Shown: positions 1-64,000, numbered from the stretch's first letter. The stretch is 64,000 nt of DNA from Phycisphaerae bacterium (GCA_963675745.2 CAXXWX010000016.1:1-64000), one strand, 5' to 3'. Translations and numbers: made by a program. Notes: generated by a model not told the origin, from the letters alone.

Positions 1-316
1 AGGGGCGCGGGCGCATGGCCACGGGTGGAGCGCAGCGCAACCCGTGGGAAAGAATGCCCCCCCACCCAACCGCCCGCGAAGGGCGCGGGCGCATGGCCAC
101 GGGTGGAGCGCAGCGCAACCCGTGGAGAGAATGCCTACCCCGCCCAACCGCCCCGAAGGGGCGCCGGCGCATGGCCACGGGTGGAGCGCAGCGCAACCCG
201 TGGAAAGAATGCCTACCCACCCAACCGCCCCGCAGGGGCGCCGGCGCATGGCCACGGGTGGAGCGCAGCGCAACCCGTGGAAAGAATGCCTACCCACCCA
301 ACCGCCCCGAAGGGGC
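1..316. repeat. Tandem array of four ~78-bp palindromic units (REP/IS200-end-like), possibly truncated by the window edge
   Basis: Core CCACGGGT-GGAGCGCAGCGCA-ACCCGTGG hairpin starts at 19, 97, 175 and 252 (periods 78, 78, 77). Each unit is followed by a CGCCCCGAAGGGGCG-type hairpin. A fifth near-copy is at 31436-31465. Confidence 0.9.
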
Positions 317-376
317 GGGGGCGGGGTGCCCCGGCCCCGCGAGCCGTGTCGCGCACAGCGCCAACTCCGTCTCACC

Positions 377-589
377 GGTCGGCTTCAGCCGACCAGCCAT
401 TGCCACCAACTTCAGTTGGTGGGTAACGGCGCGCCCGGCTCCCCCCACCGGCAGCCGGCTTCAGCCGGGCTTCCAGAACCGTCGCAAGACGATAAGCCGG
501 CTGAAGCCCGGCTCTCCGCAGAGGCGACAGCGGCAACCACGAACCACCAGTTGAAACTGGTGGCAATGCCCGGTCGGCTGAAGCCGACC
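377..589. repeat. Nested inverted-repeat element (REPIN/MITE-like) built from TTCA/TGAA-core hairpins
   Basis: GGTCGGCTTCAGCCGACC (377-394) mirrors GGTCGGCTGAAGCCGACC (572-589). CCACCAACTTCAGTTGGTGG (403-422) mirrors CCACCAGTTGAAACTGGTGG (544-563). Inner pair is CCGGCTTCAGCCGG / CCGGCTGAAGCCC. A related copy is at 55109-55257. Confidence 0.85.
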
Positions 590-757
590 AAAGCCAGTTC
601 GCTTCAGCGTACGTCGTGCCACCCGGCGTAGCACGCCCCCGGTGCGCAACGTGGGTGCCCCGCCCCCTGGGGCGGGGCACCGACACTCTCGATTCGCACG
701 TTTCTGTTGTCTCCCCCCCCCTTCGGGGCGGCCGACCACCGCCGCCCCACAGCGCAC

Positions 758-2080
758 TCACCCCCCGGCGGCGCGATAGCGGGCGAGCAACTCGCGACTG
801 ATCTTCACATGTGGATGACCTTCGTCAAAGTGCTTGAGCCAGGCGGACAGCGCCTTCTCTTCCAAGCCCACCGCCTCGGCCGGCTTGCCCTCGTCAAACG
901 CGATGCCCGCCAGGTTGTGGTAGCGGATCGCCAAATTCGGGTGGTCGGCACCGAAGTGCTTCTCGTCGATCTCGATGGCGCGCTCCATCAGCCGCCGCGC
1001 CTCGGGCAGCTCGCCAAGCCCCTTGCGGATCATCGCCAGGTTGGAGTAGCTGATCGCCAGTGTCGGATGGTCGGCGTCGAAGTGCTTCTCGGCGATCTCG
1101 ATGGCCCGCTCCATCAGCCGCTGCGCCTCGGGAAGCTCGCCGAGACCTTGAAGGATCGTCGCCAGGTTGGAGTAGCTCCTTGCCAGCGTCGGATGGTCGG
1201 CACCGAAGTGCTTCTCCTCAATTTCGATGGCCTGCGCCATCAATCGCCGCGCCTCCGGCAGCTCGCCGAGGTTGTTGAGGATCATCGCCAGGTTCGAGTA
1301 GCTCGTTGCCAGCGTCGGATGGTCGGCGCCAAAGTGCTCCTCATCGATCTCGATGGCCCGCTCCATCAGCCGTCGCGCCTCGGGCAACTCGCCAAGGTCT
1401 TTTAGGATAGCCGCCAGGTTGGAGTAGCTGGTCGCCAGCGTCGGATGGTCGACGCCGAAATGCTTCTCGCCGATCTCGATGGCCCGCTCGATGCACCGCC
1501 GCGACTCGGTCAGTTCGCCGAGGTTCTTCAGGATCATCGCCAGGTTGGAGTGGCGGATTGCCAGCGCTGGATGGTCGGCATCGAAGTGCTTCTTGTCGAT
1601 CTCGATGGCCCGCTCCATCAGCCGCCGCGCTTCGGGCAACTCGCTGACGTCTATAAGAATCGTCGCCAGGTTGGAGTAGTGGGTCGCCAGCGTCGGATGG
1701 TCCTCGTCGAAGTGCTTCTCGTCGATCTCGATGGCCCGCTCCATCAGCCGTCGCGCCCCGAGTAACTCGCCGAGGTCTTGGAGGATCAGCGCCAAGTCGC
1801 TCGATGCGCCCGCGATTACCGCAGGAGGCGCGTCGTTCCATCGCTCCAGCAGGCTAACGCGCGCCTCCGCGGCAATTCGCGCTGCGTGGAAATCCCCCTG
1901 ATCTCTCGCCGCCATCACGAAATCGCCGAGGTCGTCAGAGAGGCTCTGAATATCGGCGTGTTCACGTTTGGCCTCAGTTAACAGAGTCTCAAGGCTCCGC
2001 CTTACGTGCTGCGCCCGTCTCAGAACGAGCGCGGGCGGGGTCCGATTGATGCTGTGCCGTGCAGGGTCTTCGTTACTCAT
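758..2080 (-). CDS. Tetratricopeptide-repeat protein with eight 42-aa TPR_10/TPR_12-like repeats; probable NLR sensor module
   Basis: Repeats follow LAxxYSNLAxILxxLGELPEARRLMERAIEIxEKHFxADHPT. The likely ATG at 2080 (MSNEDP) overlaps the stop of the upstream NB-ARC ORF by 8 nt. Confidence 0.85.
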   Translation of the reverse strand: MSNEDPARHSINRTPPALVLRRAQHVRRSLETLLTEAKREHADIQSLSDDLGDFVMAARDQGDFHAARIAAEARVSLLERWNDAPPAVIAGASSDLALILQDLGELLGARRLMERAIEIDEKHFDEDHPTLATHYSNLATILIDVSELPEARRLMERAIEIDKKHFDADHPALAIRHSNLAMILKNLGELTESRRCIERAIEIGEKHFGVDHPTLATSYSNLAAILKDLGELPEARRLMERAIEIDEEHFGADHPTLATSYSNLAMILNNLGELPEARRLMAQAIEIEEKHFGADHPTLARSYSNLATILQGLGELPEAQRLMERAIEIAEKHFDADHPTLAISYSNLAMIRKGLGELPEARRLMERAIEIDEKHFGADHPNLAIRYHNLAGIAFDEGKPAEAVGLEEKALSAWLKHFDEGHPHVKISRELLARYRAAGG

Positions 2081-3554
2081 CCGTGGCACGCGCCTTTCCA
2101 ACTGCTTGGGCAACATAGATCGCTTGCGTCTGGATCGCCACTGGAGGGGTTGGAAGCAGGGATATCGTCCCGCGCACGACACGGCGGGTTGCCGCCGATG
2201 CGAGCGTGTTGCCCTCTCTACGGAATTGTTCGCCAATCGCGTGGAGTGCAAGCACCCCGTACCATCCCATCGCGACCATCGACGCCGGTTTCCATTGCTC
2301 GACTAGGTCATACAGCCATTCCTCGATCGCGGCCCGCAGAGCTGTCCGATCGTCTTGCCGTGTCTGCTGCTGTAGGATTCCAGCCGCGCGTCGGCGGTGC
2401 AGCCGATGCACCGAAAGCAGCACATCATCCTTCGCCGCGGTCGTGAGCAAGTCGAGCTGCTGCAGATGGCCGACCACATCCGCCGGTGTCCTCGCCTTAC
2501 CCGACGGCTTACAGCCCAGATCGAGGCGGCGCTCTCCACGTTCCTGCGCTGCATCAGCCGCCAGCAGCACTTCCAGCCACGTCGGCACGATTTTGTCCGG
2601 CGGCAGCAGCGCGGCATAGTCGAGCACGCGAACCTCGGCCGCCGGCAACCGAGCCCGCAAGTCGTCCAGCACCTGCGCGGTCTTCCCGGCATAGCCGGTC
2701 TCGGCGCGGACCGCCTTGTTCTGGTCGGGTAGCTCGCTCAACGGCGCCTCGCAAAGATGTTCGGCATAGGCGCGCCAGTCGTCATCCTCATCGAGCTTCA
2801 TCAACGCTCCGACGGCAGCAACGGCGGCGGCCAGATGTTCAACCTCGCACAATATCGTCTCGATCGCCTCACGGTGGGCGCCATCCGTCGCCGATGGGCG
2901 GAACCGCGCCAACAGCGCGAACGCCTCTTCTTCGGTCAGCTTGCCGACCGTTACCTCACGCGTTCCAGGCAAATGCTCGGCCCGCGTCGTGACCAAGACG
3001 TGACAGGGCGGGCGAGGCAGGAAATCCTGAAATGACTTGTCGCTCCACTGCTCGGCATCCCGGACGTTGTCGAGAATGAGCAGGCAGCGCGGCTCTCGCG
3101 ACAGCATGGCCCGAGCATATCGCGCCCGATCTTCGTCGCTCACTTTGACGTCTGCTTTGTCCGTAAGCACGAGCGCGGCCAAAGCCGTTGCGAGCGATCC
3201 CGTTTCGCACTCTACTGCGAAACACCCGCCTGGATATCGGTTGCTGTATTCGTGCGCATAGGCGTAGGCCAGCACGGTCTTGCCGTGCCCGCCGTCGCCG
3301 CTGGCCACGATCTGCCCGGTAACCGTCGCCCGTTCGCCCTCGTCAAGCTGATCGGCCAGTGTTTTCATTACGGCTTTGCGCCGGACGTAATGTTCCAACA
3401 GGCGTGGCACACCGCTGTGGAGCTGCACAGAGTCCGGCACGGTGAAGATGTTCTTATTGTTGATCGTGCCCACATTCTTGACGACGGACGTAGCGGAGCC
3501 CTTTCCGACGGCGGGCATCGGCGTATCTTGATTAGTGGGCTGCTCGGGCATCAT
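2073..3554 (-). CDS. NB-ARC/STAND NTPase with a short N-terminal amyloid-like motif and no C-terminal repeats
   Basis: Walker A GDGGHGKT, Walker B LLILDN, VLVTTR, degenerate GLPL (EHLAAAV) and MHD-equivalent VHRL. N-terminus contains SVVKNVGTINNKNIF. Confidence 0.85.
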   Translation of the reverse strand: MMPEQPTNQDTPMPAVGKGSATSVVKNVGTINNKNIFTVPDSVQLHSGVPRLLEHYVRRKAVMKTLADQLDEGERATVTGQIVASGDGGHGKTVLAYAYAHEYSNRYPGGCFAVECETGSLATALAALVLTDKADVKVSDEDRARYARAMLSREPRCLLILDNVRDAEQWSDKSFQDFLPRPPCHVLVTTRAEHLPGTREVTVGKLTEEEAFALLARFRPSATDGAHREAIETILCEVEHLAAAVAAVGALMKLDEDDDWRAYAEHLCEAPLSELPDQNKAVRAETGYAGKTAQVLDDLRARLPAAEVRVLDYAALLPPDKIVPTWLEVLLAADAAQERGERRLDLGCKPSGKARTPADVVGHLQQLDLLTTAAKDDVLLSVHRLHRRRAAGILQQQTRQDDRTALRAAIEEWLYDLVEQWKPASMVAMGWYGVLALHAIGEQFRREGNTLASAATRRVVRGTISLLPTPPVAIQTQAIYVAQAVGKARATDE

Positions 3555-3560
3555 TGCTGC

Positions 3561-3899
3561 TTAATTGAATGTGTTGGTATTACTGATGGTGCCGGTGTTT
3601 GTTCCGACCACAGTGACCGACCCTTTCTCCACCGAGAGCGAGCCGACCAGCGTCGACGGTGTGCCCGTTTGTTGGGCCTTTAGAATCTCGACCACTTGGC
3701 CGGCCAATGCCTGGTCGGCTTCGAGGGCTCGCGCAATGTCGAGCGACAAGTTGGCATCGGCCGGCACCTTCGACCAGCCCAATAGCGACCTGATCCGCTC
3801 CCAGGCACTCTTCCCCACCTCCGAGGCCACGCCTTTTGTGACCTCCAGGGCCAAAACGGTGGCGCCGCTGGTCAGTGTTGCCAGTGTCACGGGATCCAT
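3561..3899 (-). CDS. Small Bell/HeLL-like helical protein (112 aa) with a C-terminal amyloid-like motif
   Basis: ATG at 3899 preceded by an AGGGAG SD. N-terminus MDPVTLATLTSGATVLALEVTKGVASEVGKSAWERIRSLL; C-terminus GSVTVVGTNTGTISNTNTFN. Its stop lies 6 bp before the NB-ARC start. Confidence 0.75.
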   Translation of the reverse strand: MDPVTLATLTSGATVLALEVTKGVASEVGKSAWERIRSLLGWSKVPADANLSLDIARALEADQALAGQVVEILKAQQTGTPSTLVGSLSVEKGSVTVVGTNTGTISNTNTFN

Positions 3900-4086
3900 G
3901 GCGATCTCCCTATGAGCCGCGTCTGCTAAAGACGCTGCGTGAGAGTCCACGGGACGCTGATTCCAGTCTACGATTATCCGCCCCGTGCATCCGAACGGGT
4001 GACCGGGGACCGCCCTGTCCGCGCACGCCGCGAGCGGATCGAGGTGGCGTCCCTGGACACGAAGATATTCTACTACTCAGGCCGCG

Positions 4087-4285
4087 ACGCGGCCAGCCAG
4101 CAGGTGCGGCGAGCCGCTCGTGCGAGAATCCTTTCTCGCACGTCCAGTTCCGGGAATCTTTTCCCGCGACATGAGGGTGCAGGATCGGAATCCTGCGTGT
4201 GTCGGTGCGAGATGGGAATCTCGCACCAGCAAGCACCAGCCGGCAGGTGCCGCAACGCGGCCAGCCAGCAGGTGCGGCGAGCCGC
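4087..4285. repeat. 31-bp direct repeat pair ACGCGGCCAGCCAGCAGGTGCGGCGAGCCGC
   Basis: Identical copies at 4087-4117 and 4255-4285, intergenic. Confidence 0.8.
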
Positions 4286-4297
4286 ATCTACCGCCGC

Positions 4298-4329
4298 TGC
4301 CTCGTTGCCTAGTTGCCTGGTTGCCTCGT
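4298..4329. repeat. Octamer tandem repeat (TGCCTNGT)x4
   Basis: tgcctcgt-tgcctagt-tgcctggt-tgcctcgt. A reverse-complement array (AGGCAACN)x4 is at 55030-55061. Confidence 0.75.
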
Positions 4330-4372
4330 TCCCTTGCGGCCTTGCGGCCTCGTGCCCTCGTCACCCCGCCTA

Positions 4373-7300
4373 TCACGTCCCGACCAGCGCCTGCATCAGG
4401 GCGTAGTCCTGCATGTCTACGTCGCCGTCCCCGTCGATGTCCACTGGTTCGCAGCCGGCGGCCGGACCGGATGCCGTCGGCCCGGTGATACAGGCGGTGA
4501 ACAGGCTCAGATCATCCGCATCGACGTCGCCGTCACCGTCCAGATCGCCATAGCGCTCCAGCGCTGCCGGGTTGCTGGCCACGGTGCCGCAGCGGCTACT
4601 GACGTCCACGTCGTAATACCCCAGGTCGCTGACGGCGACCGGGTTGACGGTCAGCGCAGCCGTCGTCGCGCCCGAGATATTACCGCCGTCGCTGAGCGGG
4701 CTGTTGTCGTGGTACCACTGATAGCTGAGCGTGTCGGTCGAAGCGGCGGTCACGGTAAACGTCGCCGAGCCGGTCAGATTGACGACCTGTAACGCCGGAT
4801 GCTGCGTGATCAGCGGCCAGGCCGACGCCGACCAGCGCGCGAGGTACATAGCCGGATCGCCGTCGGCGAACGTGAAATCGCCGCCGGCGTACAAGGCCTG
4901 ACCCGTCCCGTCATCATACGCGTGCAAAACGCGTACGGCGGTGATCGGTGAACCGCCGCTCATGCCGCTGCCGACCGCGCTCCAGGATGTCCCGTTCCAC
5001 TGCGCGACGTTGTCGGCCGCGCTGCCGCCGGCGGTTGAGAAGGAGCCGCCGGCGTAAAGGGCCGAACCGGCCCAGCCATCAAACACGCCGAGCGCCACGA
5101 CAAACGGGCTGGTACCGCCGATACCACTGCCCAACGCCGACCAGGCGCTGCCGTTCCAATTCGCGACATAGTTACACGCCGTGCCGCCCGCCGTGGTGAA
5201 TTGCCCGCCGGCAAACAACGCCGGTCCGGTCCCGTCGTCCCACACGGCCAGCGAATTGACGGTGTTGTTCATGCCCGTGCCGACCGCCGACCACGCGGTC
5301 CCATTCCATCTGGCGATGTAATTGCAGCTTGACCCGCCGGCGGTTGTGAAGTTGCCGCCGACATACAAGGCCGGGCCGCTGCCGTCATCAAAAACCGCCA
5401 GGCAAGTGGCGTAGCCGTTAAGGCCGCTGCCCAGCGCTGACCAGATCGTGCCGTTCCAGGCGGCGACGTGCGGCGAGCTGATTCCACCAGCGTTTGCGAA
5501 CTGGCCGGCAACATAAAGGTCGTCACCGGCGCCGTCATCGAATACCGCCAGGTCATACACGTACGTGTAAGGCACACCGCCGGTCAATCCGGTGCCAAGC
5601 GGCGCCCACGCGCTCCCGTTCCACATGGCGATACGTTCAGCGCTGCTGCCGTCGGCGTGATCGAAATCACCGCCGGCGTAAAGATCATCACCACCGCCGT
5701 CATCAAAGACGCACAGCGCACTCACCCGGCTGCCCCCATACGGATCGCCGCCGCTCATTCCCGTGCCCAGCGCCGACCACGCCGCCCCGTCCCACTTGGC
5801 CGCGTTGCCGGCGGTGTTTCCACCGATGGTGGTGAACGCGCCCCCGGCATACAGCGCATGCCCGCCGCCATCGTTGTAATCGACCAGGTCATATACGCCG
5901 GCGTCAGTCACGGGGCCAAGTTGCGGCCAGGAGCGGCCGTTCCACACCGAGATGTAGTTGGCGGTCACGCCGCCGGCGGAGGTGAAATCGCCGGCCACAT
6001 AGAGCATAGCGCCTCCCCCACCACCGTCGTCGTATTCAGCCATGGCCCAGACACCCGGGTATGTCCAGCCGCCACCGATTCCGCTGCCCAGCGCGGACCA
6101 GCTTCCGCCTTGCCACCTGGCGACCTCGTTAGCGGCCACACCGCCGGCGCTGCTGAAATGCCCGCCGACGTACAGTGCCTCGCCCAGCCCCTCATCGTGA
6201 GTACAGAGCGAATAGACCTGGCTGGAAGTGCCCGAGCCAAGCGGCGCCCAACTGGTACCGTCCCAGGCGGCGACAAAGTTGGCGCTATTGGAGTCGGCCG
6301 TCGTGAAATACCCGCCGGCATACAGCTTCTGACCATAGCCGTCATCGTAAACGGTGAGCGCGTTGACCACGCTGTTCATCCCACTGCCAAGCGGAGCCCA
6401 CCAGATGCCGTCCCACTCGGCGATGTAGTTCTTGCCCGATCCCCCCGCCCAGGTGAACCCCCCGCCGGCGTAGAGGTGCGCTCCGCCGCCGTCGTTATAG
6501 ACCGCCAGCGAGTTGACCACGCTGTTGAAACCGGCGCCGACGGCGGCCCAGGTCGAGCCGTTCCAACTGGCGATGAAGCTGGTGCTGGTGCCGCCGGCGT
6601 AGGTGAAATCGCCGCCGGCGTAGAGCTTGTCACCACTGCCGTCGTTCCAGACCGCCAGCGCATCGACGTATGTGTAACTCACACCGCCGCTCATCCCCGT
6701 GCCCAACTGCGACCACGTGGAGCCGTTCCACTTGGCGATGTAGTTGGCGGGATTGCCGCCCGCGGTAGTGAACCATCCGCCGGCGTACAGGGCCGCGCCC
6801 GAACCATCATCGTAGACGGCCAGCGTGTTAACCTGGTTGTTCAGCCCGCTGCCCAACGCCGTCCACGTCGTGCCGTCCCACTTCGCAATGTAGTTGGCGG
6901 TCACCCCGTCCACGGCGCCGAACAGCCCGCCGACATAAAGGGCCGGCCCGCCACCGTCGTCCCAGACCACGGCCGCGTGAATCCGACCGGTCGCGCCTGG
7001 CGGCCCAAATGCGCCCGCCCAGGCGCCGTCACATTCGGTGTCGGGAACCGTAAGCGTGGCCATGTCGCTGCTGGTGGGTCCACACGGATTCGTGACCACA
7101 ACGTCATAGTCGCCCGCGTCGCTCAGTCCGACCGGGCTGATGGTCAGCATCGGGGCCGTGCTGCCGGTGATGTTGCCCACGTCGCTGAGCGGCGTGCCAC
7201 CCTTGTACCATTGGTACGTCAGCGGAGCGACACCACTGGCGCTCACTGTGAAGACCGCAGCGTATCCGACCGGCACGGTCTGCGATTGCGGCTGTTGCGT

Positions 7301-9577
7301 AATGACCGGCGCGGTTTCAGCCGACCACTCGGCGAAATGGCGCGAGCTGTAACCACCGGCTGTTGTGAACAGGCCGCCGGCGTACAGAATCGGCCCGTTG
7401 CCTACGTCGAACGTCAGCAGCGCGCGCACATCGTCATCCATGCCGCTGTCCAGCGGCGACCAGGATGAGCCGTTCCAGCGCGCGATGCGGCTGGCGCTAA
7501 CTCCGCTCGCCGCCGTGAAACCACCCCCCGCGATCAGTGCCGGGCCGCTACCTTCGTTGAGCGTGGCCAGCGCGCGCACGGCGGGGTCAAAACCAGTGGT
7601 CATGCCGCTGCCAAGGGCCGACCAGTTCGCGCCGTCCCACTTGGCGATGCGATTGGCACTCACACCACCGGCCGCCGTAAACGAACCGCCGGCGTAAAGT
7701 GCATCACCGGCGCCGTCATCATGTACGTGCAGACAGATGGGCGTGTTGTTGAGCCCGCCGCCAACGGCTGACCAGCCGGCACCATCCCAACGCGCGATCT
7801 TGCTGGCGGGCACACCGCCCGCCACGGTGAATCCACCACCGGCGTAGAGGTCGTCTCCCCCGCCGTCGTCATAGACGACTAGTGAAGCGACGGGGCTGTT
7901 CATACCGCTGGAGACGCCCGACCACGACGTGCCATCCCACTTGGCGATGTTGTCGGCCATGACGCCGCCGGCGGAATCAAACGCACCGCCGACGTACAGC
8001 TCGTCTCCGCCGCCGTCATCATAGACCGCCAGCGCATAGACCAGCGGATCAATGGCGCCGATCCCGCTGCCCAGCGCCGACCACGAGGAGCCGTTCCATT
8101 TGGCGACACACGAAGCTGAGCTGCCGCCCGCGTTCTGGAAGTGGCCGCCGGCGTACAGCGCGGCCCCCGTGCCGTCATCGTAAACCGCCAGCGCGTATAC
8201 GTAGTCGTCAACGCCTGACCCGAGCGGCGACCACGCATCACCGTCCCACTTTGCGACACGCCAGGCTATCATCCCGCTGACGCCCGTGAACTCGCCGGCC
8301 GCGTAGACGGCCGGACCGGTGCCGTCGTCGAATGTAACCAGGGCGCGAATGTTGTTGTTGACGCCGCTGCCGAGCGCCGACCACCCACTGCCATCCCAGC
8401 GCGCCATGTACGGACTGTAGGCGGAGTCGGCGTACGTGAACGTGCCACCCGCGTAGAGCGCGTCGCCGTCGCCCACATCGAAAACCCCCAGCGCATACAC
8501 ACCGTTATCAACGCCGTTGCCGGTCGGCCACCAATTCGCACCATCCCAGAATGCAACGTTGGCCGCGCCGACGCCGCCCGCGGTTGTGAATGTGCCGCCT
8601 ATGTGGAGTGCATCGCCGAACCCATCGTCAAAGACCGCGAGAGTCTCGACGGTCCCATCCGTACCGGTTCCAACCGCAGACCACGCCAACCCGCTCCACT
8701 TCGCCACATGCGGACAACTGGTGCCGCCGGCGTAGGTGAAGGTGCCGCCGGCATAAAGCGCGTCGCCGGACCCGTCGTTAAACACGGCGAACTCGGCGAC
8801 TGTGCTGTTCGTGCCGCTACCCAGCGCCGACCAGCTCGCCCCGTTCCACCGGGCCGTGTTGTTGACCGTGACGCCACCGGCGGTCGAGAACAGCCCGCCG
8901 GCGTAAAGATCATTGCCGCCCCCGTCGTTGAAGACTTCCAGGGCAAGCACCATTCCCGTCGTGCCGCTGCTCATGGCAGACCAGCTTGATCCATTCCAGC
9001 GGGCCACGCGATTGACGGTGAGTCCGCCGGCGGTGGTGAACAGCCCGCCGGCATAGAGGTCGTCACCGCCGCCGTCATTGAAAACCGCCAGCGAGTAGAC
9101 CGGGCTGTTCATTCCCGTGCCCAGCGCCGACCAGGCGGAACCGTTCCATTTGGCGATACGGTTGACAGTCACGCCGCCCGCCGTCGTGAACAGTCCGCCG
9201 ACATACAGCGCGTTGCCGCCGCCATCATTGAACACCGCCAGTGCAAAGCCGGGGTCGTTCAACCCGCTGCCGAGCGCCGACCACGTCGAGCCATCCCACT
9301 TGGCGATGCAGTTAACATATGTGCCGCCGGCGAGAGTGAACTGGCCGGTGACGTACAGGGCGTCGCCGCCGCCGTCGTTGTAGATCACGTAATCGTTGAT
9401 CCGGCCGTTGAGGTTTGGCGGGTTGGCGAACCCGGTGGCCCATTCATAGCTGCCGCAGTCGGCCAGCGCGCGCGGCCCGCTTGCGGCGAGAGCTAACAGC
9501 ACCATGAGCCCGGCGGCGGCGCCGAAATGAACCGAGGGACTACGCGTCGAACGGGTTTCGTCTTTGCGTGCGTTCAC
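4373..9577 (-). CDS. Large secreted/surface protein: beta-propeller repeats, two Ig-like domains and a C-terminal dockerin-like EF-hand pair
   Basis: Signal peptide; 28 repeats like LAVYDDGGGxxLYAGGxFTxAGGxxAxxIAKWDG; two PxITQxP...YQW...G.YDV Ig domains; GDLDGDGDVDADD / DIDGDGDVDMQD tail. GGGAGG SD precedes GTG 9577. Confidence 0.85.
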   Translation of the reverse strand: MNARKDETRSTRSPSVHFGAAAGLMVLLALAASGPRALADCGSYEWATGFANPPNLNGRINDYVIYNDGGGDALYVTGQFTLAGGTYVNCIAKWDGSTWSALGSGLNDPGFALAVFNDGGGNALYVGGLFTTAGGVTVNRIAKWNGSAWSALGTGMNSPVYSLAVFNDGGGDDLYAGGLFTTAGGLTVNRVARWNGSSWSAMSSGTTGMVLALEVFNDGGGNDLYAGGLFSTAGGVTVNNTARWNGASWSALGSGTNSTVAEFAVFNDGSGDALYAGGTFTYAGGTSCPHVAKWSGLAWSAVGTGTDGTVETLAVFDDGFGDALHIGGTFTTAGGVGAANVAFWDGANWWPTGNGVDNGVYALGVFDVGDGDALYAGGTFTYADSAYSPYMARWDGSGWSALGSGVNNNIRALVTFDDGTGPAVYAAGEFTGVSGMIAWRVAKWDGDAWSPLGSGVDDYVYALAVYDDGTGAALYAGGHFQNAGGSSASCVAKWNGSSWSALGSGIGAIDPLVYALAVYDDGGGDELYVGGAFDSAGGVMADNIAKWDGTSWSGVSSGMNSPVASLVVYDDGGGDDLYAGGGFTVAGGVPASKIARWDGAGWSAVGGGLNNTPICLHVHDDGAGDALYAGGSFTAAGGVSANRIAKWDGANWSALGSGMTTGFDPAVRALATLNEGSGPALIAGGGFTAASGVSASRIARWNGSSWSPLDSGMDDDVRALLTFDVGNGPILYAGGLFTTAGGYSSRHFAEWSAETAPVITQQPQSQTVPVGYAAVFTVSASGVAPLTYQWYKGGTPLSDVGNITGSTAPMLTISPVGLSDAGDYDVVVTNPCGPTSSDMATLTVPDTECDGAWAGAFGPPGATGRIHAAVVWDDGGGPALYVGGLFGAVDGVTANYIAKWDGTTWTALGSGLNNQVNTLAVYDDGSGAALYAGGWFTTAGGNPANYIAKWNGSTWSQLGTGMSGGVSYTYVDALAVWNDGSGDKLYAGGDFTYAGGTSTSFIASWNGSTWAAVGAGFNSVVNSLAVYNDGGGAHLYAGGGFTWAGGSGKNYIAEWDGIWWAPLGSGMNSVVNALTVYDDGYGQKLYAGGYFTTADSNSANFVAAWDGTSWAPLGSGTSSQVYSLCTHDEGLGEALYVGGHFSSAGGVAANEVARWQGGSWSALGSGIGGGWTYPGVWAMAEYDDGGGGGAMLYVAGDFTSAGGVTANYISVWNGRSWPQLGPVTDAGVYDLVDYNDGGGHALYAGGAFTTIGGNTAGNAAKWDGAAWSALGTGMSGGDPYGGSRVSALCVFDDGGGDDLYAGGDFDHADGSSAERIAMWNGSAWAPLGTGLTGGVPYTYVYDLAVFDDGAGDDLYVAGQFANAGGISSPHVAAWNGTIWSALGSGLNGYATCLAVFDDGSGPALYVGGNFTTAGGSSCNYIARWNGTAWSAVGTGMNNTVNSLAVWDDGTGPALFAGGQFTTAGGTACNYVANWNGSAWSALGSGIGGTSPFVVALGVFDGWAGSALYAGGSFSTAGGSAADNVAQWNGTSWSAVGSGMSGGSPITAVRVLHAYDDGTGQALYAGGDFTFADGDPAMYLARWSASAWPLITQHPALQVVNLTGSATFTVTAASTDTLSYQWYHDNSPLSDGGNISGATTAALTVNPVAVSDLGYYDVDVSSRCGTVASNPAALERYGDLDGDGDVDADDLSLFTACITGPTASGPAAGCEPVDIDGDGDVDMQDYALMQALVGT

Positions 9578-9814
9578 GATATGCCTCCCGTGGTTTGGCT
9601 ATTGCCTGCGCCGCAATCACCCCCCAACCGCACCAGCCACATCCCTTGATAGACGGCGCCCTGATGAGCTTTGACATGCACGTGCCCGCGCGCGATACAA
9701 CGCCCCGCCACGGGCCGGACCTACTCTAATACTGCCCGCGCTTACCACACAAGGCAAACCCGCCGGCCGCCGTGCGTACCATACACACATTCCGTACGCC
9801 GAGAAAAAACCGCC

Positions 9815-9860
9815 TTGACAAATTACTAGACGTGTAGTAATCTTTCTATGAACCTAGTAG
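9815..9860 (+). promoter_or_regulatory. Sigma70-type promoter overlapped by BlaI-type palindromic operators
   Basis: TTGACA (9815-9820), 17 nt, TAATCT (9838-9843). Palindrome TTACTA-N6-TAGTAA at 9823-9840 and imperfect copy TTTCTA-N6-TAGTAG at 9843-9860. Confidence 0.7.
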
Positions 9861-9873
9861 GAGAAAGGGTGAC

Positions 9874-10308
9874 ATGGGTGAAGCGATGCCGCACATCACC
9901 GCAGCCGAACTGCGCATTATGAAAGTCCTGTGGCAGCTCGGAGCCGCGACTGTCCGCCAGGTACTGGAGGAATTGCCCGCCGGAGACGGCGAGGCGCCGG
10001 CCTACACCACGGTGATGACGATGATGAAGCAACTGGCCGAGAAAGACGCGCTGACGGTTGACCGGTCACGTCAACCGTTTGTCTACGCGCCGGCGGTCAG
10101 GCGCGATCAGGTGCTTGGCTCACGCGTGCTGCACTTCCTCCAAACGGTGTTCGACGGCCAGGCCGAGGATCTGGTGCTCCACCTCGCAGAGCAGGCCGAC
10201 CTCTCACCCGCTGACTTACGCCGTCTGGAGGACAAAATCCGCCAGCGCGAGAACGCCGAGCAAAGCCACCAGAAGCCACAAAGGCGAAGCACAGGGGACG
10301 ATCTGTGA
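9874..10308 (+). CDS. BlaI/MecI/CopY family transcriptional repressor
   Basis: ITAAELRIMKVLW...ATVRQV...AYTTVMTMMKQL winged-helix pattern; directly upstream of an M56 peptidase. Confidence 0.9.
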   Translation: MGEAMPHITAAELRIMKVLWQLGAATVRQVLEELPAGDGEAPAYTTVMTMMKQLAEKDALTVDRSRQPFVYAPAVRRDQVLGSRVLHFLQTVFDGQAEDLVLHLAEQADLSPADLRRLEDKIRQRENAEQSHQKPQRRSTGDDL

Positions 10309-12146
10309 ACGTGGGTGTTGACACAGCAGACATGCATTTTGCTTCCGCGGCGATCCTGGGCTGGATCTGGAACGCGGTGACGTTGGGTACACTCGTGGCC
10401 GGCGTGACATGGCTGCTGCTGCGCCCATTGCGCGGCCGCATCGCCCCCGCGCTTGAGGTCGCGCTGTGGTCCATCGTTTTGCTGAAGTTCATCTTGCCGA
10501 TTGGACCACAATGGTCATACTCGCTCGCCAGCTTGTACCAACGAACGCCACTGGGGCTGGCCGGTGCGACTGTTGTCGACGAGCGCCCCGAGCTGATTCC
10601 GTCGGCGGCTGGCACTGCGGCGCCGGCCCAACCGACCGACGCGGTAGCGCTGGACGCCCCGCTCCGCTTGAAATGGACCGTCTTTGCCGCGGCCGGCTAC
10701 GTGCTGATCGTTGCCGGGATGGGCGCGCGTCGTCTGAGAAGCTACCGAGCGCTGCGCAGACGCTGCCTCGCACTCCCTCAGCCAGACGAACATACACAGG
10801 CGCTCGTACGGGCGGTGTGCCGGCGTCTGGGCTTGCGGGCGGTGCCAGAGATGAGGATCAGTCCCGATCCGCGCGCGCCGTTTGTCATGGGGTTTGTGCG
10901 CCCGTTGCTTGTGCTGTCCCGTCGCCACCTCGTTCGGCCGGACGAGATGGAGACGGTCGTCGTTCACGAGGTCACCCACCTCCGGCGTGGAGACTTGCTC
11001 GTGCGTGGTTTGCAGTGTGTTGCCGGAACTCTGCTGTTTTTCTGGCCGGTGGTGGCGTGGGTTAACCGCCGCATCGACCGGGCCCGCGAGTATGCCTGCG
11101 ACGAATGGGCCCTTCGTCACGGCAAGCTCCCCGCCTGGGAATATGCGCGCTGCCTGCTGGACGCGGTGCAACCGCCGGGTGTCCGGCGTGCCGCGTACGT
11201 ACCCGCGTGCATGGCCGGTCATCCGAGCACGATTGAAAGGAGAATCGACGTGATATTGGCACAACCAAGCTGCCCAAGCCGGCAGCGTGTGTGGAATCTG
11301 TTGGCCCTCGGGCTTGTTGTCGCGTGGGGTAGCTGCGCGCTGGCGGGCCCTGCCGGACCCAAGAAGGTCAAGGTTGACGACAAGACTCGCTTTGAGGCCG
11401 CTGAGCAATCGATGAGGGATCACGCCCAGGACATCTACGGCCAGATCCTCGACTTCTCAGCGACGAGTGACATCGACGGCAGCGGCGATCTGTCCAAGCA
11501 GGAATGCTGGGCGTTTGTCGCCACCATCATGATGCAAGACCCCGCCGCGACGCTGGCGGCATACCCCAAGGCTGACGCCAACGCGGACGGAAAACTCGAG
11601 CTTGTCGAGGCGTACCGCTACGGGCGCGGCGACTACGACCTGGAGGCGCTGCGCCAGAAGCTCCAGGCCGAAATCGAGACCGCGGCGAAGTCGGGAGATG
11701 AGGCGCGCGCCGAACAGCTCAAAGGCGATGCTTTCATCGCGGAGATGAACGAGTATCACAGTTTTCTCGACCGGCGTCTGAAAATCGTCCAACTGATGAA
11801 GAACGAGCCGACAAAGGCGGACGTCCAGGCGGTGGCCAAGAAGATGGTCGAGGTCGATGCCAAACTGGCCGCGGAACGCGAGAAAGACTGGCTTTCCCAG
11901 GTCGCCGCGGAGATCGATGAGCTGCGCGCGAAGGCCTCCGAACTCCGCGCCAAGGCCGCTGAGTCGAACGGTGAGACCGCGCAGGCAATGTTGGATAAGG
12001 CAGCCAAGCTCGACGAGAAGGCCGCGCAGTATCTGGCCAAAGTGACGTCAAGCCTGGAGGAGAAGATCGCCCAGCTCGAGGCGTCCGGCGATCAGAAGCA
12101 GGCGGACCAGATTCGCGCCAAGCTCAACGAGCTACAGGGTGAATAA
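10305..12146 (+). CDS. BlaR1/M56 family membrane metallopeptidase with EF-hand-like motifs and a coiled-coil C-terminus
   Basis: LWSIVLLKFILP, APFVMGFVRP, HEVTH (HExxH), REYACD, IERRI. C-terminal DIDGSGDLSKQE and DANADGKLELVE. Confidence 0.88.
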   Translation: MNVGVDTADMHFASAAILGWIWNAVTLGTLVAGVTWLLLRPLRGRIAPALEVALWSIVLLKFILPIGPQWSYSLASLYQRTPLGLAGATVVDERPELIPSAAGTAAPAQPTDAVALDAPLRLKWTVFAAAGYVLIVAGMGARRLRSYRALRRRCLALPQPDEHTQALVRAVCRRLGLRAVPEMRISPDPRAPFVMGFVRPLLVLSRRHLVRPDEMETVVVHEVTHLRRGDLLVRGLQCVAGTLLFFWPVVAWVNRRIDRAREYACDEWALRHGKLPAWEYARCLLDAVQPPGVRRAAYVPACMAGHPSTIERRIDVILAQPSCPSRQRVWNLLALGLVVAWGSCALAGPAGPKKVKVDDKTRFEAAEQSMRDHAQDIYGQILDFSATSDIDGSGDLSKQECWAFVATIMMQDPAATLAAYPKADANADGKLELVEAYRYGRGDYDLEALRQKLQAEIETAAKSGDEARAEQLKGDAFIAEMNEYHSFLDRRLKIVQLMKNEPTKADVQAVAKKMVEVDAKLAAEREKDWLSQVAAEIDELRAKASELRAKAAESNGETAQAMLDKAAKLDEKAAQYLAKVTSSLEEKIAQLEASGDQKQADQIRAKLNELQGE

Positions 12147-12410
12147 ACGCATCCCCCTCGTGCGGCGACCACCGCGCTTGTGAGACAATCCGGATGCATG
12201 CGATCGGCCTGAGGGAAGACCGGCCCAACCGGTCTTTCCCACGCCGATCGTGTGATACCTGCTCCCCCGTGCATTCGCGGACTCTCACAAGCTCGGCCGC
12301 CGCGCAATCTCAGTACCCCCCCTTTTGCCTCACTGCTTCCGATGTAGCTTGCGCAGCGATAAGATTATCGGCCGCAAGCGCCACCGGGCGATCAACCGAT
12401 ACAATGCTCG

Positions 12411-13967
<1,557 letters not shown>

Positions 13968-14195
13968 AATGCCCCCCCAAACGGTGGCGCAGGTCTGAAA
14001 TCCGCGATTTTCACGTGTTGAAAACCAGTGCCACACGAGCACGCGTGGGTTTGTCGTTTGTTGTACAGCCCCGGCCGGCTGACTCTCCGGCGGTCTTTGG
14101 CATAGTATAAGAGGTGGGAGAAGCTGGACGGGCAATTCCTTTGCCCGCACGGGGCTGCCCGATTTTCTTAACGGACACGAACAAGGAATGGCCTG

Positions 14196-15347
14196 ATGAG
14201 CAACAAGACGGGTATGCGATCAAACGCGATAAACCTGAAGACCATGCCGATTACCCTGGCGGCAGTGGTGCTGTTCGCCGTCGGCGCGGCTTCCGCTACG
14301 GCGGCGGACCTGCCAAAGCAGTGGCTCAAGGACTTCGACAGCGCCAAGGCGGCGGCGGCGAAGAACAACAAGCTGATCCTGGCAGTGTTTTCAACGGCCT
14401 GGTGCGGCCCGTGCAAAGCCATGGTCCGCAATGTCTACCCCAAGAAAGAGGTGATTGCGGCCCTCGACGCGTATGTCCCGGTCTATATTGACGGCGACAA
14501 ATTCAGGAAGCTCGGCGCGCAGTATGGCATCGAGGCCTACCCGACCTTTCTTCTGCTCGACGCCGAGGGCCACCCACTCCATCGCTTTGTCGGCGGCAGC
14601 CCCAACGCGGCCGCGTTTCTGAAGACCCTGAAGCAGGCCAACGAATCACTCAGCAAACTCGCCGACCTGCGTGCGAAGATCAAGGCAGATCCGAAGAACG
14701 CCGCACTGCTGCGCGAGCTGGGCGGCCAGTTGGCAAAGGCGCAGCAGCCGGAGCTTGCCAAAGATGCGTTTGTGCGCGCCCTGGACCTGGACCCGGAGAA
14801 TACCGCCGGCATCCCGGACCAGCTCGTGAGAAAGCACCACAAGGAAGCCTACTTCAAGGCGGAGCTTGCCCGCCTGAATGCCGCGATCGAAAAGGCACCC
14901 AAGAACGCGGGCCTGCTCAAGCACCGCGGCGATCTACTGACGGCCGATTTCCCCATGCTCGACATGGAGCGCGTCGAGGCGGCGCTCGTCGATTACAAAG
15001 CCGCCGCCGCGCTTGACCCCGACGACAAGACCGGCGCCGGCGCCGAGTTGGCGTTTTTTACCATGTTGCAGAAGGACTTCGCCGGCCCGCAGGAGTTCAT
15101 CGAGGCGACCGCCGCATTCGCGGACGCCCATCCGGATAGCCGTCGCTTGCCCGAATTGCAGTGCATGCGCGCGATGGCCCTGGCCGACACTGGCGAGGTG
15201 GCCGAGGGCGTGCGGCTGCTCAAGGACTACCTGAAACATCACCCCGATGGAGCCATGGCGCCGATGGTCGCACAGGTTTTGCCCATGCTTGAAGCGAGCG
15301 GCTCTGCGCGTGACGCCAAGGCTGGCGGCGCGCACCCCGCGCCATAA
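14196..15347 (+). CDS. Secreted thioredoxin-family protein with TPR repeats
   Basis: Signal peptide, WCGPC active site, YPT cis-Pro loop, helical TPR-like C-terminus. Start may be 14214 or 14244. Confidence 0.85.
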   Translation: MSNKTGMRSNAINLKTMPITLAAVVLFAVGAASATAADLPKQWLKDFDSAKAAAAKNNKLILAVFSTAWCGPCKAMVRNVYPKKEVIAALDAYVPVYIDGDKFRKLGAQYGIEAYPTFLLLDAEGHPLHRFVGGSPNAAAFLKTLKQANESLSKLADLRAKIKADPKNAALLRELGGQLAKAQQPELAKDAFVRALDLDPENTAGIPDQLVRKHHKEAYFKAELARLNAAIEKAPKNAGLLKHRGDLLTADFPMLDMERVEAALVDYKAAAALDPDDKTGAGAELAFFTMLQKDFAGPQEFIEATAAFADAHPDSRRLPELQCMRAMALADTGEVAEGVRLLKDYLKHHPDGAMAPMVAQVLPMLEASGSARDAKAGGAHPAP

Positions 15348-15356
15348 CACCGCGCG

Positions 15357-16634
15357 TCAGATCACTCGCAACCAGATGGCCTTGAGATAGGCCGATTCCG
15401 GACAATTCGGCCGCACCGGATGGTCCGGCGCGGCGCCGCTCTGGTCGATTATCTGCACCATCCGCCCCACCCTTCGCGCCGCACGCTGCACCGTTTCCAT
15501 AAACGCGGTCGGCGAGACCAGGCCGCTGCAACTGCACGTCAGCAATATGCCCCCCGGCCGCACCACGCGCATGCCGAGCACGTTCAGATCGTGGTACTTG
15601 CTCAGCGCGTCGTCATACTCATCCCGCGTCCGCGCCAGCTTTGGTGGATCAAGCACAACCGTGTCAAACGACCGCTGATTAACAGCCATCTGACGCAGAT
15701 ATGGGAACACGTCGGCGTGAACGAGATTAACGCGCTTCTGGTTGAGATTGGCGTTCTCACGCGCCAGGGCGATCGCATCCTCATCAAGATCCACACACGT
15801 CACGCTGCGCGCCCCGCCGATCACCGCCGCGCACAGCCCGAACCCGCCGGTGTAGCAGCAGCAGTCCAGCACATCGGCCTCATGGCACAAACGCGCCAAC
15901 CGCAACCGATTATCACGCTGGTCGCAGAAGAAACCCGTCTTGTGCCCGCTGGTCATGTTCACCCGATACCGCACGCCGTGCTCGCGCACCACAACCGAAC
16001 GGACATCCTTGCCGGCGGCCGGCACAATTCCGAATCCCTCGCGCGACTGCACGCGTTCATCGGCGCGCACGACAACTTGCCACACGCCGGCGGCCGAGTC
16101 CGGCCTGTCCAGGCTGCTCGGTGGCGGTAGTATCTCACGTAGCAGGTCAGTTATTTGCCCAACGCGGTTGAAGATCCCCAATGAGAATACTTCGACCACC
16201 AGCGAATCGGCATAACGCTCGACGATCAATCCGCTGAGCCCGTCTCCTTCGGCATGCACCAGCCGGTACGCGTCGCAAATATCATCAAGCCGCAACCGCT
16301 GGCGCAGTGCGACCGCCTGGCCCAGCGCGCCGCGCCAGAACGCGTCATCAATCGGCGTGTCGCCATACGACAACACTCGGACGGCAATCTCGGACCGCGG
16401 ATTGAACAGGCCCCTGCCGAAAAGACTCCCCGACTTGTCATAGATGTTAACCACGTCACCGGGCCTGGCGGCCGGGTCAATGGCGCCAACCATCCGTCGA
16501 TAGACGAACGGGTGGCTGGTCGTGGAGCGGAGCTGCACCCAGGGAGACTCGGCATCGGCAGGCGGGGCAACCGGCTTACCACCCCCACGCCTCTCTGCCG
16601 CGCGCGTGGGCCGTCTTGATCGGGGTGCACTCAT
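15357..16634 (-). CDS. rlmI: RlmI-like class I SAM-dependent rRNA methyltransferase
   Basis: PUA-like N-terminus HPFVY, RLVHAEGDGLSGLIV, GHKTGFFCDQRDNR, LDPP, LTCSCS, YLK. Confidence 0.85.
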   Translation of the reverse strand: MSAPRSRRPTRAAERRGGGKPVAPPADAESPWVQLRSTTSHPFVYRRMVGAIDPAARPGDVVNIYDKSGSLFGRGLFNPRSEIAVRVLSYGDTPIDDAFWRGALGQAVALRQRLRLDDICDAYRLVHAEGDGLSGLIVERYADSLVVEVFSLGIFNRVGQITDLLREILPPPSSLDRPDSAAGVWQVVVRADERVQSREGFGIVPAAGKDVRSVVVREHGVRYRVNMTSGHKTGFFCDQRDNRLRLARLCHEADVLDCCCYTGGFGLCAAVIGGARSVTCVDLDEDAIALARENANLNQKRVNLVHADVFPYLRQMAVNQRSFDTVVLDPPKLARTRDEYDDALSKYHDLNVLGMRVVRPGGILLTCSCSGLVSPTAFMETVQRAARRVGRMVQIIDQSGAAPDHPVRPNCPESAYLKAIWLRVI

Positions 16635-16804
16635 GCCGCGCATCGTGGCCTGGGATCGCTCGGCAGGCAAGCGCAAACGCGATTGGCCGGTCGCTGTGCG
16701 TGATGCTCTGTCTCGCAATTTCTGCCGATAGTGACTCAGTGGACCCCGATCGTTGCCCGCTTGCTCCGGCTACGTCCGCAACGCGGCTGGGGTCCATTAT
16801 TAAC

Positions 16805-16833
16805 TTGACCCACCGTAGGGCGAAGGCTATCGT
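16805..16833 (+). promoter_or_regulatory. Putative sigma70 promoter for the 17001 gene
   Basis: TTGACC, 17 nt, TATCGT. A GGACCCC...GGGGTCC hairpin lies just upstream at 16741-16796. Confidence 0.45.
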
Positions 16834-17000
16834 CATGGTTGGTACGACTTGCGTATTGCGATTGGGCGGGGCTGTGTTTCTCGCCCGAACATCAGCCCGA
16901 GTATGGGCAAATGCGTGGCGTCCGTGCAGTTTGCGCTGTTTGAAATGGGGTGCGCAGAGTGCCTGCGCTGCACACAAGTAGACTATAGGAGGCGATCGTG

Positions 17001-17846
17001 ATGCGACGTTACATCGGCATGCTGGTCCTGGCAACGTGTGTGGCGACCGCCGCCGCGCAGACTGTGACCCTGACACTGGACTCCCCCCAAAATGGAACAA
17101 CCGTTAGCGCCGGCAGCACGGTGAGCTGGACCGTCTCAGCGACCGCGTCCACGGGCGATAACCTCGGCCTGGCTCTGGTCTCCTGCGATCTGGTGCAGGA
17201 CGGCGGCAATCCGGCCACATTCGACCTGCCTCCCGCCACGGGTGTCCCGGCGGGCATGGAGAACTTCAGCCGACCCGCCGGCATAACCAACCCCCCCGAG
17301 ACCGATCCGGTCACCGGCTATGTGGGCTCACAGCGCGGAGCCGCCGGCGCCATGAATCTCATTCAGATCGGCGGGGCCCAGAATACGTTTGGCGAGGCCA
17401 TGCCCGGTGGCACCGGCCTGGCCGAAAACGCCAACGTCGTCGGTGGCGTCGGACAGAGCGGCCCCCAGGTGATGGCCACCGGTTCTTTCAACGCGCCGGC
17501 CACCGAAGGTACCTACACAATCAACCTGGCCAACGCCTTCGCCAACGTGCTGGTGACGCTGGCCACGCCGCCGGATTATTCACCCGTCACCGCCGCCACG
17601 ATGGACACCAGCGCGGGTAGCTTCAGCTTCACCGTCGGCGGGCAGACGTATGAGCTCGGTGACTTGAATTGCGACGGTTTCGTCAACAATGGCGACATCG
17701 ACCCGTTCGTGATGGCAATCTCGGATCCGGGAGCATACGCCACGACCTATCCCGGCTGCGACATTGACCTCGGTGACATTAACGGCGACAGTTTCGTCAA
17801 TAACGGCGACATCGACCCGTTCGTCGACCTGCTCACCGGCGGTTGA
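17001..17846 (+). CDS. Secreted protein with a beta-sandwich N-domain and C-terminal dockerin-like domain
   Basis: AGGAGG SD, signal peptide, duplicated GDLNCDGFVNNGDIDPFV / GDINGDSFVNNGDIDPFV. Confidence 0.85.
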   Translation: MRRYIGMLVLATCVATAAAQTVTLTLDSPQNGTTVSAGSTVSWTVSATASTGDNLGLALVSCDLVQDGGNPATFDLPPATGVPAGMENFSRPAGITNPPETDPVTGYVGSQRGAAGAMNLIQIGGAQNTFGEAMPGGTGLAENANVVGGVGQSGPQVMATGSFNAPATEGTYTINLANAFANVLVTLATPPDYSPVTAATMDTSAGSFSFTVGGQTYELGDLNCDGFVNNGDIDPFVMAISDPGAYATTYPGCDIDLGDINGDSFVNNGDIDPFVDLLTGG

Positions 17847-18066
17847 TACGGCTTTTCCGCACAGACACAAAGCCCTGCCCGGTGTTCTGAATAGACGCCG
17901 CGCGGGGCTTTTTCTCTGCCGCCGTAATCGCGCACAGCCCCCCCTCCGCGCGAAGTGATAAAAAAACCACTTTGCGTGTCACATCCACCGTTCCCGCGGA
18001 AATACCAGTTGGGTCGGCCGGTTTCCCCGGCCTTGGCCCGCCGGCACTGCGTCATGGAGAGCCTCA

Positions 18067-18348
18067 ATGCGGGTGCAGCATCTGGTAACGCTCAGCCTCG
18101 CCGCCGCTATCGTGCTGTCCGCGGCCATTCAGCATTGGGTCAGAGGCCCAGTTGTGCCACAGCGCGGCGGGCCGGCACTCCAGACGCTGCCCGCGACCGC
18201 TGGCGACGCGACCAATGCCGTCGAGTCGCCGCCGCTGTGCGTGGCCATTGATGCCCGCTGGGCCAATGACGGCGTGGTTGTGCAGACGCCCGCCCACATG
18301 ATGCCGCGTTTTCCCGGATTGGCGTCCGGAATTCTGCGCCGTCAATGA
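18067..18348 (+). CDS. Small hypothetical exported/membrane protein
   Basis: GGAG SD, N-terminal hydrophobic helix, 93 aa; no family recognised. Confidence 0.45.
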   Translation: MRVQHLVTLSLAAAIVLSAAIQHWVRGPVVPQRGGPALQTLPATAGDATNAVESPPLCVAIDARWANDGVVVQTPAHMMPRFPGLASGILRRQ

Positions 18349-18436
18349 CAACCTGTTGTCCCCCGCTTCCGGCCCGGGGTGTTCGGGCCAGGCCGATGGT
18401 GCTCGCCCACCATCGGCCGTCCTTTAAAGGGCGGCA

Positions 18437-19249
18437 TCATTCCGCAGGTGATATATCCAATTTGTGCGCGCGCGCCTGACGCTCGGCCTCGCGGGCTTTC
18501 ATTTCGCCGTCCAACTCAGCCGCGAGTTCGTAGTCCTCTTCCTCGAGCGCCACTTCAAACTGCTCGCGTAGCGTCAACTCCACCTCGTATTGCACGCGGA
18601 GCTGCCGGCTCAGCTCGGTCAGGTAGACCACACCGATGTCTTCCGGCTCGTCGTCGCCGGCTGCCTCGAGAATGCCCTGTTCAACCAGCAACGCGCGCAG
18701 CTCATCGGCCCCGGCTTCGGCAACCTCGATGGCGTTGTCGTAGTCACGTTCGATCACGCGTAACTGGCAAAGCAGACGCGCGCGGTTGAAGACCAGCGTG
18801 GGCCACAGGTGTGCCTGCGCACTGCGCACGCCCCCGTTCTCCGGCAGACGCAACGCCGCCTGGCAAAGATCAATGTCGCGCAACACGCGCACAATGTAGC
18901 TTTCCGCCGCATCCTCATCCTGCCGGCGCAGTGCATCCTCCGCGACGCTGGCCAAAGCCATACGGCGGAAGTTGAGCTGGCTCACCTCGCGGTCGAGGGC
19001 CTGCCAGTGCTCGTGGCTGATGGCATCGCGTCCGACGCGGAATTCGTGCTGAAGATAGTCGAGCACCATGGGTAGGCCGTGATAGAACTCACCGTCGGGT
19101 CGCCCGTCCGGGTGCATCTGCAAAACACCCAGATCGACGCGCAACTGCACCAGATCCTGCCCATCGCGCCCGCGCACGAGGCGCGCGGCCATTTCGCCGG
19201 GCGGACAGTCCCAACCCGCAGTGATTTCTTCAAGATCAAGGCTCAGCAT
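18437..19249 (-). CDS. Conserved hypothetical protein with a C-terminal UvrB/UvrC-type motif
   Basis: GRDGQDLVQLRVDLGVLQM...GRPDG N-terminus and ALEEEDYELAAEL C-terminal motif. Confidence 0.75.
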   Translation of the reverse strand: MLSLDLEEITAGWDCPPGEMAARLVRGRDGQDLVQLRVDLGVLQMHPDGRPDGEFYHGLPMVLDYLQHEFRVGRDAISHEHWQALDREVSQLNFRRMALASVAEDALRRQDEDAAESYIVRVLRDIDLCQAALRLPENGGVRSAQAHLWPTLVFNRARLLCQLRVIERDYDNAIEVAEAGADELRALLVEQGILEAAGDDEPEDIGVVYLTELSRQLRVQYEVELTLREQFEVALEEEDYELAAELDGEMKAREAERQARAHKLDISPAE

Positions 19250-19444
19250 AATCTCTCACCTCGTGGCACGGCCAAGGTATCGACCACGCGGCGGAGAGAC
19301 GCGCGAAACCGTTGGATGGCTGATAATCGGTGGCCCTAGACGTCGCCCCAAAGCCACGGCGCTACGCAAGCGCACGTGAGCACGCCCTAAAAACCAACGT
19401 CCTGTATCGGCCGTAACGTGCAATGGGGACGATGGCTGCGTACC

Positions 19445-19491
19445 GCCTGGTGCAATACCCGAGTAGCAGCCTGGTGCAATACCCGAGTAGC
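19445..19491. repeat. Tandem duplication of GCCTGGTGCAATACCCGAGTAGC (24-bp period)
   Basis: Copies at 19445-19467 and 19469-19491, downstream of pntB. Confidence 0.8.
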
Positions 19492-19588
19492 GGCCTGCGC
19501 CTCGCAGGCCGTCGATGCATAACGGCGCTTCCGCCGTCCCACGGCCGGCGAGGCGCCGGCCGCTACGCTTACTGGGCGCCGCCGGCGG

Positions 19589-21109
19589 CTATGCGCCTTT
19601 CAGGGCCGCGATGATCTCGGTGACCATCTTCTTCGCATCGCCGAACAGCATCACCGTGTTCTCGTTGAAGAACAGTGGGTTCTGAATGCCGGCGAAGCCG
19701 GGGTTCAGGCTGCGCTTGCACACCATCACGGTGCGCGCCTTGTCGACGTCGAAGATCGGCATGCCGGCGATCTGGCTGTCAGGCCGGCGCGCGTCCGGGT
19801 TGACCACGTCATTGGCACCGATAATGAGCGCCGCGTCACACTGCTCCATCTCCGAGTTCAGGTCGAGGTCCGCCAGTTGCTCATATGGCACATTGGCTTC
19901 GGCCAGCAAGACGTTCATGTGGCCGGGCATGCGGCCGGCGACCGGGTGAACGCCATAGCGCACGTCGATGCCCTTAGCCGCCAGCAGACCGGCCATCTCG
20001 GCGACGGCGTGCTGTGCCTGGGCCACGGCCATGCCGTAACCCGGAATGATGAAGATTTTCTGCGAGGCCTCGAGCACCATGGCGGCCTCTTCACCATCCA
20101 TCTGCCGCACGGTCTTACCTTCGACCGACGTACCGCCGGCGGCCGTGGTCTCCTGGCCGAATCCGCCGGCGAGAACGTTCAACAGCGAGCGGTTCATCGC
20201 CTTGCACATGATGTTCGTCAGGATCAGCCCCGAGGCCCCGACCAGCGCCCCACTGACGATCAGTCCGACATTGCCGAGCACAAAGCCCGCGAAGCACGCC
20301 GCCAACCCCGAATAGGAATTGAGCAGCGACACCACAACGGGCATGTCCGCCCCGCCGATCGGGATCGTAAGCAGCACGCCCATCACCGTGGCGATCAGGA
20401 TGAGTAAGACCACGGCCCAGCCAGACGCCGGGTCCATGGCGATCATCACGCCGAGCACAACGACAACGATCATCAGCAGCAGGTTCAACGGATGCTGCAG
20501 CGGGAAGGTCAGCGGGTTACCCATCTTCAGGTAGACCTTCCAGTCCATCTCGCCGCGCTTGTTGAGTTCCTTGCCCGCCCACGGGATGGGAATCCACTTG
20601 CCGGAGAGCTTGAGGAAAGCGATGAAGCTGCCGGTTGTGGTGACCATCCCGACCAGCAGCGCGAGACAGATGCTGATATTGGTGTCATACCGCGCCGGTT
20701 CGGGGGTTTTGCTCCAGTACTCGGCCCCGGCCACCAGTGCCGACGCCAGACCGCCCGAGCCGTTGAACAGCGCGACCATCTCGGGCATCGACGTCATCGC
20801 CACGCGCTTGGCAACGACAAAGCCGATGACCGAGCCGACCAGGCCGCCGATTATGATGACGTAATAGCCGACGATCCCCTGGTTCAGCAGCGTTACAACG
20901 ACCGCCACCAGCATGCCAAACGCCGCGACCATGTTGCCGCGGCGCGCCGTGCGGGGTGACGAGAGCATCTTCAGGCCGAAGACAAACAAGACCGCGGCGA
21001 CGAGGTACATCATGTCGATGAAGAAGTCGCGGGTTGCCGTGGCGACGCCCGTTACCGCCTCCGCCGGCTGCGTTGTGACTTCCTGTGCGAGTAGTAGCAG
21101 TGTTTCCAT
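19589..21109 (-). CDS. pntB: NAD(P) transhydrogenase subunit beta
   Basis: MPEMVALFN, IGGADMPVVVSLLNSYSG, MCKAMNRS, PGYGMAVAQAQ, HPVAGRMPGHMNVLLAEA, GANDVVNP. GGAGG SD before ATG 21109. Confidence 0.97.
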   Translation of the reverse strand: METLLLLAQEVTTQPAEAVTGVATATRDFFIDMMYLVAAVLFVFGLKMLSSPRTARRGNMVAAFGMLVAVVVTLLNQGIVGYYVIIIGGLVGSVIGFVVAKRVAMTSMPEMVALFNGSGGLASALVAGAEYWSKTPEPARYDTNISICLALLVGMVTTTGSFIAFLKLSGKWIPIPWAGKELNKRGEMDWKVYLKMGNPLTFPLQHPLNLLLMIVVVVLGVMIAMDPASGWAVVLLILIATVMGVLLTIPIGGADMPVVVSLLNSYSGLAACFAGFVLGNVGLIVSGALVGASGLILTNIMCKAMNRSLLNVLAGGFGQETTAAGGTSVEGKTVRQMDGEEAAMVLEASQKIFIIPGYGMAVAQAQHAVAEMAGLLAAKGIDVRYGVHPVAGRMPGHMNVLLAEANVPYEQLADLDLNSEMEQCDAALIIGANDVVNPDARRPDSQIAGMPIFDVDKARTVMVCKRSLNPGFAGIQNPLFFNENTVMLFGDAKKMVTEIIAALKGA

Positions 21110-21125
21110 GGTGGTCGGCCCTCCC

Positions 21126-21455
21126 TTACTTGCGCTTGAACATGGCAAGCATGCGGTTGGTCACCGCAAAGCCGCCGACCACGTTAATCATCGCGAACAC
21201 CATCGCGAGGAACCCGAACACGTAGCTGATGGCGCCGAGATCGCTGCCGGCGATCAGCAACGCGCCCACGATCGTAATGCCCGAGATCGCGTTCGATCCG
21301 GACATCAGCGGCGTGTGCAGCGTTGCGGGCACCTTGGTGATCACCTCGAAGCCCAGCAGAATCGCCAGGACAAAGGCAACCAGCCCGAACTTGAGCGAAT
21401 GCAGCATCTCGATCGTGCTGCCGGCATCAGCGAGTAGACTGAGGTCAGTCATCAT
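21126..21455 (-). CDS. pntAB: NAD(P) transhydrogenase subunit alpha part 2
   Basis: VPATLHTPLMSGSNAISG...INVVGGFAVTNRMLAMF; start overlaps the pntAA stop. Confidence 0.95.
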   Translation of the reverse strand: MMTDLSLLADAGSTIEMLHSLKFGLVAFVLAILLGFEVITKVPATLHTPLMSGSNAISGITIVGALLIAGSDLGAISYVFGFLAMVFAMINVVGGFAVTNRMLAMFKRK

Positions 21456-22594
21456 GATCCCTCGCCCCCTTCCACAATCTGTTTGACCCCTTCGTGCCGG
21501 ATCTGGCCGTCGTGGGTGACCAGCGCGCCGGCGATGATCTCGTCTTCCAAGTCGAGCTTGAACTCGTTGTCCTTCCAGAACTCCAGCACAAACGTCGTCA
21601 GGTTTCGCGAATACAGCGTGCTGCCGTGGATCGGCATGCTCGACGGCAGGTTGAGCGGTGCGCAGATTTTCACGCCGTTGACTTCGACCGTCTCGCCCGG
21701 CTTGGTCAACTCGCAATTCCCGCCGGCCTCGGCCGCCAGGTCCACGATCACCGAACCGGGGGTCATGCTCTTGACCATCTCTTCCGTGATCAACTTGGGA
21801 GCCTTGACGCCGCCGATCAGGGCCGTCGTGATCACCGCATCCGAGGCCTGGCATTGTGCGGCGATGAGCTCGGCCTGCTTCTTGTAGAAATCCGCGGATA
21901 GTTGCTTCGCATAGCCGCCCGCGGTCTGCGCGTCTTCCTCGCTCTCGACGGCGGCGAATTTGGCGCCGAGACTCTCGACCTGCTCCTTGACGACGCTGCG
22001 CGTGTCTGTGGCCGTGACCGAGCCACCCAGACGCCGGGCGGTCGCGATCGCCTGAAGGCCCGCAACGCCGGCGCCGATCACAAAGACCTTGGCGGCAAAG
22101 ACCGTGCCCGCCGCGGTCATGAACATCGGGAAGTACTTGGCGCATTGCTCGGCGGCGATCAGAACGGACTTGTAGCCGGCGATGTTGGCCATCGACGAGA
22201 GCGTGTCCATCGACTGGGCGCGCGTCGTTCGCGGGATCGCATCCGTCGAAAACGCGCTGACTTTCTGCGCCGCGAGCCGTTTGACGACTTCGACGTTCTT
22301 GACCGGCAGCAGCGTTGTGAGCAGCAAAGCCCCGGCGCGCAGCTTCTCAAGCTCCGCGTGGGTCGGGGCCTGGACCTTCAAGACGAAGTCAGCCCCGCTG
22401 AGCAAAGCCGTCACGTCCTTCTCGAGCGTGGCGCCGGCGTCGCGGTAGGCGTCATCGGAGAGGTACGAGCTGACGCCCGCACCGCTCTCCACCGCAACTT
22501 CGGCTCCTGCCTTTACCAGCTTCTTGATCGACTCGGGGACCAACGCGACGCGACGTTCTCCCGCGAGCGTCTCCTTGGGGACGGCCAGTTTCAT
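21452..22594 (-). CDS. pntAA: NAD(P) transhydrogenase subunit alpha part 1
   Basis: KETLAGERRVAL, RAQSMDTLSSMANIAGY, GAGVAGLQAIATARRLG, GGYAK, GGNCE. Confidence 0.97.
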   Translation of the reverse strand: MKLAVPKETLAGERRVALVPESIKKLVKAGAEVAVESGAGVSSYLSDDAYRDAGATLEKDVTALLSGADFVLKVQAPTHAELEKLRAGALLLTTLLPVKNVEVVKRLAAQKVSAFSTDAIPRTTRAQSMDTLSSMANIAGYKSVLIAAEQCAKYFPMFMTAAGTVFAAKVFVIGAGVAGLQAIATARRLGGSVTATDTRSVVKEQVESLGAKFAAVESEEDAQTAGGYAKQLSADFYKKQAELIAAQCQASDAVITTALIGGVKAPKLITEEMVKSMTPGSVIVDLAAEAGGNCELTKPGETVEVNGVKICAPLNLPSSMPIHGSTLYSRNLTTFVLEFWKDNEFKLDLEDEIIAGALVTHDGQIRHEGVKQIVEGGEGS

Positions 22595-22999
22595 AGCACC
22601 CTCAACCGGTGATTAGAGCAGTTTTTGAAACGGTCCGGTGTGCCACTGCCCTGAAGCAGTGCTCTCTCAACACGAACCTCACGGCCCACGGAGCCGTGCC
22701 ACACTACCAACTGACAGGTCTTTGTCTAACCGCTCTATGACCTCACACCGCCCGCGCCAAACACCCGACGCCGCGGCCGCCTGTTTGCCAGCTCGAACGC
22801 ACAACCACCTCCCAAGCCGTTGCCAAGCCCCCCTGGCCAACCGATCGGGTAAGCCCGCTTTCGCTGAACGCCGTGCGTGAACGCACCACCAATAACGTAG
22901 CGGCCGCCCCCTGCGGCGGCCGTGGGATTCAAGTGGCTTCCGACATCTGTCGGTCGCCACGAAAAACGACCGCGAAAACGGCGACGCAAGTCACGCACG

Positions 23000-23614
23000 T
23001 CAAGACAAGTATAAGCCTTGCGCGGCAATGTACTCCCGAACCGCGTCGGGGACAAGATGACGGATCGAACGCCCCGCCGCCACACGCCGCCGCACCTCGG
23101 TGGCCGAAATCTCGATCAGCGGCGTGTCGAGCACATGGTCGCGAATTCGCTGAAGCTGCTCCGGTGACAACAGCTCACTCAGTTCACGCAACGCCGGCGT
23201 CTCCCGGACCCCACGGCCGACCGTTACCAGCGTGCAAGCCGCGGCCAGATCGCGCACGCGGTACCAGGTGTGCAGGTCGCACAGGCTGTCGCGGCCAATC
23301 AGCCAGTAGACGGGCCCCCGCTCGCCGACCACGTCGCGGAAGTGCCTGACCGTCAGGAGCGTGTAATTGGGCCCGGCTTGCCCCAGCTCCCAATCAGACA
23401 CGTCGAACAGCGGATCACCCGCCACCGCCGCCCGGCACATGGCCGCGCGGTGTTCGCCACCTGCCAGACGCACGCTCTGTTTATGAGGTGGAGAGGCACT
23501 CGGAATGAGCATCACCCGGTCGGCCGCAAGCTGCTCGGCGGCTGCTCGGCTGACGATCAGGTGCCCGTGGTGAACCGGGTCGAAAGAACCGCCGAATAAG
23601 AGGATGCCCGCCAA
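23000..23614 (-). CDS. nadD: Nicotinate-nucleotide adenylyltransferase
   Basis: GGSFDPVHHGH, PPHK, LIGRDS, ISATEVR. Confidence 0.93.
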   Translation of the reverse strand: MAGILLFGGSFDPVHHGHLIVSRAAAEQLAADRVMLIPSASPPHKQSVRLAGGEHRAAMCRAAVAGDPLFDVSDWELGQAGPNYTLLTVRHFRDVVGERGPVYWLIGRDSLCDLHTWYRVRDLAAACTLVTVGRGVRETPALRELSELLSPEQLQRIRDHVLDTPLIEISATEVRRRVAAGRSIRHLVPDAVREYIAAQGLYLS

Positions 23615-23639
23615 GGTCGCTCACTCCCGGGCGTTGCTC

Positions 23640-24308
23640 TCAGTTCGGTTTCGGCATCTCACCAATGGCGATTTTCAGTCCGTCGGCGATTTCGCGCGCG
23701 GTCTCGAGATGCGGATGAACATGCAACGCGTGTTGATAATACTCGTATGCGCGTCGCAGCAAACCCCGTTCGAGGTAGATTTGTCCGAGCCCTTCAGCGG
23801 CGGCGAAGTGATATGGGTTCAGGCGCAACGCCTGGTGGTATGCCGGTAACGCCTGGCCATAGCGGTTCAACAGCGCCAGCACCAGGCCACGCTGGTGATG
23901 CGGCTCGGCGTATTCAGGCTCCGCTTCGGTGAGTATACGCAGCAGATCAAAGGCCTCTTCCAGCTTGCCTGCCTGCATGCGGTCGATGGCCTGTCGCAGT
24001 GTACCCACGCCCCATTGCGATCCAGATCGCATCCAGATTTGCCATAGACTCTGCTCGGCCGCCTCGATTATCGCCGCTGACTCGCGACGCAGCAGCAGCG
24101 CCACGTAGCGGCTCTGCTCCATCGACCCCACCAGGCCGAGGCACACCACGGCCACCTCGACCACAGCGTCGTCGGGCGACGCCAGAAATGCCACCAGTTT
24201 CTCCGCGGGCCAATCGGCTCTAAGCAGTCGCAGAACCTCTTGCTGCCGGTGGTCCGAAAGCAATCCACCCACGGTGTTCATGAAATTGCCGTGTGCTGGC
24301 GTCGTCAT
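23640..24308 (-). CDS. HEAT/TPR repeat protein
   Basis: HEAT-like AVVCLGLVG...AEQSLWQIW followed by TPRs (LNPYHFAAAEGLGQIY). Start uncertain (24281, 24308 or 24383). Confidence 0.75.
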   Translation of the reverse strand: MTTPAHGNFMNTVGGLLSDHRQQEVLRLLRADWPAEKLVAFLASPDDAVVEVAVVCLGLVGSMEQSRYVALLLRRESAAIIEAAEQSLWQIWMRSGSQWGVGTLRQAIDRMQAGKLEEAFDLLRILTEAEPEYAEPHHQRGLVLALLNRYGQALPAYHQALRLNPYHFAAAEGLGQIYLERGLLRRAYEYYQHALHVHPHLETAREIADGLKIAIGEMPKPN

Positions 24309-24502
24309 CGGCCTGTAGGCCCCTTCGCCGGTCCCAGAGTAAAATTCCCTTCGCGCTACCACCAGCTTCTTCCGAACGGGCAACTAAACTCCATGGGCCA
24401 GGTACATGCGGCGCTCGCCCGTCAACTCCTTTTCAGACATACCACGCTTGACTCCACCGCACGGCGGGTGCGAACGTGCAACGCTCGGACGCACAATGGC
24501 GG

Positions 24503-24541
24503 AAAAAGCCGTCACCACCTGCCGTGGTGTTACCGTGGCTT
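24503..24541 (-). terminator. Putative intrinsic terminator on the minus strand
   Basis: Minus strand reads GCCACGGTAACACCAC-GGCAG-GTGGTGACGGC followed by TTTTT. Confidence 0.5.
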
Positions 24542-24636
24542 CATGTCTACGATATGCCCGGCGCTCCAGTTTGGGGGGTAGATTCCCCCCGCAGCGAAGC
24601 TTCAGTGCGGGTTGGTCTTAATTGGCGACCTGTACA

Positions 24637-24666
24637 ATCGTAGGCTCGCAACCTCCGCAACGTCAA
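24637..24666 (-). promoter_or_regulatory. Putative sigma70 promoter on the minus strand
   Basis: TTGACG, 18 nt, TACGAT on the minus strand. Confidence 0.45.
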
Positions 24667-24732
24667 ACCCGCCTATGACGCAAATGACCACGGGCCGCGA
24701 CAGCCTCCCCACATCGGCTGCTCCAGCTAGCG

Positions 24733-25569
24733 TCACCGGTTGCGCTGTATCGGAAGCTCAAGAACTTCGTTCATGCTCCCCGTGCGGAAGCCGCGGAGGT
24801 CGAGCGCCACGTACTTGTAGCCCAGCTCACGCAGCTTGGCGTCCACGCGCCCGCGCAGGTTTGGTTCCGCCAATCGCGTGATCGCGCTCGCCGGCACCTC
24901 GATACGGGCTAGATTGTCATGGTGGCGTACGCGGCATTCGGGGAAGCCGAGCTCGCGGAGAAACGTCTCCGCCGCGTCGATCTGGCCCAGCTTTGTGGGC
25001 GTGATCTGCTCGCCGTACTGCACGCGCGACGAAAGACATGGCGAAGCGGGTTTATCGTGAATGCTCAAGCCGTAGCCGGCCGCCAGCTCACGAACATCAT
25101 CCTTCGTGATACCGGCATCGACCAGCGGGGCACAGACGTTTTGCTCTTTTGCGGCGCCCAGCCCGGGGCGATAGTCACTGCAATCATCCACGTTGGCGCC
25201 GCTGAGAACCACGTCGAAGTCGCGCTCGGCGGCGAACCGGGCCAAAAGCGAGTAGAGCTCGGTTTTGCAGAAGTAACAGCGATCGGACAGATTGGCGACG
25301 TAGTTCTGATCGGCAAACTCGTGTGTATCGACGAATTCGTGCGGCGCGCCGCACTCGCGCGCAAGCTCCGCCGCCGTCGTCAGCTCTTTGCGGGGCAGGC
25401 TCGGGCTGCGCCCGGTGACCGCCAGGACATTCTCGGCCCCGAGCGCCTCCACGGCCAGCCTGGCCACCAGCACACTGTCCACACCGCCCGAGAATGCAAC
25501 GACGGCGCGTTTAAACCCGCGCAAACATGCCAGAGCCGCATCGCGTTTTTGCGCCAGAGCGTCTTTCAT
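24733..25569 (-). CDS. larE: ATP-dependent sacrificial sulfur transferase LarE
   Basis: AFSGGVDS PP-loop, RCYFCK, DYRPG, PCLSSR, RVRHH, GFRTGSMN. Confidence 0.92.
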   Translation of the reverse strand: MKDALAQKRDAALACLRGFKRAVVAFSGGVDSVLVARLAVEALGAENVLAVTGRSPSLPRKELTTAAELARECGAPHEFVDTHEFADQNYVANLSDRCYFCKTELYSLLARFAAERDFDVVLSGANVDDCSDYRPGLGAAKEQNVCAPLVDAGITKDDVRELAAGYGLSIHDKPASPCLSSRVQYGEQITPTKLGQIDAAETFLRELGFPECRVRHHDNLARIEVPASAITRLAEPNLRGRVDAKLRELGYKYVALDLRGFRTGSMNEVLELPIQRNR

Positions 25570-25660
25570 GCCGTGATTATACCGCGCCCGGGCCTGGCGG
25601 CCTGTCCGCCACAGCTCCACAAGCCGCGTTCTTCTTTCCGGGACGCCGCATAACCGGTTT

Positions 25661-25734
25661 GCCACGGCTCTGTGAGCCGTGCTCCGCCTTTCGCAGCGTA
25701 GCACAGCCGGTGTGCCACGGCTCTGTGAGCCGTG
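25661..25734. repeat. REP-like palindrome pair GCCACGGCTCTGTGAGCCGTG
   Basis: Copies at 25661-25681 and 25714-25734; same family at 54318-54378. Confidence 0.85.
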
Positions 25735-25803
25735 TTCTTCTTTTCGCGACGCAGCACGTATCCCAAACGCCGTGACACACACCGGTTGTCCGAGGTCGGG
25801 GCA

Positions 25804-26304
25804 CTAGCCGCCTGCGGCCCAGTTGACCACGTCGTCCTTCGTGCCGAAGCGCCCGTCGGGGCCGGCGCTGGCCAGATCGAACTTGTCGGCATTGTGCTGG
25901 CCCGGGACCGTATACGTGTATGGATTGCCCCAGGGATCGTTAAAGAAGCCGGCACGCGAATAGGGCCCCTGCCAGCCGGCAGCCGCCGCCGGGCGTGTGA
26001 GCAGGTCCGCCAGTTGTTGCGGGTAGGCACCCACATCCTGCCGGTACTGCTCGACGGCCTTGGGTAAGGCGGCCGTGATCACCGAATGCGCGATGGAAAC
26101 GCGGGCCTGATATGCGCTGGCCGCAACCGCCGTGCGGTCCGTCTCCGACGACTCGCGCGCCATCGTCGGTGTCGCACGCGCGCTACCGGACGAGGAATCA
26201 TCAGTGGCGCGCGCGGCCTTACCCGGCGCATTGCACGCACTCAGCATCATGAGCGAAGCAGCCAAAAGCACTGCACCAACCAGACAACCACGACGAATGT
26301 ACAT
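25804..26304 (-). CDS. GspG (T2SS pseudopilin) C-terminal-domain protein with a lipoprotein-like N-terminus
   Basis: AVEQYRQDVGAYP...LL..P...WQGPY...DPWGNPY.Y..PG...FDLASAGPDG.FGT.DD; N-terminal LMMLSAC lipobox. Confidence 0.8.
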   Translation of the reverse strand: MYIRRGCLVGAVLLAASLMMLSACNAPGKAARATDDSSSGSARATPTMARESSETDRTAVAASAYQARVSIAHSVITAALPKAVEQYRQDVGAYPQQLADLLTRPAAAAGWQGPYSRAGFFNDPWGNPYTYTVPGQHNADKFDLASAGPDGRFGTKDDVVNWAAGG

Positions 26305-26422
26305 GCCGGCCTCCTGATCTTGTTTCACCAGAGATTCACATGATGGCTGGATTTTGGGCGTCAAACGCTGACTCGTCACGACCCGGCCCCGCGCACCCAG
26401 ATCCAAACTCGCACGGCCGCCG

Positions 26423-27298
26423 CTATGGATGCGGTGCCGGGGCGTCAGCGGGCAGCAGTTCATCTATCAGCCGGGCGACGCCAAACTCGTCGTTTGTGAC
26501 CGTCACGCGGTCCGCCGCGGCTTTGGCCACATCACGGGCGTTGCCCATCGCCACGCCGAGACCCGCGTGTTTCAGCATGGCGACGTCATTTACATCATCG
26601 CCAATTGCGACCGTCCGCCTTGGGTCAATCTTCCATCGGCGGCACAATTCCTCGATCGCGGTCCACTTGTTGACGTGCGGCGCAAACGCCTCGATGACGG
26701 TCAGGTTCCATGCGGGGGCTTCGAGCACATTGTGCGCCAGGCGCCCGTCGAACGACGCCGTCAATTCGTGCGACAGGTGCTTCAGAGCGCCGGGCTCATC
26801 GATGATCGAGATGCGCACCGGCTGGCCGACGTCGGCCGGCAATTCGCTCACGCTCTCGATCCGGCAGGGAGTGATTGCTACGTATCCATCGACGGCCACG
26901 TGGCGCTTGGGACCGTCGATCGCATAGCCGTCGACACCCTCACCCTCGCGATCGAGCAGCCACAGCACCGCATACTCGTGCGTACGAAACCAGGCCGTCA
27001 ATTCGCGAGCGGTCTCGAGTGGGATCGGTACACGGTTTATAGTTCTGCCCGACGAAACATCCGTGATAACCGCGCCGAAAACCGTCACGACGGCGTCGAG
27101 ATCAAGCCCTATTTCCTCGATCGTGCTGGTGGTCTCCGCATACGCGCGGCCCGTACACAGCACGATGTGCATGCCGGCGGCGTGCGCACGGTGCAGCGCG
27201 GCGCGATTCTCGGGCGGCACGCGGTGTTGCGAATCGAGCAACGTACCATCCAAATCGATCGCGATCAGGTCGTAAGCCCGTCCCTTCGTCACAGGCAT
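26423..27298 (-). CDS. Cof-type HAD-IIB hydrolase
   Basis: DLDGTLL, CTGR, VNKWTAI, AIGDDVND, GVAMGNA. Confidence 0.9.
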   Translation of the reverse strand: MPVTKGRAYDLIAIDLDGTLLDSQHRVPPENRAALHRAHAAGMHIVLCTGRAYAETTSTIEEIGLDLDAVVTVFGAVITDVSSGRTINRVPIPLETARELTAWFRTHEYAVLWLLDREGEGVDGYAIDGPKRHVAVDGYVAITPCRIESVSELPADVGQPVRISIIDEPGALKHLSHELTASFDGRLAHNVLEAPAWNLTVIEAFAPHVNKWTAIEELCRRWKIDPRRTVAIGDDVNDVAMLKHAGLGVAMGNARDVAKAAADRVTVTNDEFGVARLIDELLPADAPAPHP

Positions 27299-27620
27299 CG
27301 GCGCTGTGCCACCTTCCGGCGTCTGCCGCTGAGATATCACTTCAAGGGCCGCGCGGTCTCACGCCGACGTGATGACCCGCGTTTTCCACGGCCACACCCT
27401 AACCTCGATATTGTCGCTGCTTGATCAGCCGCTGTGAAGCCGGATTGGGCGGCCGCTGGCGAGATTCTCGGCAGTGCTCTCTTCGGCGCTGGAATCCGCG
27501 ACTTGGCCGCGTTACGCTAGTTTAGGTGCATGTCACAGTCGCATGCTGCGCAACAGTTGGACGCCCGCACTCCGGGCTGCGAGCGCGTTCGGTCACGGAC
27601 TACTGTCGAGTAGCGAAAAC

Positions 27621-28466
27621 ATGAAGCGAGTAGCGCTGATCGGTTCGCCGGACAAGCCTTCCGTGCCCGACACGATGTCGCGCGTGCAGGCGTTTCTGAG
27701 CGGCCGCGCCGAGACCGTTTTTACCCGCATCACCTACGACAGCGCCGCCGCCCTGCCGATGAATCCGGAGTTGATCATCGTGCTGGGTGGTGACGGGACG
27801 CTGATCGCGGTCGTACACGGTCTGGGCGAACGGCAGGTGCCCATCCTGGGTATTAATCTCGGCAAGCTCGGGTATCTCGCCGAGTTTACGCTCGAGGAGC
27901 TTGAACGCGAGGGTGATTTCCTCTTCGCCAACGGTATTCCCGCCACACGACGCTTGCTGCTGGACGTCAGCCTCGAACGCGCCAACGGTGAGACCGCCTT
28001 TTCGCCGGCCGTCAATGACTGTCTGGTGATCGGCGGCGCGCCGTTTCGCATGATCGAGATGTCGGTGGAGTCTGACGGCGACGAGGTGGCCGAGATGCGC
28101 GGCGACGGGCTGATCATCGCCACACCTTCGGGTTCCACCGCCCACAACCTGTCCGCCGGCGGCCCCATACTGGAGCCCACCGCCCAGGCCTTCATCCTCA
28201 CGCCATTGTGCCCGCACGCCCTGACCTACCGGCCGGTCGTGATGGACGCACGGCGAGTCATCGACGTGACACTGCTGCAGGGTAACCCCGGCACAACCAT
28301 CTCAATCGACGGCCAACGCACCTGGCCGTTCCACAACGGCGATCGGCTGCGCATCAAACGCTACGCCGCCGACTTTCTCCTGGTTCGTAATCCCGAATAC
28401 TCCATCTGGTGGGCCCTCAGCCGAAAGCTGATGTGGGGGGCCGGGCCGGCGCACAACCCGACCTAG
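27621..28466 (+). CDS. nadK: NAD kinase
   Basis: LGGDGTL, GINLGKLGYL, VND, GDGLIIATPSGSTAHNLSAGGP. Confidence 0.95.
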   Translation: MKRVALIGSPDKPSVPDTMSRVQAFLSGRAETVFTRITYDSAAALPMNPELIIVLGGDGTLIAVVHGLGERQVPILGINLGKLGYLAEFTLEELEREGDFLFANGIPATRRLLLDVSLERANGETAFSPAVNDCLVIGGAPFRMIEMSVESDGDEVAEMRGDGLIIATPSGSTAHNLSAGGPILEPTAQAFILTPLCPHALTYRPVVMDARRVIDVTLLQGNPGTTISIDGQRTWPFHNGDRLRIKRYAADFLLVRNPEYSIWWALSRKLMWGAGPAHNPT

Positions 28467-28528
28467 GAAGGCAAACGCTGCCAGCCGGTCACCAGCACCG
28501 CGGCTCGGGCGCGCATCTGAGAAGGACC

Positions 28529-30154
28529 ATGACTGTGTCGGAATCCAGCCAACCATCCGGCGGCCCGGAAAACCACCGCACGCTTCGAGACGGCCTGCGC
28601 AAACTCTTCGGGCTGTGTGACAACCTGATCAGCGCGCTCGGTCTGGCGATCGTGGCGGTGTCTCTGCTGTTGCTCATAACTTTCGCCCTCTTCTCTGTCG
28701 TCACCGGACGCAGCAACCGCTACCTCGACGTCATCGGTTTACTGGTCGTGCCCGGCACCCTCGTGCTCGGGCTGGCCATCGTGCCGATCGGGATTCTCTG
28801 GACACGCTGGCGTCGACGGGCCGGCGGCCCGGGCCCGCACATACGAATCGATTTGGCCGACCCGCGCACACGCGGAGCAGCGTTGATCTTCCTGGCCGTC
28901 ACCATCTTCGTCGTTCTGCCCGGATTGGCCGTGTCGAGCTATGAGGGCTACCTCTACACTGAATCCACCGAATTCTGCGCCAATGTCTGCCACTCGGTTA
29001 TGGAGCCACAGGGCGTGGCGCATGCTGATTCGCCGCATGCGCGCGTGACCTGTGCGGCGTGCCACATCGGTGAGGGTGCCGGCTGGTTCGTGAAATCGAA
29101 ACTCTCGGGCACACGCCAGGTGCTGGCCGTCTGGCGCGAGACGTACTCCCGTCCGATCCCCCCCGCCATCACCGAATTGCGCCCCGCCCGCGACACGTGC
29201 GAGGAGTGTCACTGGCCGGCCAAGTTCTTCGGCTCGCAGCTCAAAGAGGTCGTCCACTACTCACCGGACGAAGCGAACACGCGCCGGGTGGTGCGGCTGT
29301 TGGTCAAAACCGGAGGCGCCGACGCCACGATCGGCCGCGTCGAGGGCATCCACATGCACATGATCGTCGCAGGACGGATTGAGTACGTCGCCCGGGACGA
29401 ACATCTGCAGGAGATTCCCTGGGTGCGCTATACCCGCAACGACGGAACCACGAGCGTGTACCGTGATGACGGCTTGCCGAATGACGCCGACCCGCCCGAG
29501 GGCATCGTACGCACAATTGACTGCATGGATTGCCACAACCGCGGCGCGCACCACTTCCGCTCGCCGCAGACCGCGGTGAATCTACAGCTTGAAGCTGGGC
29601 GCATCGACGCCGGCCTGCCGTTCATCAAGCGCGAAGCCGTCGCCGCCCTAGTCGGCGATTATCCCGATGTGGCAACGGCCGAGGCGGAGATACAGCGCCG
29701 GATTTCCACGTTCTATCGCGAGCAATACCCGGACGTATGGCGTGAGCATCAACCCGCGATCAGTGAGGCCATCACCCGCGTCGCGGAGGTTTATCGACGC
29801 AGCTTCTTCCCCGCGATGAAGGTGACCTGGCGCAGCTATCCGGAGAACATCGGCCACACGATCTTCCCCGGCTGCGTGCGCTGCCACGACGGGCGGCACG
29901 TGAACGAAGCCGGGCAGGCCATCAATTCCGACTGCACGGTCTGTCACGTCTTCCTGAATGCGATCGAGGATCGCCCCGGCGAGTTCCGCGAAGGAGTGTT
30001 TGAACACTCGCAGAGCCTGATGTTGCACAAAAACCTGCGTTGCGACCAATGCCACTCGGGCGGCGTCCTGCGTCTCTGTTACGACTGCCACAATTCCGGC
30101 GAGGCCTTGGAAAACTGGCGCCGCGGCCGCCTCCGCCGCTTCGGCGACGAATAG
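28529..30154 (+). CDS. Membrane-anchored multiheme cytochrome c with a NapC/NirT-type N-domain
   Basis: Three TM helices, then CANVCH, CAACH, CEECH, CMDCH, CVRCH, CTVCH, CDQCH and CYDCH (8 heme-binding motifs, the first CxxxCH). Confidence 0.88.
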   Translation: MTVSESSQPSGGPENHRTLRDGLRKLFGLCDNLISALGLAIVAVSLLLLITFALFSVVTGRSNRYLDVIGLLVVPGTLVLGLAIVPIGILWTRWRRRAGGPGPHIRIDLADPRTRGAALIFLAVTIFVVLPGLAVSSYEGYLYTESTEFCANVCHSVMEPQGVAHADSPHARVTCAACHIGEGAGWFVKSKLSGTRQVLAVWRETYSRPIPPAITELRPARDTCEECHWPAKFFGSQLKEVVHYSPDEANTRRVVRLLVKTGGADATIGRVEGIHMHMIVAGRIEYVARDEHLQEIPWVRYTRNDGTTSVYRDDGLPNDADPPEGIVRTIDCMDCHNRGAHHFRSPQTAVNLQLEAGRIDAGLPFIKREAVAALVGDYPDVATAEAEIQRRISTFYREQYPDVWREHQPAISEAITRVAEVYRRSFFPAMKVTWRSYPENIGHTIFPGCVRCHDGRHVNEAGQAINSDCTVCHVFLNAIEDRPGEFREGVFEHSQSLMLHKNLRCDQCHSGGVLRLCYDCHNSGEALENWRRGRLRRFGDE

Positions 30155-30235
30155 CGTTGTCGCACCCGACGAGGCCGCCATGTCGACGCGTGTGCCAGAG
30201 CGGTTTCAGTAAAGACGCGGTGGCTTACACTGTCG

Positions 30236-30328
30236 GGGTGGGTCGGCCGTCTCGGTCTGGGTGGGTCGGCCGTCTCGCCCGACTTCGACGAAAGCCGTAC
30301 ATAGGCGGGCGGGACGCCCGCCCCACCC
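30236..30328. repeat. REP-like repeat cluster between convergent genes
   Basis: GGGTGGGTCGGCCGTCTCG at 30236-30254 and 30259-30277; imperfect inverted partner CGGGCGGGACGCCCGCCCCACCC at 30306-30328. Confidence 0.7.
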
Positions 30329-30361
30329 GCGTATGGGCAACGGATTGTTGTTAGAACCGCG

Positions 30362-31027
30362 CTAGCGTCGGCGCAGACCGGCCGCAGCGAGCACGCACAG
30401 CAGCAGAGCGGTTGCCGGTTCGGGTACGTACCCGTATTGCAGATGATCGAGCTCGATACCGAGTGAGCCGTTCGAAACCTGGATGCTCGAGATCCCGCCA
30501 GCGGCGTTCACGGCGCCATAGAACCGGTCCTCGCCCGTCTGGCCCCGATAGTCGCTGTCCGCGTGGTTGCCGGTCAACTGCCCCAGGCTGACGCCATCCT
30601 GGTCAAAGGCCTCGAAGATGATGCTGTTTGTGCCATCGGTCCAGGCGACGCCGGCGTGCGTGGGAAGGTTGCCGAGGGCGTTCGGGTCAAACGTGAAGGT
30701 GATGAAGCCCGTCGTGCTATAGAGACTGCGGCCGGCGGTCCCGAAGCCGTCAATCACACCGTCGTCAGCGTCGACCGAATCCACGTTCGAGGCGGGCCCG
30801 ATGATCGCGGCGTCGCTCTTCACAACGCCGAGCGGATCAAACACGCTGTCCTCCATATCCTCGAGCACGAAGTAGCCGGCGCTGAAATCCACGGTTGCAA
30901 ACGGGCTGTCGGCCGCTTGCAGGTATGGTGACGGGCCGACCAGGTCGGCCTGGGCCGACGTGCCGAGCATCACCGCCGAAAGCAGGGCCGCCACACGGAA
31001 CGATCCGGCGAGCGAGGTGCGACGCAT
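30362..31027 (-). CDS. PEP-CTERM sorting domain protein
   Basis: Signal peptide; C-terminal VPEPATALLLCVLAAAGLRRR; GGGGAG SD. Confidence 0.92.
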   Translation of the reverse strand: MRRTSLAGSFRVAALLSAVMLGTSAQADLVGPSPYLQAADSPFATVDFSAGYFVLEDMEDSVFDPLGVVKSDAAIIGPASNVDSVDADDGVIDGFGTAGRSLYSTTGFITFTFDPNALGNLPTHAGVAWTDGTNSIIFEAFDQDGVSLGQLTGNHADSDYRGQTGEDRFYGAVNAAGGISSIQVSNGSLGIELDHLQYGYVPEPATALLLCVLAAAGLRRR

Positions 31028-31328
31028 GATCTAACTCCCCTGTCGCTGAGATGCCACACAAATGGCGTGACCGCCGCGGACACACCGCAAGACTGCTCCG
31101 TCCCCCGATTGACTCTAGGAGGCAACATTATGAGAAGTCAAACCGCCAGCGCGTCAGTGATGAGACAGATGCCGCCGACGCGATCCACGTACCGCCGGAT
31201 TCCAGCGAGCACGCGCATCCAAACGCCAAACGCCAGTCCGGGGCTCGGACCGCCCCCTCGCGGGGCGGGTTCGGACTGGCAAGTGCCCCCCCTCGCGGGT
31301 CCCCCACCCCCAGTGGTCGCCCAACCCC

Positions 31329-31593
31329 TGAGCGCAGCGGAAGGGTGGGGGACGGGACGCATGACCACTTGTGCCCGACGGCCAACGAAGACAACGGCGG
31401 CAGCCGTCTCGCCCCAACGGGGCGCAGGCACATAGCCACGGGTGGAGCGCAGCGTAACCCGTGGACGACGAGCACCCTCCGTCAACCACGCCGCCCTGAA
31501 AGGGCGAAGGAAGCGCGTGTCTTAGAGAGTAATCGTTGTCGGAGCCGGATACGGGTGCCCCATCCTTGAGCGCAGCGGAAGGGTGGGGGACGG
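31329..31593. repeat. Intergenic repeat cluster: a 27-bp direct repeat around one copy of the 1-316 palindrome
   Basis: TGAGCGCAGCGGAAGGGTGGGGGACGG at 31329-31355 and 31567-31593; CCACGGGTGGAGCGCAGCGTAACCCGTGG at 31436-31464. Confidence 0.8.
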
Positions 31594-31968
31594 ATCAGTG
31601 ACCCCTGCCGCCCCACCGCAGCCGTACCCTACGTTTGAGCCGTCCCGGCATGCGGACATCGGATTGGTCGCACCTCGCAGCGCATCCGCATTGACCGAAC
31701 GCCGCCGGCGCGTCATCCTGTCACGCATGCCACGCAAAGGCGCCGAGGTCGCAGTGTCAACCGCCGTTGGTGAAGCAGACGGCTCTCGCGCCGGCTGGTC
31801 GACCATGCCCGGCACATGCATCGTTTACTGCGGTGGCCGCGCGCGAGATTCTCGACGAGCAGTTGGCGACGAAGCTGGCGTGAGCGTGCGACGGAATAGA
31901 GGCGCCCACCGAAGATCGGGACGATCACGCAACTAACCCCGTTCACTCCCGTGCGCCTTGAGGTACGA

Positions 31969-32727
31969 ATGGGCACACAACGAACCAAGGCCGATGTTCG
32001 CGAGATCCTCGCGGGTTACGTCGCCCCCAAAAGCCGCGCTCACGCGATCAACGCCATTGGGGAAACCGGACTCAACTCGCGAATGGCGTCGATTCTGTTC
32101 CTGCGTGCTTTTGCACGCTCCCTGGATCGCTCAATCAATCGAAAGGTCTTCCGGTACTTCTCACGCGTCATTGCGCCGATTCTAGAAACGGCGCAATCTG
32201 CGTGGCTGACGGAGCTTCTTCGTATCATGGACCCGCCGCGGGCTCGGTGGAGTGAGCGCCTGACCGTCGAAATCTGCCATGCCCGGTTCAGCGAATGTGC
32301 TGATTTCACAACGGACGAGAAAGCCCGTGAAAAGCGTCTATTCGGGGCAGTGCAGGCCGTATATAAGAGCAACGGCTTCCGCGACTTCAGGAACCAGCGC
32401 ATGTTCCACTTGGACTTGACCGAGAACCTAAGCCCCCGGCGGCCCTCTGGCGACATGACGCGCCTATCATCCTCGCTCTGCAACTGGTATAGATTCGTCG
32501 CGCGTGCAACAATCGGCGACGAACCCAGATTTGTCACGGAGACCGCGCCTTGCAGCGGACGGGAGCAAGCGATGGTGATTAAGCGCCTTTTCCTCGACAG
32601 TCTCAGGTGGCAGGCAGCCAAGGGTCCACCATATGGAGCAAGGGACTACATCCGATACGGTCGGGCCAGCTGCGAGTGGATTACCTGGCTTGGGGATCGA
32701 CACTCTGGTCTTGGCCTGTTGCAGTGA
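31969..32727 (+). CDS. Putative AbiU2-like HEPN domain protein (predicted RNase)
   Basis: LLRIMDP...RLTV followed by FRDFRNQRMFHLD (HEPN-like R-N-x4-H-x-D); GAGG SD before ATG 31969. Confidence 0.6.
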   Translation: MGTQRTKADVREILAGYVAPKSRAHAINAIGETGLNSRMASILFLRAFARSLDRSINRKVFRYFSRVIAPILETAQSAWLTELLRIMDPPRARWSERLTVEICHARFSECADFTTDEKAREKRLFGAVQAVYKSNGFRDFRNQRMFHLDLTENLSPRRPSGDMTRLSSSLCNWYRFVARATIGDEPRFVTETAPCSGREQAMVIKRLFLDSLRWQAAKGPPYGARDYIRYGRASCEWITWLGDRHSGLGLLQ

Positions 32728-32921
32728 CTCGATCCTCGGATCTCTGGACGCTTAGAGAAACCCCCAGGGGACGCAAGTCAGTATCGTAGCTGCGTACGGT
32801 ACAACCGAGCCCGGAAAGAGGCCGGGTATGAACGGCTGCCGGTCACGTGCGCTCGCTGGAAGCGGCGGATTGTGACGCCGTTCGGGGAGATAGCGCGGTT
32901 GTCGGGGGTGTGGGAGGCTGC

Positions 32922-33107
32922 TCAACTGCCGGGTTCATTCGACGCTGCCACCTGCAGGTCAATAACCTTGCCGTTCTCGCCGACGTAGATCGGCAAGCCT
33001 TCGCGTCGTCGTCGCTCCACTTCGCGGTCGATGGCTTCCGCGAATCCCTCGCAGATGTCATCGAGCCGCTTATCGAGCAGGTCTTTTTCAGTCTTGTCCG
33101 GCTGCAC
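32922..33107 (-). CDS. Small protein coupled to the zeta-like ATPase (putative antitoxin/partner)
   Basis: ICEGFAEAIDREVERRRREGLPIYVGENGKVI resembles small partners found next to COG4185 ATPases. Overlaps the ATPase stop; start is GTG 33107 or ATG 33155. Confidence 0.55.
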   Translation of the reverse strand: MQPDKTEKDLLDKRLDDICEGFAEAIDREVERRRREGLPIYVGENGKVIDLQVAASNEPGS

Positions 33108-33663
33108 GGCGAATCCTGTCGAATCGTTGTGGGTCGTAGATGGCTGGTTCTTCATGCATTCTGCCACGAGCCACCACGACGAGCTTCTTATCTGAATTAT
33201 CGCACAATGCCCAGCGGCTTGCCAGCGGCAAGTAGAGCTCGAAAAGGTTGTTGATGCCGCGCCAGTAACGTCGCTCGATGTCGGGAACCGGGACGTCGTG
33301 TCCACCGTCTTGGACGCGGCCGGCAACACGTTTCTTGGCGAGTTCCACGCTGGAGAGCCAGACGTAGGCCAGGTGAATTCGATATTGGGATTGTCTCGCT
33401 TCTTGGAGAAAGCGGGCGTGACTCCGACCTGCCAGCGTCGTCTCGAAAGCGAAGGTCTCGCTTTGGTCCCTGAGCTTCTGCATCCGACGGAGCATGACTT
33501 TGCCGGATTCAATTCGCGAGTCGGTCGCAAGCGCTTTGGCGATATCGTCAGCATTGAGGAACCGGTCGGTTGGAAAGCGCTTTGGCAGAATGACGGCCGC
33601 CCCGGTCGATTTGCCGGCTCCGTTTGGGCCTGCGACAACAAAGATCTCTGGGTGGTGGGGCAT
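33088..33663 (-). CDS. Zeta-toxin-like / COG4185 P-loop ATPase
   Basis: VVAGPNGAGKST, FLNADDIA, FAFETTL, RVAGRVQDGGHDVP..IERRY. Confidence 0.85.
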   Translation of the reverse strand: MPHHPEIFVVAGPNGAGKSTGAAVILPKRFPTDRFLNADDIAKALATDSRIESGKVMLRRMQKLRDQSETFAFETTLAGRSHARFLQEARQSQYRIHLAYVWLSSVELAKKRVAGRVQDGGHDVPVPDIERRYWRGINNLFELYLPLASRWALCDNSDKKLVVVARGRMHEEPAIYDPQRFDRIRRAAGQD

Positions 33664-33666
33664 ATT

Positions 33667-33779
33667 CTACCCGTGCTTGATCTGCCGGCGCAGCTTAAAC
33701 AGCTCCTTAAACGCCCGCAGGATCACCTTGATGTTCGCGCCGCTTTGTTCGCCGGCGATGCGCGGGTAGTGGTGTACGC
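33667..33779 (-). repeat. Duplicated 3' end of the glycosyltransferase gene (113-bp direct repeat, copy 2)
   Basis: Matches 35466-35578 with 4 mismatches by eye; encodes VHHYPRIAGEQSGANIKVILRAFKELFKLRRQIKHG*. Confidence 0.92.
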
Positions 33780-33897
33780 TGGCTTCGGTGATGCCCCACT
33801 TCGCCCACGGATCACGGCCAACTTCACCGATTGCGGCTCGTACGGCAGCAGCCATGGCAACGCTCACTGACTTGCCGCTGCACGGACGACTAGATCG

Positions 33898-35376
33898 TTA
33901 CGAAGCTGCCACTTCTCGCACGACCAGGTGCGTCGCCATCTCTTTGGGATTGTCCGCCCAAGTGCCATCCCAGATAACCTGGAGATGAATCGACGGGGCT
34001 GAGCGGCTGTTCTCAGCCTCGACCTGTGCGACAATCTCGGCGGTCTCGCCCGGTCCGAGGGAGGTGTCGACGTTATTGGGCTCGACGTAGAACGCGAACT
34101 GAAAGCAGCCGCGCGACTTGCTGACGTATCCCAAGTCACACCGATCCGTGCTGACAATCGTAGGGGTCAGCGCGTGGTACCCAGGAAACGCCCATGTGAA
34201 TTGCAGCGGGATTCGCAGTTCGGAAGGGCCCAGCGGTGCATCACTCTTGCCCTTTGCGAAGTGCGTACAAAGCACCTTGACGGAACGCGCGGGTACCCAT
34301 CCCTTTCTGTTGTCCACATTCAAGTGGCAGTACCAGATGGGCTCATTGTCTGCTGACTGCGTTGGCGATTGCTCAATGCCAAGCAGTCTGATGTTCAGGC
34401 GAGGTCCGAGGATCGTGGATCGCAGCCAATCGCCCCAGACAGCAGCGACTAGAATCCCGATGGTGACGGCCGTGTAGACCAGGTTCACCCAAAACGTGGG
34501 CCACTCCGCGGAAGCTAACCCCATAGCTGCACTCCCAGGAATCGTGGGCTCAGTTGTCGGCGGTGGTTTGCAGTTGCCAACCACCAGGTTCAATACCACC
34601 GAAAACACAATGACAACCAGTACCTCAACCAGCACAATGCAGGTAACCGGTGTCTTCTTTGGACAAAATAACGCAAGCCATTGCCAACGGGCGCTGTCAT
34701 GACCCTGCGTGTTACCCCCTTTCTGGAGTTGCTCAAGCCTGACAAATGCAGTGTCGCCGTCCGGGCTGCACTCGTCCAGTATTGCGAGGGCCTGGACCCA
34801 ACGCCGTTTCTCTCTCGACCAAGCACACCCAACGAGGATGAGGCCCGTGAAGACAGCCCCGCAACCAAGCCAGTAGTCATGCTTGAACAAGGCAGTGACC
34901 GCCAGCACGCACAACGGATACACGGAGTACGTGCAAAGCCTCGCCTCGGCCTGGAATCGATGCATATGCACGAAGCCATTGCGCACACCTTCGTCCTTGG
35001 AGCACACCAGCCACTGGAGCAAGAGCTTGAATGAACTCTCATTCTGGCACTGCAAGCGCTCCCCGTCCACCTTCGCCGGTCGGAGCCAAGTCGTACGCTC
35101 CTTCGCCGCGCATCGCAGTGCCGCAGGCGACACGTGCCGCCACCGGAATGACAGAAGGCCTTCGTAGAGGAGCCCAATGAAGTACGATGCCGCCAGCAGC
35201 ATAAGCCCGCCCCAAAAAACCACCCCTGCATCGAGAGCACCGGCGACAGGAGGAAGGAGCGGCTCCCAGTATTTGGGTACCGCCATACCGATATACCGTG
35301 CGACCACGATCGTCAGCGCGCCGGGAGCAACGCGAGCAAACACATCGTACTCGAAATAGGGGATCTTCCATTCCAC
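33898..35376 (-). CDS. Hypothetical multi-pass membrane protein (possible fusion), lying between the direct repeats
   Basis: 492-aa ORF with several TM helices and a beta-rich C-domain; visibly less GC-biased than the flanking genes; AAGG upstream of the ATG. Confidence 0.65.
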   Translation of the reverse strand: MEWKIPYFEYDVFARVAPGALTIVVARYIGMAVPKYWEPLLPPVAGALDAGVVFWGGLMLLAASYFIGLLYEGLLSFRWRHVSPAALRCAAKERTTWLRPAKVDGERLQCQNESSFKLLLQWLVCSKDEGVRNGFVHMHRFQAEARLCTYSVYPLCVLAVTALFKHDYWLGCGAVFTGLILVGCAWSREKRRWVQALAILDECSPDGDTAFVRLEQLQKGGNTQGHDSARWQWLALFCPKKTPVTCIVLVEVLVVIVFSVVLNLVVGNCKPPPTTEPTIPGSAAMGLASAEWPTFWVNLVYTAVTIGILVAAVWGDWLRSTILGPRLNIRLLGIEQSPTQSADNEPIWYCHLNVDNRKGWVPARSVKVLCTHFAKGKSDAPLGPSELRIPLQFTWAFPGYHALTPTIVSTDRCDLGYVSKSRGCFQFAFYVEPNNVDTSLGPGETAEIVAQVEAENSRSAPSIHLQVIWDGTWADNPKEMATHLVVREVAAS

Positions 35377-35465
35377 GGCCGGCCCTTTCCTTCGGCCAAC
35401 TATACCGACGAGTCGCGCCCTACTCTTGCCTCCCTGCCGGCGGCACCTCCTCGCCGGGGTCGGCT

Positions 35466-36179
35466 CTACCCCTCCTTAATCTGCCGGCGCAGCTTAAACA
35501 GCTCCTTAAACGCCCGCAGGATCACCTTGATGTTCGCGCCGCTCTGTTCGCCGGCGATGCGCGGGTAGTGGTGTACGCCGCGCTGGGCGATGCTCAGGCC
35601 GAGTCGGCGGGCGCGCGCGAGTGTTTCCGTGTCGATCAACGCGCCGGTGCTCTTCAGCTCGATCTCGTCGAACATCGCCCGCGGGTAAATCTTGAACGCG
35701 CAGTCGATGTCACGCAGGTTGATGTGAAACAGCATGTTCACCAACGTCGTCCAGGCCCACGCGTTCAGCTTGCGCATCATGCTGTCTTTGCGGTCAAGCC
35801 GATAACACGAGACGATGTCGTAGTCTTCCAACAGCGGCAACAGCTTTTCCAGCTCGTTAATGTCGAATTGCCCGTCGCCGTCGGTGTAAAAAACCCAGTT
35901 CTTCGTCGCCGCGTAAAGGCCGGCCTTCAGCGCCCCGCCATAGCCCTTGTTCGGCCGATTGTGGACGACGCGGACCTCGGCGTTTTCCTCCGCCAGCCGG
36001 TCGGCGATCTCGCCGGTGCGGTCGCTGCTGCCGTCGTCGACAATGATGACCTCGAGGTCGTCGGCCAGCCGGCGACCGACCTCGAGCGCCTGACGCGTCA
36101 CACGCTCAACGTTGGCCTCCTCATTGTGACACGGAAACGTGATCGACAGCGACAGCGGCGTGCGAGGCGGACGTTCCAC
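35466..36179 (-). CDS. Glycosyltransferase family 2 (DPM-synthase-like)
   Basis: FPCHNEE, IIVDDGSSD, NKGYGGA, YTDGDGQF, DIDCAFK. Confidence 0.92.
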   Translation of the reverse strand: MERPPRTPLSLSITFPCHNEEANVERVTRQALEVGRRLADDLEVIIVDDGSSDRTGEIADRLAEENAEVRVVHNRPNKGYGGALKAGLYAATKNWVFYTDGDGQFDINELEKLLPLLEDYDIVSCYRLDRKDSMMRKLNAWAWTTLVNMLFHINLRDIDCAFKIYPRAMFDEIELKSTGALIDTETLARARRLGLSIAQRGVHHYPRIAGEQSGANIKVILRAFKELFKLRRQIKEG

Positions 36180-36381
36180 GGCGTTACTCCCAAGGGCCAG
36201 TGCGCGAGCGCACGTTGTACCCGAGCAAATCGCCGCTGACCACCGGTCGCGGCCACGTTATCATCTATCGGGACATCGCATCCGAGAGGTTCCGCGCCCG
36301 CCGGCATGGACATCCGCCGGCTTTTTAGACAGACTCCTTCGGCTGCGAACGCCGTATACTCGATAGATGGAAGCCAGTGAT

Positions 36382-37584
36382 ATGCCACACGCCACCCCCA
36401 CAGCGCAAACGACCGGCCGCTTCGGTCCATTTGGCGGTCAGTATGTGCCCGAAGTTCTGATGCACGCCATCCAGGAGTTGGCGGCTGAGTACGAGCAAGC
36501 CAAGGCCGACCAGGCGTTCTGGGATGAGCTGGGTGCCTATCTGACCCACTATGCCGGCCGACCCAGCCCGCTCTATTTCGCCCGGCGCCTGACCGCCCAT
36601 CTCGGCGGCGCCAGGATTTACCTCAAACGCGAGGATCTCAACCACACCGGCGCGCACAAGATCAACAACGTCCTCGGCCAGGGCCTGCTCACCAAACGCA
36701 TGGGCAAGCCGCGCATCATCGCCGAGACCGGCGCCGGCCAACACGGTGTGGCGACGGCCACCGCCGCCGCGGTGCTGGGCCTCGAGTGTGTCGTGTACAT
36801 GGGGGCCGAGGATGTCAGGCGTCAGGCCCTGAATGTGTATCGCATGCGGCTGCTGGGGGCCGAGTGTATCCCGGTGGAAAGCGGCCAGCGCACGCTCAAG
36901 GACGCCATCAACGAGGCCATGCGCGACTGGATGGCCAGCGTTGAGACGACGCACTACGTTATCGGCAGCGTCATGGGGCCGCACCCGTTTCCCACCATCG
37001 TACGCGACTTTCAGTCCGTCATCGGCCGCGAGACCAAAGAGCAGTTGCACGCCGTCGAGGGGCGGCTCCCCGACGTGATTCTCGCCTGCGTGGGCGGCGG
37101 TAGCAACGCCGCCGGCATCTTCTATCCATTCATCGACGACAAGGACGTCCGCCTGGTTGGCGTCGAGGCGGCGGGTGAGGGGATCACCACGCCGCGCCAT
37201 GCCGCCACCCTCGCCAAAGGCGCTCCAGGCGTGCTGCACGGCATGCACACGGTTGTGCTACAGGATGCTGACGGCCAGACGCTGCCGGTACACTCCGTAT
37301 CGGCCGGCCTCGATTACCCCGGCGTAGGCCCGGAGCATGCGCAGTGGCACGCGACGGGGCGCGCTGAGTATGTTTCCGCCACCGATGCGGAGGCGCTCGA
37401 TGCGTTCGCACTGCTGTCGCGCCTGGAGGGAATCATCCCCGCCCTGGAAACGGCCCACGCGGTAGCCCACGCGATCAAGCTGGCCCCGCAGATGGCTGAC
37501 GATCAGATCATGGTCATCAACATCAGCGGACGCGGCGACAAAGACTGTGTCGAGGTGGCCCGGCTCACGGGACAGGAAGTATAG
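36382..37584 (+). CDS. trpB: Tryptophan synthase beta chain
   Basis: [53 protein letters not shown]. Confidence 0.97.
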
Positions 37585-37698
37585 GGCAACACTGCCGGCG
37601 GTCAGCCACAGTGCGTTCGAACCGCTGTTGCGCGTCGACGGCCTGCGGGGCGCAGGCCGCTACTTGGTTTCTCTGCCCTGATGTTTTGTTCCCCCGCG

Positions 37699-38268
37699 TC
37701 AGGAGACGGTTCCGCCGGGGCCTATGCGGGCGATGATCCCGTCATCCAGATCGTTGTCACGCGCGCGGTCCGCCGGGATGTATGGAATCAACCCCTGGCG
37801 GAATGCATCTTCCTGCACGTCGCGCGGCGCGTCACGTATGTCCAGCAGGAAGCCGTCCACCTCGATGAACCACACCAGCGGGTTATCATCGAGCAGCGAG
37901 TCCACACACCACGCCGGTGCGAGCGGCATGATGTTGAGCTGCTTGCGAATCAGGCGTGACTTGTTTTCCATCGTGGTCTGCGCCACGCCGAACGCTTCGG
38001 CCACCTCCGGCCAGGTCATACACGGTTCGAAGCTCGTATCGGTCAGGAAATTGACGCTCCCCAGCGCGTGGATAATGCCACTCGCCCAGCTTTCCCGCCG
38101 GCCGCGCTGCACCGATAAATCGCACTCACAGATGCACGCGGCCAGTTCACGTGCGAGCGTTTTGTACTCATCGTCCAGGAACTTCCCGCAGAACTCGTCA
38201 GTCAAGCTGACAAGCTCGTCGCGGATGGGTCGCAGGGTGCGGGGCGGACTGTCGGCGTGCTCATCCAT
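37699..38268 (-). CDS. DUF6398-like hypothetical protein
   Basis: LTDEFCGKFLDDEY...RGRRESWASGIIHALGSVNFL...DIRDAPRDVQEDAFRQGLIPYIP; AGGAGG SD. Confidence 0.7.
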   Translation of the reverse strand: MDEHADSPPRTLRPIRDELVSLTDEFCGKFLDDEYKTLARELAACICECDLSVQRGRRESWASGIIHALGSVNFLTDTSFEPCMTWPEVAEAFGVAQTTMENKSRLIRKQLNIMPLAPAWCVDSLLDDNPLVWFIEVDGFLLDIRDAPRDVQEDAFRQGLIPYIPADRARDNDLDDGIIARIGPGGTVS

Positions 38269-38607
38269 GATGGCCTCCTTGCTATACCCCAGCTTAACCG
38301 AGTGGCCGCCGAAGCGCGCGCGTTTTTCCCGGATTCGGCGTCAGTTTAGGTCGGGGGGACGCCAACACGGCGGCACCACGTGGCCGGTATCCAGCCTGGT
38401 TTCCGCGGATCGGTCAGCGTGCCGCGCCGGGCGCCCCACGGGCCGTAGCATTGCCGACAACGTCCATCCCCATAGTACCGCCCCACGGGGAGGATCACGA
38501 CACAAATTCCCGCGCCAGACCGGCGGACGGTGTTTCCATTCTCCGCCTGCAACCGCTACGATTCAGGGGCATACAAGCTCGCAAGGACAGGGGGTAGTGG
38601 AGTCCGC

Positions 38608-39747
38608 ATGCGCGATCAGATTGAATACCTCGAACCACGGCGTCCAGACGGTGGCGGCAACGTGCTGGACCTCTCAGCCGAGCCGGGCGCGGAGGCCTCG
38701 TCGCAGGCACTCGCCGGCGTGGCGGGCGCGTTGTACGAGCTGCTTCGGCAAGCGGCCGATAAAAAAGCCTCTGACGTACACATAGTCCCCGGTTACCCGC
38801 CCACGTTTCGTGTTGACGGCAAGCTCGAAAACGCCAGCGCCAGCCCGCTGCGCGCACACGAGATCCGGCAGATGTTGGACGCCCTCGCGACCGATCGAAC
38901 CGGTCAACCCCTGGGCCAACGCAAGGACCTTGATTGTGCGGTGGCCGTCCCGCACAGCGGCGTCACCGTGAGGTTCAGGTTGAATGCCTATCGCTCCCAG
39001 GGCCAGTGGTGCGCGTGTTTCCGGCACATCGCCGGCCAGGTGCCCTCGCTGGAGACCATCGGGTTTCCGATCCCGGTTGTCGAACGAATCCTCACCTATC
39101 GCAACGGCCTGGTGATCTTCACCGGCACCACCGGGGCGGGTAAGTCCACCAGCATGGCGGCGATCATCCAGGTTTTGGCCGACCGCGCGCGCCATCACGT
39201 GCTCACAATTGAGGAGCCGTTGGAGTTCATCTTCCGCTCGCGCAAGGGGAGCCTCTTCTCGCAGCGCGAGGTCGGGCGCGATGTGGACACGTTCGCCGAC
39301 GGCCTCAAGTATGGTCTGCGGCAGGATCCCGATATCATTCTGGTGGGCGAAACGCGCGATCGCGTGACGGCCCAGATGGTGCTCAGTGCCGCCGAGACCG
39401 GCCACCTGGTTTTCACCACATTGCACACCCGCGACGCCAAAGGGGCGCTGACGCGCTTCGTCGACCTGTTCCCCGCCGAATCGCAGGAAGACGTGCGCAA
39501 GCAGCTAGCTATGAGCCTCAGGTCAGTAATCAGTCAGCAGTTGCTGGCGGCCATCGGCGGCGGGCGCACTCTCGTTACCGAAGTGCTGCACGTGACCCAG
39601 GCAGCCGAGGTCTCGATCCGCTCCGGGCGCATCGAGACGCTGGACAATGTCATCCAAACCGGAAAACGCGACGGCATGTGGACTTTTGACGATGACATCG
39701 CTCGTTTGATGAAAGCCGGCAAACTCCGCCTGCCGGGCCGCGCCTAG
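38608..39747 (+). CDS. pilT: PilT/PilU family type IV pilus ATPase
   Basis: ASDVH, GTTGAGKST, TIEEPLE, QREVG, LRQDPDIILVGE, AETGHLVFTTLH. Confidence 0.88.
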   Translation: MRDQIEYLEPRRPDGGGNVLDLSAEPGAEASSQALAGVAGALYELLRQAADKKASDVHIVPGYPPTFRVDGKLENASASPLRAHEIRQMLDALATDRTGQPLGQRKDLDCAVAVPHSGVTVRFRLNAYRSQGQWCACFRHIAGQVPSLETIGFPIPVVERILTYRNGLVIFTGTTGAGKSTSMAAIIQVLADRARHHVLTIEEPLEFIFRSRKGSLFSQREVGRDVDTFADGLKYGLRQDPDIILVGETRDRVTAQMVLSAAETGHLVFTTLHTRDAKGALTRFVDLFPAESQEDVRKQLAMSLRSVISQQLLAAIGGGRTLVTEVLHVTQAAEVSIRSGRIETLDNVIQTGKRDGMWTFDDDIARLMKAGKLRLPGRA

Positions 39748-39797
39748 CCGGGCGGCGCGCGCTCCAAGGCCCACGTACTAAGGGCACCGGGGAAAGC

Positions 39798-40181
39798 ATG
39801 ACGCCGCGGCGTAAGCGCCTGATACTGTGGTTGGGACTGGCCGTCACCGCGGTCGCGCTGGTTGTGCTCAACCGGCAATCAACGGGCACCAGCCGGCTCG
39901 AAGCTGAATTGCGTTGGCTGCTCCGGAATACGCCCACGCCAAATCAGTGGAACTCGGCGTCAACGCTGATCTCGCTGGCAAGCTTGCGGGATCCAGATGC
40001 GACGGCCGACACGCTGACCACGCTTCTGCACGACGAAGACGCCGTGCTCGCAACGCGTACCCGTCAATTGCTCAATGGCTGGCCCCCTTTGCACGACCCG
40101 CCCTTCGCCGCATTACTCGAGGAAGTCAGCGCCGCGGCCGCCAGCAGCCAACCGACATCCGACAGCGCTCCCGGCGAGTGA
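39798..40181 (+). CDS. Hypothetical membrane-anchored protein with a HEAT-like helix pair
   Basis: N-terminal TM helix, helical body, 127 aa. Confidence 0.5.
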   Translation: MTPRRKRLILWLGLAVTAVALVVLNRQSTGTSRLEAELRWLLRNTPTPNQWNSASTLISLASLRDPDATADTLTTLLHDEDAVLATRTRQLLNGWPPLHDPPFAALLEEVSAAAASSQPTSDSAPGE

Positions 40182-40229
40182 CTTCTGCCGGCCGCTCCGT
40201 CGCTCCATACGCCGCCGTGGTCTGCCGGC

Positions 40230-40448
40230 TTACTGGTCAGGGTCGGTCAGTGCTCGGACAATCGCGTCCACGATGCGCTCCAGCGCACGGCGGGCCGAGT
40301 AGCGATTGGCCGCCAGTGCGGCGCGGACGGCGTTGATGCGATCGCGTCGGAGGGTGTGCGACGAGCATCCGCTCGATCGTTGCGGCGAGCGCACGCGGCG
40401 TTTGGAACGCAGAAGTGGGCGCCGTCGCATCAGCCGAATCTGTCGCAT
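40230..40448 (-). CDS. Small basic protein with an FlgM (anti-sigma28)-like C-terminus
   Basis: RRDRINAVRAALAANRY...LERIVDAI resembles the FlgM C-terminal pattern; start uncertain. Confidence 0.4.
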   Translation of the reverse strand: MRQIRLMRRRPLLRSKRRVRSPQRSSGCSSHTLRRDRINAVRAALAANRYSARRALERIVDAIVRALTDPDQ

Positions 40449-40537
40449 GCGGTTGCTCCGCGGCTCGCGCGAAACTCGGCAGACGCCGTCGTGCTGCGCG
40501 TGTCTGCCGGCCGCGCGTGGCAGCGCACGCTGGGAAA

Positions 40538-40903
40538 TCAGTCGTCGACCGCGGTGTCCACACCCTGCGTGTGCAATTCGTGCTCTCCGATGGGAGCCAC
40601 CTTGCGGTACCCCAGATAGAGCGCGATATCCAACACCTCCGTCCAGGTCGGGAACGGGCAGCGGTTGGCGGTCTTGTATTCTTCCATCGCGAGAATGAAG
40701 GCCAACTGCTCGTCATTCATGTGGCCTTCTTCAGCTTCGCGCCGATAGTCGGTGCGACGCCGGCCGGGGCCGCGGCGCCGATCAAGGGCGGACCGCCTGT
40801 CGCCGGTGGCGGGGCATCCGTCTGGCTGTGGGCTGCAATCTTCGCCCTGCCGCTCCGTGGCATCCACCACGCCGCTGTCGGTGTGAGAATCGCGTATGCT
40901 CAT
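40538..40903 (-). CDS. Conserved planctomycete-type hypothetical protein
   Basis: DRRSALDRRRGPGRRR...EEGHMNDEQLAFILAMEEYK.AN..PFPTWTEVL...LGYRK. Confidence 0.65.
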   Translation of the reverse strand: MSIRDSHTDSGVVDATERQGEDCSPQPDGCPATGDRRSALDRRRGPGRRRTDYRREAEEGHMNDEQLAFILAMEEYKTANRCPFPTWTEVLDIALYLGYRKVAPIGEHELHTQGVDTAVDD

Positions 40904-41049
40904 GTATGAGGCTATCGACGTATTCGCGGGGCGGGATAAACGCCGGGATGCGCGGAAACTGCGCGAAGGACCGTAGCCAACCGCTGTAGGTCAACGCCGG
41001 GCCACCGGTACCGCGGATGTCAAGTGGATTTGTCGCGACGATCGCGCTA

Positions 41050-41379
41050 TCAGTCGTCGTCGTCGTCGAAGTCAGACTCGTCGTCGTCGTCAAAATCGTC
41101 GTCGAGGTCGTCGTCGAGATCGTCGTCGTCGAAATCATCGTCGAAATCGAGATCGTCGTCGTCGTCCTCGTCCTCATCCTCATCATCGTCCCCACGAGCG
41201 CGGCCATCAGCGCGCACGTCGATCGCGCCGGCGAATCCCCACTCGTCAGGGTCAAACGAGGGCCGAGCAACCGGATCACCCGGCTCTCGCCACATGTTTT
41301 TGTCACAGTACTCGTCGGTGGATATCGCTGGCATTAGCTGCATACCGTCCGGGAATCGCTCATCGAGCTCGGGGAACAT
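41050..41379 (-). CDS. Small protein with a long poly-Asp C-terminal tail
   Basis: Strong AGGAGG SD before ATG 41379; the last ~46 residues are almost all D/E with periodic L/F. Confidence 0.65.
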   Translation of the reverse strand: MFPELDERFPDGMQLMPAISTDEYCDKNMWREPGDPVARPSFDPDEWGFAGAIDVRADGRARGDDDEDEDEDDDDDLDFDDDFDDDDLDDDLDDDFDDDDESDFDDDDD

Positions 41380-41612
41380 CGTTGCGCTCCTCCTAAACCC
41401 ATGTGTCATGTTTGCCGCGCGGCAGGTTAGCGGGACACGGCATTTCGTCAAGGGTCTATCGGCACCAAATTTCCACCGCATGCGGCCGCCGCACCCGCGT
41501 GGGCTCCTCTGTCGCCGTGGACGCCCGCAGCCGCTACCATGTTTTGGGCGCGGCCGAGTTCTATCGGCGTGTTCAATGGCTCGTTCTTACGGCACGATCC
41601 GAGGTTTTTAGC

Positions 41613-42050
41613 GTGGCGAACCCGGCCCCCTGGTACTCCGACGGCCTGCGATTTTCGTGTACACGCTGCGGCAATTGCTGTAGCGGACCGCCGGGCTATG
41701 TGTGGGTGAGCGCTCGCGAGATCGCCGAGATCGCCGAGGCGCTCGGCTTATCGGCCGAGGCATTCCGGCGACAACACACGCGCAGCGCCGGCAGTCGCCG
41801 CAGTCTGCTGGAGTACCGCAACGGGGATTGTGAGTTCCTCGAACGCCAGGCGGATGGCAAAACCGCGTGCCGCATCCACACGACGCGCCCGGCGCAATGC
41901 CGTACGTGGCCATTCTGGAAGTCAAATCTGGAGGGGCCGGCGTCGTGGGAGGCGGTTGGTCGGACCTGCCCGGGACTCAATCAGGGCCGGCTGCATCCGT
42001 TGCCGGTGATTCAGGCTGAATTGCGGAAGTGCGCCGGGCGCCCGCTTTGA
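41613..42050 (+). CDS. YkgJ family cysteine cluster protein
   Basis: GLRFSCTRCGNCC, CEFL, CRIH..RPAQCRTWPFW, CPG. Confidence 0.9.
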   Translation: MANPAPWYSDGLRFSCTRCGNCCSGPPGYVWVSAREIAEIAEALGLSAEAFRRQHTRSAGSRRSLLEYRNGDCEFLERQADGKTACRIHTTRPAQCRTWPFWKSNLEGPASWEAVGRTCPGLNQGRLHPLPVIQAELRKCAGRPL

Positions 42051-42891
42051 ACATCAGCAATCCGCAGCCGATAACCGCCGCGCCCCAAGCCATCCAGGCC
42101 ATCACCGGGTGCTCCCCAAGTCCACGGGCGGTCGGTGCGGCGGCGTGAAAAAACGCGATGGCGGCCAGCAGCAACGCGCTGCCGATCACGCGGCGCGTGT
42201 TCGATTGCCAGGGGTGTATCGCCACCGCACACAACGCCAGCCAGATGATCAGCAGACGTACCAGCGGGAACACACCGATGCCGAACGTCAGCCCGCGGCC
42301 GATGTTGGCCAGCGTTGCCAGGTTGACGCGCAGCTTCGTCCGCGGGGGTGTGACTCCGTCGGGGGATGGTGCCGAGAGCGTCGCTTCACCATCGCCGGGC
42401 CCCATCGTGTCGCCGTCAGGCGTGCGTACCCACACGTGCTTGAGATCGCAGACGAGCCATGCGTCATACCCCATGCGTTGCAACAATGACGCCGCCACCA
42501 CCGCGCGTCCGTCGCAGTCCTCACGCCCCTTCGCAAAGACCTCGGCGACCGTCGGCAAATAGTCGAAGACTCCCCAGGTATCCCAATCCCACGCATACGG
42601 GACGTGCTTGCAGACCACCTCCTGGACAACCGAGAGCACGGCCTTGTCTTTGTCCACCTGCTGCCCGGCTGTCTGCTGATCGAGGGCCGCCCGGGCTTCG
42701 CGCTCCAACGGTGCGAGCCCCTCATGGCGCGGGTCCAACACACTGCCCATGTCAGTCAGCCGGCCAACCCAGACCGGTACCAGCCAGACCTTCGGATACA
42801 GCACCAGGGCGACCACCAGCAGAAACAGGGCGACCTTGGTCGGCCAGCGCACGATGGCGGAAACGCGATGAAAGGCAAGCCAGCGGTTCAT
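41977..42891 (-). CDS. Membrane protein with a transglutaminase-like cysteine motif
   Basis: YAWDW, GREDCDGRA...HVWV pattern flanked by TM helices. Confidence 0.6.
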   Translation of the reverse strand: MNRWLAFHRVSAIVRWPTKVALFLLVVALVLYPKVWLVPVWVGRLTDMGSVLDPRHEGLAPLEREARAALDQQTAGQQVDKDKAVLSVVQEVVCKHVPYAWDWDTWGVFDYLPTVAEVFAKGREDCDGRAVVAASLLQRMGYDAWLVCDLKHVWVRTPDGDTMGPGDGEATLSAPSPDGVTPPRTKLRVNLATLANIGRGLTFGIGVFPLVRLLIIWLALCAVAIHPWQSNTRRVIGSALLLAAIAFFHAAAPTARGLGEHPVMAWMAWGAAVIGCGLLMFKAGARRTSAIQPESPATDAAGPD

Positions 42892-43074
42892 ACAGGCCAC
42901 TCTCACGATTGACACTGTCAGGATTGTAACCGGCCGACGCCCTCATCGGTCGCCCGTTTGCGGAATCCGTCGTTGCCCCCCAATGTCCGGCGACAATCTT
43001 ACGCGTTACACTCACTTGTGAAGTGAAGGTCTCCACGAAGTCGAACGGCGAAATCGACAACAAGGGGTAGCGAA

Positions 43075-44051
43075 ATGTGGCAGGCACGGTTAAGCGCGGC
43101 GATTGTCGTGCTTGCAGCGCTGACAGCTTCTGGATGCAGGACGAACATGACGAACACGCCTGATGCTCACAAAGCCGAACTTGCCGGACATCGACGCGGC
43201 TTGGGACTACGCAGAACCCGCCGAGAGCGAAGCGCGCTTTCGCGAAGATGTTGCCGGCGGCGGAAAAGGCGGACAACACGTCATATCACGCCGAGCTGCT
43301 GACACAGGTGGCGCGTGCCCAAGGCCTGCAACGGAAATTCGACGAGGCACACGCGACACTGGACCGTGTCGACGCACTGATTAACGATGCGACTATGCCG
43401 GTGGCACGCGTGCGTTACCTGCTGGAGCGCGGACGGGTGTTCAATTCGGCCGGCGACCCCGGGGCCGCCAAGCCGCTATTCGAGTCGGCTCTGGAGCTGG
43501 CGCGCCGCTGCGGCGCTGAGTACCACGCCGTCGATGCCGCCCACATGTTGGGCATCGTCGAAAAGGGGACAGCGTCGCTGTTGTGGAACCGCAAGGCGAT
43601 CGCCATGGCCGAGGCTGCCGAGGAGCCCCACGCCCACAACTGGCTCGGTTCGCTGTACAACAACACCGGCTGGACGTACCACGACATGGGCGACTATGAC
43701 AACGCGCTCGACCTGTTCAAGAAGTCGTTGGCCTGGCGCCAGCAACAGCAGGACGCCGAGGGGACCCGGATCGCCAAGTGGTGTATTGCGCGCACCTATC
43801 GCTCACTCGGAGAGCTTGAGCCGGCCCTCGACATGCAGATGGCCCTGCTGCGCGAGCACGACGCCGCGGGCACCAATGACGGCTACGTTCATGAAGAGCT
43901 CGGCGAATGCCTGTACGCCCTGGACCGCAAGGACGAGTCACGCGCGCACTTCGCCAAGGCCCATGAGCTGCTTTCCCAGGATCCCTGGCTCGCGGCCAAC
44001 GAGCCCGAGCGCTTGCAGCGGTTGGAGCGCCTGGCGCGCGGGCGGGATTAG
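43075..44051 (+). pseudogene. TPR (lipo)protein interrupted by one or two +1 frameshifts (possibly assembly error)
   Basis: Lipobox LTASGC in frame 1 (43075), LPDIDAAWDYAEPAESEARFRE in frame 2 (43163), MLPAAE...ELLTQVARAQGL TPR body in frame 3 (43248). Confidence 0.6.
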
Positions 44052-44175
44052 CACAAACTTGAAAACAGCGCGGTGTGCGACTGCTCTTGAGCAGTGCCGC
44101 TTTGCGCGAACCTGAAGGCTCATATACGTGGCAAGGGATGGGCCTTCATGAGGCCGATTCCGCAACGCCGCGGGG

Positions 44176-46570
44176 CTACTCCGCGCCCGGCGGTGATTCG
44201 TTCGGCGGCTCGGTCGGCCCGCTGTGCTCGTCTGCGACTTCGCGGATGATCTCATCTTCGCTGAGCTTGCGGCTGAAGAGCCGGCGAAAGGTCTCGACGC
44301 GATTCATGAAAAAGAATGTCGGCTCATTGACCATCTCTTGCCCGACCGAGGCCAAGACGTCCTTGACCATTGGTATGAAGTGGTCGGTAACGACCCAGCC
44401 ACAGCCCGGCAGCACGCGCAGGCGATAGCGTAGCGCATAGCAGCCATCCCGGTCGGCGATGCGGCGCGTGACCAGCGGCGTCTCGCGCAGTGGCTCAATT
44501 CGCCGATTGAGCGCGCGACACGCCGCGTCGATCGCCACGCGCGCACGGTCGGCCTCGTCGCGCGATTTAAGCATGATGTCCACGAAATTATCGACGTAGC
44601 CTTCCGGAAAACGCCGCGACGGCACGCAACGACTGTTGGGGATGTTGAGGATTTGTCCGGAGAGTGTGCGAATCCGCGTGTGCTTGACATTGAAGTCGAC
44701 CACGTGCCCGTAAGCGCCATCGACCTCGATGAAGTCGCCGACGTCGTAGTGACGTCCGGTGATAATGTCGAAACCCTTGACAAAGTCGACCACGATCTCG
44801 CGGAACATGCCCGTCATGATCAGCCCGATCAGGCCCAGCGCCCCGGTGCTCTTCGCCGGGTCAACGCCGAACTGGTTCAATACCAGCAGCACGCCGAACA
44901 CCCAGATGAAGAGTCTGGCGATGCTGCCAAAGAACTTCAGCAAGGTGCCGGCGCGCTTGGCGGATATGTGTGCGCCGGGCACGCACTCGAGCGCATTCAG
45001 CGGCCAGCGCGCGATCCAGATCAGGAGCTTGATGACGTACGTAAGCGCGAAAGTGAGCACCAGGATGCCGAACGAACGCAGGATCGCGACGTTGTTGGCC
45101 CAACGCGACTGATCGGGTGGATTGACCGTCAGGGCACACTGCCTATGCACGTCGGCCAGTTCACGGCGTAGCGTCGCCTGGCGCTCCAGGCCATAGATGA
45201 TGTTCTCGCTGGACAGAATCAGCAAATCGGTCAGTTCGCGCTCCTCACCGAACAGCGCTCGCATGCGCTCGACATGGTTGCGTAAAAGGTTGCGCTGGGC
45301 CGCATCCTCCGCCTGGTCGACGCGCTGGCCCAGTGACTTTTCTTCGGCGTCGAGGCGTGACAGACCGAGCTTGAGCGACTCGAGCTCCTTGGACTCGGCG
45401 GCGGCCTGTTCGGACAGCTTGGCGCCGGTCGCCTCCTCCTCGGTCGCGCGCCGATCGTATTCGGCAGCCAGCGCCGGGTCGGGCTGCGCCAGAATGTCCC
45501 ACAGCTCGGGCTGCAATTGTCCGAGCGTGGTGCGCGCATCGCTCAGGCGCTCGCGCAGGTTGGCAAATCTCCGCCTTGTGCTGCTTGATCGTGTTGCGCA
45601 GCCCAACCTTGCGCAGGTTGCTTGACTCGTATTCGAGCATGCGTTCCCAGTAGGCCAGGTCGGTTTCGAGCCGCAGGGCCGCGAGCGCATCCAGACCTGG
45701 TTGTTCGCGTCGCTGCTTCAGCTCGGCGACGCGGAATTGCGCTATCTCGTACCCGCTCCGGGCCTCGGCTTCGAGCTTTTCGACGACGCGCTGCACGTTA
45801 TCAACATCGAGCTGGTCCGGCGTCGGGGCCGTACTCGGGGATGTGGCGGGAACGGCAGCCGCCGGCGCCACCGTCGCCAGCTTGGCGGTGATCAGGGCCT
45901 GTTCCGCGCGACGCGCGGCACGCTTGCGGCCAATGGCTTCGAGCTCGGCTCGTTTCGCATCGCGCTCGGCTTCCAGGCGCGGTCGGTTGGAATCGTCGGC
46001 GGCCGCAAGCCGTGCTTCAACATCGGCGAGTTGCGTTTCCTGCACTGACTGGGGCGCGTCCAGCGCCGACAGCGCGCCGTTGAGTTGCTCCAATTGTGCG
46101 CGCAGCACGGGAATCTCTGACTCCGACAGGCTGACGTGTTCCCCGGCCGGTGGCGTCCGAAATCGGTCCAGCGCCCTTTGATAATCCTCGGCACGGACAC
46201 AATCGTTAAGTGCGGCCTCCCACGCCGTCTGGGCCGACTCGAGGAATTTCAACTCATCCTGCGCGGCGGCGCGCTGCTGGAGAAGCTGGTCCTTGCGCTG
46301 CATCTGTTCGGGGCTGGCCGCCTGGGCAAGCCGCGCGTCGAGCGTGTCAACCGCTTCGGTCAGCGAGGCAAGCGTCTTGCGCAAGACGGGCGCCCGCTCG
46401 GCGAGACGGTCCCTGGCCACGGTCTGCGCATCACGGATGCCGCCACAGGGATCACCGTCAGCCGGTTGTGTCGCCGCGGGCGGCGTGTCGTCGGCCGCGC
46501 CGGTGCCGGCCAGCACGATCAGGCACAGCACCGCGCCGCGGGTTGCCATGGAGCGCATAGTCAACTGCAT
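44176..46570 (-). pseudogene. mscS: Large MscS-family mechanosensitive channel with coiled-coil periplasmic domain, frameshifted near 45566
   Basis: N-half (signal peptide plus coiled coil, ...KQHKAEI) joins the C-half (ANLRERL...YDVGDFIEVDG.YG.V...TRIRTLSG...IPN) if one A of the AAA run at 45565-45567 is removed. Confidence 0.75.
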
Positions 46571-46831
46571 CACGAATCCTCAGGTTGCGTCCGCGCGCCC
46601 GGACGTCGCTGTGTCGCTGAATCATACGTCCAGCACGCCGGCGCGTCATGGTTGAAGCCCGTCGCCGGCTCTTTGTCTCTGCCCTGCCGGCCGGGAAGTC
46701 ACCACTTCGCCGCCCGGGCGGGGCAAAGTCGCGGCTGAGTTCTCGCGGATTCTCGCAGTATTCGGCCGCTCATCACCTATACTGACGTCTGAGGCCGCAC
46801 AGCTCTGGATACGCCGGATTGGAGAACTCAA

Positions 46832-49594
46832 ATGTCGTCGGTATGCCGCGGACTTACGTTGGCGCTCATCGCCACGCTGGTAATCGGGGGGTGTCGGGGA
46901 CAGTCGCCCGCGGGGTCGCGCGGCGGTCTTGAGAACAAGCTGGCGCAGTCGCACGCGTGCAGGCCCAGCCAGCGTCAGCTTGAATCCGCGCGCGCAACGC
47001 TCGAGACGAAGTACGCCAAGCTCGAGCGCGAGGGCCCCAAGCGTTTTGATCAGCCGCAGGAAGCACAGGAGTTTTATCTGCGTCAACGGCTACCGGCCGG
47101 CCGGACCGATCTGCCGCTCGAACATCTGCAAAGCGAGCTCGTCGCCCTCCAACGCCGGGAAGCGATCCAGGCGGAATCACCGGCGCGCGACGGGCTTCCC
47201 GGCGGCATAATCGGCTGGAACTCGATCGGCCCCGGCAACATCGGCGGCCGCAGCCGCACCATCGTCATCGACCCGACGGACACCAGCACCATGTACGCGG
47301 CCGGCGTCACCGGCGGAATCTGGAAGAGCAACGACGGCGGCGCCAACTGGCAGATCAGCGGCGACCTGCTCCCCAACATGGCGGTCTCGACAATCGTCAT
47401 GGACCCCACCGACCCCAACATCCTCTACGCGGGAACCGGCGAGGGTTTCTTCGCCAACTGGGCCAAGCACCGCGGGCTCGGCATCTACAAGACGATCGAC
47501 GCCGGCGGATCGTGGGATCTGTTGGCCGGCACCGTCACTGGTGTGCCCGAGGGCGCGTTCTATTTTGTTAACAAGCTCGCCATCAGCCCGAATGACCCCA
47601 ACCGCATCTACGCCGCGACCATAACCGGCATCTGGCGCAGCACGGACGCCGGGCAAAGCTGGTCCGTTATTCTGCGGAATCCCTGGATGCTGGCCGACCC
47701 GCCGGGCGTGCCTGCGACCAACGGCTGCTCTGTCGGGTGTACTGATCTGGCCGTGCGCAGCGATCGCGATCCGGATGTGCTGTTCGCCACCTTCGGCAGT
47801 TTCGGCAAGGACGGGCTCTACCGCAGCAATGATGGCGGCAATACCTGGATCCAGTACACGACCGGCGCCGAGCAGGGCCGCATGACGTTCGCCATCGCGC
47901 CCAGCGACAACGATCGCATGTACATCCTCATGGCCCAGAACAGCACCGCCAACCTCGGCAAGCTCTACAGCGTGTTTCGTTCGGATGACGGGGGTGACTC
48001 GTGGTATTCCTCGCTCGACTTTGGACACCCCTTTAGCGAGTGGTTGCTGAGCTACGTGGCGATCGCCACCGGCTGCTATGAACACCCTGCCATCTACTCC
48101 CAGGGCTGGTATGACAACATCATCGCCGTTGACCCGCTCAATCCCAACATAGTCTGGGTCGGCGGCATCGACATGTATCGCTCGGATGACGGCGCGCAGA
48201 CCTTTGGCCTGTCCGACTATTGGTTCTATCCCATGGCCGATCCGCCCGTGCCCACCTATCTGCACGTCGACCAGCACATGGTGGTCTTTGACCCGGACTA
48301 CAACGGCACGACCAACCAGACCATGTACGTGGGTAATGACGGCGGTTTGTGGCGCACGCTCAACGCCCGCGCCGCCACCACGCAGGAAGAGTGTCCCATC
48401 GGCCCCGATCCCGGCCCGCCGCCTGAAATCGTCTGGGAAAGCGTCAACAACAGCTATGGCGTAACGCAGTTCTATCACGGCGATGCCGCCCGCGACACCG
48501 ACATGTTCGTCGGCGGCGCGCAGGACAACGGGTCGAGCCGCGTCCTGGCCGCTGATACGCCTAACGACTGGGAGATGATCCACGGCGGTGACGGCGGCTA
48601 TGTCGCCATCGATCCCACCAACAGCCAACGGATGTTCATCGAGATTCAGGGCTTTCCGGAAATCCAGGTCTCCTACGATGGCGGTGAGACATTCACACTC
48701 TCCGTCGACGGCATCACCGATACGGACGGCCTGTTCATCACGCCGTTCGCCATGGACCAGGCCGACCCCGATGTGCTCTGGACCGGCGGCCGGCGACCGT
48801 GGCGTACAACCAACGGGGCACAGCTCTGGGAGGTGGCCGGCCCCGATCTCAGTGGGCCGGAGACAATTTCGGCCATCGCGATCGCGCCGTCTGACAGCAA
48901 CGTGGTCTATCTCGGGTTTGAAAACGGCTACATCGCCCGCACAACGAACGCCCTTGATCCGTCGCCCGGCTGGACGGTCTTCACGGATGGGCTGTATGGC
49001 GCGTGGGTCAGCAGCATCGCCGTCGATCCCACTGACGCCGATATCGCATATTGCACCTACTCGACCTACGGCAGCGCGCACGCGCTGCAAAGTACGAACG
49101 GCGGTTCGAGCTGGACGGTGATCGACGGCAGCGGCGCGACCGGCCTGCCCGACATTCCGGCCCACTGGATCGCCGTCCGCCCCTGTAACCCACAGCAGCT
49201 TTATGTTGGTACCGAACTGGGTGTGTTCGTCAGCGACGACCAGGGCGCCAACTGGACGCCGGTCAATACGGGCCTTGCGCACACGATCGTTGAAACGCTC
49301 GATTTCCAGGACAACAACACGCTGGTCGCGTTCACGCACGGACGCGGCGCATTCACCGCCGCCCTGGAACCCTGCCCATGCGAGATCCGCGACGGCGACT
49401 TCGACCGGGATGAGGATGTTGACGCGACCGATTTCGCGGTCTTAGCCGGTTGCCTGGCCGGCCCGGAGATCAGCGTTCCACCGCCGGCTTGCGACGCGTG
49501 CGATTTCTCAAACGCCGACCTGGATGCCGATGGCGATGTCGATCTGGTGGATACCAGCGCGTTCCAGTCCGTTTTCACCGGCCCCTTGGAGTAG
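46832..49594 (+). CDS. Secreted BNR/Asp-box (VPS10/GH74-like) beta-propeller protein with dockerin-like C-terminus
   Basis: IGPGNIGGR, repeated S.DGG..W Asp boxes, HVDQH, GGAQDNG, GGDGG, GDFDRDEDVD / ADLDADGDVD tail. Confidence 0.85.
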   Translation: MSSVCRGLTLALIATLVIGGCRGQSPAGSRGGLENKLAQSHACRPSQRQLESARATLETKYAKLEREGPKRFDQPQEAQEFYLRQRLPAGRTDLPLEHLQSELVALQRREAIQAESPARDGLPGGIIGWNSIGPGNIGGRSRTIVIDPTDTSTMYAAGVTGGIWKSNDGGANWQISGDLLPNMAVSTIVMDPTDPNILYAGTGEGFFANWAKHRGLGIYKTIDAGGSWDLLAGTVTGVPEGAFYFVNKLAISPNDPNRIYAATITGIWRSTDAGQSWSVILRNPWMLADPPGVPATNGCSVGCTDLAVRSDRDPDVLFATFGSFGKDGLYRSNDGGNTWIQYTTGAEQGRMTFAIAPSDNDRMYILMAQNSTANLGKLYSVFRSDDGGDSWYSSLDFGHPFSEWLLSYVAIATGCYEHPAIYSQGWYDNIIAVDPLNPNIVWVGGIDMYRSDDGAQTFGLSDYWFYPMADPPVPTYLHVDQHMVVFDPDYNGTTNQTMYVGNDGGLWRTLNARAATTQEECPIGPDPGPPPEIVWESVNNSYGVTQFYHGDAARDTDMFVGGAQDNGSSRVLAADTPNDWEMIHGGDGGYVAIDPTNSQRMFIEIQGFPEIQVSYDGGETFTLSVDGITDTDGLFITPFAMDQADPDVLWTGGRRPWRTTNGAQLWEVAGPDLSGPETISAIAIAPSDSNVVYLGFENGYIARTTNALDPSPGWTVFTDGLYGAWVSSIAVDPTDADIAYCTYSTYGSAHALQSTNGGSSWTVIDGSGATGLPDIPAHWIAVRPCNPQQLYVGTELGVFVSDDQGANWTPVNTGLAHTIVETLDFQDNNTLVAFTHGRGAFTAALEPCPCEIRDGDFDRDEDVDATDFAVLAGCLAGPEISVPPPACDACDFSNADLDADGDVDLVDTSAFQSVFTGPLE

Positions 49595-49634
49595 CTTGCG
49601 CGGCAAGTTTCGCAGCGCTCGACCTGCCCTACGA

Positions 49635-50678
49635 TTAACAAAGCCGACCGTGTTCGGCCAGACAGAAGCGATCGGTCATGCCGGCGATGTAATCCGCCGT
49701 CACGCGCTCAATACCCTGCTCGGCGACGCGACGACGGAAACGCGCGGGTAAGCGGTCAGGGTTGTCCACAAACACATCGAACAGATCGAGAATCGTCCGG
49801 CGGGCTCGGCGGTCGGCCTCGGCAACGTGTTTGTGACCGTACAGATGATCACGCAACACACCCTCCAAAGCCCCCAGGCTGGTGTCCGCTTCGGCGGAGA
49901 GTCGGACAAGCGGTGGATCGTCTGGTCTGCCATTCGCCCGCCTGATACGCACCTCGCTCACCACGTCTGCAATCAGCGCCTGCTGCATGCGCTCAATCGC
50001 CGGACGAAGATGCGCGCGCCAGCGGCCTTCGGTCGGCGTCGGTCCCCGATACGCCGCACGCCATAACTCCAACTCCGCCAACACTCGCGCATCAATCAGC
50101 CCCGCATAGAGGCCGTCCTGCAAGTCGTGCAGGCCGTAAGCCAGCCGGTCGGCGAGGTCGACAACCTCTGCCTCCGGCGGCGCCGGTGAACCGTCGCGGA
50201 GGGGGTGCGCGCCCGGGTGGTCGTACTGAGTGTGATGCTTGGCAAGGCATTCACGCACCACGCGTGTCAGATTCAGACCGCGAAACTCCGGGATGGGGTG
50301 CTCAAGCTGTTCGACCACACGCAGCGTGTGGGCATTATGTTCGAATCCCCCATGGGCATGCATGCACGTGTCCAACGCGCGTTCGCCCGCGTGGCCGAAT
50401 GGCGTGTGCCCCAGATCATGCGCCAGAGCCGTGACCTCGGCGATCTCTGACGACAGTTCGAGCTCGGCCGCCAGCACCCGTGCAATATGCGCGACCTCCA
50501 GCGTGTGCGTCAGGCGTGTGCGGTGATGGTCGGCGTCGAGCGCAATAAACACCTGCGTCTTGTGCTGAAGCCGCCGAAAGGCCGCCGAGTGTACCACGCG
50601 CTGGCGGTCCAGGACCAATGGCGGCAGTGCCCCGTCAAGCGGGTCGGTGTGAGCTCGGGTCAGGTTTGGAGCGGGCAT
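49635..50678 (-). CDS. dgt: dNTP triphosphohydrolase (dGTPase-like, HD domain)
   Basis: HSAAFRRLQHKTQVF, RTRLTH, AHDLGHTPFGHAGE, FEHN, DYIAGMTD. Confidence 0.92.
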   Translation of the reverse strand: MPAPNLTRAHTDPLDGALPPLVLDRQRVVHSAAFRRLQHKTQVFIALDADHHRTRLTHTLEVAHIARVLAAELELSSEIAEVTALAHDLGHTPFGHAGERALDTCMHAHGGFEHNAHTLRVVEQLEHPIPEFRGLNLTRVVRECLAKHHTQYDHPGAHPLRDGSPAPPEAEVVDLADRLAYGLHDLQDGLYAGLIDARVLAELELWRAAYRGPTPTEGRWRAHLRPAIERMQQALIADVVSEVRIRRANGRPDDPPLVRLSAEADTSLGALEGVLRDHLYGHKHVAEADRRARRTILDLFDVFVDNPDRLPARFRRRVAEQGIERVTADYIAGMTDRFCLAEHGRLC

Positions 50679-50898
50679 CTGGGGGCGTCAAGATCCAGAG
50701 TTTAGGGCCTCGGCTTGGCATTTCGGCGGCAGCTCGCCGCCTGCGCCGGGTCCGGTTCGTTCGGTGCCGTCGAGTTACCGATTGTACACTTTCGACAACG
50801 GCTCTAATGTATTGAAGCCTAGCACGCGAGCCGGACCGCGTCAATGTGCGGTTCGGTATTTGTTCGGATTCGGCGCCTGGCGCCATCGAGGAGTGTCC

Positions 50899-53115
50899 AT
50901 GGCCTTGACAGCAAACGTCCAGCAGAAAGACGGTCGCCCGGTGCTGATGATCAACGATCAGCCCACGACCGAGTTCTGGTGCTATAGCGATCCCAACGCG
51001 ATTGCCGATTTTGCCGCCGGAGATATTTGTATCTGCCAGTTCCCGGTTCCGGCGCCGTCCTGGTGGCGCGGCGTCGGTGAATATGACTTTGAGCTGACGC
51101 GGCGGAAGATGGACGAGTTTCTCGCCGCCGCGCCGGACCTGCTCCTGATGCCGCGTGTCGGCTTTGGTCACACGGGCGAGAGTTGGTGGAGCGCCGCACA
51201 CCCCGACCATTTGTCCGTCGGCTGCGACCTTGACGAGCAGCCGGTTGACTACGCCACCGCCCGGGCGAAGCCCGCCGACTGCTGGCAATCCACCGGCTCG
51301 CAGCGCTGGACGGATGAGGCCGCTGAGGCGATGGCGGCGTTCGTCACCGATTGCGAACAACACTACGCCGACAAAGTCGTCGGCTACCACATCGGCGGCG
51401 GCATCTCAACCGAGTGGTTTCGCTGGTGGGCTTTCGTCGAAGACGTCTACGAAGACTACTCCCCTGCGGCGCGCGACGCCTTTCGCGCGTTTCTGAAAAA
51501 CCGCTACGGCGATGACGCGGCGTTACGGGACGCGTGGGGACGCACGGATGTCACGCTCGCTGACGCGGTGGTGCCTTCACCACGGCGTCTGCACACGCCG
51601 CTGTTGGGCTTCTTCCGCGATCCGCGCCGCGAGCGTGATGTGCTCGACTGGCTGGAGTATTTCAACCAGGCCAACGCAACCCAGCTACTCACGTTGGCCG
51701 ACGCCGCCAAGCGCGCTTGCGGCGGCAAGAAGCTGGTCGGCGCGTTCTTCGGCTACCTGTGGGGCCACTGGAACACGCGCAACCCGGCGCGGCAGGGGCA
51801 TCTCGACCTGCGACGTGTATTGAACAGCGACTCAATCGACTTCATCAGCTCGCCCTACCACTACGACAACCGGCACAACGGCGGTTTCCATCATTCGCAG
51901 ACCGTCCCACAGGCGATCGAGCGGGCGGGCAAGCTGCACCTTGACGAGATCGACACGCCGACCCACCTGACGGACGCCGCGGCATGGTTTGGCATACCCA
52001 CACACTTGCCCAGAAGCCTGAGCGCGAGTTGCAAGCTGCTCAGGCGCGACGCGGCGGCCATTCTTGGAACAGCGGGCAGTGCCTGGTGGATGGATCTGTA
52101 CCACAGCCGCTGGTATGGCGACGCCGGCTTGCACGACGAGCTGCGCGACTTGCAGCAGCTCGCGCGCCAGGTGTGTGACTGGAAGAGTGAGTCGCACGCC
52201 GACGTGGCCCTGGTGATCGATGACCGCAGCTACGCCTACGGCGATCTGCACGGCCCGCTCAATCAGTACTTTGCGGCACTGCCGCGGCAATTCGAATGGA
52301 GCGCGCTGGGATTCCCGATCGACACGCTGTTGCTGTCTGAGCTAACCGCCCTGCGGCCGTACAAGCTCTACGTGTTCCTGAATTGCTGGTGCGTTGAGAC
52401 GGCCCAGCGGCAGGCGATACATGAGCGTGTGCGGAAGAACGGCATGAACTCGCTGTGGTTCTACGGCGCCGGATACACCGACGGCGTGCGGTGTGACGAC
52501 GAACTGGTCAGCGAACTCGTCGGGATCGACGTCTACAGTGAGGCGGATGCCGCCGTGCCGGAAATCAAGCTGCATGACAGCGGACACCCGCTGATAGAGC
52601 AATCGCTGACCACGCCGCGCGGCGCGACACAATTCGGCGCACGACTGACGAAGGCGCAGCAGAGCGGGCTCAATTGCGGAAACCCGCAGGCCTGGGATAC
52701 GACCGCGTCGCCGATCTTTATCGTTGACGATGGCGGCGCCACCGTGCTGGGCAGCTATCTGCACGACGGCAGCCCAGGGATGGCGGTGCGTGAGCAGGAC
52801 GGGTGGTGCAGCGTGTACTGCGGGGCGCCGATGTTGCCCGGCTGGATGCTGCGCCGCGTGGCGGAATGTGCCGGCGCTCACATGTACGCGCCGCTGGGGT
52901 TCCAGGTCTGGCAGCGTGGGCCGCTGGTGGCGGTCTATAAGCCTGGTGACGCCGGCGAAGTCACGCTGTCAGCGCCAATCGGGCAAACGTTGACTCCGAT
53001 AGTCCCAAAGGGCTCCGCGCGGCACTGGCGGCCGGATACCGCGATCAGGCCCGGTCCGCAGATAGAGCTGGAATTCGTCAGTGGAGAGACAAAGTTCTTC
53101 CGAACCGGTGCGTGA
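50899..53115 (+). CDS. GH42-like beta-galactosidase / glycoside hydrolase
   Basis: GYHIGGG..TEW, DYS..A..AFRAFLK.RY....L..AW, DFISSP..Y, EID..T; GAGGAG SD. Confidence 0.7.
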   Translation: MALTANVQQKDGRPVLMINDQPTTEFWCYSDPNAIADFAAGDICICQFPVPAPSWWRGVGEYDFELTRRKMDEFLAAAPDLLLMPRVGFGHTGESWWSAAHPDHLSVGCDLDEQPVDYATARAKPADCWQSTGSQRWTDEAAEAMAAFVTDCEQHYADKVVGYHIGGGISTEWFRWWAFVEDVYEDYSPAARDAFRAFLKNRYGDDAALRDAWGRTDVTLADAVVPSPRRLHTPLLGFFRDPRRERDVLDWLEYFNQANATQLLTLADAAKRACGGKKLVGAFFGYLWGHWNTRNPARQGHLDLRRVLNSDSIDFISSPYHYDNRHNGGFHHSQTVPQAIERAGKLHLDEIDTPTHLTDAAAWFGIPTHLPRSLSASCKLLRRDAAAILGTAGSAWWMDLYHSRWYGDAGLHDELRDLQQLARQVCDWKSESHADVALVIDDRSYAYGDLHGPLNQYFAALPRQFEWSALGFPIDTLLLSELTALRPYKLYVFLNCWCVETAQRQAIHERVRKNGMNSLWFYGAGYTDGVRCDDELVSELVGIDVYSEADAAVPEIKLHDSGHPLIEQSLTTPRGATQFGARLTKAQQSGLNCGNPQAWDTTASPIFIVDDGGATVLGSYLHDGSPGMAVREQDGWCSVYCGAPMLPGWMLRRVAECAGAHMYAPLGFQVWQRGPLVAVYKPGDAGEVTLSAPIGQTLTPIVPKGSARHWRPDTAIRPGPQIELEFVSGETKFFRTGA

Positions 53116-53156
53116 AGGCCGGATGTAGGGTAGGTCGAGTGCAGCGCGACCTGCCG

Positions 53157-54182
53157 TCACACGCCGCCGAACGCACGCGCCGCCGCTTCGACGTTGCGCG
53201 CGCCGATGATCGCGGAACAGACCGCAACGCAGCTTGCGCCACCCGCCAGCAGCGCCCCGGCGTTTTCGGCGTCAATCCCGCCAATAGCCACCAGCGGTAA
53301 TTCCGTTCTCTCGCGCGCATGCGCCAACAGCTCAGGGCCGGCGACGTGGCCTTGTGGCTTGGTGCTGGTCGGATACATCGGCCCGACGGCGATGTAGTCC
53401 GGCTGTTCGACCAGGGCCGCGGCGAATTGCTCAGGGTTGTGCGTGCTCTTGCCGACCAGCATCTGGGCCCCCGCGACTCGGCGGGCCTCGGCCACGCCGA
53501 GGTCACCCTGGCCGACGTGTACGCCATCGGCGCCTGCCAGGCGCGCGATGTCCGGTCGATCGTTGATCATGCACAAAGCATCGTATTGGGTCGCGAGTTC
53601 GCGCAGTTGTCGCGCGCGGCGTAGAAGTTCCCCGTCGGGCAGCGATTTTTCGCGTAGCTGCACGCACGTCGCCCCGCCGCGCAGTGCCGCCTCGGCGGCG
53701 GCCGGCCACTCGGCGCTGCACAGGTCGGCGGTGACCAGCACATACAGACGTACGTTGCGGAGACGCGCGCGAATGTCGCCGCGCAGGATGACGCGCTGCT
53801 CCAGCTCGTACGTGTCGTAGCGGATCTCTTCGGCCAGGGCGGCGGCCTGTGCCGACACGAGCTTGGCATACTCGCCCAGCACGCGCGTAGCTTCCTGGGC
53901 CCGGGCAAACGCCGCGCGCACGACGTCCGCGCTCGCAGCGCGCTCCAGCTCGCCGCCGGTCTTGATGGTTGTGCCGACGTCGTTGGTGATATCGCGCGCG
54001 GCCAGCAGCGCGTCGCCGCCCACAAGCTCGACAATTCTCCGCAACCTGTGACGGCAGTGCTTCACGGCCGCGGCCGCATCCGCATCATCGCACTCGAAGC
54101 GCGCATAGTCCTCAATGACGCGCAGAGCTTCGCGCGCGCGGTTGACGTTCGCGTCAAGAATCCGTGTGACCGCCGTGTCCAT
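53157..54182 (-). CDS. thiE: Thiamine-phosphate synthase, long form with N-terminal helical domain
   Basis: RILDANVNRAREALRVIED N-domain; VQLREK, INDRPD, GVHVGQ, STH, VAIGGI. Confidence 0.93.
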   Translation of the reverse strand: MDTAVTRILDANVNRAREALRVIEDYARFECDDADAAAAVKHCRHRLRRIVELVGGDALLAARDITNDVGTTIKTGGELERAASADVVRAAFARAQEATRVLGEYAKLVSAQAAALAEEIRYDTYELEQRVILRGDIRARLRNVRLYVLVTADLCSAEWPAAAEAALRGGATCVQLREKSLPDGELLRRARQLRELATQYDALCMINDRPDIARLAGADGVHVGQGDLGVAEARRVAGAQMLVGKSTHNPEQFAAALVEQPDYIAVGPMYPTSTKPQGHVAGPELLAHARERTELPLVAIGGIDAENAGALLAGGASCVAVCSAIIGARNVEAAARAFGGV

Positions 54183-54317
54183 CTGTGCTCCGCGTTGACC
54201 TGACAGGACGCCATTGTACCGCACTGTGCAGAATGCGTGACCGGATGCACTGCGGGGGAGGTGCGGGCTGTGGCGGTCGCGGGTCTGACACCCAGCCCCC
54301 TCAGTTCCAGGAGATCC

Positions 54318-54378
54318 GCTCTGTGAGCCGTGCTGCCGCGCGGGTGGAAGAGCACGGCTCACAGAGCCGTGGCACACC
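54318..54378. repeat. Inverted pair of the CACGGCTCTGTGAGCCGTG REP-like palindrome
   Basis: GCTCTGTGAGCCGTGCT (54318-54334) and AGCACGGCTCACAGAGCCGTGGCACACC (54351-54378). Confidence 0.8.
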
Positions 54379-54395
54379 CACATCAGGACAGCGTA

Positions 54396-54881
54396 CTACG
54401 GGATGTCCCAGGCCCAGTGAGCACCGTGGATGTAGAGGCGGTCGACAAGCTGTGCCAGCGACACGACCACCGGGATCAGTGTGATCGCGACGGCCCATTC
54501 CGCCAGCCGCCGTCCGACGCGGTCGCGCGCGCGCCCCACCGCTTCGCAGATGAGAATCACCAGCAAAACCAACGTGAACTTGTAGACCACCATCCCGGGC
54601 AGGTTGTAGCGTTCGATGATCACCGCCGCCATCGGGTTCACCTCGGCCCCGCCGAAGTGCAGCACGATCCAGGTGATCATGATATCCAGCGAGGCGAACA
54701 GCACGTACCACACGTAGAGCTTCGGGTAGAGCATCGCCCGGCTGAAGATCGAGCGCGGCTCGGGCAGGACGAACGGCTCGGACTGCGCCGAGTCGTTTGC
54801 ATGGCGCACACTCGCCCGCCGCTCGCCGACGTGCTCCGGCGAGGATGCGTGCTGAGCGCAAGCCGAGCTATTCTCCTCCAT
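54396..54881 (-). CDS. DUF5658-like small membrane protein
   Basis: LDIMITW...GG.EVNP.A...YKF pattern; start uncertain. Confidence 0.65.
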   Translation of the reverse strand: MEENSSACAQHASSPEHVGERRASVRHANDSAQSEPFVLPEPRSIFSRAMLYPKLYVWYVLFASLDIMITWIVLHFGGAEVNPMAAVIIERYNLPGMVVYKFTLVLLVILICEAVGRARDRVGRRLAEWAVAITLIPVVVSLAQLVDRLYIHGAHWAWDIP

Positions 54882-55108
54882 AACCGGCCGCCGTGATACG
54901 GGCCCGATGGGTCGCGCGGCCCAGGCGGCAGACCACACGGCCGCGCGCCGGTGCGCAGCGTCCAACAACGCCCCATCTGTGCCGCAATATTCTATCGGCA
55001 GACGCGGCGGATCGGGATGGGAAAAGCGGAGGCAACCAGGCAACCAGGCAACAAGGCAACGAGGGGGCGGGGCCGCCGCACCGTGTGAGGCATCGCGCCG
55101 GGCTCCCT

Positions 55109-55257
55109 GGTAGGCTTCAGCCGACCTGTCGCTGCCACCAACGTCAGCTGGTGGGTGTTGAGATATTCCGGTTTCAGCCCTCAAGCAGCCGGGGCAGGTG
55201 CCGGCCGCGAACCGCCAGTTGAAACTGGTGGCAAGGGCCGGTCGGCTGAAGCCGACC
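55109..55257. repeat. Second, shorter copy of the nested TTCA/TGAA inverted-repeat element
   Basis: GGTAGGCTTCAGCCGACC ... CCACCAACGTCAGCTGGTGG ... CAGTTGAAACTGGTGGCAA ... GGTCGGCTGAAGCCGACC. Confidence 0.85.
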
Positions 55258-55426
55258 AACAGCCCCCCCCGCGTGGCGCCACGCGGCCGTGTGCAGCATT
55301 ACAGTCTTACGGCGACCAGCCCTCTGCGGCGCGCGTGTCATTAACCATGGAACACGTGACGACTCGTGTTCGGCTTGTGGCTTGGGCGCGCGCCGGCTAA
55401 GATCGAACGTTCTTGATCGGTATTCA

Positions 55427-55522
55427 GGGAGTGTCCGGACGCCTGGTGGGTCCCGCGGCCTTCAAAGCCGTTGAGGGGTTGTACAACCAGCCCCTGGTGG
55501 GTTCGATTCCCATCCACTCCCG
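55427..55522 (+). tRNA. selC: tRNA-Sec (anticodon UCA)
   Basis: Acceptor GGGAGTG/CACTCCC with G discriminator; extended D-stem with TGGT loop; GCGGC-CTTCAAA-GCCGT anticodon arm; long variable arm AGGGGTTG/CAGCCCCT; GTGGG-TTCGATT-CCCAT T-arm. CCA is not encoded. Confidence 0.92.
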
Positions 55523-55622
55523 TGAAGCGGTCAGCGATCGGCGGTTAGCCTTCAGCTTGCAATCGCCGTGGAGCTTGCGCTTTGCTGATCTTCCACGATC
55601 TCTCACGGCGTGTTCTGTGTCG

Positions 55623-56138
55623 ATGATCAAGACCATTTTCCTGCTTTGTGTATGGCTGGGCGCCGTATTCGTTGCAGTCTGCGAGTTCGCCGTTCCGGCT
55701 CTCACTCCTGGTCGCGTGAACTGGGTGGCGGCAATGATCGGAGTCGCCTGTCTGCTGGCGGGGCCATGGCTTCATGGACACCGATGCGCCTGGCGCCCCC
55801 TGTTCTTTGTGTATGGATGCTTGGGAGGGCTGCTGTTTATTCCGCTCTTCTACCCCAACGCGCGGGACTTTCTTGGCCAGGCGGCGAATTGCAGTCCTAC
55901 TCAAAGAGCGGAAGACTGGGGATTCGCGATCACATGCATAGTTGGCGTGGTGTTTGCAGGCATTGTCTGCCGTCTGCTGGCAGCAGTGAGCTATGCCCAA
56001 GGAGAGTCGCGCCAGAGAGCCCCCGGGCGTTGCCGGAAGTGCGGCTATCGGCTGTTCGGATTGCCGGAGCCTCGTTGCCCAGAGTGCGGCACGCCGTTTG
56101 ACGCCGGCAACGGAGATTCGACGCCGCGTCATCGCTGA
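55623..56138 (+). CDS. Membrane protein with a C-terminal zinc ribbon
   Basis: Four hydrophobic segments, then CRKCGYRLFGLPEPRCPECG. Confidence 0.75.
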   Translation: MIKTIFLLCVWLGAVFVAVCEFAVPALTPGRVNWVAAMIGVACLLAGPWLHGHRCAWRPLFFVYGCLGGLLFIPLFYPNARDFLGQAANCSPTQRAEDWGFAITCIVGVVFAGIVCRLLAAVSYAQGESRQRAPGRCRKCGYRLFGLPEPRCPECGTPFDAGNGDSTPRHR

Positions 56139-56256
56139 GGCCGTAAGAGCGTTGCGCGTGACCGCAGCCACCGGTCCGAAGCCGCCGTGGTCGCGGATAT
56201 TGCGCGGGTCGGCGATTGTCGGCTTGTGTCATGACCACGATCCGGCGTGGAGATGG

Positions 56257-56385
56257 ATGCTGATGATTGCCTACATCGGTCCCGGAGTTGGAATTTCTCT
56301 GCCTCTACCGCTGCTCGCCGGCGCGGGGGTGACACTGCTGGCGATCGCCGTCTGGCTGTTGGTGCGCTTCCGGCGGGATCACTAG
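56257..56385 (+). CDS. Small membrane peptide with an AYIGPG motif
   Basis: GGAG SD; MLMIAYIGPGVGISLPLPLLAGAGVTLLAIAVWLLVRFRRDH. Confidence 0.5.
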   Translation: MLMIAYIGPGVGISLPLPLLAGAGVTLLAIAVWLLVRFRRDH

Positions 56386-56710
56386 CGCGAAACGGGGCGG
56401 CCGATTGAGGGCTGGCCTGGGAACGGTTTTGTTTTCGCACGCGCCAACGCTACAATAACCAATGGTCTCTCCGGGAAGAGGGAGCAAGCATCTCAGGTTT
56501 TACCGGCGGTTCTCGCGATCGGGGATCGCCGGGCCGGTTGGCGACTCGCCGGTCGGTGCAGCATCGGGAAGGAGTGCCGCCGTAGCCGGCGACGTTCGGG
56601 CGTTTCCGGCCGCGGTTCTGTGGTTGTCGGGATAGTCGGTCCGGGTTCTGGACCGAGGGCGGGATATTCAGGGAAGAGACCTCGTCGTCAGTCCAGGCGG
56701 GCGCTGCGCC

Positions 56711-56736
56711 TCAAGGTCATCCGGGCGGACACCGAT
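56711..56736 (+). promoter_or_regulatory. Possible sigma28-like promoter for the sugar-modification operon
   Basis: TCAAG-N15-ACCGAT, 86 bp before the ATG at 56823. Confidence 0.3.
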
Positions 56737-56822
56737 CGATAGGTGAGAGGGTACAAGGGCGCGATAATACCAGTGCGCCACCCCGTTCAGGTGTTCAATC
56801 TGCCGTCCTGACGAGGAAAAAC

Positions 56823-58043
56823 ATGACTGCCGACCACCCCCCGCTGCCGTCGGACCAGGATTCCACCGGCCGACAACTGGGTGAAGAAGAAATCCAGCGC
56901 CTGGCCGATGTGATTCGCTCAGGTACCTTGACCAGCACCCGGGGCACCCAGGTCAAGCAACTTCAGGAGCAACTCGCCGGCCTGTTCGGCGTGAAATACG
57001 CCTACGCGTGTACGTCGGGCACGGCGGCGATTCACACCGCGGTCGCCGCGATCAATCCTGAACCGGGCGACGAGATCATCACGACGTCGGTGACCGACAT
57101 GGGCGCCCTGACGCCGATCCTGTACCAGGGCGCGATTCCGGTCTTCGCCGACATCGATCCCCACACGTACAACGTCACCGCCGAGACCATTGAGGCACGC
57201 CTCAGCGAACGCACCAGAGCCATCATCGTCACGCACCTGTTCGGCAATCCGTGCGAGATGGACAGGATTATGGCGGTTGCGGACAAGGCGGGTGTCCCGG
57301 TGATAGAGGATGCCGCGCAGGCCTATCTGGCGCGCAGCCAGGGCCAACTGGTGGGCACGGCCGGCGCGATCGGCTGCTTCAGCCTCCAGCAGGGAAAGCA
57401 CATCACCACCGGCGAGGGCGGTTTCGTCCTTACCGATGACGATGCCCTCGCCCGCCGCATGTTTCTGTTCATCAACAAGGCCTGGGGCTACGGCGACGCA
57501 AAGCCGGACCATTACTTCCTGTCGCTCAACTATCGAACCAGTGAGCTTGAAGGCGCGGTGGCGGTGGCGCAGCTGGGCAAGCTGCCTGCCGCTGTCGAGC
57601 ACCGCCGCGCAATGGCCGCGATGCTCACCGAGTCGCTGGGCGACATCGAGGAAATCGAGACACCGGTGGCTCGCGAAGGGGACGAACACACCTATTGGCG
57701 TTACGCGCTGCGTGTGTCTGACATGGTCGGCGGCCCCACCGCCATGGCCACGGCGTTGAAGGAGCTCGGTGTGCCGTCGGGCCCGCGGTACATCCAGAAA
57801 CCCGCGTTCCAGTGCCAGGTTTTTGCCGAGCAGCGCACGTTCGGTGACAGTCGCTGGCCATTCACGCTCGCCCGGCCCGAGGCCGTCGATTACACGCCGC
57901 AGAACTTTCCCGGCACGTTCGACGCCCTTAACCACGTTCTCGTATTGCCGTTCAACGACCGTTTCATGGATCAGCACGTCCGGCGAATCGCCGATGCCGT
58001 CAAATCGTCAATCCAGAACATGCGTCAGGAGCAATTGTCATGA
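56823..58043 (+). CDS. DegT/DnrJ/EryC1/StrS family aminotransferase
   Basis: SGTAAIH, HLFGNP, IEDAAQA, FSLQQGKHITTGEGG, NYR. Confidence 0.93.
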   Translation: MTADHPPLPSDQDSTGRQLGEEEIQRLADVIRSGTLTSTRGTQVKQLQEQLAGLFGVKYAYACTSGTAAIHTAVAAINPEPGDEIITTSVTDMGALTPILYQGAIPVFADIDPHTYNVTAETIEARLSERTRAIIVTHLFGNPCEMDRIMAVADKAGVPVIEDAAQAYLARSQGQLVGTAGAIGCFSLQQGKHITTGEGGFVLTDDDALARRMFLFINKAWGYGDAKPDHYFLSLNYRTSELEGAVAVAQLGKLPAAVEHRRAMAAMLTESLGDIEEIETPVAREGDEHTYWRYALRVSDMVGGPTAMATALKELGVPSGPRYIQKPAFQCQVFAEQRTFGDSRWPFTLARPEAVDYTPQNFPGTFDALNHVLVLPFNDRFMDQHVRRIADAVKSSIQNMRQEQLS

Positions 58044-59038
58044 CGCCTCTACGAATCGGCCTGATTGGCGCGGGGGCAATCGCGCCGGCCTATGTCCAGG
58101 CAATCGGTGAGTCGCCGGAATGTGAAATCCGCGGCATCGCGGACATCTGCGACGATTCGGCACGCGCCATGGCGCAGAGTGCCCATTGCCCCGCGTTTCC
58201 CTCGGTGGCCAAGCTGCTCAGCGAGACAGTGTGTGATGCGGCCATCGTCTGCACACCGCCCAACACGCACGCCACCATCTGCCGCACGCTGCTGGAACGC
58301 CACATTCCCGTGCTTTGCGAGAAGCCGCTCTGTCTGCACGTGGAAGATGCGGTGCTGCTGACAGAGCTGGCAGCCCGTGAAAACGTGCTGTTCACGATGG
58401 CGACCAAGTTCCGCTTCGTGAAAGACGTCATCGAAGCGCGCGGCATGGTCGCGTCCGGCGCGATCGGAGATGTGCTGCTGTTCGAAAACGCGTTCACGTC
58501 GCGTGTCGACATGAGCCATCGGTGGAACAGTGACCCGGCCGCAAGTGGCGGCGGCGTGATCGTCGACAACGGAACGCACTCGGTCGATCTGGTGCGCTAT
58601 TTCCTCGGACCGATCAAGGCGGTACAGGCGATTGTCGGCCGGCGTATACAGGATATAGAGGTTGACGACAGTGCCCAGATGTGGCTTCAGACGCACGACA
58701 ACGTTATCGCCACGATCGACCTGTCGTGGAGCCTGAACAAGGATCTGGAGTCGTTCATCCAGGTTTACGGGTCCAAGGGCACCATCCGCGTCGGCTGGCG
58801 CACTTCGGTGTTCAAGGACGCCTCCAGCAGCACATGGACCGCTTTCGGTTCGGGTTATGACAAGATTCAGGCGTTCCGCAGCCAGATCCGCAACTTCTGC
58901 CGCGCCGTGCGCGGTGAAGAGGACGTGCTCGTAACGCACGCCGACGCTTTGGCATCCGTACGCGTCATCGAAGCGGCATACCTCTCGCTGCACCAGAACA
59001 ACTGGGTCGACGTCGGTAAGTCACTGGTGCCGGTATGA
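58040..59038 (+). CDS. Gfo/Idh/MocA family oxidoreductase
   Basis: IGLIGAGAIA, VCTPPNTH, VLCEKP, GGGVIVDNGTH..D. Confidence 0.92.
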   Translation: MTPLRIGLIGAGAIAPAYVQAIGESPECEIRGIADICDDSARAMAQSAHCPAFPSVAKLLSETVCDAAIVCTPPNTHATICRTLLERHIPVLCEKPLCLHVEDAVLLTELAARENVLFTMATKFRFVKDVIEARGMVASGAIGDVLLFENAFTSRVDMSHRWNSDPAASGGGVIVDNGTHSVDLVRYFLGPIKAVQAIVGRRIQDIEVDDSAQMWLQTHDNVIATIDLSWSLNKDLESFIQVYGSKGTIRVGWRTSVFKDASSSTWTAFGSGYDKIQAFRSQIRNFCRAVRGEEDVLVTHADALASVRVIEAAYLSLHQNNWVDVGKSLVPV

Positions 59039-59649
59039 CCACACGCGTGCATCCCACGGCGTTAATCGAAGACGGCGTCGAAATCGGGGATGGCACGGCG
59101 GTCTGGGACAGTGTCCACATTCGCGGCCCATCCCGCGTCGGCCGTGAGTGCATCATCGGGGAGAAATCCTACATCGCCTACGGCGTCAGCATCGGCGACC
59201 GCGTCAAGATCAACGCCCTTGTGTATGTCTGCACCGCCGTAACGATCGAGGATGGGGTCATGATCAGCGCGGGAACGACGTTTACCAACGATCGTTATCC
59301 ACGCGCGACCACGCCCGATCTGGCGGAACTGCGCGCATCGGAGCCGGACGAGGAAACAGAGGCGACGCTGGTTGGCCAGGGAGCAACCATCGGCGCGCGG
59401 GCCGTGATCGGCCCCGGGCTGAGGATCGGGCGTTTCGCGATGGTTGGCATGGGTAGTGTCGTGACGCGTGACGTGCCGGACTTTCATCTGGTTGTCGGCC
59501 ACCCCGCCGAGTCAATCGGTGCCGTATGCCGCTGCGGCTGGCCCATAGTGCGCGCCGGCGCCGGATTCCCCGCGGAATCAACGACACTGACTTGCGAACG
59601 CTGCGCGTGCCGCTACACGGTTGCTGGCGCGCTGGTCCGCGAGCTGTAG
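59035..59649 (+). CDS. Hexapeptide-repeat N-acetyltransferase (WbpD-like) with a C-terminal Cys cluster
   Basis: VHPTALI, FTNDRYPR, GSVVTRDVP...VGHPA, CRCG...CERC. Confidence 0.9.
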   Translation: MTTRVHPTALIEDGVEIGDGTAVWDSVHIRGPSRVGRECIIGEKSYIAYGVSIGDRVKINALVYVCTAVTIEDGVMISAGTTFTNDRYPRATTPDLAELRASEPDEETEATLVGQGATIGARAVIGPGLRIGRFAMVGMGSVVTRDVPDFHLVVGHPAESIGAVCRCGWPIVRAGAGFPAESTTLTCERCACRYTVAGALVREL

Positions 59650-59710
59650 ACCGCCGCCCTCGACGCGAGAAAGCGGCGGCCGATACACATGCGCTGCTGT
59701 GCGTGACGAC

Positions 59711-61051
59711 ATGAGTCAGCGTTGGGCAATCGTGGGCGGGGGCTTGATGGGCTTGACGCTCGCGTTGCGCCTGGCGCAGAACCGTCACAAGGTGACGCTC
59801 TTTGAAGCGGCGTCTGAAATCGGCGGACTGGCCGCGGCCTGGACGCTGGATGGAGTCACGTGGGACAAGCACTATCACGTGACATTGCTCTCGGACACCT
59901 GGACGCGCGCGATTCTGCGCGAGCTGGATCTCGATTCCCAGGTGCGCTGGGTGGAAACAAAGACGGCGTTCTTTGCCGATGGACGCCTGTCACCACTGTC
60001 AAACGCACTCGATTACCTGCGCCTGCCGGTGATGGGCACGATCAGCAAACTGCGCCTCGCGGCCACGATTATCCACGCTTCGCGCGTGCGCGGCTGGCAG
60101 CGCCTCGAACAGATGCCCGTGCGCGATTGGCTGCGTCGCTGGTCGGGAAGCCGTGCGTTTGACCGCCTGTGGCAACCGCTGCTCAAGGCCAAGCTGGGCG
60201 AGGAGTATCAGCGCGCCTCCGCCGCGTTCATCTGGGCCACGATTCAGCGGCTGTATGCCGCGCGGCGTACGGGGCTGAAGAAGGAAATGCTGGGCTATGT
60301 GCCGGGCGGCTACAGCACGACGTTGCAACGCTTTGCCGGGCGACTCAGCGCGCTTGGCGTGGACCTGCGCCTGGGGACGCCAGTTGACCGGATCGAGCGC
60401 GCCGGCATCCGCCTGCGCGTGGTCACGCCCGACGCAGATGAGAACTTCGATCGCGTGGTGGTGACCACCACGCCAGCGCTTGCGAGCCGAATGTGCGTTG
60501 ACCTCACACAACATGAGCGCCAGTGCCTGGCGTCCATCGACTATCAGGGCATCGTCTGCGCGGCGGTGCTGCTGGAGCGCCCGCTGGGCGACTGCTACCT
60601 GACGTATCTTGCTGAAGAGGGTCTGCCCATTACCGCCGTTGTCGACATGACGGCCCTGGCCGAGCCGGACCAGTTCGACGGATGTGGGTTGGTATACCTG
60701 CCGCGTTACTCGCACCACAGCGAACCGATCTTTGAGGAGTCCGACAAGGCGATAGAGAGCAGGTTTCTGGGAGCACTGGCACGCGTGTACCCGAGCTTTC
60801 AACGCGACCAGGTGCGCTGCTGCCGGATATCACGCGTCCGCGAGGTTTTCCCGATCCCCACCCTCGGTTACTCAACGCGCGTGCCCAGCCCATCGACCTC
60901 CATTCCGGGCCTGCATATCATCAATTCAGCGCACATCATCAACGGGACGCTCAATGTGAACGACACCGTCCGAGTCGCGGAGCGGGAGGCGCGTGTCTTG
61001 ATCGAGACGGATGGTCTGGCGACTGCACCTGCTACGGGGGCTGCCGGATGA
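59711..61051 (+). CDS. FAD-dependent oxidoreductase (amine oxidase/HemY-like fold)
   Basis: IVGGGLMGL, FEAASEIGGLA, WDKHYH. Confidence 0.85.
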   Translation: MSQRWAIVGGGLMGLTLALRLAQNRHKVTLFEAASEIGGLAAAWTLDGVTWDKHYHVTLLSDTWTRAILRELDLDSQVRWVETKTAFFADGRLSPLSNALDYLRLPVMGTISKLRLAATIIHASRVRGWQRLEQMPVRDWLRRWSGSRAFDRLWQPLLKAKLGEEYQRASAAFIWATIQRLYAARRTGLKKEMLGYVPGGYSTTLQRFAGRLSALGVDLRLGTPVDRIERAGIRLRVVTPDADENFDRVVVTTTPALASRMCVDLTQHERQCLASIDYQGIVCAAVLLERPLGDCYLTYLAEEGLPITAVVDMTALAEPDQFDGCGLVYLPRYSHHSEPIFEESDKAIESRFLGALARVYPSFQRDQVRCCRISRVREVFPIPTLGYSTRVPSPSTSIPGLHIINSAHIINGTLNVNDTVRVAEREARVLIETDGLATAPATGAAG

Positions 61052-62067
61052 ACAAACCCCCCGCCAGCGTGTCGTTGGATCTGGACAACCTCTGGTCATA
61101 CCTGAAGACGCATGGCGACGCCGGTTGGCAGTCGTTTCCAAGCTATTTCGACACGCTCGCGCCGCACGTTCTGGACTGGTTGGCGCGGAACAAGCTACGT
61201 ATCACATTCTTTGTGGTCGGTCAGGATGCGGCCCTGGCCAGAAACCGTGAGGCGTTGCGCCGGATCGCCGACGCCGGCCACGAGATCGGCAACCACTCGT
61301 TTCATCACGAGCCGTGGTTGCACTTGCGCCCGCGCGCCGAGCTCAACGCGGAACTGGCCCGCGCCGAGGAAGCGATCGAGACGGCCACCAGCGCCCGCAC
61401 GAGCGTGTTTCGCGGGCCGGGTTACAGTTGCTCGAATGTCCTGCTCGACGTGCTCCAGCGGCGCGGCTATCGCTGTGACGCTTCCACCTTGCCAACCTGG
61501 ATGGGGCCGTTGGCCCGGCGTTACTATTTCATGCGCGCATCACTGACGCCGGAAGAACGCCGCGAGCGCGCGAGGTTGTTTGGCACGTTTGGGGATGGAC
61601 TGCGTCCCATTCGTCCGTATCACTGGACGATGCCGGCGGGCAAGTTGCTGGAAATCCCCGTGACGACGATGCCGCTGTGCCGAGTCCCCTTTCACGTGAG
61701 CTACGTGCTCTATCTGAGCACCTACTCGCCGCGGCTGGCGCGCACGTATTTCCGCACAGCGCTTGCCCTGTGCCGCTGTGCCGGTGTGGAACCCTCGCTC
61801 CTGCTGCACCCGCTGGACTTCCTGGGCGGCGATGAGATTTCCGAGTTGCGCTTCTTCCCCGCCATGAACTTACCGGGAGCTCTGAAGCGCGAACGTGTCG
61901 CGCGCTACATAGGCGACCTGGCGCGGCAATTCGAGATAGTTGATATGGGTACGCACGCCGAGCGTTTGGAGCAGCGCGGAAACCTCCGCTCGCGTCGGCC
62001 CAATCTGCCCGCGACGACCGGTTGGAAAAAGGCCGGTGGCGGGCGGCAATGTGTGGATGCCGGTTAG
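61048..62067 (+). CDS. Polysaccharide deacetylase family protein
   Basis: SLDLDN, TFFVVG, GHEIGNHS..H, FRGPG, LLHPLD. Confidence 0.88.
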   Translation: MNKPPASVSLDLDNLWSYLKTHGDAGWQSFPSYFDTLAPHVLDWLARNKLRITFFVVGQDAALARNREALRRIADAGHEIGNHSFHHEPWLHLRPRAELNAELARAEEAIETATSARTSVFRGPGYSCSNVLLDVLQRRGYRCDASTLPTWMGPLARRYYFMRASLTPEERRERARLFGTFGDGLRPIRPYHWTMPAGKLLEIPVTTMPLCRVPFHVSYVLYLSTYSPRLARTYFRTALALCRCAGVEPSLLLHPLDFLGGDEISELRFFPAMNLPGALKRERVARYIGDLARQFEIVDMGTHAERLEQRGNLRSRRPNLPATTGWKKAGGGRQCVDAG

Positions 62068-62097
62068 TGTACCGAGACCCGGAGCGGCTCTGGAGAA

Positions 62098-63809
62098 TGA
62101 GTGCCGATCAACACAACGCAAAGGGTCATACCCACCTGCTGACGATAGCGGTCGAGGACTACTTCCACGCGACCGCGGTCCGGCGCGCGCTCAAGAGCCA
62201 TCATCGCCGCCGGCTCGAAACCCGCCTCCAACGCAACCTTGAGCGGGCCTTTGCCCTGCTCGACGAGTTCGACATTCGGGCCACGTTTTTCGTACTCGGC
62301 TGTGTCGCGGAGAGCCATGCCGGCGCCGTGCGGGCGATCGCCGATGCGGGGCACGAGGTCGCGGCGCGCAGTTGGGACCATCGCTCGATTCATGACTTTG
62401 AGCCCACACACTTCCGCGCCGACGTTCGCCGCAGCCGGCAGGCACTTGAGCAGGCCGCGGGGGCCCCCGTGCGCGGCTATCGCATCGCCGAACGCCGCTT
62501 TCGCTCGGCCGATTACTGGGCGATGGATGTGCTGGCCGAGGAGGGTTTCACCTACGACTCCAGCATTTACCCGCGGTTTCAGGAGCTGCGTTGCGAACCC
62601 TGGCGCCGTTTTCCGCACTGCCATCGCTGCGACGGTCACGAGATCATCGAGTGTCCGCTCTCTTCCTGGGGGCCGAACTGGTTTCTTCTGCCGCTGGCGG
62701 GTGGCAACTCGATCCGGCAACTGCCGACGACGTTCGTGCGCCGCGCCGTCGCCGACTGGTCGGCACGCTATCCGCACCCCTTCAATATGTACTTCAACAT
62801 CTGGGAACTCGACCCGGACCTGCCACGCCTGGCCATCGGCGGCCTGATCACACGACTGCGCCAGTACCGCAACCTTCAGCGCATGCCGCACCTGCTGCGC
62901 TATTTCCTCAAGCGTTATGACTTCGAGCCGATCATCACCTACCTCGAGCGCTCAACCCTGTGCCGGACGCCGGGGGTGTGTGCGGAGCCGGACACCGCCG
63001 GCGCGACAGACTCAGCGCCGGCGGCGGCCCCCGAACCGATCATCGCACCGGCCCGATCACCGGTCCCGGCTGCGAACCTGGAGTCGTTTTCGGTGGTGAT
63101 ACCTTGCTATAACGAGGAGGCCGTGCTCTCGTACACGCAGAGGGCTCTCGCTGAGCTGGCCGAGATCCTCGAGCCGCGCCCAATCCAGTACATCTTTGTC
63201 GACGACGGCAGCGACGATGGGACGCAAGCGCTCCTGTACTACCTCTTCGGCGGCCGCAAGGACTGCACCATCATCGAGCACACCACCAACCGGGGCGTCA
63301 CGGCGGCGATTATGACCGGCATGCACGCCGCGCAAACCGATGTCGTCGGCTCGATGGACTGCGACTGCACCTATGACACGCGGGTGTTTGCGCGGCTGCT
63401 CCCCATGTTGGCGGATGATGTCGCCATGGTCACCTGTTCCCCTTATCACCCCGATGGTGAAGTCCACAACGTTCCGGGCTGGCGGCTGTTCCTTTCCAAA
63501 ACTCTATCGCGCGCCTATCGACTGCTGCTGCGCAACAAGCTGCACACATTCACCAGTTGCTGCCGCGTGTACCGCAAGTCGGCCCTGAATGGATTGCAGA
63601 TCAGGGCCGGCGGCTTCCTCGGGATGGCCGAGATGGTCGCCGCGCTAGATCGCAACGGCGCGGTGATCCGTGAGTGCCCGGCCGTGCTCGAATCGCGCAT
63701 TCTGGGGACGTCAAAGATGCGCACGTTGCGCACGATTTTCGCGCACATCGGATTGCTGGCGCGCCTGACCGGCAAGCGGCTCATCCGACCCTTCAGACGC
63801 GCCCAGTGA
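62098..63809 (+). CDS. Fusion of an XrtA-system-type polysaccharide deacetylase (DUF3473-like) and a GT2 glycosyltransferase
   Basis: N-half LTIAVEDYF, ATFFVLG, YDSSIYP, GGNSIR, YFNIWELDP; Pro/Ala linker; C-half VVIPCYNEE, FVDDGS, MDCDCTY. Confidence 0.85.
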
Positions 63810-63838
63810 CGGTGAGCGGGCGGCCGCAACGCTTGCAG

Positions 63839-64000
63839 TCAGGAAGGTGCCGTAGTTGCCGTGGGGGAACCGACATATCGATAAAGATAACGCGGCCAGC
63901 GGTGATCGTAGCGGCAGGGCAATCCGCGCAAGGCGCGAAACCGGTCGCCGAAGTCTTGCTGTAGCTCGTAGCGGCTTTCAAGAAATTCCAGGAAATGTCG
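63839..64000 (-). CDS. C-terminal end of a gene entering from beyond the window
   Basis: Open frame RHFLEFLESRYELQQDFGDR...TTAPS* ending at TGA 63839, convergent with the GT2 fusion. Confidence 0.45.
   Translation of the reverse strand, partial: RHFLEFLESRYELQQDFGDRFRALRGLPCRYDHRWPRYLYRYVGSPTATTAPS

Follow-up and report, generated by a model that had tools for sequence, protein, structure and literature searches.

A Probable Operon of the NLR/Amyloid-Signalling Kind in a Phycisphaerae Planctomycete, with NOD Module and TPR Sensor on Separate Proteins

Introduction

Does a short stretch of residues shared between the end of a small protein and the start of the NTPase encoded next to it mark a cell-death signalling system in a planctomycete? 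The arrangement has precedents. In the fungal HET-S/NWD2 and HELLP/PNT1 systems, the N-terminal tag of an NLR templates the C-terminal prion-forming tag of a neighbouring pore-forming helical effector. These fungal signalosomes are built from HeLo or HeLL domains of ~200 aa, NACHT-WD receptors, and HRAM or PP motifs.

Bacteria have comparable pairs. The Bell domain, ~100 aa long and defined with HMMER from ONI86675.1, is encoded beside NLR genes in pairs of which 91.3% are collinear, 57% of those being 10 bp or less apart, and the associated bacterial amyloid signalling sequences (BASS1-10) are beta-prone and biased toward N, G, V, I, and Q and against P, L, and K (Dyrka et al., 2020, 10.1101/2020.01.06.895854). 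Bell proteins are described there mainly from Cyanobacteria, Actinobacteria, and Chloroflexi, and the string "Planctomyc" occurs 0 times in that text. In Escherichia coli, Bab/Agp is an abortive-infection system of class BASS11, whose Babybell domain of ~80 aa folds with four helices that cup helix 1 (Ibarlosa et al., 2024, 10.1101/2024.11.07.622273). A "MEPIS" motif is described for the N-termini of Bell, HeLL, and Bab, and Bab function is lost on D2A and G11K substitution. Here, we analyse a candidate locus of this type in a stretch of 64,000 nucleotides (hereafter, the window) from a Phycisphaerae-type planctomycete; the host had been called planctomycete-like in a preliminary description made from the sequence, and correctly so.

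Results

Three Closely Spaced Genes on One Strand

Positions 758-3899 of the window hold three genes, all on the minus strand, encoding a 112-aa putative effector, a 493-aa NB-ARC protein, and a 440-aa TPR protein (Table 1). The preliminary description had taken the locus for a two-gene pair with one NLR. That reading had to be given up, as the NB-ARC and TPR proteins are separate. The effector/NB-ARC adjacency and the 6-bp spacing it reported agree with both ORFs: the effector ORF (3899..3561) begins with ATG, has GGAG 7 nt upstream and ends in ...SVEKGSVTVVGTNTGTISNTNTFN and a TAA, and the NB-ARC ATG at 3554 follows 6 nt past this TAA on the same strand, opening a protein that begins MMPEQPTNQDTPMPAVGKGSATSVVKNVGTINNKNIFTVP... 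Both genes are in one reading frame, with the TAA plus two codons between them. The TPR ATG at 2080 overlaps the NB-ARC stop at 2073 (ATGAGTAA). The TPR array is in a different frame from the NB-ARC ORF, and its gene has an alternative in-frame ATG at 2117. The three genes are co-directional and appear translationally coupled, and they probably form an operon of the NLR/amyloid-signalling kind.

The upstream intergenic region contains a 26-mer twice, found nowhere else in the genome, and an octamer array at 4296-4358. A sigma-70-like site was not found, and promoter-like sites numbered 0; two terminator-like sites were both on the wrong strand and at shuffle level. The GC content of the operon (0.61-0.65) is like that of its surroundings. 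No defence island was seen, the neighbours on both sides being housekeeping or surface proteins.

Table 1. Positions in the window of the genes, domains, and putative tags of the locus.
Feature	Position	Strand	Basis or remark
Upstream intergenic region, presumed promoter	3900..4372	-	local direct repeats and octamer array
Effector gene	3561..3899	-	112 aa; small helical protein with putative C-terminal amyloid-type tag
Helical globular domain, residues 1-78	3666..3899	-	AF2: four helices, possible fifth at 80-86
Predicted hydrophobic helix 1 (residues 3-21, after M-D-P)	3837..3893	-	candidate membrane-targeting; AF2, two models
Effector-side tag, residues 89-111 (SVEKGSVTVVGTNTGTISNTNTF)	3567..3635	-	alignment to NLR N-terminus
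NOD module gene	2073..3554	-	493 aa: N-terminal tag, NB-ARC NTPase, conserved C-terminal tail, repeats absent
Receptor-side tag, NLR residues 15-37 (AVGKGSATSVVKNVGTINNKNIF)	3444..3512	-	alignment, genome scan
P-loop GGHGKT, residues 88-93	3276..3293	-	sequence; invariant in alignment A4
Separate TPR sensor gene	758..2080	-	440 aa; TPR_10 x8

A Tag Shared by Effector and Receptor

The effector tail is a 23-residue stretch rich in Asn, Thr, Gly, and Val. Effector residues 89-111 align to NLR residues 15-37 without a gap, with 12 of 23 positions identical and a local score of 59, a value reached by 0 of 2000 shuffles of the tail (mean 24.3, maximum 44). The gap-free alignment at N, G, T, I, N, N, and F proposed earlier is thereby confirmed, and at 23 residues the match is longer than had been claimed. 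An ungapped scan over 10,432,142 six-frame positions of the 5.2-Mb genome returned the NLR segment as the joint-best non-self match (score 41), and in the own-genome search it ranked second, behind self. Across 9 type-1 effectors, G93, V98, N101, G103, I105, N107, N109, and F111 are invariant. Judged by these alignments, the match between effector tail and NLR N-terminus is not chance. A complex prediction combining NLR residues 1-48 (alignment A4) with effector residues 72-112 (alignment A3) gave no answer in either direction (score 0.01 against a mark of 0.32).

Co-variation of the Tags

We compared nine loci: that of the window and L003, L004, L005, L009, L017, L018, L019, and L020. Similarity between effector tail and NLR N-terminus was strong in five and moderate in two. 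Cognate scores were 59, 60, 55, 56, and 69 in five loci (0/2000 shuffles each) and 35 and 30 in two others (24/2000 shuffles each). No cognate match was seen at L003 and L004, where HTH or HNH-like N-termini take the place of the tag on the NLR. Random pairings attained the summed cognate score of 408 in 17 of 100,000 cases, a figure that overstates independence because the loci are related to one another.

At L005, the closest relative (59% identity in the effector head, 73% in NB-ARC), the tag classes differ from those of the window on both genes, with cross scores of 25 and 22. At L020, the most distant (39% and 38%, respectively), the class is the same on both genes, its NLR carrying the type-1 tag as in the window, and the cross scores are 60 and 57. 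L009 has a matched pair in reverse gene order, and other loci have matched pairs of other tag classes in other frames. Receptor-only homologues also carry N-terminal tags, of type 1 in P0163 and P0165 and of type 2 in P0164 and P0166. As far as can be read from these alignments, the motif class changes together on effector and receptor. The preliminary description had named a lack of motif similarity in homologous pairs as what would refute it, and the comparison came out in its favour: tags are cognate in seven of nine loci, in five of them at 0/2000 shuffles, with concerted class swaps.

The NOD Module and the Separate Sensor

The NB-ARC domain spans residues 61-273 (PF00931, E 1.5e-12, 47.8 bits vs. 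a cut-off of 23.5). By Pfam, the protein has no enzymatic N-terminal domain, which bears out the preliminary description, and neither the NOD nor the TPR protein contains another output domain. In the relatives P0172 and G595, fused N-terminal domains, that of G595 being Gly-rich and TM-like, occupy the tag position on the NOD protein; because of this, the tag and the small protein can be said to stand at the place of an effector domain.

The TPR protein has eight TPR_10 repeats (Pfam E 8.5e-81). In PADLOC-DB 2.0 it gave generic TPR and weak AbiEii matches only, and the effector and NB-ARC protein matched 0 families. From residue 8 the TPR protein is 40% identical to the stand-alone TPR protein of G595, aligned from residue 4 of the latter. 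The receptor is a single chain (NB-ARC plus TPR) in L005, L020, and others, and the 493-aa NB-ARC protein shares 66% identity with the single-chain NLR of L005 over residues 14-406 of the latter. P0169 matches the window's NB-ARC protein at 56% identity as far as residue 477 of 493 and conserves its C-terminal tail, and G595 has the same tail followed directly by a TPR gene. A frameshift artefact at the NB-ARC/TPR junction was considered and rejected, given the conservation of the tail in P0169 and G595 and Logan contigs free of indels across 1728-4116 (X1) and 1728-2276 (X2), although these runs are not independent evidence because they are possibly the MAG's own sample. The split is, by comparison of homologues, conserved outside the window. 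We infer that the separate NB-ARC and TPR proteins associate.

The Small Protein and Its Family

AlphaFold2 (AF2) predicts four to five helices in effector residues 3-86 at a pLDDT of ~80 (79-91 over the block of residues 1-70), and a second model built from 132 sequences has the same helices. The tag region is predicted as short strands with pLDDT < 50. The protein begins MDPVTLATL.., and its helix 1 has a mean Kyte-Doolittle hydropathy of 1.23; family medians are 1.29 in the helix-1 stretch and -0.29 in residues 22-80. Homologues of 104-126 aa start at the same M-D/E-P, which opens 79 of 132 family members, and an acidic residue falls within positions 2-4 in 122 of the 132.

The family comprises 181 cluster representatives, unannotated and mostly environmental, that have in common the M-D/E-P hydrophobic first helix, a helical bundle of roughly 80 aa, and highly variable tails. 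Compared with the heads, the tails of 132 members are enriched in N (4.9x), V (2.0x), I (1.9x), and G (1.7x) and depleted in P (0.18x) and L (0.31x), with Q at merely 1.2x and K at 0.88x. The commonest tail is ..LVG.I.AEKVVVA..I..VNM. For 10 members looked up, the sole annotation was "hypothetical protein." Searching for homologues with family alignment A2 brought up 22 proteins, of which a single one was named; it comes from Candidatus Angelobacter (Acidobacteriota). A first scan of genome contigs with the single effector protein gave 583 pattern matches, 0 of which were confirmed.

Profile and fold searches placed the effector in no described family. It matched 0 Pfam families at E<=1, and Pfam over the 132 members found no common family, the most frequent being ACC_epsilon (3 members, E 0.005). 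The best E was 0.6 in a sequence-profile search of the PDB. Foldseek of the model against the PDB gave 0 matches at E<=0.001 (best E 1.2, RbcX), and a wide VIA-align search of 48,161 chains reached a best Z of 5.4, the noise level for helical bundles. HeLo, MLKL, and Bab-like entries are absent from the fold-search matches, which is silent on whether the folds differ. Language-model neighbours of the effector are small cyanobacterial proteins, in two clusters of which 18-26% of members contain PF20701 HetE-N. A six-frame search of the genome with this profile found nothing at E<=10, and among 401 genomes sampled from the phylum, 0 exceeded its 25-bit cut-off. As to the suggestion that the small protein is Bell-like, the M-D/E-P N-terminal helix and the language-model neighbours are what speaks for it, and HMM and fold searches did not show membership in Bell.

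Discussion

Likeness to Known Systems

The locus agrees with the published Bell/BASS pairs in the order and spacing of its genes, in its NLR architecture, and in the composition of the tails. The window shares with these pairs a small helical protein with a C-terminal tag of ~23 aa, an adjoining collinear NB-ARC/TPR receptor with a matching N-terminal tag, a tiny intergenic gap, and tails in which N, G, V, and I abound and P and L are scarce. It differs in its host (Planctomycetota, Phycisphaerae) and in having the receptor as two proteins. The effector, of ~80+30 aa, also differs from the ~100-aa Bell domains described there, and has no HMM link to Pfam HetE-N. The 109-aa Bab effector resembles the 112-aa protein of the window in its ~80-aa helical domain, hydrophobic helix 1, acidic position 2 ("MEPIS" type), and C-terminal tag with a matching N-terminal tag on the partner next door; the tag class is another one, and the PDB yielded no sequence or fold match to the window effector.

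The preliminary description had held both motif and host to be possibly new. By eye, the type-1 tag of the window (VE.GS.T.VGTNTGTISNTNTF) resembles set C12 (e.g., ..ENWQGINIKGGTNTISNPTFNFGSK; PMC8086366 supplement), a set equated with BASS7 from the set sizes (17 = 17), and differs from it by indels and by lacking the W.GINIK part. Because of this resemblance to published BASS7, the motif is probably not a new class; the lineage would be new for amyloid-type death signalling. The commonest tail of the family likewise resembles set C07, or BASS5, by eye, and type-2 tags are like BASS5 instances (PMC8086366 supplement).

The proposed logic is also that of fungal HET-S/NWD2 and HELLP/PNT1, which are eukaryotic and have no detected sequence relation to the window. 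With the antiphage STAND/Avs NLRs (Avast2, bNACHT), the locus shares a STAND NTPase with a repeat sensor, and P0172 and G595, relatives of its receptor, have domains fused to the N-terminus where the tag would otherwise be. It differs in that the effector would act in trans via the tag, in that the sensor is a separate polypeptide, and in that the NB-ARC protein has no PADLOC match.

How the Locus May Work

The locus probably encodes cell-death signalling of a kind already known from bacteria; the lineage is new for it, and here the NLR-like sensor is divided between two proteins. On this reading, the TPR protein would serve as the sensor and act with the separate NB-ARC NTPase, the NOD module. 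Binding of a ligand would induce NOD oligomerisation and bring the N-terminal 23-residue tags together; once clustered, these may take a cross-beta fold and template the cognate tag at the C-terminus of the 112-aa protein. As the effector tail folds, the hydrophobic first helix would come free of the small helical bundle and could then attack the membrane, so that the cell is killed or arrested by abortive infection or regulated cell death. Amyloid fold, templating, membrane targeting, immune role, and trigger are all inferred.

In an unlikely alternative, the two tags would dock with each other without forming amyloid, by beta-strand augmentation or co-folding in a 1:1 or oligomeric complex and with no prion-like templating; the small protein would be recruited to the activated NOD oligomer, and the effector would still be activated. 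Co-variation shows that the tags must match and says nothing of the mode of interaction, and AF2 gave no confident fold for the tail, both of which sit well with docking. The composition, the length of ~23 residues, the terminal positions, and the BASS7/BASS5 likeness fit instead a class whose tested members BASS1, BASS3, and BASS11 form amyloid.

It is more improbable still that the small protein is a regulator, i.e., a cap or antitoxin-like inhibitor that holds off the N-terminal tag of the receptor, with the output coming from elsewhere. The helical domain has no known fold match and its effector activity is putative, which leaves room for such a role. Yet the conserved hydrophobic helix 1 and the acidic residue at positions 2-4 match the N-termini of membrane-acting Bell and Bab proteins, neither the NOD nor the TPR protein brings an output domain of its own, and relatives put fused N-terminal domains at the tag position.

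A third reading, very improbable, takes the similarity for a leftover without function, stemming from local duplication or from the fission of an effector-NLR gene that was once fused. The shared reading frame and 6-nt gap would suit it, but L020 retains the tag pair with globular parts only 38-39% identical, and matched pairs of other classes persist elsewhere, in other frames and, in L009, in reverse order.

Implications

If amyloid-type signalling is the correct reading of the locus, amyloid-based death signalling would extend to the Planctomycetota and to a large effector family (181 representatives) missed by current Pfam and PADLOC models. Receptors that are 73% identical and have different tag pairs offer a natural matched/mismatched test of the signalling specificity of the tags. 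The window also indicates that a bacterial NLR can have its NOD module and its repeat sensor on two proteins whose translation is coupled, which bears on receptor assembly and on the trading of sensors.

We tentatively suggest, as a possibility that falls somewhat short of being probable, that these loci represent a modular three-part amyloid signalosome. The tag cassette would be exchanged in concert on effector and receptor, giving orthogonal death-signal channels even at 73% receptor identity, and in one branch, which includes the window, the repeat sensor would be a separate exchangeable subunit. Should this be true, the locus would provide the first case of a split NLR signalling by way of an amyloid tag.

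Organization of the operon and the shared tag

The operon consists of three closely packed minus-strand genes in the window sequence (see table). An M-D/E-P start is common to every close homologue of the first gene product, the effector. In the second, the NLR protein, Pfam placed NB-ARC at residues 61-273 (E 1.5e-12) and found no other N-terminal domain, which confirmed, together with the window sequence, the preliminary description of an NB-ARC gene just behind the small gene and without an enzymatic N-terminal domain. The ATG of gene 3 overlaps the gene 2 stop (ATGAGTAA). Genes 1 and 2 matched no model in PADLOC.

The effector C-terminus (residues 89-111, SVEKGSVTVVGTNTGTISNTNTF) aligns without gaps to NLR residues 15-37 (AVGKGSATSVVKNVGTINNKNIF), with 12 of 23 residues identical and a local score of 59, which was reached by none of 2000 tail shuffles (mean 24.3, maximum 44). 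An ungapped scan of the 18-residue tail over every six-frame position of the genome (5.2 Mb; 10,432,142 positions) gave the NLR segment, 41 codons downstream, the joint best non-self score (41). In a separate search of the same genome it came second, behind self only. The motif first noticed at the effector end and NLR start, here called the tag, is therefore real and not a chance match.

Coordinates of the features discussed (in the window unless another locus is named)
Feature	Coordinates	Strand	Description
Gene 1 (effector)	3899..3561	-	112 aa; GGAG 7 nt upstream of ATG
Gene 2 (NB-ARC protein)	3554..2073	-	493 aa; start 6 nt past TAA of gene 1
Gene 3 (TPR protein)	ATG 2080	-	440 aa; different frame; eight TPR_10 units (Pfam, E 8.5e-81)
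Gene 1/gene 2 junction	3552-3566		Shared reading frame; TAA and two codons between genes
Base difference	2143-2144		AA for GG in run X2 contig
Tandem array	1-319		77-nt unit, about 4 copies, 92-93% matches
Tandem array, end of contig C5 (L021, G000:C5)	14431-14667		Same 77-nt array
Octamer GCCTCGTT array	4291-4360		80-85% alike, 50-70 nt
Octamer GCCTCGTT array, L021	14180-14247		80-85% alike, 50-70 nt
Direct repeat	4087-4286		26-32 nt, two copies ~168 nt apart
Raised Logan depth	4048-4400		10-20-fold in run X1; many loose ends
Upstream protein	4373-9577	-	1734 aa
L003	6870-9611		Effector and NLR genes
L004	6412-8892		Effector and NLR genes
L009 (G136:C45)	6345-8458		Receptor upstream, effector downstream
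L031 (G595:C61)	3551-6787		721-aa NOD gene, then 356-aa TPR gene directly after NOD stop

Read-through between genes 1 and 2 would yield an effector-NLR fusion; L005, a metagenome contig, differs in that its two frames are not the same.

Co-variation of the tag across loci

Close effector homologues (104-126 aa) are alike in their helical part and carry at least two very different tails, ..GSVTVVGTNTGTISNTNTFN and ..INAEKVVVAEKIDTVNM. Nine loci with gene context were available, namely the window, L005 and seven places in planctomycete genomes (L003, L004, identical to L016, L009, L017, L018, L019 and L020), and at each the last 32 effector residues were compared with the N-terminal extension of the adjoining NB-ARC protein. 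Cognate scores were 59, 60, 55, 56 and 69 for the window, L005, L017, L019 and L020 (reached by 0 of 2000 shuffles each) and 35 and 30 for L009 and L018 (24 of 2000 each). At L003 and L004 a cognate tag match was not found (scores 23 and 21; 737 and 590 of 2000 shuffles), the NLR N-terminal domain there being HTH or HNH-like. Random re-pairing attained the summed cognate score of 408 in 17 of 100,000 trials, a figure that overstates independence because the loci are related.

The window and L005 are 59% identical in the effector head and 73% in NB-ARC, and their tag class (type 1 and type 2, respectively) differs on both genes (cross scores 25 and 22). The window and L020 are 39% and 38% identical and share the tag class on both genes (cross scores 60 and 57). 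From these comparisons, tag class tracks the partner rather than how the globular parts are related by descent. The matched motifs originally proposed from one gene pair thus co-vary in homologous pairs, with no shuffle reaching the cognate score in five of nine loci and class changes on both partners. Receptor homologues retrieved without context carry N-terminal tags of type 1 (P0163, ISVERGSVTSVGVNKGTIKNTITF, and P0165) or type 2 (P0164 and P0166).

Individual loci show further variation. The effector tail at L003 and L004 is of type 2, yet the adjoining NLR begins with an HTH (XRE-like) or HNH-like domain; at L003 a 127-aa ORF separates the effector and NLR genes, and L004 has a weak internal IAKKGVVVGGDATVSIY stretch ahead of NB-ARC. 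At L009 gene order is reversed and the gene ends overlap, with the matched type-2 tag kept. Genome G684 holds two paralogous pairs, L018 (G684:C16) and L019 (G684:C18), whose tags, ..KVFVVGTNHGGINA and ..NVNIIQNNYGGIHQS, are related; in the L019 receptor an in-frame stop follows the P-loop.

The split receptor

The NLR of L005 is a single chain of 792 aa whose residues 14-406 match the NB-ARC ORF of the window and residues 451-790 the TPR ORF, which lies in another frame; this raised the suspicion of a frameshift. The last 90 residues of the window NB-ARC protein have no L005 counterpart, but they are conserved in P0169, an NB-ARC-only protein of 476 aa whose identity to the window protein is 56% through residue 477 of 493, and a 721-aa NOD protein in genome G595 has this tail too (E 8.7e-11). 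A TPR gene follows in G595 as well; its product aligns from residue 4 onward with the window TPR protein from residue 8 onward (40% identity, ~100 non-repeat residues included). Logan contigs from two runs cross the junction with no indel, although they lend weak support because the runs are probably the MAG's own sample. A frameshift was accordingly rejected, and the NB-ARC/TPR split is a conserved variant.

The G595 NOD protein has a ~250-aa Gly-rich, TM-like N-terminal domain at the tag position, as does P0172, which fits a reading in which tag and small protein would stand in for a fused effector. The base difference in run X2 replaces Pro by Leu in the conserved tail of the NB-ARC protein (..LPTPPVAIQ..) and is a strain variant from the same sample.

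The effector family

When 1.84 billion representatives were searched by profile, 181 proteins matched at E<=0.001, of which 126 reached E<=1e-10; almost all measure 100-125 aa. In a 132-member alignment, M[DE]P starts 79 sequences and M[DE]P[IV][ST] 54, an acidic residue occupies positions 2-4 in 122, and 55 end in Met. Residues 3-21 are hydrophobic, their median Kyte-Doolittle value being 1.29 and that of residues 22-80 -0.29. In the final 24 residues N is 4.9x, V 2.0x, I 1.9x and G 1.7x as frequent as in the helical part, whereas P drops to 0.18x and L to 0.31x.

The N-terminus of the small protein had been likened to Bell domains. AlphaFold2 predicted helices (3-21, 27-39, 48-61 and 63-78; block pLDDT 79-91 across residues 1-70, tail below 50), and a second model from 132 sequences concurs, adding a short helix at 80-86; fold searches gave nothing above noise, and the effector matched no PDB sequence. 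No Pfam family is common to the 132 members. Language-model neighbours are small cyanobacterial, actinobacterial and acidobacterial hypothetical proteins, and 24 of 30 "named" ones are clusters with minority PF20701 HetE-N members (26% and 18% in the two shown). The HetE-N HMM had no match in the window's genome and none above cut-off in 401 sampled genomes of the phylum.

The sole named family member belongs to Candidatus Angelobacter (Acidobacteriota). In the host phylum the family is rare: family alignment A1 gave two clear matches in 401 sampled genomes, plus two marginal ones inside long ORFs. Alignment A2 matched 6 of 401 genomes of the class; within the taxonomic family of the window itself, none of the 22 other genomes matched.

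Genomic setting

Between the edge of contig C16 and the operon lie 757 nt. Window 1-96 is 100% identical to the final 96 nt of C5, so C5 joins C16 and the assembly broke inside the 77-nt array. The neighbouring genes on either side encode housekeeping or surface proteins, GC content is unremarkable, and the setting is not a recognisable defence island. The protein directly upstream, with Rax2-like and DUF5122 beta-propeller repeats, an Ig domain and a C-terminal dockerin, is probably an unrelated surface protein. Octamer arrays flank operon and 77-nt array on both sides and may be insertion marks, or merely simple sequence. The presumed promoter region holds the direct repeat, absent from the rest of the genome, each copy followed by a short hairpin-like inverted repeat. 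Raised depth and loose ends indicate that the surrounding stretch either exists in multiple copies or is common to several community members.

Discussion

The layout is exactly that given for Bell-domain proteins and NLRs in the preprint that defines BASS1-10, mainly from Actinobacteria and Cyanobacteria (Dyrka et al., 2020 preprint). In a second preprint, the 109-aa Bab of E. coli and its partner Agp form an amyloid-signalled abortive-infection system, and the ~80-aa Babybell domain of Bab has a conserved "MEPIS"-type N-terminus, with D2A and G11K abolishing activity (Ibarlosa et al., 2024 preprint).

It was suggested that both host and motif may be new. BASS instances are listed in the supplement of Dyrka et al. 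(2021, PMC8086366), where set C12 (e.g., ..ENWQGINIKGGTNTISNPTFNFGSK) has 17 sequences, equal to BASS7 in Table 1, from which we infer that it is BASS7. By eye, C12 and type-1 tails have VEN..G....GTN..TISN..TF..GK in common, most clearly in P0011/L020, so the tag is best called BASS7-like rather than new. Set C07 of that supplement (e.g., ..KLAEKIGIVVQSGGKADIQTLSM), whose 50 sequences equal BASS5 in number, resembles, also by eye, the commonest tail of the family. The lineage does appear new: in a full-text literature search no paper connected Planctomycetota with amyloid signalling, although taxon tables of the 2020 paper may list the phylum. The two papers with both terms name planctomycetes for other domains only, and "Planctomyc" has no occurrence in the three core texts on these systems.

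Any mechanism beyond the need for the two tags to match would be drawn by analogy from known systems. Judged from sequence and supported by co-variation, this is a genuine amyloid-signalling-type effector/NLR operon. Its lineage is new, and it combines a Babybell-like effector family lacking annotation with a tag that is BASS7-like and a receptor whose split is conserved.
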